Shown one piece after another: positions 1 through 26,679 of a stretch of 26,679 nt of DNA. Positions within the stretch are counted from its first letter, which is position 1. Each line of letters starts with the position of its first letter. The notes below the pieces were generated by a model. That model saw only the letters and a list, made by a program, of their open reading frames with translations. It did no database searches and was not told the DNA's origin. Source of the DNA: Octopus sinensis (lineage: Eukaryota); NCBI RefSeq assembly GCF_006345805.1, contig NW_021834721.1:1-26679 (forward strand). The letters are read 5' to 3'. The position numbers were made by a program, and so were the translations under genes.

Positions 1-100
1 AAAAGGAAAGATACCTAAGGGAGGTAATTCTTACCTGACATTTAATTCAAAACCCTGAAGATAAAAAACCATCCTTCTTATGCTATTAATTATTTTATTC

Positions 101-461
101 GTTTGTTTCAGTCATTTGACTGCGGCCATGTTGGGGCCCCACCTTTAGTCGAACAAATCGACCCCAGGACTTATTCTTTGTAAGCCTAGTACTTATTCTA
201 TCGGTGTCTCTTGTCGAACTGCTAAGTTACGAGGACGTAAACACACCAGCATCGGTTGTCAAGCGATGTTGGAGGGACAAACACAGACACACACATATAT
301 ATATACGACGGGCTTCTTTCAGTTTACGTCTACCAAATCCACTCACAAGGCTTTGGTCGGCCCGAGGTTATAGTAGAAGACACTTGCCCAAGGTACCACA
401 CAGTGGGACTGAACCCAGAACCATTTGGTTGGTAAGCAAGCTACTTATCACACGGCCACTA
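101..461 (-). mobile_element. tRNA-derived SINE family A (CORE-like CCTTGGGCAAGTGTCTT, internal CA/TA microsatellite)
   Basis: Near-identical to copies at 1289, 17367, 21670 and 24549; head GTGGCTGTGTGGTAAG..GGTTCAGTCCC, tail GACTGAAACAA. Confidence 0.85.
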
Positions 462-702
462 ATGTGGAAAATATATAGTCAAATTTATAAATTTGCAACA
501 GTTATTTGTATTTTCTTAGCCCTAGATCAGCCCTGATTGAGAAGAATTATTATCAAAGATGTTCAAGCCATCCCAAATGGCTACATTGGTGGAATGTCTT
601 CAAACATAGATCAGCTAAAAACAGGGCTGACCTATGATAAACAAGAGCAACATTCACTATCACCCTTAAAATCCCAACACCAACACTGACGACCCAACAT
701 AA

Positions 703-964
703 GCTAAGAGTTGCTGAAGTATGGAACAAACTGCCGCATCAGTTGTTAGTTGTCGGATCACTGCATCCTTCAAAACTTCCATGCTTCTTGAGATTCGTCA
801 ACACTACACCTGATTTTCTCCCCTCCATACATGCGCAAGCATGTATCTGACTCATACACTGTTCGCTTTCCAGACATTTGTACATTACTGCATATACTTT
901 ACACACACTTTTGACAAGTTGTGGTGCACCTGAGCACTGTATACAATAATTTTCATTATTATTA
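703..964 (+). mobile_element. 3' end of a CR1/L2-type LINE
   Basis: Decayed peptide LRVAEVWNKLP/SVVSCRITASFK resembles the CR1/L2 C-terminal RV...WN.LP..VV......FK motif; ends in an (ATT)n tail. Confidence 0.6.
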
Positions 965-1288
965 AACATTCACCTATCTAGAAAGAGCAACCAAATTCTC
1001 CTCAAATCACATGTGCTGTCTTAAATAATGGAAGACACATTGGATAATAGTCTTAGATATATTATCACCATCATCGTCATTATCATCTTCATCATTGTTT
1101 TACATCCCTTCCATTCAGGCTCCATTTGGATGGATTGAAACAGCGTTTTATGGTCAGTTGCCCTTCCTATCATGAAGCCTTTTAAATGCCTCGTACAACA
1201 CACATTGATGCAGTATACCTATTCTGAAAACCAGGATGTAATCTATATCTGAATGAAGAGACAGGATGGCCAGGATGTCTTTAATCGT

Positions 1289-1445
1289 TGAGTGGCTGTG
1301 TGGTAAGTAGCTTGCTTACGAACCACATGGTTCCGGGTTCAGTCCCACTGCGTGGCACCTTGGGCAAGTGTCTTCTACTATAGCCTCGGGCCGACCAAAG
1401 CCTTGAGTGGATTTGGTAGACGGAAACTGAAAGAAGCCCGTCATA

Positions 1446-1529
<84 letters not shown>

Positions 1530-1750
1530 ATGTGTGTGTATATGTTTGTGTGTCTGTCCCTCCAACATCGCTTGACAACAGATGCTAGTGTGTTTACGTC
1601 CCCGTAACTTAGTGATTTGGCAAAAGCGAAACTGATAGATTAAGTACTAGGCTTACAAAGAATAGGTCCCGGGGTAGATTTGTTCGACTAGAGGCGGTGC
1701 TCCAGCATGGCTACAGTCACATGACTGAAACAAGTAAAAGAGTAAAAGAA
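1289..1750 (+). mobile_element. SINE family A, full length
   Basis: Head with A/B-box-like motifs, (TA)n(TG)n at about 1444-1545, tail (GTAAAAGA)2. Confidence 0.88.
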
Positions 1751-1851
1751 TATGTTAGATCCGGATTGATCCACTGCTAAACATCAACAAAAACAATTCT
1801 CAAGAAACAAAGAAAAGAACTCAATAACAATGACTTGTGATTTGCGATTTG

Positions 1852-1857
1852 TTTAAT
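1852..1857 (-). terminator. Candidate poly(A) signal ATTAAA of C1D
   Basis: ATTAAA about 95 nt after the stop, with a U-rich stretch upstream and a GU/U-rich stretch (ttgttattgagttcttttctttgtttc) about 25 nt downstream. Confidence 0.55.
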
Positions 1858-1952
1858 AAAAAATAATATAAAACTATAGACAGAGAGCAACGTTTGAGGG
1901 GAGGGTGAAGAAAGAAGTAGAGAAGGAAAAAGAAAGGATATGAAGAACCTTC

Positions 1953-2050
1953 TCACTTGGGGTGTTTTCCTTTTTTTGATTTCTTTTTGATCAGTTTTTT
2001 CTTCTTCTTTGGAGGTGGGGCTTCGACCGGTCTGTCTTGATCAGCTTCAG
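1953..2050 (-). CDS. C1D: C1D coding exon 5 (terminal, Lys-rich tail)
   Basis: Acceptor cattttctag|CT is phase-compatible with exon 4; (A)EADQDRPVEAPPPKKKKKLIKKKSKKGKHPK*, TGA at 1955-1953. Total CDS 501 nt = 166 aa + stop. Followed by a poly(A) signal. Confidence 0.8.
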
Positions 2051-2525
2051 CTAGAAAATGGGGGGTGGGGCAGGGAAAAGAAATTAAACAATTTTTTTTA
2101 AATGTTTCTGAAAAGATATTAAAAGATATTAGCAGTGAGCTAGGTCCACAGTAAACAAATTACTTAAACTGAGACAGACATGTAGCTCAGCTACTAGAAA
2201 AATTCAGGTACACAATCGAATGATTACAGGAACATTGGGGACACAATCAAACCATCTACAAACACTCAGGTAGACACTACCCCAACTATGGTGAATGAGG
2301 TACACACAGACCCAAGTGGAGTGACTGCAGTTCAGACCAACTCAACTACAGCAATTAGGTATACATTGGCCCATCTAAGGAGGGCTAGAGTACAAAAAAC
2401 CCAATAACATGAGGAACGCTAATATAACTATGGTGACCAAGATAATATAACATGTATATAATATATATGCATATAAGATAACATGCATATAACATGGTGA
2501 CCAAGATAATATAACTATAATATAA

Positions 2526-3015
2526 GACCCAGCAGGACCAGTGAGACCATAACCTGTGGCTTTTACCTGGGATGTAGCCAGTCCACTTATGCATACCTTT
2601 CCTTCTTGGGACACAAAACTCTACTTGTGAAGATCTGTTGAGGCAAATGAGAATCAAAATCAAAATCGATCAACATCAATGGAAATTGTAGCTGTGATAC
2701 CAACGCCGGTGGCGTGTAAGAGAACCGTCCAAACGTGGCCGTTGCCAGCACCGCCCCGACTGGCCTCCGTGTCGGTGGCACATAAAAAGCACCATCCAAT
2801 CGTAGCCGTTTGCCAGCCTCGTCTGGCACCTGTGCCGGTGGCACGTAAAAAGCACCCACTACACTCACGGAGTGGTTGGCGTTAGGAAGGGCATCCAGCC
2901 GTAGAAACATTGCCAGATCAGACTGGAGCCTGGTGCAGCCTTCTGGCTTCCCAGACCCCAGTTGAACCGTCCAACCCATGCTAGCATGGAAGGCAGACAC
3001 TAAACGATGATGATG
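2526..3015 (+). mobile_element. RTE 3' end fragment (same family as 13678-14735)
   Basis: Begins in the last ORF codons, has internal 60-65-bp repeats and a (GAT)n tail; 15-bp TSD ATAACTATAATATAA (2511-2525 and 3016-3030). Confidence 0.85.
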
Positions 3016-3654
3016 ATAACTATAATATAATTATGGTGACCGAGATACATAAACCCACCTAAGGATAGGACACACAATAACCTAGCAATACCATTTATTG
3101 CTCAATACAGCATATTATATCCTTACTACTGTCCCTTATTACCTCCTCTTCCTCCCTGACCCACTCCTATTTCCTTCACTTCCTTTCCCCCACGCTGATA
3201 TTCAATGCATCTACCTTAATCCCCATCTCTAATCATGTCACACTCTTTTCACACTCCAGCGCACTTACCTACCCATCGACTGTTTCTTTCCTTCCATTCC
3301 TATTCTCTCAAAAATACACCTATCTCTCTCTTTCTAGCTGGGGAAACCTTGTGTTCACCTCGCCAGCAAAACACCCTTATCATCCCTATCATTCTATCAC
3401 CTCCTTCAGTCCTATATCCCACTCAGCCAAAGATATTTGTCACATGAGTATCTGGTGACCGCACTGGTGCTGGTGCCATTGAAAAAAAAAGCACCCAGTA
3501 CACTCTGTAAAATGGTTGGCATTTGGAAGGGCATCCAGCTGTAGAAACCAAAAGCAGACACTGGAGCTCAGCACAGCCGTCTTGCTTGTCAGTTCCTGCT
3601 GAACTGTCCAACCCATACCCACGTGGAAAAAGGGACATTGAATGTGATGATGAA

Positions 3655-3940
3655 CAAGGACACATACTAACTCCTGGGCATGAACTAGGGTACACAATAA
3701 CCCAGCTACAGTGACAGAGGTACATATTAACCCATCCAAGAACTGGGGTACACAAAAACCCAAGTACATGAACTGAGATACCCCATCTAACTACAATAAC
3801 TGGAGTACAAGTTAACCCAATACAATAACTGGGGTATATATTACCCTAACTGAATGAATTGGGATACATAACTATTCAACATGAACTGGGATACACTAAC
3901 TCTACTACAGTGTATAGGGTACATATTCACCTATCTGACA
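3655..3940. repeat. Degenerate minisatellite, unit about 29 bp (related sequence at about 2190-2420 and 3030-3090)
   Basis: Recurring unit like TGAACTGGGGTACACA.TAACCCA.CTACA. Confidence 0.65.
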
Positions 3941-4179
3941 TAGATTGTCCCCCACTACTATTTGGCGACTGTTATTGGTTTGTTTGCATCCCCTGGTTCA
4001 ATAAAATAAGTACCAGACTTTAAAAAAGTAAGCACTGGGGTCAATCTGTTTGACTAAACCCTTTAAACCCTTAAAAGCAGTGCCCCAACATGGTTGCAGT
4101 CCAATCGCTAAAACAAGTGAAAGACAAAAGATAAAATAATCTAAAGCAATTTAGTAAAATAAACTTTTTTAAATAATAG

Positions 4180-4483
4180 ACCGGTTCCCATGCCAGTGGC
4201 ACATATGCCAGTACCCCCTGACTGGCTCTTGTGCCGGTAGCAGGTAAAAAGCAGCATCCAAACGTAATCGATGCCAGACCCACCTGGCAGACTCCTGTGC
4301 CGACAGCACATAAAAAGCACCCACTACACTCTTGGAGTGGTTGGCATTAGGTAGGGCATCCAGCTGTAGAAACTCTGCCAGATCAGATTGGAGCCTGGTG
4401 CAGCCACTGGCTCTCCAGACCTCGGTCAAACCGTTCAACCCATGCCAGCATGGAAAATGGAGGTTAAACGATGATGATGATGA
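4180..4483 (+). mobile_element. RTE 3'UTR fragment
   Basis: GGTTGGCATTAGG.AGGGCATCCAGCTGTAGAAAC...CCATGC.AGCATGG...(GAT)n. Confidence 0.8.
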
Positions 4484-4799
4484 AATTAGTAAAAATTTCT
4501 TGCATGAAATTATAATGGTGGAGTTTAATTTAATCAGGAAGACTTCAAAATGGGAAAAATCTTGTATCATAGATCCACGAGTGTTACCAATGGGTTGGTA
4601 TCAAAAGGGTTAAAGAGGCTTAGTGTTAATACTGGTTTCAAATTTTGGCACAAGGCCAGCAATTTTTTTTTTTGGTGGGAGGGGTAAATTGATTACATTG
4701 ACCGCAGTGCTTGACTGGTACTTATTTTATCAACCTCAAAACAATGAAAGGTAAAGTTGCGCTTAGTGGAATCTGATACATTAGTTGAGATTTTGTTAC

Positions 4800-4947
4800 C
4801 TTTACTTGACCCAGGCTGTGATTTCTTGTGTGCAGACTGCCAAAGAGCATTCCTGACGAACCGCTTAGCTGCATCTGAATTCAGTCTGGGCGCTTTAGCT
4901 TTGTCTTCAATTTCTTTCACACGATTCATATAAGTCCGGACACGGTC
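4800..4947 (-). CDS. C1D: C1D coding exon 4
   Basis: Acceptor tttcatccag|GAC; [49 protein letters not shown]+G (148 nt) contains the hallmark R...[10 protein letters not shown].....L...AA.RFV.NALW; donor AAAG|gtaaca, phase 1. Confidence 0.95.
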
Positions 4948-5439
4948 CTGGATGAAATGAAACAGGAGAATATATCAATGAATAATGATTATTATTGTAT
5001 TATTAATTTGTGTTTTGAGAATATGTTCTGGCACCCTATCACTACCATCTTTATCTCCCTTCCGGCTACTCTTGCTTACCCTCGCATAATTCGAGGTAGC
5101 CATGTATCATCTTTATAGCAAAACATTTGTGCTTGTCCCTCTATCATACTTCAGCCTCTCAAAAGCTGGCATTAAGCCACCTGCTTCTCTCTCAGATACA
5201 CTCTCATTCAGTCAAGAGGGCCTTTTTTTCCTTTTCCTTTCTTTGTTTTGTCTTGCAAGTTACTTGGTGACCTCACTAGTGCCGGTGCCACAATAGAAGT
5301 ACAGGTTGTAAAGTAGTTGGAGTTAGGAAGGGCATCCAGCTATAGAAATCATGCCAAAGCTGACATCAGGCCCTGACACAACTCCACTGGATTCCATCAA
5401 CCCATCCCACCCATGCCAGCATGGAAAATAGATATTAAA

Positions 5440-5910
5440 TCATCATCATTGTTTAACGTCCGCTTTCCATGCTGGCATGAGTTGGACGATTTGACTGAGG
5501 GGGGTTGGTGAGAGTGTAGTGGGTGCTTTTACGTGACACCAGCACGAGGGCCAGTCAGGCGGTTCTGGCAATGACCATGCTCAAAAGGTGTTTTTTACAT
5601 GCTACCTGCACAGGGGCCAGTCCGACAGCACTGGCAACGACCATGCTCGAATCCTGTTTTTCACGTTCCACTGGCACATGTGCTGGTAGGGTGACTCTGG
5701 CAACGATCACGTTCGAATGGTGCTTTGCACACCCCACCAGCACCGGAGCCAATTCGTGGCCCTGGCAACGATCACACTCAGATGTGCTTTTAACGTTCCA
5801 CTAGCACGAGTGTCAATTAGGTAGTACTGTCATCAGCCATGTTAGCGATTTTGATTTGTTTACACTTGCCTCAATAGGTCTCCACAAGCAAAGTTCATTG
5901 TCCAATGAAT
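5440..5910 (-). mobile_element. RTE 3'UTR fragment, tail-to-tail with a decayed plus-strand copy (about 5270-5440)
   Basis: Reverse complement of the same repeat with several internal units. Confidence 0.8.
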
Positions 5911-6214
5911 GAGGGGTTCAGCCCTACTGCCTAGCAATTTAGATGAGTGCCTTCTTCTCTAGCCCCATGGTCAATCAATGCCTTGTGAGTAAATTTTTTG
6001 AAGAGGGAAACTGTGAGGAAGCCCAGTGTGTGTATGTCTCTCACCACTTGCGAGTGAGTATTGGTTTGCTGATGTCCCTGTAACTTACCAGTTCAGCAAA
6101 ACGAGAGCGATACAATAAGTACCTGGGCTACAGTCCAGTGACTGATACAAGTAAATGAAAATACAGAAAAGACTTTGCATTGACAAATTATTTATAAAAA
6201 AAAACAATATTTAC

Positions 6215-6270
6215 CAATTCTGTTTTCACACCTTTTCCTAAAGGCTCCAAACCACAGGTATTTAAATATG
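6215..6270 (-). CDS. C1D: C1D coding exon 3
   Basis: Acceptor tcttttccag|CA; (A)YLNTCGLEPLGKGVKTEL (56 nt), aligns with C1D YL.t.G..P....VK.EL; donor TTG|gtaaat, phase 0. Confidence 0.93.
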
Positions 6271-6590
6271 CTGGAAAAGAAATAAATAACTGTTAGGTAC
6301 GGTAATCACCGTCATTATTAAAATTATCATCAACAACAACAACGACCCTATGATTCAAGAAAGAAACTGTTCAGTTTGAAGTCTGTACATGTGAATTTAA
6401 AACTACCGTTATAAATATAAAATTATGTAAAAATGTCTTCGTACATTCTAAATACCAGATTAATAATGAAAAATTTTATTATTTTACAAAATCTCACCAA
6501 AATTTTGACTATTTCTGAAATCAGCTGAAAGATATGGATAGTATGTATATATCAGCTTTAAAACAAGCACATCACAGCTTTCTATAGCAT

Positions 6591-6924
6591 CGAGACCCCC
6601 TTCGGTCATGAATGACCGTGGGATTGCACCTAGAAAGTTACCCTCCCAGGCACAAGTCCGGGCAAGGTGGTTTATGGAAGACCAGCAGTCGCCCATGTAT
6701 ACTCGCCTCCCCTCACCACGCCACCAGTATTATCCAAGGGAAAGGCAAAGGGGCCGAGACAGCTTGGCACCTGTGACGTCACAACTCATTTCTACAGCTG
6801 AGTGAACTGGAGCAACGTGAAATAAAGTGTCTTGCTCAAGAACACAACACACAGCCCGGTCCGGGATTCGAACTCACAACCTCACAATTGTAAGCTCGAT
6901 GCTCTAACCACTGAGCCATGCACC
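6591..6924 (-). mobile_element. tRNA-derived CORE-like SINE, family D
   Basis: A box TGGCTCAGTGG, B box GAGTTCGAATCCC, then GTGTTCTTGAGCAAGACACTT; 11-bp TSD TTCTATAGCAT (6580-6590 and 6925-6935). Confidence 0.87.
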
Positions 6925-7259
6925 TTCTATAGCATAGGAAGTAACTAAAAGGGTTGTTGACAAGAAAGGCATCTAGCCATAAAACACAGCTTCGAAAGAC
7001 ACATCCAACTCATGCTAGCATGGAAAAGCAGACATAAAAGAATGATGGTGCCACTGCTGTTACTAGGTTTGTACCACCCCCTTAAGACCCAACTACACTC
7101 TAGCTGAAAAATATAGAATGCCTCATAAGTAATATAAACATCCTAAATTCAGTGGCGGCGTTAATGAAGATGTTACGCGATAACTTCATGTCTTAAACTT
7201 ATCTTTATTAATGTGTCTCAAATTATACATCGATATAGACAAGATTTACAAAGATATAA

Positions 7260-7622
7260 CCATTCGAGCGTGATCATTACCAGCATCGCCTTACTGGTAC
7301 TTGTGCCGGTGGCATGTGAAAAAGCATTTGAGCGAGGTCGTTGCCAGTGCTGCTGGACTGGCTCCTGTGCAGGTGGCACATAAAAAACACCATTTGAGCG
7401 TGGCCGTTGCCAATACCGCCTGACTGACCCTCGTGCCAGTGGCACGTAAAAGCACCCACTACACTCTCGGAGTGGTTGGCAATAGGAAGGGCATCCAGCT
7501 GTAGAAACTCTGCCAGATCAAGACTGGAGCCTGGTGCAGCCATCTGGTTTGCCAGTTCTCAGTCAAATCATCCAACCCATGCTAGCATGGAAAGCGGACG
7601 TTAAACCATGATGATGATGATA
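7260..7622 (+). mobile_element. RTE 3'UTR fragment
   Basis: Three internal repeat units, conserved 3' block and (GAT)n. Confidence 0.83.
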
Positions 7623-7855
7623 ACAGTTAGAACTTGTGATCTGCCCACGGACCTTTTTCTTTGGAAATTTTTGCCTGCCGCCCTAAAATGTTTCCTCACC
7701 CCTGCCCTACATCAATGATTTCACATTTTAATACAATGTAGCACATTAGACATGGGGACAGTCAAATATGAGTACACGAAAATCAGTTAAATATGATGCA
7801 AATAATAAAAAAGAAATTCAAGCATAACAGATATAACAAGTGAAAGAAACTTTAC

Positions 7856-7922
7856 CCCAGAATAACGAATTCATGGCGTAAACAGCAACTAAATTCAGCT
7901 TAGCTTGTTCCAAAGGGGTGAA
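7856..7922 (-). CDS. C1D: C1D coding exon 2
   Basis: Acceptor tgtttttcag|TTC; FTPLEQAKLNLVAVYAMNSLFW+G (67 nt) matches the Sas10/C1D motif PLEQAK.dLv.aY..NS.FW; donor G|gtaaag, phase 1. Confidence 0.95.
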
Positions 7923-7999
7923 CTGAAAAACACAAAGAGGTAAATGAAGTTCTTAACATATTTTCCAGTAAATAATATTAAAGCTTCTTATCATTATCA

Positions 8000-8530
8000 A
8001 AATCAAAGTGAAATTCGATGACGGGCACGAGCACCATACGAGTGTGATCATTGACAGAGCGGCTAACCGGCTTCCGTGCCAGTGACACATAAAAGTCACC
8101 ATTCGAGTGTGACCGTTACCAACTTCGCCTTACTGGCACTTGTGCCCCTTGCTAGTAGGGTGCTAAGAGCACCATCTGAGTGTGATCGTTGCCAGAGCGG
8201 TTAACTGGCTTCCGTGCCGGTGGCATGTAGAAGGCACCATTTGAGCAGGATCGTTACCAGCATCACCTCACTGGCACCTGTGCCGTTGGCATGTGTAAAA
8301 AGATTCGAGGGAGGTTATTGCCAGTATGCCTGACTGGCCCCCATGCTGGTGGCACGTAAAAGCACCCACTACACTCTCGGAGTGGTTGGCATTAGGAAGG
8401 GCACCCAGCTGTAGAAACTCTGCCAGATCAACATTGGAGCCTGGTGCAGCCATCTGGTTCGCCAGCCCTCAGTCAAAACGTCCAATCCATGCTAGCATGG
8501 AGAGCGGACATTAAACGATGATGATGATCG
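8000..8530 (+). mobile_element. RTE 3'UTR fragment
   Basis: About five internal repeat units, conserved 3' block and (GAT)n. Confidence 0.83.
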
Positions 8531-8744
8531 TCATCATCATCATCACAGAAGATCTCTCAATGGAATGTGATGAGGAGTAAAATCTGGAGGTAAAAGAACT
8601 GAAGTATGTCCCACCACCACTACCTGCTTACATACAAAATCCGAATTAGCTATATAGTAGCTTATTTAGATCTTGCTGTAAGCTACTACACAGTATGGTC
8701 ACTGCTGATGATAATAACATATTCTCTTCAGTGGTACCAACTTA

Positions 8745-8974
8745 CAAAAGGCGGTGAGATGGTAGAATCGTTAGCACGCCGGGCAAAATGCATAGCCGTA
8801 TTTCGTCTGCCGTTAGGTTCTGAGTTCAAATTCCGTCGAGGTCGACTTTGCCTTTCATCCTTTCAGGGTCGATAAATTAAGCACCAGTTACGCACTGGGG
8901 TCGATGTAATCGACTTAATCCATTTGTCTGCCTTGTTTGTCCTTGTTTAGCCCCTTGCGGGTAATAAAGAAATA
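8745..8974 (+). mobile_element. SINE family B monomer
   Basis: Same head, core and tail; 12-bp TSD GGTACCAACTTA (8733-8744 and 8975-8986). Confidence 0.88.
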
Positions 8975-9539
8975 GGTACCAACTTATATGAGGAACTGGA
9001 CCAATGAGAATTAAATGTCCTTTGCAGTGAGGAAATAACATTAGCTCAATGATTAATATCATTTTAATCATTTTGGCAAGTATGGGTGACAACTCCAAAT
9101 ATGTTTCTGCCTCGTTAGAACTCCTCAGCAAAACAGACCTTCACTGGAGTCACCAAAGTAATGGTGAGAGAATCACTATTAGATGTATGATATTGTACGT
9201 GAATGGAAGTGAAAAATTAGAATATTTTAAAAAATAAATCAGAAATTAATTACTCGGCAATATCATTCGTACTTCCGATATTATCTCCTCCTCTACATCT
9301 AAAGTTCAAACCCCATCTACATCAACCTTGTCTGAGTTAACAAAAAAATAATCCTGCCATGGTTAATTTTGCCACTTTGTCTTTCATCCTTCTGGGATGA
9401 AATAATAATAAAGTATTAAGTACTGTGGTCTTTTGTATCAACTAGCCCAATCCTATGAAAACTTTCAGCCCTGTGTCTAAATAAAAAACAATTATTATTA
9501 TTGTAATTAAGGCAGTGAGCTGGCAGAATCATTGGCAGA

Positions 9540-9707
9540 TAGGCACAGGAGTGGCTGTGTGGTAAGTAGCTTGCTTACCAACCACATGGTTCTGGACTCA
9601 GGCCCACTGCGTGGCACCTTGGGCAAGTGTCTTCTACTATAGCCTCGGGGCCAACCAAAGCCTTGTGAGTGGATTTGGTAGATGGAAACTGAAAGAAGCC
9701 CATCATA

Positions 9708-9751
<44 letters not shown>

Positions 9752-9818
9752 TGTGTGTGTATATGTTTGTCCTCTCAACATCGCTTGACAACCGATGCTG
9801 GTGTGTTTACGTCCCCAT
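9540..9818 (+). mobile_element. SINE family A (3' part missing) nested in a family B remnant
   Basis: Family A head and body, flanked by a B head (9509-9538) and a B core (9820-9885). Confidence 0.8.
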
Positions 9819-10055
9819 ATTGCCCTTCATCCTTTCAGGATTGAAAAAATTAAGTACCCGTTGCATACTAGGGTCGATCTAATTGACTGCGCCCCCTCCC
9901 CCAAAATTTCGAGCCTTGTGTCTAGAGTAAAAAAAAAAATTATTATTCCCTAGTTGTTGTTTAGAACCAGGTTAGCTCTGCTCATGCAAATCTACAACGG
10001 AAAATAGTAATAAAAAAGATTATGGAGACGGATATATATCAATTTTGCTAAATAT

Positions 10056-10273
10056 TAGTGTGTGTGAAAAGTTACTGGCTTTAGGGGTGTCACGAACGGT
10101 CTGGCCGGAGGCTCAACCTTCTGAGTCTTTTATGGGGCTTACAAAACCTGAAGGACCACTGCAATAAGCGTGTAAATCTGAGAAGGGAGTATATTGAATA
10201 AAACTATAATTAACTGATCCTTTTGTATTTTCTTTTAACCAAAGCCAGGAACTTTTCAGCACCCCCTCATGTA
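10056..10273 (+). mobile_element. Mariner-derived non-autonomous element
   Basis: Inverted TGAAAAGTT.CTGGCTTT (10065-10082 and 10241-10258); internal remnant GLQNLKDHCNKRVNLRREYIE* (10136-10201) resembles the mariner transposase C-terminus; TA at the right end. Confidence 0.7.
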
Positions 10274-10567
10274 TGTATACATGTGTGTGTGTGTGTGCAC
10301 AGGCGTGCACACTGATGTTTTCCTTATTACAGTATATGCACAGTAAAGACCAGTTTATTAAAGATATCTCAATGTTTTCAGTAATTGTGGAGTTTAATTT
10401 TGGCGTCTGATTAAAACGAAAGTAAAATTTTGAACATAGAAAATAAAAAAAAATAAAAAACTGAAACGATGAAACGTACTAATAAATCCGGTTAATACTT
10501 GAATCGTTATTGCATATTTTTATTTGAAGATATTTAATACGAATAATTTCCAGAAACGAGGTACTAC

Positions 10568-10745
10568 TTAAGAAGAGTGGTCCCGGTGCGCGCACTCGCA
10601 CATCCGCGCTACACATCCTACAACGACTATCTAGCAAAATAAATAATTTTTTAAAAACAAAGTAAATAAAGCACAAAAACACAAAGTAAGGATCGACTAG
10701 CTAGTGCGGATGCGCGAGTACGCGCACCGGGACCACTCTTCTTAA
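10568..10745. mobile_element. MITE with GC-rich inverted arms and TTAA ends (Kolobok-like)
   Basis: Arms 10568-10611 and 10702-10745 match at 41/44; TTAA on both sides with GA...TC termini inside; A-rich spacer. Confidence 0.8.
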
Positions 10746-11014
10746 TATTTCATCTGCGTTTACTATTTTTTTTTTTTTTTCGCCTTCAGATTTTTAATTT
10801 AACCGCACCTTAACATATGGCTCAGTTAATTGGGTTGAAGTAAACATTAACCAATTGTTGCTTATGTTTTTTTCTGTTAATCATTAATAAGTTTGATTAC
10901 TTTCGTTATTTATTTTTAAGCCATTTTATTTTACCAACCACAGGATCGATTTCTATAGTGAAGAAAGACAAAATAATCGATTAAATTGACTCCCAGTATT
11001 TATTATTATATCGA

Positions 11015-11427
11015 AAGGCGGCGAGCTGGCAGAATCGTTTGCACGCCGGGCGAAATGCTTAGCGGTATTTCGTCTGACGTTAAGTTCTGAGTTCAAATTC
11101 CGCCGAGGTCGACTTTGCCTTTCATCCTTTCAGGGTCGATTAAATAAGTACCAGTTACGCACTGGTGTCGATATAATCGACTTGACCCCTTTGTCTGTCC
11201 TCTCTGTGTTCAGCCCCTTGTGGGTAGTAAAGAAATAGGTATTTCGTCTGCCGCTACGTTCTGAGTTCAAATTCCGTCGAGGTCGACTTTGCTTTTCATC
11301 CTCCTGGGGGTCGATTAAATAAGTACAAGTTACGCACTGGGGTCGATATAATCGACTTAATCCGTTTGTCTGTCCTTGTTTGTCCCCTCTCTGTTTAGCC
11401 CCTTGTGGGTAGTAAAGAAATAGGTAT
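11015..11427 (+). mobile_element. Dimeric SINE, family B
   Basis: Full monomer to about 11240, second body from GGTATTTCGTCTG; TSD TTATTATATCGA (11003-11014 and 11428-11439). Confidence 0.88.
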
Positions 11428-11728
11428 TTATTATATCGACTAAAAAAAACCATGAAAGAAGACAAGATTCAAAACGAATTTTGGCTGCTATATATAAATT
11501 CCTACAACATTTAAGTTGATATTTTTATATGTGGTTCCTGTGTTAATTTAAACCAAGCTACCGAATTCTGCAGTTTCTTTCGCCTTATTCATTAGAATCA
11601 ACGGTAAACTAAATCGCTAAAATCCTTTGAAGCAAATAATTCGCAACGTGACAGAGGTTTATGTTATTCTTACCGATGTTAATTTCAGAAAATATAGAAG
11701 AAAAACAAAGACGAACATATATATGTAC

Positions 11729-11860
11729 CTCTGACTGTATTTCTATCTGTGATTTTGAAAGCATGGGGGTAAAAGATTCTTCTAAATTCGTTAAAGAACG
11801 ATCCAAATCTGCTAATTTTTCTTTCAGATTCTGCGGAATGTCTGTCATGTTGGTCGCCAT
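11729..11860 (-). CDS. C1D: C1D (Rrp47/Lrp1 homologue, nuclear exosome cofactor), coding exon 1
   Basis: ATG at 11860; MATNMTDIPQNLKEKLADLDRSLTNLEESFTPMLSKSQIEIQSE (44 codons), then donor GAG|gtacat, phase 0. Joins in frame to exon 2. CpG-containing unique DNA lies just upstream. Confidence 0.88.
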
Positions 11861-12010
11861 AGCTGTGAAGGAACGGTGATCAATGGCAGATGTCCCGTTC
11901 GCAACGAACGACGCAAAGGGACGTTATTCCGCATTTTCAGCGCTTTTATTTTTTTCTCCTTTTAAGAATAATCGTGATTATTTTAGACTATTCAAAAGTG
12001 GAATTAAATG
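11861..12010 (-). promoter_or_regulatory. Probable 5'UTR/core promoter of C1D
   Basis: Unique, CpG-enriched sequence immediately upstream of the ATG in otherwise CpG-poor non-repeat DNA. The TSS cannot be placed. Confidence 0.45.
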
Positions 12011-12135
12011 ATTCGCCGAAGAAAAAAGAGGACGTTGTCTAATGGTACAATCAAAAGGGTTATTGTCGAAAATGTTACAGGCGTTTCTTCTTCCGCACAA
12101 CAATTTATTCCACTTTTTAAATATTTATACTTATA

Positions 12136-12528
12136 CTAGTAGTATCGCCCGGCGTTGCTCGAATTTGTAAGGGAAATAACTATATAAGCATTTTTAGAGA
12201 TTTATAGCAAAAAAATAGCAAAAAAAAGCATTAAAAATGGGAAAAAAAATGATGGTAAATTTTTTTTTTTAATCATTGACTCATCGTAGACATTTTTAGA
12301 GAGTTACTTCCCTTATATAATAACGAAAAAATGCATTAAAATGGAAAAAAATGATGGTAATTTTTTTTTTAAATCGTAGACTCATGCTAATACCCAGAAG
12401 GGCTCGATATGAATCACGACTATAAGATACCCGGTTTTGGTTAAACTGCACCGCAAAATGTGGGAGTAGTTAGGAATCTAAATCGTAGGAGACAGACAAT
12501 CACACAACTTCACTTTTATATATAAAGA
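12136..12528 (-). mobile_element. Non-autonomous Helitron
   Basis: 5' TC(TTTATATATAAAA), 3' CTAG preceded by the GC hairpin CGAGCAACGCCGGGCG, inserted between A and T with no TSD. The empty site is visible in the duplicate at 13086-13100. Confidence 0.82.
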
Positions 12529-12677
12529 TAAACGACACTAGCCAGAAATATTTTTATCACATCCTTATTTATATTTTCTTTCTACTTTAGACACTTGGCT
12601 ACCAAAATGGAGCTTAAAATTTAATGTTATATACACACATACTTGTGAAATGTGTGAAGGAGACAAGAAACAGAAAT

Positions 12678-13084
12678 GGGATCTTTTCGGTTTGAACGGC
12701 AGTTTTTTTAATAATTTCCACGTAACTAAACACTTTTAAACTTCGTATACTGGTAGAATGTGTTTATAAAACATCTTTTTCCCTTGGCTTTATTGAGAAA
12801 ATTCTGTAGTTTGTAAGATATTTGTTGTTGTTTTTTTTTTTCAATTTCTGCAATTTCAACCAATCAATGACGTCTATTGAGGTGAAAACATTCTGTGTCA
12901 TATGAAAATGTCCCTCGTTTAAGAAACAGATTGGGTTTATTTACATTTCTAAAGAAAAAAAGATACCCTTCCCCCTACCCCTAAAACAGATTGAAATGCA
13001 AAAGGTCGATACTAGGGTCATAATTATGGGTGACAATTTCATGACACCGCTAGAAAAAACTGCCATTCAAACCGAAAAGATCCC
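12678..13084. mobile_element. MITE with 31-bp TIRs (superfamily not assigned)
   Basis: GGGATCTTTTCGGTTTGAA(C/T)GGCAGTTTTTT at both ends, 1 mismatch. Confidence 0.85.
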
Positions 13085-13085
13085 T

Positions 13086-13240
13086 TACTTATATACCGAC
13101 ACTAGCCAGGAATATTTTTATCACATCCTTATTTATATTTTCTTTTTACTTTAGACTCTTGGCTACCAAAATGGAGCTTAAAATTAATGCTATATACACA
13201 CATACTTGTGAAATATGTGAAGGTGAAAAGAAATAGAAAT
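13086..13240. repeat. About 155-bp direct duplication (partner: 12128-12135 plus 12529-12677)
   Basis: CGACACTAGCCAG.AATATTTTTATCAC...AGAAAT present on both sides of the MITE with scattered substitutions. Confidence 0.88.
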
Positions 13241-13677
13241 GTTTCTAAAATATTTATTCCTGAACAAAAAGCTACAAATTTTATGAACCTCATTCAAAAG
13301 TTTTAATTTATTCCCTAACGATTTCTGACATCAGCTTAAGGACCTAAATGCTGTTATTAAGCAGACCTTTGATTAAAGACGTTCCGGCCATGACCAATAC
13401 GTATTTGTGTCTGTCTAAGACTACATTAAAGGCGTTTTAAAGATTGTAGGATTGTGATTTGAAAGAATTTGGCTGTTATTTTTAACAAAGCAATCATATA
13501 AGATTTTCTGGTTGGATTGCTCGGAAGGGCGTAAATGAGTTGAGAAAGTTGATTGAATTTAATTGACCCTCAGTATATGACTGGTACTTATTTCCTCTTT
13601 ATAAACAAAGGATAAAAGGCTGAGTTATCTCTTTTGGGGTTCAAACTTGAAAATAAAGAAAGTATGAATCTACATAT

Positions 13678-14735
13678 TCATCATCATAATCATCATCGTT
13701 TAACGTCCGCTTTCCATGCTAGCATGGGTTGGACGATTTGACTGAGGGCTGGCGAACCAGATGGCTGCACCAGGCTCCAATGTTGATCTGGCAGAGTTTC
13801 TACAGTTGGATGCTCTTCCTAACGCCAACCACTCTGAGAGTGTAGTCGGTGCCTTTTACGTGCCACCGGCATGGGGGCCAGTCAGGCAGTATTGGCAATG
13901 ACCTCGTTTGAATCTTTTTACACATGCCAGTAAGGCAATGCTGGTAACGATCACGCTCGAATGGTGCTCTGGCAACAATCACACTCGGATGGTGCTCTTA
14001 ACACCCTACTAGCACAGATGCCACTCATTGAATTTGATTTTGATTTGATTTCACTTGCCTCAACAGGTCTTCGCAAGCAGAGTTTGGTGTCCAAAGAAGG
14101 AAAAGGTACACATAAGTGGGCTGGTTACGCCCCTGATGTTATGGTCTCATTTGGCTTGTCGGGTCTTCTCAAGCACAGCATATTTCCAAAAGTCTCGGTC
14201 ACTAGTCATTTCCTTGGTGAGGAGTCGTGCTTCACCACTTCATCCCAAGTCTTCCTGGGTCTACCTCTTCCACAGGTTCCCTCAACCGCCAGGGTGTGGC
14301 ACTTTTTCACACAGCTATCCTCATCCATTCTCACCACATGTCCATACCAGTGCAGTCATCTCTCTTGCACACTACATCGATGCTTCTTAGGTTCAACTTT
14401 TCTGTCAAGGTACTTACACTCTGTCGAGTATGCACAGACATTACACATCCATTGGATCATACTGGCTTCATTCCTTGCAAGCTTACTCATGCCCTCAGCA
14501 GTCACAGCCCATGTTTCACTGCCATGTAGCATGGCTGTTCGTACACATGCGTCATACAGTCTACCTTTTACTCTGAGTGAGAGGCCCTTTGTCACCAGTA
14601 GAGGTAAGAGCTCTCTGAACTTTGCCCAAGCTATTCTTATTCTACAACTACACTTTCTGCACACCCTGCCCCGCTACTGACTTGGTTACCTAGGTAACAG
14701 AAGCTATCAACTACTTCTAGTTTTTCTCCCTGGAA
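13678..14735 (-). mobile_element. 5'-truncated RTE-clade LINE: decayed ORF C-terminus, long 3'UTR and (GAT)n tail
   Basis: Frameshifted peptides GEKLEVVDSFCYLG, RIRIAWAKFRELLPLL..LSLRVKGRLYDACVRTAMLHGSETW and GRGRPRKTW are typical of RTE. Stop at 14149-14147. The 3'UTR equals the repeat seen at 2526, 4180, 5440, 7260, 8000 and 19890. Confidence 0.88.
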
Positions 14736-15324
14736 TGTGGTACTGGGGGGTCGAAGTAATCGACTTAATTCCTTTGTCTGTCCCCTCTGTGTTTAGCCCC
14801 CTGAAATAAGAAATAGATACCATGGCTTTCTCAAAGCACCCTGTTGTCTGAAAAACAGAAGGGACACATTACGCAATGCAGGTCTCTCTGTCTTACACCT
14901 TAAGCTATTGTCTCCTATATGTTTCTGTGTGTGTTACTGTCTCCTTGCCTTGATTTTGTGATAGTTGTAAATGAGTGTCACTATCATCCAAGTGGTGTAA
15001 TTTCCAGTCTTCTGTGAAAACATGTCAGGCCTTGGAAAAATATTTCCTTACTTGAAAACTAGTGAGGGTTGGCAACAGGAAGGCTATCTAGCTGTGGAAT
15101 GTCTGCCTCAACAAATTCTATGACCCATGCCAGCATGGAAAACTGGAAGCTAAATCAACGATGTTGATTTCATATATAAAATCCACTATGTGTGTGTCTC
15201 CTCTATGCATGTCCAAACTGCTGGATCAATCTGTACCAAATTTGGCATAAAGGTTTTTCATTACTTGGGGAAGGTTCTAGGGGGTGGGGTCAAATTTTGG
15301 CCCTTGCCCATATAGGGGGCTGTA

Positions 15325-15368
<44 letters not shown>

Positions 15369-15739
15369 AAATAAGATTTTGAAATGCAAAAATGTTTTTC
15401 TCTGATGTCATTGCAAGTGAGAGGTGTTGAAGTAAAATAAATATATAAAAAAAGAAAAAAAAAACTAAGGTAAGTAATCAGTCCCATGGTGGTTTTGATC
15501 AAACAGGTAGGTTGATGTATACTAGGTATGATTGATTATACTTTCTTTGCCTAATTTGCTGATGAGAATGCACATTCTAAAATGCAGTGTGACAGTCTGG
15601 TCATTTACTCCACACTAACCATTCTACTTCTGTATGTCTATTGTTGTTGTTGTTGTTGTGCAGCTCTTGGTCACCTATGGTCATGCAGTCACATACTGTA
15701 GGGAGGGAGTTGACTAAACTATGAATCATAACCCACATC

Positions 15740-15937
15740 TCTTACTCTTTTGCTTGTTTCAGTCATTTGACTGTGGCCGTGCTGGAGCACCGCCTTTAGT
15801 CGAGCAAATCGACCCCAGGACTTATTCTTTGTAAGCCTAATACTTATTCTATCGGTCTCTTTTGCCGAACCGCTAAGTTACAGTGACGTAAACACACCAG
15901 CATCGGTTGTCAAGCGATGTTGGGAGGACAAATGCAG

Positions 15938-15981
<44 letters not shown>

Positions 15982-16162
15982 ATATATAATATTATTAGTG
16001 AATTAAAATTCAATTATCCGCACCAACGCACGGTTGCAACACCATATGGTTGTACCTCCAACCGTGCTGTCTTCTGCTGTGATTTTTGCTACCAAGGTAT
16101 CGGTTAAACTTTTGATTAATCTGCAACAAGATTATTCATCTTTCTATTTCACAAAATATATC

Positions 16163-16194
<32 letters not shown>

Positions 16195-16270
16195 TACAAA
16201 TATATATATATACAACGGTCTTCTTTCAGTTTCCATCTACCAAATCCACTCACAAGGCTTCGGTGGTCAT
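15740..16270 (-). mobile_element. SINE family A interrupted within its TA microsatellite by about 170 bp of other sequence
   Basis: Tail and body 15740-15985, unrelated block about 15990-16160, body resumes 16160-16270. Confidence 0.7.
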
Positions 16271-16608
16271 GAAAATAAGAAAGAAACAGAGAGATATTAT
16301 AAAAGTATATTCTATCCACATGCCTAATGACATCATTGTTAACGTCCACCTTCCATGCTGGCATGGGTTGGACGGTTTGGCAGGAGCTGGCCAAGAAGAA
16401 GCGTTACACCAACCACCCTGTAGAGTGGGCTGAGTGCCTTTTATGTTGCACCAGCACAGGTGAGGTCGGTTTTGGCATGGTTTTTATAGCTCTGGAAGCC
16501 ATTCCAAAAGCCAACCACTTTACAGTGGACTGGATGCTTTTAACGTGGCACCAAAAAAAAAAAGCATCTATATCAATATTATCTTCTCTGATGGTACTGA
16601 GTCCCATA

Positions 16609-16842
16609 GAAGGCGGCGAGCTGGCAGAAACACTAGCACACCGGGCGAAATGCATAGCCGTATTTCGTCTGCCGTTATGTTCTGAGTTCAAATTCTGCCA
16701 AGGTCGACTTTGCCTTTCATCCTTTCGGGGTTGATAAATTAAGTACCAGTTACGCACTGGAGTCGATGTAATCGACTTAATTTGTTTGTCTGTCCTTGTT
16801 TGTCCACTCTGTGTTTGGCCCCTTGTGGGTAGTAAAGAAATA
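16609..16842 (+). mobile_element. SINE family B monomer
   Basis: 16-bp TSD GGTACTGAGTCCCATA (16593-16608 and 16843-16858). Confidence 0.9.
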
Positions 16843-17366
16843 GGTACTGAGTCCCATAATTAACTAGGACAACCGAAGGCCTTACCCTCATCTAACAGCA
16901 ACTCAACTTAAGCCATCATCTGGGCTGCCACTGCCACCTGACCCTTCAGTGCCTTTAGCAGAGTCCAATCAGGGCTCACTTAGTAGCATTATAGGCGTGC
17001 AAGCAAATCAATACCCTGGAGCCTATAGTATTTATTAACAGCAAGCCACAGCATATCTAGATCAGAATTAGTCACCTAGACCCCTTGCACCCACCCCAGC
17101 AAGTGTGACCTCCAATAAGATGGTACTGAATCCAATCTGTTGTAAATATGTTGGACCGAATCTCCAGCCTAGGGTTAACCTGAGATACTGGCTGTTTTTT
17201 AGTTGCAGTATCCTATTAGTCATGATTTTTCTGTCACCCCTTCAAAGACCTGAGAAACATCATGGGCATTGCCTTTCCTCTTCTGATTAACCCTTTTGCC
17301 TGTCCCGTGTATCGCATGTGACAAAGCGGATATTTCTCTGGCATCCATGCATCATATATGATAAGC

Positions 17367-17752
17367 TCTTTTACTTGTTTCAGTCATGTGACTGTGGCCA
17401 TGCTGGAGCACCGCCTTTAGTCAAGCAAATCGACCCCAGGACTTTGTAAGCCTAGCACTTATTCTACCAGTCTCTTTTGCCGAACCACTAAGTTATGGGG
17501 ATGTAAACACACCAGCATCGGTTGTCAAGTAATGTTAAGGGGACAAACACACAAACACACACATATATATATATATACATATATATACGATGGGCTTCTT
17601 TCAGTTTCCATCTACCAAATCCACTCACAAGGCTTTGGTCAGCCCAAGGCTATGGTAGAAGACACTTGCCGAAGGTGCCACGCAGTGGAACTGAACCCAG
17701 AACTATGTGGTTCGTAAGCAAGCTACTTACCACACAGCCACTCCTACGCCTA
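17367..17752 (-). mobile_element. SINE family A, full length
   Basis: Matches the other family A copies end to end. Confidence 0.87.
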
Positions 17753-17936
17753 TGAAAGGTAAAGTTAACCTTGACGGAATTTGAACCCAGAATGTCAAGG
17801 CAGGAGAAATGTCACTAAGCGCTTCCCTTGGCGTGCTAACAAGTCTGCCAGCTCGCCGTCTTCATTACCATTTTTTTTTAACCACCAGAATAACTTGGAA
17901 CTTATGAGAGGAAAGCTTTATATTACTCAGGACGTA

Positions 17937-17993
17937 TGAAACGAGGGCTAATTAAAAGTCTGAAACGAGGGCTAATTAAAAGTCTGAAACGAG
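17937..17993. repeat. Perfect 24-bp tandem duplication (2.4 copies)
   Basis: TGAAACGAGGGCTAATTAAAAGTC x2 plus TGAAACGAG. Confidence 0.9.
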
Positions 17994-18183
17994 ACTGGGC
18001 ACTTAGACAACCTTTTGAAGATGCTTTGGACAGGCAAACGGTTAAGCCATAATTGTTTTTTAAAATGTCTTTTATCTTCTACTTGTTTCAGTCATCAGAC
18101 TGCGGCCATGCGGGGCACCACCTTGAATATTTAGATGGGAAACATAAAAAACAGAAAACTCCCTGAAGGCAGCCAGTTTTGAT

Positions 18184-18189
18184 TTTATT
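18184..18189 (-). terminator. Candidate poly(A) signal AATAAA of SRP14
   Basis: AATAAA about 270 nt after the stop, followed about 25 nt later by GU/U-rich gttttctgttttttatgttt. Confidence 0.55.
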
Positions 18190-18456
18190 TCTATAAACAA
18201 GAGCTTCTCTCTATTTTCTTTATCAACTATACATTGTTATTTAAAATAATAACTCAGTCAGACCATGTCTACATATAACCATGGTCTTACTACATGGAGT
18301 CTGCGCATGTAGGAAGAAGTGGTGTGAGAAATTTGGAAACACAAGCTGCTCCAGAAGTTCCCAAAAAAATGTCATTTATATCCAAAAAGAAAATGAAAAA
18401 TAATAAATGCAAATAAATAAATACAATTGTGGAAGAAAATAGAATTGTGTGAAAGT

Positions 18457-18546
18457 TTATTGAGTAGCTTTAGATTTCCCTTTAGCTGATTTTTTGTCTC
18501 TTTTCTTCAAACCATCCATGTTGCCTTTCAAAACATTGATATATGC
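18457..18546 (-). CDS. SRP14: SRP14 exon 5 (terminal)
   Basis: Acceptor ttctttccag|GCA; AYINVLKGNMDGLKKRDKKSAKGKSKATQ*, with the conserved NMDGLKKRDKK motif; TAA at 18459-18457. Confidence 0.96.
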   Translation of the reverse strand, partial: AYINVLKGNMDGLKKRDKKSAKGKSKATQ

Positions 18547-18653
18547 CTGGAAAGAAAGAAGCAAGAAAATATTACAGTTCTATATTTAAGAGATGAGGAA
18601 TTACGTACATTATTTACATTCGACAGATATTTGTCCTCATCTTGTTTGTTGTT

Positions 18654-18699
18654 AACACAACGTTTCGGCTGGTATACCCTCCAGCCTTCTTCAGGTGTC
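18654..18699 (-). ncRNA. Minimal type I hammerhead ribozyme motif (intact core)
   Basis: Minus strand reads GACAC-CUGAAGA-A-GGCUGG(AGGGUAUA)CCAGCC-GAAA-CG-UU/GUGUU: stem I GACAC/GUGUU, 6-bp stem II, palindromic ACGU helix III. Predicted cleavage after 18659. Confidence 0.75.
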
Positions 18700-18995
18700 T
18701 TGGGGAAATTTCGAGCCTGGGTTCTCATTCCTAAGGTATTTTTCGATGTTATCATTATTATTATTATTATTATTCAGGTCACTGCCTGGAATCGAACTCG
18801 GAATCTTGAGGTTAGTAGACCGCGCTCTTAACCACTACACCATATGCCTGTGAGCATATGGCATAGTGGTTAAGAGTGCGGGCCACTAACCCCAAGATTC
18901 TGAGTTCGATTCCAAGCAGTGACCTGAACAAAAACAACAGTAATAACATCGAAAAATACCTTAGGAATGAGAACCCAGGTTTGAAATTTCCCCAA

Positions 18996-19041
18996 GACAC
19001 CTGGTGAAGGCTGGAGGGTATATCAGCCGAAACGTTGTGTT
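18996..19041 (+). ncRNA. Second hammerhead motif copy with mutated core (CUGGUGA)
   Basis: GACAC-CTGGTGA-A-GGCTGG(AGGGTATA)TCAGCC-GAAACGTT-GTGTT. The invariant A of CUGA is G, so this copy is probably inactive. Confidence 0.6.
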
Positions 19042-19889
19042 AACAACAAACAAGATGAGGACAAATATCCGTCGAATTTAAATAATGTATGAAAATATTA
19101 ATTTTGGAACAAACGCAGGGGAGAAAATTAACAGTGAATATATTAGCAAACAAATACTGATGTGTATGATATCAGAAACAGATTATGTAATGGATATTAA
19201 TCTGGTGGGGGAAAAAAAATGACAGACTACAGAGAGCCAATTTTAACCCTTTTGATAAACCCCACTTGGGATTACTCCTAAAAGCTTCAATTTTAACCCT
19301 TTCAATACCAACCCACTAGAGACTGCTCCTAAAAACTTTATCTTGAAGTGAGCATCGTTTCTACAGCTGGATGTCTTTTCTAATGCCAACAACTTTACAG
19401 AGGTTGGGTGCTTTTACGTAGCACTGGCACAAGACACTTGCAGGACAATCCTCCTAACAGGGGCAGCAGCCTTAACACTTCTGCTGTTGAGTACAGGCCT
19501 TCTTGAGTACTGTCAAACATCGCAGTCTTCTGTTATTTTGTCTGAAAGGGTCAGCATCCTGAGGTCAACCTTCAGTATTTCATGTGATTTCTTCAGGGGA
19601 AATCTCATCTTTAATCATGTGTTCATGTTATGAGATGTTGTAAACCCTTATAAAATATGTAACACATCAACATCGCTAAGACCCCCAGTACTTGTGTTTT
19701 TTTAAGCCTGGTACTTATTTTATCGGTCACTTTTGCTGAACTACTAAGTTACAGAGACATAAGCAGAGCAACAACAGTTGTCAAGCAGTGGTGAGGGACA
19801 CGGGGACACACACACATAATAATTTGGAATGTTTTATCTCCTGGATGTATGACTTGATATGGACCGTCGTAGGGTGACTGGAGGGGATC

Positions 19890-20312
19890 AAATTCAATGA
19901 CTGGCATCCGTGCTAGTGGAACGCTAAGAGCACCATCCGAGCATGATCATTTCCAGAGCAGCTAACTGGCTTCCGTGCCGATGGCATGTAAAAACCACCA
20001 TTCGAGCGTGATCGTTACCAGCGTCGCCTTACTTGTACTGGTGGCATGTGAAAAATACATTCAAGCAAGGTCGTTGCCAGTGCCGATGGACTGGCTCTTG
20101 TGCAGGTGGCACATAAAAAAAACACCATTTGAGCGTGACCATTGCCAGTACCGCCTGACTGGAGTGTGGTTGGCGTTAGGAAGGGCATCCAGCTTTAGAA
20201 ACTCTGCCAGATTAGATTGGAGCTTGGTGCAGCCATCTGGTTCGCCAGTCCTCAGTCAAATCGTCCAACCCATGCTAGCATGGAAAGCAGACGTTAAACG
20301 ATGATGATGATG
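19890..20312 (+). mobile_element. RTE 3'UTR fragment
   Basis: About four internal units, 3' block and (GAT)n. Other decayed copies near 3460-3655, 15060-15165, 16330-16555, 23320-23595. Confidence 0.83.
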
Positions 20313-20687
20313 ACATGCATATATACATATATATATGTACATACCTACATATAAATGCATATATGGGTACAGGACGTCAAAGAAACATGAACAAAAGGAG
20401 AAATGAGAACATAAAAAACAAAAACATGGAAAACAAACTTTTTTTACGAACAACGAAAGAAACAAATAGCGAAACGAGACGGGCAACATAAAGAACATCC
20501 CTTCATCAGTTGTCCCCTATTTTATCGACTCCGCGTTTCAAATATATACAAAGTCTTCTTTCAGTTTGCATCTACAAAATCCACTCACAAGGTTTTGGTC
20601 AGCCTAAGGCTATATTAGCAGATACTTGTCCAAGGTGCCACACAATGGGACTGAACCCAGAACCTTGTGGTTGGGAAGCAAACTTCT

Positions 20688-21110
20688 AATTTCTTTACTG
20701 CCCACAAGGGGCTACACACAGAGGGGTCAAACAAGGACAAAGGACAGACAAACGGATTAAGTCGATTACATTGACCCCAGTGTGTAACTGGTACTTATTT
20801 AATCGACCCCGAAAGGATGAAAGGCAAAATCGACCTCGGTGGAATTTGAACTCAAACGTAGCAGCAGACGAAATACCTATTTCTTTATTACCCACAAGGG
20901 GCTAAACACAGAGGGGACAAACAAGGACAGACATAGGTATTAAGTCGATTACATCGACCCCAGTGCGTAACTGGTACTTAATTTATCGACCCCAAAAGGA
21001 TGAAAGGCAAAGTCGACCTCGGTGGAATTTGAACTCAGAACGTAAAGACAGTCGAAATACTGCTAAGCATTTCGCCCGGCGTGCTAACGACTCTACCAGC
21101 TTGCCGCCTT
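20688..21110 (-). mobile_element. Dimeric tRNA-derived SINE, family B (Deu/Nin-like core)
   Basis: Head AAGGCGGCAAGCTGGTAGA..GAGTTCAAATTCC and core GCCTTTCATCCTTT.GGGGTCGATAAA.TAAGTACCAG, with the body repeated twice. Confidence 0.85.
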
Positions 21111-21236
21111 GTAGCAGCAGACGAAATACCACTAAGCATTCCACCCGGTGTGCTATTGTTTCTGCCAGCGATCCCTCAACCGCGAGTCCGCTCTGCTCTA
21201 ACCACTAGGCTATGTGCCTCCACTTTTTTTTTTTTT

Positions 21237-21316
21237 ACTTCAGAAATGATAAGAGTGTTCAGAGGAAACTCCAGAAGAATTACTGTCACATGAATGAGAC
21301 GAAACTTTCATCATGA
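21237..21316 (-). ncRNA. C/D-box snoRNA-like sequence (possible retrocopy), sense in SRP14 intron 4
   Basis: C box ATGATGA (21314-21308) 2 nt after a TSD; D box CTGA (21243-21240) followed by 3 nt and an A13 run; GAAA/UUUC extends kink-turn stem II; internal CTGA at 21262-21259; length 80 nt. Target not established. Confidence 0.5.
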
Positions 21317-21384
21317 GAAGCAAACTTCTTACCACACAGCCACACCTGTATCTGTGTAAGTCGTTAAGACAAAAAGCTACTCAC

Positions 21385-21417
21385 CATCTGAAATTTATTT
21401 ACCTCCTTTTGATTTAC
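21385..21417 (-). CDS. SRP14: SRP14 exon 4 (33-nt microexon)
   Basis: Acceptor poly(t)cag|GTA; VNQKEVNKFQM matches SRP14 V..KEVNKFQM; donor ATG|gtgagt, phase 0. Confidence 0.95.
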
Positions 21418-21669
21418 CTGAAAAAAAAAAAATGAAGATGGTAGTTAAAAGTAGTGGTACTAAATATATTGATTCAACCAATAGTCTCTCTCTCTCTCAA
21501 TAAAGTCTTTCAATGCTAATAGTTTTACCAATGCCAGTAACATAGTAACATTTTATAAATGCTAGTAATAAATTAAAAATATTTTCACCCATGACATGCA
21601 AGTTACGCTTTTTATTTTTGTTTTATTTTTTCTAAATTTTTTTTTCTCTTTTAGGATTTGACTAGCACT

Positions 21670-21941
21670 TTGACCCGGTCTCTTTTGCCAAACCGCTAAG
21701 TTACGGGGACGTAAACACACCAGCATCAGTTGTCAAGCGATGTTGGGAGGGACAACACATATATATATACATATATACGACGGGCTTCTTTCAGTTTGTC
21801 TACCAAATCCACTTACAAGGCTTTGATCGGCCCGAGGCTATAGTAGAAGACACTTGCCCAAGGTGCCACGCAGTGGGACTGAACCCAGAACCATGTAGTT
21901 GGTAAGCAAGCTACTTACCACACAGCCACTCCTGCGCCTAT
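21670..21941 (-). mobile_element. SINE family A, head plus body
   Basis: Matches family A; tail absent. Confidence 0.83.
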
Positions 21942-22097
21942 ATTTTTTTTTTTTTAAGTTTCAGCTCAGAGCTGCGGCCATGCTGATGCACCACCATTAT
22001 ATATATATACATATATATATTTTTTAATGAACTGACTTAGACAGCACAGAACCCGAAACAACTATGGTATAAGACAAGAGAACACAATTATACTTAC

Positions 22098-22219
22098 TAT
22101 AGTGGAAATTTTCTTTTTACCTAAAGATGCTCTGAGGATACATTTATATTCTACTGTTTCATGGGATATGCTTTGTTCTGATCGGTTAGATTTTGGTTTA
22201 GGCCTAGTTCGACCATCAT
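22098..22219 (-). CDS. SRP14: SRP14 exon 3
   Basis: Acceptor ccattttag|AT; (Y)DGRTRPKPKSNRSEQSISHETVEYKCILRASLGKKKISTI (122 nt), with motifs YDGRT.P.P and KC.LRA..GKKKIST; donor ATA|gtaagt, phase 0. Confidence 0.95.
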
Positions 22220-23595
22220 CTAAAATGGAAAGTTGAAATTAATAAAAATAATAATTAGAAACACTGTTAGAAGACCCCACATTTGGGGGAGAGTACAATT
22301 AATTAGAGTAATCCAAGTCCTAGACTAATACTTCACTTTTTCAATTACAGAGAGAGACGTGGATATGGTTGTTTTGATACATAACTCACTTTGATACATG
22401 GTTTTGAGCCTCAGTGTGGTACCTTGGTAACCTGATGCCAGTGAATGACTTGTGAGTAAACTGGTAACAAGAAACTGTATGGAAGCCTCTGTGTGTGTAA
22501 ATAAAAATAAGGTCCAAGGATTGAGGTGTAGCAAGGTAGCTTCAAGCAATTCATAGAAAATATAAAAAGTAGCCTGCGATGCACACCTCACTTGGATATT
22601 TACGACTACCAAGGTTCCACTTGCTATGAAATATATGTAGTCCAGATTTTAGCTACTCCATTCCTTAACTCTTGTGAGTGTGTGTGTGTATATACACACA
22701 CACACACACATATATATATATATGCCCCGTGCCAGTGGCACGTAAAAAGCACCACCTGACCGTGTCTGTTGCCGTGTCTGGTGTTCGACACCAGAGCAGT
22801 ACCATTCAATCTATTGGTGTCAACAGCACTAAAAGAAGTGCTGTTTGGGAACAAACATACCAGAAAACAAACACACAAGCTTTCAAACATACTTACCCTG
22901 TGTACAACAGTATTCAATCTAAATATAGGCAGGATTAACTTCAAAATTAAACTACAGCAAGAAACACATAAATCTCTGTACATCTGTATCAGTATTAATA
23001 GTAAACCTACAATAAGTAGATTATATACTAAATAGCAACCAATCTTTAAGTCCATACAAATGATAATCCCACCAGTCTTCCGTAGTTACTAATATAAGTA
23101 TTTATCACCAGTGTTTTAACGACCATTTTTCCGTGCCTGCATGGGTTGAAAGGAGTTTGTTAAAGTAGATTCTCAACAGCCAGATGCCTACTATTACTCT
23201 CACCCCAACAAGATGAGTAGAAATGCCACTGAATAGTGAGAATGGTGGGGGACCAAAGTGTGACACACTGACACACAAATTCATTTTGGCATTTATTATT
23301 TATATATATATATATATATCATCATCATCATCGTTTAACGTCCGTTTTCCATGCTAGCATGGGTTATATATATATATATATATAATATATATATATATGC
23401 CCTTCCTAACGCCAACCACTCCAAAAGTGTACACACCCACTACACTCTTGGAGTGGTTGGCATTAGGAAGGGCATCTAACTGTAGAAACTCTGCCAGATC
23501 AGATTGGAACCTGGTGCAGCCATCTGGCTCGCCAGTCCTCAGTCAAACTGTCCAACCCATGCCAGCATGGAAAGCGGACGCTAAACAATGATGTT

Positions 23596-23633
<38 letters not shown>

Positions 23634-23723
23634 TATATATATATGCGCACATACACACAACAGGTTTCTTTCAGTTTCCATTTACCAAATCCACTTGTAT
23701 GGTATTGGTTGGTCTGGGGCTAT

Positions 23724-24262
23724 ATCATCATCATCCAGTATTTTGAATCCAGGTTTTGTCCCCATTAGCAGGGGTGGCCAGATCTACCTCAATGCCATAG
23801 CAACCGCCCTCACACCATCTCGCCCAGTTTTGGCTGTCCTCCCTTCTCAAGCCAACCCACCCAATCTCTTCCTCCACCCTACACATTTTCCTCAGTCTAC
23901 CTTGCTTTTGCTGTCCATTTACCTCAAACTCTAGCACCCTCTTCAGAACATGCTCTTCATCCCTCCTCAACACATACCACCACGCTCCATTCGCCCTTAC
24001 CAACCATTCCATCAATTCCTTCAATCCCCAGCATCCTCACCAAGTCCTCACTCCTCCTCTTATCAAACAGCCTCATGCCACACATCTCTTTCACCATTGC
24101 TCTCTCAGTCCTCCTCAAAATTGCCATCTCCCTCTCCCTCAGACACCATGTCTCACTCCCATACAGCATCGCAGCTCTCACACAATTCCCATAAACCTTT
24201 CCTTTCATCTTCAATGAGAACCTTTTTCCCATATAACAATGCTCCACATTCCTTGAATAATA
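23724..24262 (-). mobile_element. Second RTE-clade LINE family, 5'-truncated, inserted into a family A SINE
   Basis: Peptide RFSLKMKGKVYGNCVRAAMLYGSETWCL...LRRTERAMV..MCG; short 3'UTR and (GAT)n tail that differ from the first family; SINE A halves on both sides. Confidence 0.82.
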
Positions 24263-24548
24263 GGATACATTAGCCCAAGGGGCTGTGCAATGGGACTGAG
24301 CCAAAGACCACATGATTGGGAAACTAGGAAGCAAGCTTCTTAACCATACACCCATGGGCTTCCTACAGTTTCCCTCCATCGAATCCACAACCAAAACACT
24401 GGTCAGACTAGTGCTATAGTAAAAGACACTGCTGTGCAGTGGGACTGAACCTGAAAATACATGGTCGCTAAGTGGCCTAAATATAATTAAACGACCAGTC
24501 CACACCATATTAATTGTTCCTGTTATTTCTCATCAATGATGTATTTTG

Positions 24549-24777
24549 ACTCTCTTTTACTCTTTTACTTGTTTCAGTCATTTGATTGTGGCCATGCTGG
24601 AGCACTGCCTTTAGTCGAGCAAACCAATCCCAGGACTTATTCTTTGTAAGCCTAGTACTTATTCTATCAGTCTCTTTTGCCGAACCACTAAGTTACAGGG
24701 ACGTAAACACACCACCATTGGTTGTCAAGCGATGTTGGGGGGACAAACACAGACACACAAACATACATAATATATAT

Positions 24778-24824
<47 letters not shown>

Positions 24825-24991
24825 TACGACAGGCTTCTTTCAGTTTCCGTCTACCAAATCCACTCACAAGGCTTTGGTCGGCCCGAGGCTATAGTAGAAG
24901 ACACTTGCCCAAGGTGCCACGCAGTGGGACTGAACCTAGAACCATGTGATTGGTAAGCAAGCTACTTACTACACAGCCACTCCTACGCCTA
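24549..24991 (-). mobile_element. SINE family A, full length
   Basis: Matches family A end to end. Confidence 0.88.
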
Positions 24992-25127
24992 CTCGTTTAG
25001 ATTTCTTACAAAAGGGCTCAGAATTATAAACCTGAACAAAACCTTGTGGCCCTTCATGCATTTAAGTGAGTAAGCAGTGAAAGTGAACCAAGAATGAAAA
25101 GTAGCTCAGAGATGGACTTGCTACAAG

Positions 25128-25361
25128 TCATCATCATCATCATCATCATCACCACCACCATCACGACCATCATCACCACCATCATCATCATCATCATCAT
25201 CATCACCACAATCATCACCACCACCACCACCATCATCATCATGACCATCATCATCATCATCATCACCATCATCATCACCATCATCATCACCACCACATCA
25301 TCATCACCATCATCATGACCATCATCATCATCATGACCATCATCATCATCATCATCATCAT
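25128..25361. repeat. Compound (CAT/CAC)n trinucleotide microsatellite
   Basis: About 235 bp of CAT/CAC triplets. Confidence 0.95.
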
Positions 25362-25388
25362 TCTATGAAAAAAGAAACTGATACTTAC

Positions 25389-25461
25389 ATCGTTTCATTG
25401 TTATATTCAATGACCCCGATGTCTTTGATCTTTGAAAAAATCTGGTGAGTTCGCTAAGAAA
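25389..25461 (-). CDS. SRP14: SRP14 (signal recognition particle 14 kDa, Alu domain), exon 2; exon 1 not found in window
   Basis: Acceptor tctatttcag|TTT; FLSELTRFFQRSKTSGSLNITMKR+T (73 nt) matches SRP14 FL.ELTR.FQ...tSGS..IT.K; donor T|gtaagt, phase 1. Confidence 0.95.
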
Positions 25462-25640
25462 CTGAAATAGACAAAGAGCAAATGAGAAATGAGGATAATA
25501 TAACATCACAAAGGAAGAACAGACTAGTACCGTCATCATGAGCAACCTGTGGGTCATCTAATAAAAACTTACCTTAAATTTTTTTTTTTTTTTGCTGTGT
25601 AGCCCATATGATGATGATTTTTATCTCATACAGCACACCT

Positions 25641-25848
25641 ATTTCTTTACTACCCACGAGGGGTTAAACACAGAGAGGACAAACAGATTAAGTCGATTAC
25701 ATCAATCCCAGTGCTTGACTGGTACTTAATTTATCGACCCTGAAAGGATGAAAGGCAAAGTTGACCTCGACGGAATTGGAACTCAGAACGTAGCGGCTGA
25801 CAAAATACTGCTAAGCATTTCGTCCGACATGCTAACGATTCTGCCAGA
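25641..25848 (-). mobile_element. SINE family B monomer, slightly 5'-truncated
   Basis: Reverse complement of the family B consensus; short flanking repeat ACACCT. Further partial or decayed B copies near 4690-4770(-), 9509-9920(+), 14740-14818(+), 17752-17865(-). Confidence 0.85.
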
Positions 25849-26479
25849 ACACCTGTCACAAAAGGTTGCCCATGCGTGATCTAGTGGTTAAGGTAGAAGA
25901 CAAGCAGTAAAGTATCTCAGGTTTTGAGTTCACATCCAAGGCAAGTGTTTTACTAAATCTACGTGGAAAGATTATTCTGTAAAACCTAGTCTCTCAAGCT
26001 GTTTAGAACAGTCTCCTGACTATGGTCACTATTCCAACAATATTACTAGTGATTATCTGATGTTCAGCACATGGAGGAAATGTACTTCCACTCCTGTACT
26101 TGAAGAACAGTGAAGAACAGAGGTTGTGTCAACAAAGTGCCATTCAGGGAGTCGACAGTTCACATCACTAATACCGCACTGTTTCTTGGACTATGGCCAG
26201 GTCAACTTCATTGTTGATCTAGCTATAATTAAGTGAACTGAATTCCTGAATCTGAGAATCTCCCAGCTAACATCAGGTATCCTATCCAAAAAGAGACATC
26301 CCTCGTCTGCTTAATTCTACAGAAATCCTGTGTTCAGCACTGACCTTTTGGAAGTTATAATCAGGGTTGTGGAGTCGAAACAAAAAACTTCTGTACTATT
26401 TCCGACTCCGACTCCAACTTCTTTTTATGTAATTAAGTGATTGTGGTTTACATTTCTCATAAAGCATATGCATACGCTT

Positions 26480-26679
26480 GTACTTTACTCTTTTACTTGT
26501 TTCAGCCATTTGACTGTGGCCATGCTGGAGAACTGCCTTTAGTCAAGCAAATCAACCCCAGGACTTATTCCTTGCAAGCCTAGTACTTATTCTACCAATC
26601 TCTTTTGCCGAACCACTAAGTTACGTGGATGTAAACACACCAGCATTGGTTGTCAAGCAATGTTAAAGGGACAAACACA
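26480..26679 (-). mobile_element. SINE family A, 3' half, runs off the window
   Basis: Tail and body match family A. Confidence 0.83.

What the first reader, a model, noticed from the sequence alone, without database searches (positions are those of the whole stretch)
18575..19090. Palindromic tRNA-headed, hammerhead-carrying retro-element (Penelope-type architecture) in the last SRP14 intron
Seen in sequence: about 240-bp inverted arms (roughly 90% identical by eye, mostly transitions) around a 6-nt loop. Each arm reads outward as tRNA-like A/B boxes, an (AAT/AAC)n linker, a hammerhead motif and a 3' end. Only the minus-strand unit has an extra 31-nt tail, and the whole is flanked by a 10-bp TSD, so it inserted as one unit. 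Established: Penelope-like elements carry minimal hammerheads in their pseudo-LTRs and often integrate with an inverted 5' copy and a short 3' tail; schistosome Sm-alpha repeats combine a tRNA-type promoter with a hammerhead. Inference: a Pol III-driven, self-cleaving, non-autonomous element mobilised by a Penelope-like RT, with divergent promoters and a fold-back form. I do not know of a description of such a family in cephalopods, but cannot exclude that it is already in repeat libraries.
Basis: partly seen in the sequence, partly recalled or inferred. Interest (0 to 1): 0.85.

Follow-up and report, generated by a model that had tools for sequence, protein, structure and literature searches.

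The report
Penelope retrotransposon ends with tRNA-like promoter

Summary
In detail: inverted arms (91% identical), a 31-nt tail on one arm, a 10-bp target duplication, A/B boxes and a minimal hammerhead, in the last SRP14 intron. The reading needs correcting. The arm is not a separate non-autonomous family. It is the pseudo-LTR (pLTR) of an autonomous Penelope-like element (RT + GIY-YIG) in this genome. Copies run from the ORF stop into the arm and from the arm into the ORF. The 'hammerhead + 3' end + tail' are the ORF's first 51 codons. Head-to-head pairs usually have one end at each of two fixed sites (40 of 52), the known Penelope signature. The unusual part is that this pLTR starts with a tRNA-derived head, which was absent from 28 related elements with a 3' flank. 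About 90% of copies that reach the head stop there, which likely marks the RNA's 5' end. ORF copies share no run of four T's (about 3 expected, p about 0.03). This fits Pol III transcription, but a TATA box 31-35 nt upstream fits Pol II as well, and RNA reads showed no discrete start. Verdict: a new variant of a known kind.

The parts
18565..18574 (.). left target-site duplication (10 bp)
19091..19100 (.). right target-site duplication (10 bp)
18575..18848 (-). pLTR copy 1 (unit positions q1-q274), ending at the distal fixed end site
18575..18605 (-). 31-nt tail (q244-274), ORF codons about 42-51, between the two fixed end sites
18575..18728 (-). first 51 codons of the autonomous element's ORF (ATG at 18728)
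18653..18700 (-). minimal type I hammerhead motif inside the ORF start, core intact; predicted cut between 18659 and 18658
18748..18774 (-). (AAT)n linker; 7-239 nt long across 71 copies
18773..18848 (-). tRNA-derived head; A box 18842-18832, B box 18799-18788
18848..18853 (.). head-to-head junction, a decayed GCCC-(2 nt)-GGGC hairpin
18854..19090 (+). pLTR copy 2 (q2-q243), ending at the proximal fixed end site, no tail
18854..18926 (+). tRNA-derived head; A box 18859-18869, B box 18902-18913
18927..18947 (+). (AAC/AAT)n linker
18967..19089 (+). first 41 codons of the ORF, with a stop at codon 6 in this copy
18995..19042 (+). minimal hammerhead motif with core change at 19004
18457..18546 (-). 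host context: last SRP14 coding exon; the 3' splice site lies 27 nt from the insert
   Evidence: search motifs recalled

Best explanation
The insert is two solo pseudo-LTRs of an autonomous Penelope-like retrotransposon of this genome, joined head to head inside one target duplication, and the tRNA-derived head of that pLTR likely marks, and likely drives through Pol III, the start of the element's RNA. Shown: the full element is head, (AAT)n, ORF (hammerhead in codons about 12-24, RT, GIY-YIG), stop, 30-nt spacer, then the pLTR again; copies end at q243 or q274 and mostly begin at the head. Inferred from the anole element PAc: the protein dimer nicks both strands of AT-rich DNA about 10-14 bp apart and starts reverse transcription at two internal sites in the ORF's 5' region, one cDNA from each site. 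Each cDNA runs to the RNA's 5' end or stops earlier, and the two 3' ends join at the small head hairpin. At this locus the two cDNAs likely came from two different RNA molecules. Solo products lack the RNA downstream of q274 and are predicted to be dead ends. Odds: identity as pLTRs of the autonomous element about 0.95; two-site priming about 0.8; Pol III makes the template RNA about 0.45; Pol III RNA also serves as the mRNA about 0.2.
For: 30 of 30 loci picked with the upstream 121 nt continue into the arm, and that upstream DNA encodes RT and GIY-YIG motifs. All 30 fetched loci (of 57 matches) found with a foreign PLE protein belong to this family, and 21 of them carry the arm after the ORF. 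13 of 30 loci picked with the ORF's N-terminal region show the arm running directly into the ORF. RVT_1 hits on 2 of 4 ORF pieces. The C-terminal region is 43% identical to P0047, which scores as GIY-YIG. The best fold match is telomerase TERT. 40 of 52 head-to-head pairs have one 243-type and one 274-type end. TSDs of >=8 bp in 26 of 39 such pairs against 5 of 195 mismatched-flank controls, 8-18 bp, 77% AT. Same haplotypes in 73 solo and 54 ORF-linked arms; the arms of one locus differ at the q159 transversion in 9 of 33 pairs against a 1.4% per-site background. Only 7 of 73 arms that reach the head continue upstream, while about 20% are lost per 75 nt elsewhere; both ORF-bearing copies that reach the head from the ORF side stop there too. 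No T4 run is shared by more than 4 of up to 38 copies along the ORF; about 3 expected, p about 0.03. Homologue P0001 keeps the hammerhead-encoded peptide at its N-terminus.
Against: A TATAA lies 35-31 nt upstream of q1, overlapping the ORF stop, so Pol II predicts the same 5' boundary. The T4 gap is one family's statistic: 3 of 62 related ORF stretches also have none, and G4 runs are also few. RNA reads from three raw-read runs of a related organism showed no strand bias and no start or end pile-up at the head or the hammerhead site (library strandedness unknown, part of the head masked). Arms within a locus are concordant more often than chance (24 of 33 at q159), so same-template or fold-back events also occur. 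An uncapped Pol III RNA would be a poor mRNA (established knowledge). No intact full-length copy was seen, and L192's ORF itself has no Pfam hit.
Confidence: 0.8

Rival explanations
1. Same element, but an ordinary Pol II promoter: the TATA box at the ORF stop drives a capped RNA starting just before the head, and the tRNA module is a captured SINE head riding passively in the 5' UTR.
For: TATAA at -35 to -31. TATA/Inr motifs are described in rotifer Penelope pLTRs (PMC3846280). 3 of 18 related hammerhead-bearing 3' flanks have a TATA upstream. A head plus (AAT)n looks like a SINE insertion. The protein needs translation.
Against: The A and B boxes match consensus while the cloverleaf stems are broken. 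No donor SINE with this head and another body was seen among 30 head-selected loci. The ORF is T4-free. Copies that begin at the head have lost the TATA but keep the boxes.
Confidence: 0.45
2. One reading: a separate non-autonomous, Pol III-driven, self-cleaving palindromic family that is copied by a Penelope RT in trans.
For: Solo arms far outnumber ORF-linked ones among head-bearing copies (66 of 73). Solo arms are slightly more alike (90.8% against 88.5%), though they were picked as top hits to the window's arm.
Against: The whole arm is present in the autonomous element. No fixed difference separates solo from ORF-linked arms. Arm lengths vary freely. Ends are always re-cut at the two internal sites, which needs ORF RNA beyond q274; PAc needs the first 172 nt of its ORF (PMC11167929).
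Confidence: 0.07
3. The second arm is made by fold-back: one cDNA self-primes on the small head hairpin and copies itself.
For: The junction hairpin is frequent. Arms are concordant at diagnostic sites above chance (15 of 18, 13 of 15, 24 of 33 and 27 of 33). Self-priming was proposed for Penelope palindromes (PMC3846280).
Against: This locus is discordant at q63, q77 and q159. Many pairs are asymmetric, with either arm truncated. The second arm ends at a fixed site (q243), which copying of DNA would not give.
Confidence: 0.15
4. A cut-and-paste foldback or MITE element with long terminal inverted repeats.
For: Long inverted arms with a TSD.
Against: TSD length varies from 8 to 18 bp, the ends are unequal, and the arm is part of an RT-encoding element.
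Confidence: 0.01

Closest known systems
Penelope/Poseidon-clade PLEs (PAc of Anolis, PMC11167929; Pen2a_Av of Adineta, PMC3846280)
   Same: RT then GIY-YIG in one ORF; the pLTR holds the first codons; inverted 5' pLTR; 31-nt tail; 9-10 bp TSD; hammerhead overlapping the ORF start; two end sites inside the ORF.
   Different: Here the pLTR begins with a tRNA-derived A/B-box head and an (AAT)n linker. The pLTR promoters in the passages I read are TATA/Inr or internal promoters linked to an intron.
Minimal hammerheads of metazoan PLEs (Cervera and de la Pena 2014, PMC4209133)
   Same: Extra base between positions 9 and 10.1, G10.1-C11.1 pair, palindromic 15.2-16.2, short helix I; that paper also notes pairs 100-700 bp apart on opposite strands.
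   Different: No difference in the motif; cleavage was not tested here.
TRIMp3: Cassandra, Helenus, Ajax (Kojima 2024, PMC10886601)
   Same: A small-RNA-derived Pol III-type promoter inside the terminal repeat of a retroelement, possibly from a SINE insertion.
   Different: Those are short non-autonomous LTR elements, and the paper argues that autonomous partners must use Pol II. Here the module sits in an autonomous, ORF-bearing PLE.
Schistosome Sm-alpha SINE-like repeats and animal non-LTR retrozymes (PMC6765202; PMC7229834; bioRxiv 10.64898/2026.07.22.740005)
   Same: Pol III-type promoter next to a hammerhead (Sm-alpha); homology to PLE pLTRs (retrozymes).
   Different: Those are non-coding head-to-tail tandems, mostly with canonical hammerheads. 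This is a head-to-head pair with a minimal hammerhead that is part of a coding element.

Membership tests
Penelope-like element (canonical EN+) | single ORF with a telomerase-related RT followed by a C-terminal GIY-YIG | tested here: met
   (GIY-YIG by 43% identity to P0047 and by hits in 20 of 42 alignment members; L192 alone has no Pfam hit)
Penelope-like element (canonical EN+) | pLTR after the ORF that repeats the ORF's first codons | tested here: met
Penelope-like element (canonical EN+) | inverted 5'-truncated copy plus 30-40 bp tail on one end | tested here: met
   40 of 52 pairs; 31-nt tail
Penelope-like element (canonical EN+) | variable-length TSD in AT-rich DNA | tested here: met
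   26 of 39 against 5 of 195 controls
Penelope-like element (canonical EN+) | minimal type I hammerhead motif in the pLTR | tested here: met
   (9 of 11 pairs with two-sided change; 7 of the 9 rows were picked by a pairing filter, so partly circular); the motif is also in 18 of 28 related 3' flanks by a filter without pairing
Penelope-like element (canonical EN+) | hammerhead self-cleavage | not testable with these tools
   needs an in vitro assay
Penelope/Poseidon clade | no zinc-finger linker between RT and EN (present in Neptune/Nematis) | tested here: met
   short linker without Cys/His motif by inspection; criterion from PMC8557442
Penelope/Poseidon clade | RT tree placement with named references | not tested
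   no named reference sequences were held
tRNA-derived SINE | tRNA-related head with A and B boxes | tested here: met
tRNA-derived SINE | independent non-coding family with its own body and tail | tested here: not met
tRNA-derived SINE | Pol III transcription | tested here: inconclusive
   indirect only:
Non-LTR retrozyme | head-to-tail tandem non-coding monomers | tested here: not met
   pairs are head to head and the unit codes for the ORF start
Non-LTR retrozyme | small circular RNA | not testable with these tools
   standard RNA-seq only
Foldback/MITE DNA transposon | fixed short TSD and equal terminal inverted repeats | tested here: not met

The most novel reading that the evidence does not exclude
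An autonomous, protein-coding Penelope retrotransposon has swapped to an RNA polymerase III life cycle: a tRNA-derived internal promoter in its pLTR starts a roughly 3-kb RNA whose ORF has been kept free of T4 terminators, and that uncapped RNA is both template and message, with the (AAY)n leader and hammerhead serving translation or processing.
Probability: 0.2. Interest if true: 0.8.

Novelty: new variant of a known kind. Interest (0 to 1): 0.45.

Why it matters
The palindrome, tail and hammerhead are textbook Penelope features, and this locus is a decayed copy. What may be new is the promoter. Pol III-type heads are known from short non-autonomous elements, and Kojima (PMC10886601) argues that autonomous partners must use Pol II. 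A tRNA-headed, T4-free autonomous PLE would be a direct test of that limit. It would also offer an origin for tRNA-bearing non-autonomous Penelope-type repeats, which earlier unchecked notes of this scan describe in other animals. Separately, two subfamily haplotypes let one test in genome data whether the inverted arm comes from a second RNA, an open step in PLE integration.

Tried and rejected
Rfam and ARAGORN at default gave no tRNA or hammerhead hit. ARAGORN at relaxed score called 23 of 92 heads against 0 of 460 shuffles, but the same setting gives many spurious calls on long loci, so I rely on the HMM test. The best of 27 tRNAs was Arg(TCT), narrowly, from an incomplete set, so the parent tRNA is not assigned. 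A search for a second PLE family in this genome as a control returned only this family among 30 fetched of 57 matches. An independent 'head + (AAT)n' SINE was rejected: the three head-only loci examined are interrupted in the linker by unrelated DNA. No pile-up of 5' truncations at the hammerhead cut site. No RNA holder on record was listed; raw-read runs showed abundant, strand-symmetric reads that track copy number, read as passive transcription. PDB sequence search: nothing. Pfam SRP14 search: nothing. One TATA-counting pattern matched nothing because it was too strict; the TATA is read from printed copies. Ten paper searches showed no description of a tRNA-headed pLTR or of this family; a 17-nt head motif was absent from the one supplement searched. 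Repbase and Dfam could not be searched, so the family may be in them.

Full report
Observation. The arms align over 240 nt with 218 identities, 17 transitions and 5 transversions, and a 10-bp duplication flanks the whole. I number the tailed unit q1-q274 (window 18848 to 18575); the plus arm covers q2-q243. The insert lies in the last intron of SRP14, 27 nt from the 3' splice site; the exons were found with recalled motifs.

Family. Searches with parts of the arm gave 865-1,686 candidates each, which are lower bounds; 40 were scored and 30 fetched per search. Copies end sharply at q243 (or q249 when a 9-nt repeat is doubled) or at q274. Of 52 head-to-head pairs, 40 have one end of each kind; either arm can be 5'-truncated at any point. 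TSDs of 8-18 bp were found in 26 of 39 such pairs, against 5 of 195 controls. This is the arrangement described for Penelope-like elements (PMC8557442, passages; PMC3846280, passages), including the 31-bp tail and 9-10 bp TSDs.

The autonomous element. Some copies continue upstream of q1. A search with that upstream DNA gave 30 loci, and all 30 continue into the arm. The DNA encodes RT motifs and a GIY-YIG region and stops 30 nt before q1. A search with the ORF's N-terminal region gave 30 loci, 13 of which show the arm running straight into the ORF. The ORF starts at q121, so the hammerhead (core from q155, predicted cut after q190), both end sites and the tail are coding sequence. A foreign PLE protein found only this family among 30 fetched loci, 21 with the arm behind the ORF. 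Two of four ORF pieces hit RVT_1. The C-terminus is 43% identical to a protein that scores as GIY-YIG. The model (pLDDT 90) matches telomerase TERT best. The RT-EN linker has no zinc finger, which points to Penelope/Poseidon; no tree was built. Copies are 83-88% alike on average, and none seen was intact. The closest homologue (54%) keeps the hammerhead-encoded peptide.

No separate non-autonomous family. Four linked sites define two subfamilies, both present in 73 solo and 54 ORF-linked arms. Only two sites differ in frequency, both CpG-type and not fixed. In the anole element, reverse transcription starts at two internal sites in the ORF, the tail is the stretch between them, both DNA strands are cut and extended, and 172 nt of ORF RNA are needed (PMC11167929, parts 1-2 of 4 read). 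By inference, solo arms arise when priming at q243 and q274 runs back to the RNA's 5' end, and they cannot be copied again. Arms of one locus agree more than chance, yet 9 of 33 differ at a transversion with a 1.4% background, and the window's arms differ at three sites. At least some palindromes, this one included, therefore likely used two RNAs.

Hammerhead. The motif has the features listed for minimal PLE hammerheads, and opposite-strand pairs 100-700 bp apart were already noted (PMC4209133, passages). Across 9 sequences, 9 of 11 pairs show two-sided changes and 0 of 500 shuffles reach the covariation score, but 7 rows were chosen by a pairing filter. A pairing-free pattern finds the motif in 18 of 28 related 3' flanks. 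The core is intact in 107 of 211 arms, consistent with neutral decay. Cleavage was not tested.

The tRNA head. 76 of 92 heads score >=5 bits on a tRNA profile, against 0 of 460 shuffles. The boxes match consensus and the stems are broken. Among 80 related loci from metagenomes, of which 28 have a 3' flank, the only strong tRNA hit lies upstream in L283 with an unrelated body, so the head is specific to this family in this sample. Only 7 of 73 arms that reach the head continue upstream, against about 20% loss per 75 nt further upstream. Both ORF-bearing copies that reach the head stop there. I infer that the RNA starts at about q-8 to q1, 7-15 nt before the A box.

Which polymerase. For Pol III: boxes at the right distance, and a sense strand with 443 T3 but 27 T4+ runs in 69.5 kb from 40 copies, none shared by more than 4 copies. 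Codon resampling expects about 3 in a 2-kb stretch (p about 0.03; 12 stretches gave p 0.03-0.44). In 62 related ORF stretches, observed T4 runs (468) match or exceed expectation (422), and 3 have none. Against: a TATAA at -35 to -31 predicts the same start for Pol II, G4 runs are also few, and three RNA-seq runs of a related organism gave 7,800-11,300 laid reads each with no strand bias and no start pile-up. I put Pol III for the template RNA at about 0.45 and for the message at about 0.2.

Literature. Read: bioRxiv 10.64898/2026.07.22.740005, parts 1-3 of 5 (its supplements are closed); passages of PMC7229834, PMC6765202 and PMC10886601; a supplement search of PMC8557442. Ten searches showed no tRNA-headed pLTR. 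Repbase, Dfam and most subscription papers were out of reach. Three earlier scan notes describe tRNA-bearing non-coding Penelope-type repeats in other genomes; I did not check them.

Verdict. The palindrome is a known product of Penelope integration and belongs to an autonomous family, not a new non-autonomous class. The tRNA-derived head at the inferred transcription start of an autonomous PLE is a variant I could not find described. Interest 0.45.

Noticed in passing
window 6856-6930 (-) and 399-439 (-): Other tRNA-derived heads (36 and 11 bits); the first has a different body, probably an ordinary SINE family.
   Followed up: partly
window 18547-18575: The insert sits 27 nt from the 3' splice site of the last SRP14 exon, next to the pyrimidine tract, and can fold as a 250-bp hairpin in the pre-mRNA; effects on splicing or RNA editing were not examined.
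   Followed up: no
window 18575-19090: Each arm has a mixed haplotype (head of one subfamily, body of the other), which could reflect a flip of the centre by recombination between the arms.
   Followed up: partly
L309, L310, L313, L320 near the head: The (AAT)n linker (7-239 nt) is often interrupted by other repeats.
   Followed up: partly
P0001 residues 17-40: A homologue from another source keeps the peptide encoded by the hammerhead; the D/E polymorphism in this family falls on the free base of the CUGANGA core, so both codes are satisfied.
   Followed up: partly
head q5-q13 in ORF-linked copies: A three-codon upstream ORF (Met-Ala-stop) lies at the very start of the head.
   Followed up: no
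L201-L204: Four near-identical near-full-length copies with the same flanks on different contigs: duplication or redundant assembly.
   Followed up: no
L244 3001-4906: A related PLE ORF without T4 runs but with a T-rich 3' region and no tRNA head.
   Followed up: partly
window-wide: Several other dispersed repeat families of 100-250 nt in 3-8 copies each, for example 90-460, 8747-8940, 7418-7618.
   Followed up: no

Follow-up and report, generated by a model that had tools for sequence, protein, structure and literature searches.

The presence of a hammerhead ribozyme motif in an intron raises the question whether the motif serves the gene that carries it or whether it was brought there as part of something else. 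Such a case is provided by Octopus sinensis, where a stretch of 26,679 nucleotides (contig NW_021834721.1; the whole stretch is called the window here) contains the gene SRP14 on its minus strand, with Pfam PF02290 matched by two of three exon frames. The initial annotation had placed an intact minimal hammerhead on the sense strand of the SRP14 pre-mRNA, about 110 nt before the last 3' splice site, and our measurements agree with this placement, the motif ending 107 nt and its predicted cut lying 111 nt upstream of that splice site. The following analysis shows that the hammerhead is not a feature of SRP14 but one piece of a very abundant repeat, and that the connection to this gene is probably incidental. 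The coordinates of all features are collected in Table 1.

Table 1. Features of the SRP14 locus and of the palindromic insertion, in positions of the window.
Feature	Position	Strand	Basis or remark
SRP14 exon	25389-25461	-	Pfam PF02290 E 7.3e-05; GT/AG ends
SRP14 exon	22098-22219	-	Pfam PF02290 E 3.6e-06; GT/AG ends
SRP14 33-nt exon, 5' side of the insertion-bearing 2838-nt intron	21385-21417	-	GT/AG ends
SRP14 last coding exon	18457-18546	-	splice ends; spliced join in run X9
Target-site duplication, left copy	18565-18574	+	8 bp, or 10 bp with 2 nt shared with the element end
First T4 run past left arm, possible Pol III stop	18566-18569	-
Left arm, long repeat form with tail, 275 nt	18573-18847	-	family loose ends at 18573
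Optional 3' extension (Penelope-type tail), 33 nt, left arm only	18573-18605	-	family ends at 18606 and 18573; accessible text of PMC3846280 and PMC11167929
Type I minimal hammerhead	18699-18654	-	descriptor match and fold
(AAT)n linker, head to body	18750-18772	-	degenerate in right arm, about 18928-18946
tRNA-like head, left	18773-18847	-	box A 18842-18832, box B 18797-18789 (regex)
Spacer at head-to-head junction, 6 nt	18848-18853	.
Right arm, short repeat form without tail, 237 nt	18854-19090	+	arm comparison
tRNA-like head, right	18854-18928	+	box A 18859-18869, box B 18904-18912
Mirror hammerhead, A6G at 19004	18996-19041	+	descriptor; fails at A6
Target-site duplication, right copy	19091-19100	+

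The structure of the motif on the minus strand is as follows. Helix I joins 18699-18695 with 18658-18654 in 5 bp including one G-U, C3 is found at 18694, and the box CUGAAGA is followed by one extra A at 18687. Helix II comprises 6 bp with an 8-nt loop and is succeeded by the GAAA box, helix III is reduced to ACGU (18663-18660), and the triplet GUU sets the predicted cut at 18659/18658, with 18658 as the first base 3' of the cut. This is the sole strict descriptor match on both strands of the window, and none of 1000 dinucleotide shuffles produced such a match. When folded in isolation, the 46-mer forms helices I and II (z -2.98; 1 of 200 shuffles was equally good). Rfam returned no hammerhead match for the whole window, the insert or the head alone, hence the hammerhead call is based on descriptor and fold and not on a curated model. 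On this basis the annotated core boxes, both stems, the ACGU palindrome and the GUU triplet were borne out, and so was the core mutation of the mirror copy. A comparison of six sequences from two loci revealed a single pair of helix II that is altered on both sides (U-A to C-G) relative to a related unit, while the pairing in this set was equalled by 32 of 500 shuffles and helix I was 67% paired.

The left-arm motif also has the core features of hammerheads from Penelope-like elements (PLEs), namely CUGANGA, GAAA and an NUH triplet, together with an extra base between positions 9 and 10.1, the G10.1-C11.1 pair and a palindromic 15.2-16.2. According to the accessible text of Cervera and de la Pena 2014 (PMC4209133), the minimal hammerheads of metazoan PLEs are characterized by an extra base after A9, G10.1-C11.1 and a palindromic 15.2-16.2. 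The resemblance extends to the type I topology, the 5-bp helix I, the 6-bp helix II, the two-base palindromic helix III, the dispersed occurrence and the pairs on opposite strands; in contrast, the unit around the octopus motif is non-coding and has a tRNA-like head, and the motif occurs in about 10^5 copies versus thousands there. The hammerhead itself is a new member of this already known class.

The motif sits within a palindrome of 518 nt (18573-19090), whose arms are separated by a centre of 6 nt. Read outward from this centre, each arm starts with the head and continues through the AAT run into about 50 nt of body; the hammerhead comes next, and an AC-rich stretch leads to the fixed end. 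Between the arms there are 7 differences in 147 body positions and 8 in 75 head positions, i.e. 15 in 222 aligned positions or about 7%, and the AAT run is of unequal length. A single target duplication brackets the whole palindrome, which means that the head-to-head double represents one insertion; direct repeats of at least 9 bp were obtained by chance at 8 of 20000 random places. The divergence and the different AAT lengths of the arms could be taken to indicate two independent insertions or a MITE-like fold-back, or the element could be an ordinary LINE-dependent SINE that contains the motif by chance. These scenarios are very unlikely, because the one duplication encloses both arms and the 3' end differs from that of a LINE-type element: poly(A) or a simple repeat is missing there, the ends are fixed and non-repetitive, the AAT run lies inside the element, and a tail pattern with two ends is characteristic of PLEs. 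At 18621 the arms have a minority variant (21-28% of the DNA depth) in common, which points weakly in the same direction. The arrangement of head-to-head arms, a tail on one arm only and a target duplication of 8-10 bp, as well as two 3' ends 30-40 nt apart due to the optional tail, correspond to what is expected from mobilization by a PLE. The locus is an inverted double, which ruled out a retrozyme-type head-to-tail tandem with one hammerhead per unit. A 52-codon open frame (18728-18573) was rejected as a gene and is regarded as a by-product, the mirror frame having stops; its database matches are spurious ORFs without Pfam domains. Rfam matches of the miRNA type at the palindrome centre merely reflect the palindrome. 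On the right side, the first T4 run appears at 19102. A further palindrome of 172 nt is present in the window at 10571-10742, and several dispersed repeat families (D3-D20) with many inverted pairs are located within or near the SRP14 gene.

The same unit is found far beyond this locus. At least half of the words from 18300-18852 were detected in 17 of 24 listed sequencing runs, where insect and termite runs with 4-9% of the words were not counted as evidence. Four runs were mapped at the level of contigs, namely the DNA-type runs X2, X4 and X15 and the RNA-type run X9. The summed depth of the body was 1.4-1.6 x 10^5 times that of the single-copy flank in all three DNA-type runs, a rough value that gives an order of magnitude and no copy number. 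The flanks at the loose ends of the contigs are unrelated to each other, i.e. the repeat is short, non-coding, dispersed and of high copy number. Among the best-supported loose ends, the class at 18606 comprised 485 (X2), 424 (X4), 355 (X15) and 30 (X9) contigs and the class at 18573 comprised 262, 224, 163 and 17 contigs, respectively, and smaller classes existed at 18569 and 18575. The two main family ends coincide with the 3' ends of the right (18606) and the left arm (18573) in all four mapped runs. Taken together, the carrier can be described as a repeat of 240-275 nt with a tRNA-like head, an AAT run and a Penelope pLTR-like body in roughly 10^5 copies.

Traces of the family are visible in protein databases as well. 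The translated body frame corresponds to residues 1-36 of a gene model from Octopus sinensis and to the full length of a 51-residue model from O. bimaculoides. The former is P0002 (LOC115224785 isoform X2, a TNF-receptor-like membrane protein), in which residues 1-36 are read from a repeat copy; exonisation or an annotation artefact are both possible. A wider search returned 108 proteins, nearly all spurious ORFs over the repeat or a sister family, while P0020 and P0044 were dismissed as chance matches. In the spurious translations of the sister family, the 73 motif units comprised 21 with the short end, 48 with the long end and 4 others, the long end being situated about 11 codons beyond the short one. 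An antisense-derived piece occurred in 11 of 113 proteins, a set biased by its selection for open frames, and was placed before the sense piece in nine of them, overlapped its start in two and never followed it. Tandem units of hammerhead and tail were seen in 4 of 77 motif-bearing proteins of the sister family. Head-to-tail repeats of an approximately 129-nt hammerhead-plus-tail unit appear in P0004-P0008, P0033 and P0111, and such tandem units could form an active dimer in cis.

One genomic relative (L001) was identified by pattern search on a host-like contig in a bacterial MAG. Four related units are present on it, two of them arranged head to head, and the tRNA-like head is absent from these units in the part of the contig examined. 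The inverted arm of one related unit (L001 2590-2670; G001:C340:19574-19692) stops exactly after the GUU triplet, and contig mapping revealed a strand-switch joint at 18657, one base off the cut; as single cases, both could be traces of cleaved RNA. The respective MAG (G001, titled Rubritalea sp.) has 151 RVT_1 matches and microsatellite-rich contigs and seems to hold much animal host DNA. No other unit was detected in this MAG beyond contig C340, which itself lacks an RT ORF, hence no parent PLE was found there. An autonomous PLE with the same pLTR was likewise not found by protein searches, which are weak for a 52-residue query. DNA copies numbered zero in viral contigs and zero in metagenome contigs, and the protein-level search of genome contigs also gave zero copies. 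L002 was discarded as a chance match inside a phage ORF, and the ESM Atlas offered nothing usable.

In the heads of both arms, box A and box B are 45 nt apart, a tRNA-type spacing as expected of a tRNA-derived SINE. Only one other A/B pair of such spacing exists in the window, and it heads another repeat, a second tRNA-headed SINE at 6918-6700 (-) with a spacing of also 45. Both arms extend to about 2 nt from the expected tRNA +1 position and stop there. The head may resemble tRNA-Thr. ARAGORN with default settings made no tRNA call for the head and Rfam at default cut-offs did not call it a tRNA; at relaxed ARAGORN thresholds it was called among 22 calls, a setting that is too noisy (22-135 calls overall). 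BLAST searches of the heads against plasmids and phages gave nothing significant, a phage tRNA being matched at E 2. The contig mapping covered the body and left out the head region 18743-18852, and the head translation matched none of the 113 repeat-derived proteins; hence, the link between head and body is known only from the two arms, i.e. from one event.

Alternatively, the family could consist of solo or truncated Penelope pLTRs, with a head that merely happened to lie 5' of the element at a single source locus; the hammerhead would still be a passenger. The head is indeed outside the mapped region of the other copies, a related L001 unit is without such a head, and dispersed single minimal hammerheads as well as opposite-strand pairs 100-700 bp apart have already been described as truncated PLEs in the accessible text of PMC4209133. 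However, the termination of both arms at the tRNA +1 position, the intact boxes with tRNA spacing and the lack of an ORF-bearing parent despite about 10^5 copies, in searches weakened by the 52-residue query, make this explanation unlikely. We consider it probable that the repeat is a SINE-like non-autonomous PLE, which is transcribed by Pol III, mobilized in trans by a PLE protein through two-strand priming with the heads joined, and carries the hammerhead as a passenger. Against this reading stand the missing autonomous PLE, the head uncalled as tRNA and the head-body link from one locus. Much firmer is the combination of PLE origin and passenger status, of which we are highly confident.

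The passenger status has to be weighed against a role in SRP14 expression. The initial annotation proposed that the motif, being preceded by its own antisense arm, is sequestered in a long duplex, and in silico this was reproduced. In the fold of the full palindrome, the probabilities of helix I and helix II were both 0. The antisense arm precedes the motif in the pre-mRNA, pairing takes in 140 of the 147 body positions, and the motif was already paired in all four nascent prefixes tested that include part of it. The further proposal that this duplex is a safety device explaining why SRP14 tolerates the motif was not supported. Since the palindrome is built like a Penelope-type insertion, a cause specific to the host is not required; moreover, minimal hammerheads tested singly were inactive in vitro according to the accessible part of PMC4209133. 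The predicted burial of the motif is a by-product of the insertion. Similarly, the assertion that such hammerheads cleave efficiently as dimers was too strong: in the same source, monomers remained uncleaved in vitro while dimers and trimers had low activity, and the ribozyme of an Anolis PLE is reported as protein-dependent (accessible text of PMC11167929). A Pol III transcript starting at the centre, which was thought to lack the antisense arm and to cleave freely, is supported in its first part, with box A/B promoters pointing outward from the centre, but not in its second. In the fold of the single-arm RNA helix II forms, yet helix I has a probability of about 0, owing to a hairpin over the cut site and upstream pairing of its 5' strand. 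The ACGU pairing is worth only -1.7 kcal/mol, and the computed two-copy MFE structure is not the active dimer.

Sequence decay across the family leads to a similar view. The initial annotation had linked function to an excess conservation of the core nucleotides across family copies, and the result comes close to the absence of such an excess, the decay of core CpGs being near the level outside the core and somewhat lower at G12. In the three DNA-type runs, CpG decay amounted to 7.6-11.2% at G12, 13.3-18.0% at C11.1 and 9.1-15.5% in ACGU, compared with 13.8-16.3% at three positions outside the motif; the remaining core positions, like most non-core positions, were below 4%. Since the core CpGs decay about like others, there is no clear selection on individual copies, while the lower value at G12 leaves room for weak selection. 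The majority sequence of the family has an intact core, the copies decay about neutrally, and the deficit at G12 is mild at most. Compared with this majority, the left motif has two private changes, at N7 and from a G-U to a G-C pair, both of which are compatible with activity. Intronic hammerheads that were exapted by their host occur in few copies, have a stable helix III and are conserved above the repeat background. An exapted motif was rejected here in view of about 10^5 copies, the missing helix III and core CpG decay near background. A depth step near the cut site was set aside, because contig depth cannot show ends.

A host function would take the form of an active SRP14 ribozyme that is held in check by the antisense arm and triggered by unwinding, A-to-I editing or a Pol III RNA acting in trans, thereby tuning SRP14. 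It could be backed by the intact core on the sense strand beside the mutated mirror, by the predicted duplex sequestration, by the edited appearance of the family in the RNA-type run, and by an insertion that is maybe shared, as judged from about 20 nt of element-side letters at the left junction in organisms B and D (below the 31-nt bridging rule). However, one intact and one mutated arm are expected from neutral decay with 15 differences in 222 positions, the in vitro inactivity of monomers and weakness of dimers (PMC4209133, accessible part) speaks against it, helix I is missing from the predicted fold even when the antisense arm is left out, and none of the best-supported loose-end classes falls on the cut site, although contigs cannot show RNA ends. 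Moreover, SRP14 is normally spliced in one run, the RNA-type run X9, where a contig joins 18547 to the 33-nt exon. Regulated cleavage of SRP14 is thus very improbable, and in the SRP14 pre-mRNA the ribozyme probably rides along as an inert passenger. The insertion is 17-26 nt from the SRP14 AG, i.e. in the branch-point zone, and the duplicated target has a branch-point-like TAAT (minus strand) 25 nt before the AG; it is likely that the splice signal was preserved by the target duplication itself.

An excess of A>G and T>C changes was observed family-wide in the region 18629-18708 in the RNA-type run X9 relative to X2, X4 and X15. It amounted to 23% versus 0.1-0.2% at 18708, 16% versus 0.3-0.7% at 18629, 12% versus 0.8-3% at 18693 and 8% versus 0.1-0.3% at 18687, the extra A of the motif. 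This pattern resembles A-to-I editing on both family strands, an interpretation that is unproven, with runs that differ in organism label.

The comparison with known systems supports the assignment to Penelope. In the accessible text of PMC3846280, the Penelope insertions of Adineta vaga are described as follows: their pLTRs are inverted, one of these may carry a 31-bp tail, the target duplications measure 8-10 bp, and most junctions are head-to-head. The PLE protein of Anolis (PAc) cuts and extends both strands, prefers ATT and starts reverse transcription at two sites bounding the tail; its ribozyme cut only with the protein, cleavage was unnecessary for insertion, and no RNA-seq reads end at the cut (PMC11167929, as far as accessible). 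The octopus insertion resembles these Penelope elements in its head-to-head arms, the one-arm tail of about 30-35 nt, the 8-10-bp duplication and the AT-rich ATT target. An ATG precedes the two ends by 35 and 68 nt (18640-18573, minus strand), a geometry like that of the ORF start in rotifer Pen2a (12 and 22 codons). Unlike autonomous Penelope elements, the 518-nt insert has no RT/GIY-YIG ORF, its ATG frame stops at codon 9, and Pol III-type boxes take the place of a TATA/Inr promoter.

The repeats Sm-alpha and Sj-alpha of Schistosoma are Pol III-type, hammerhead-bearing and SINE-like (PMC6765202, accessible text) and share with the octopus repeat the order of Pol III-type promoter and hammerhead as well as the non-autonomous nature. 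They form tandem self-cleaving units (PMC6765202) with a canonical hammerhead (PMC4209133; accessible parts of both), whereas the octopus repeat is dispersed and possesses a PLE tail, its hammerhead is a minimal one situated in the middle of the element, and copying proceeds through the cut site. The animal non-LTR retrozymes (PMC7229834; bioRxiv 10.64898/2026.07.22.740005) and non-autonomous Chlamys such as MRC1 (PMC8557442) are described in the available text as tandem PLE derivatives. They are likewise non-coding, carry a hammerhead or pLTR and are proposed to use PLE enzymes in trans, but in contrast to the octopus repeat they are head-to-tail tandems, and retrozymes make circular RNA. The available parts of PMC7229834 and PMC8557442 mention no tRNA head for them, and the word tRNA is absent from the available text of the bioRxiv report. 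The octopus SINE OR2 is a CORE-SINE (PMC4758252, available text). The repeat family may well be already catalogued under another name. In 1994, Ohshima and Okada reportedly described three tRNA-derived SINEs from octopus, in a size class similar to this repeat; the elements are alike in the tRNA-derived head and the host, and the literature search returned no link of those SINEs to hammerheads or PLEs. Within the full-text literature, comprising few subscription papers and no supplements and lying outside Repbase and Dfam, neither a tRNA-headed SINE mobilized by a PLE nor, in the same texts apart from those databases, a hammerhead repeat of octopus was found. By combining a tRNA-like head with a pLTR-like body and with the insertion marks of PLEs, the carrier appears to be a new form of a known kind of element, with the head-body link coming from one locus.

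Such an element could have arisen at the SRP14 locus in the following way. Putative Pol III transcription from box A and B would give an RNA running from head to tail, whose pLTR-like part may be bound by a Penelope-like RT/GIY-YIG protein that would nick the two strands of an AT-rich target at points 8-10 nt from each other. Each nick would then prime cDNA synthesis on uncleaved RNA, a distal start keeping the tail and a proximal start giving the form without tail, before the two cDNAs would join head to head. The hammerhead would be inherited pLTR cargo that is kept intact in source copies and presumably decays neutrally after insertion. In the intron, the motif is predicted to be locked in a duplex of about 230 bp, which is probably an ADAR substrate. 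Arkhipova et al. (PMC3846280, accessible text) put forward a different origin of such junctions, in which an antisense template primes itself and double priming is not involved.

From this analysis, the carrier repeat matters more than the motif. SINEs are defined as parasites of LINEs. A tRNA-headed element with Penelope insertion marks, if true, adds a third class of SINE partners. A natural substrate of 240-275 nt with about 10^5 insertions would make it possible to map the minimal cis signals and the target preference of the PLE protein. Furthermore, the family would directly test two-strand priming versus self-priming for head-to-head doubles, and also whether selection on the pLTR hammerhead acts only in source copies. 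The octopus is characterized by very high hyper-editing and dsRNA potential (PMC5625713, accessible part), and self-palindromic insertions could feed this A-to-I hyper-editing. In its widest form, which we hold with somewhat less than even confidence, the repeat, with about 10^5 octopus copies of a Pol III head joined to a pLTR that has hammerhead and tail, may represent a bona fide class of tRNA-derived SINEs that parasitise PLEs and not LINEs, often form head-to-head palindromes by two-strand priming and thereby provide a major source of the dsRNA behind the hyper-editing in octopus.
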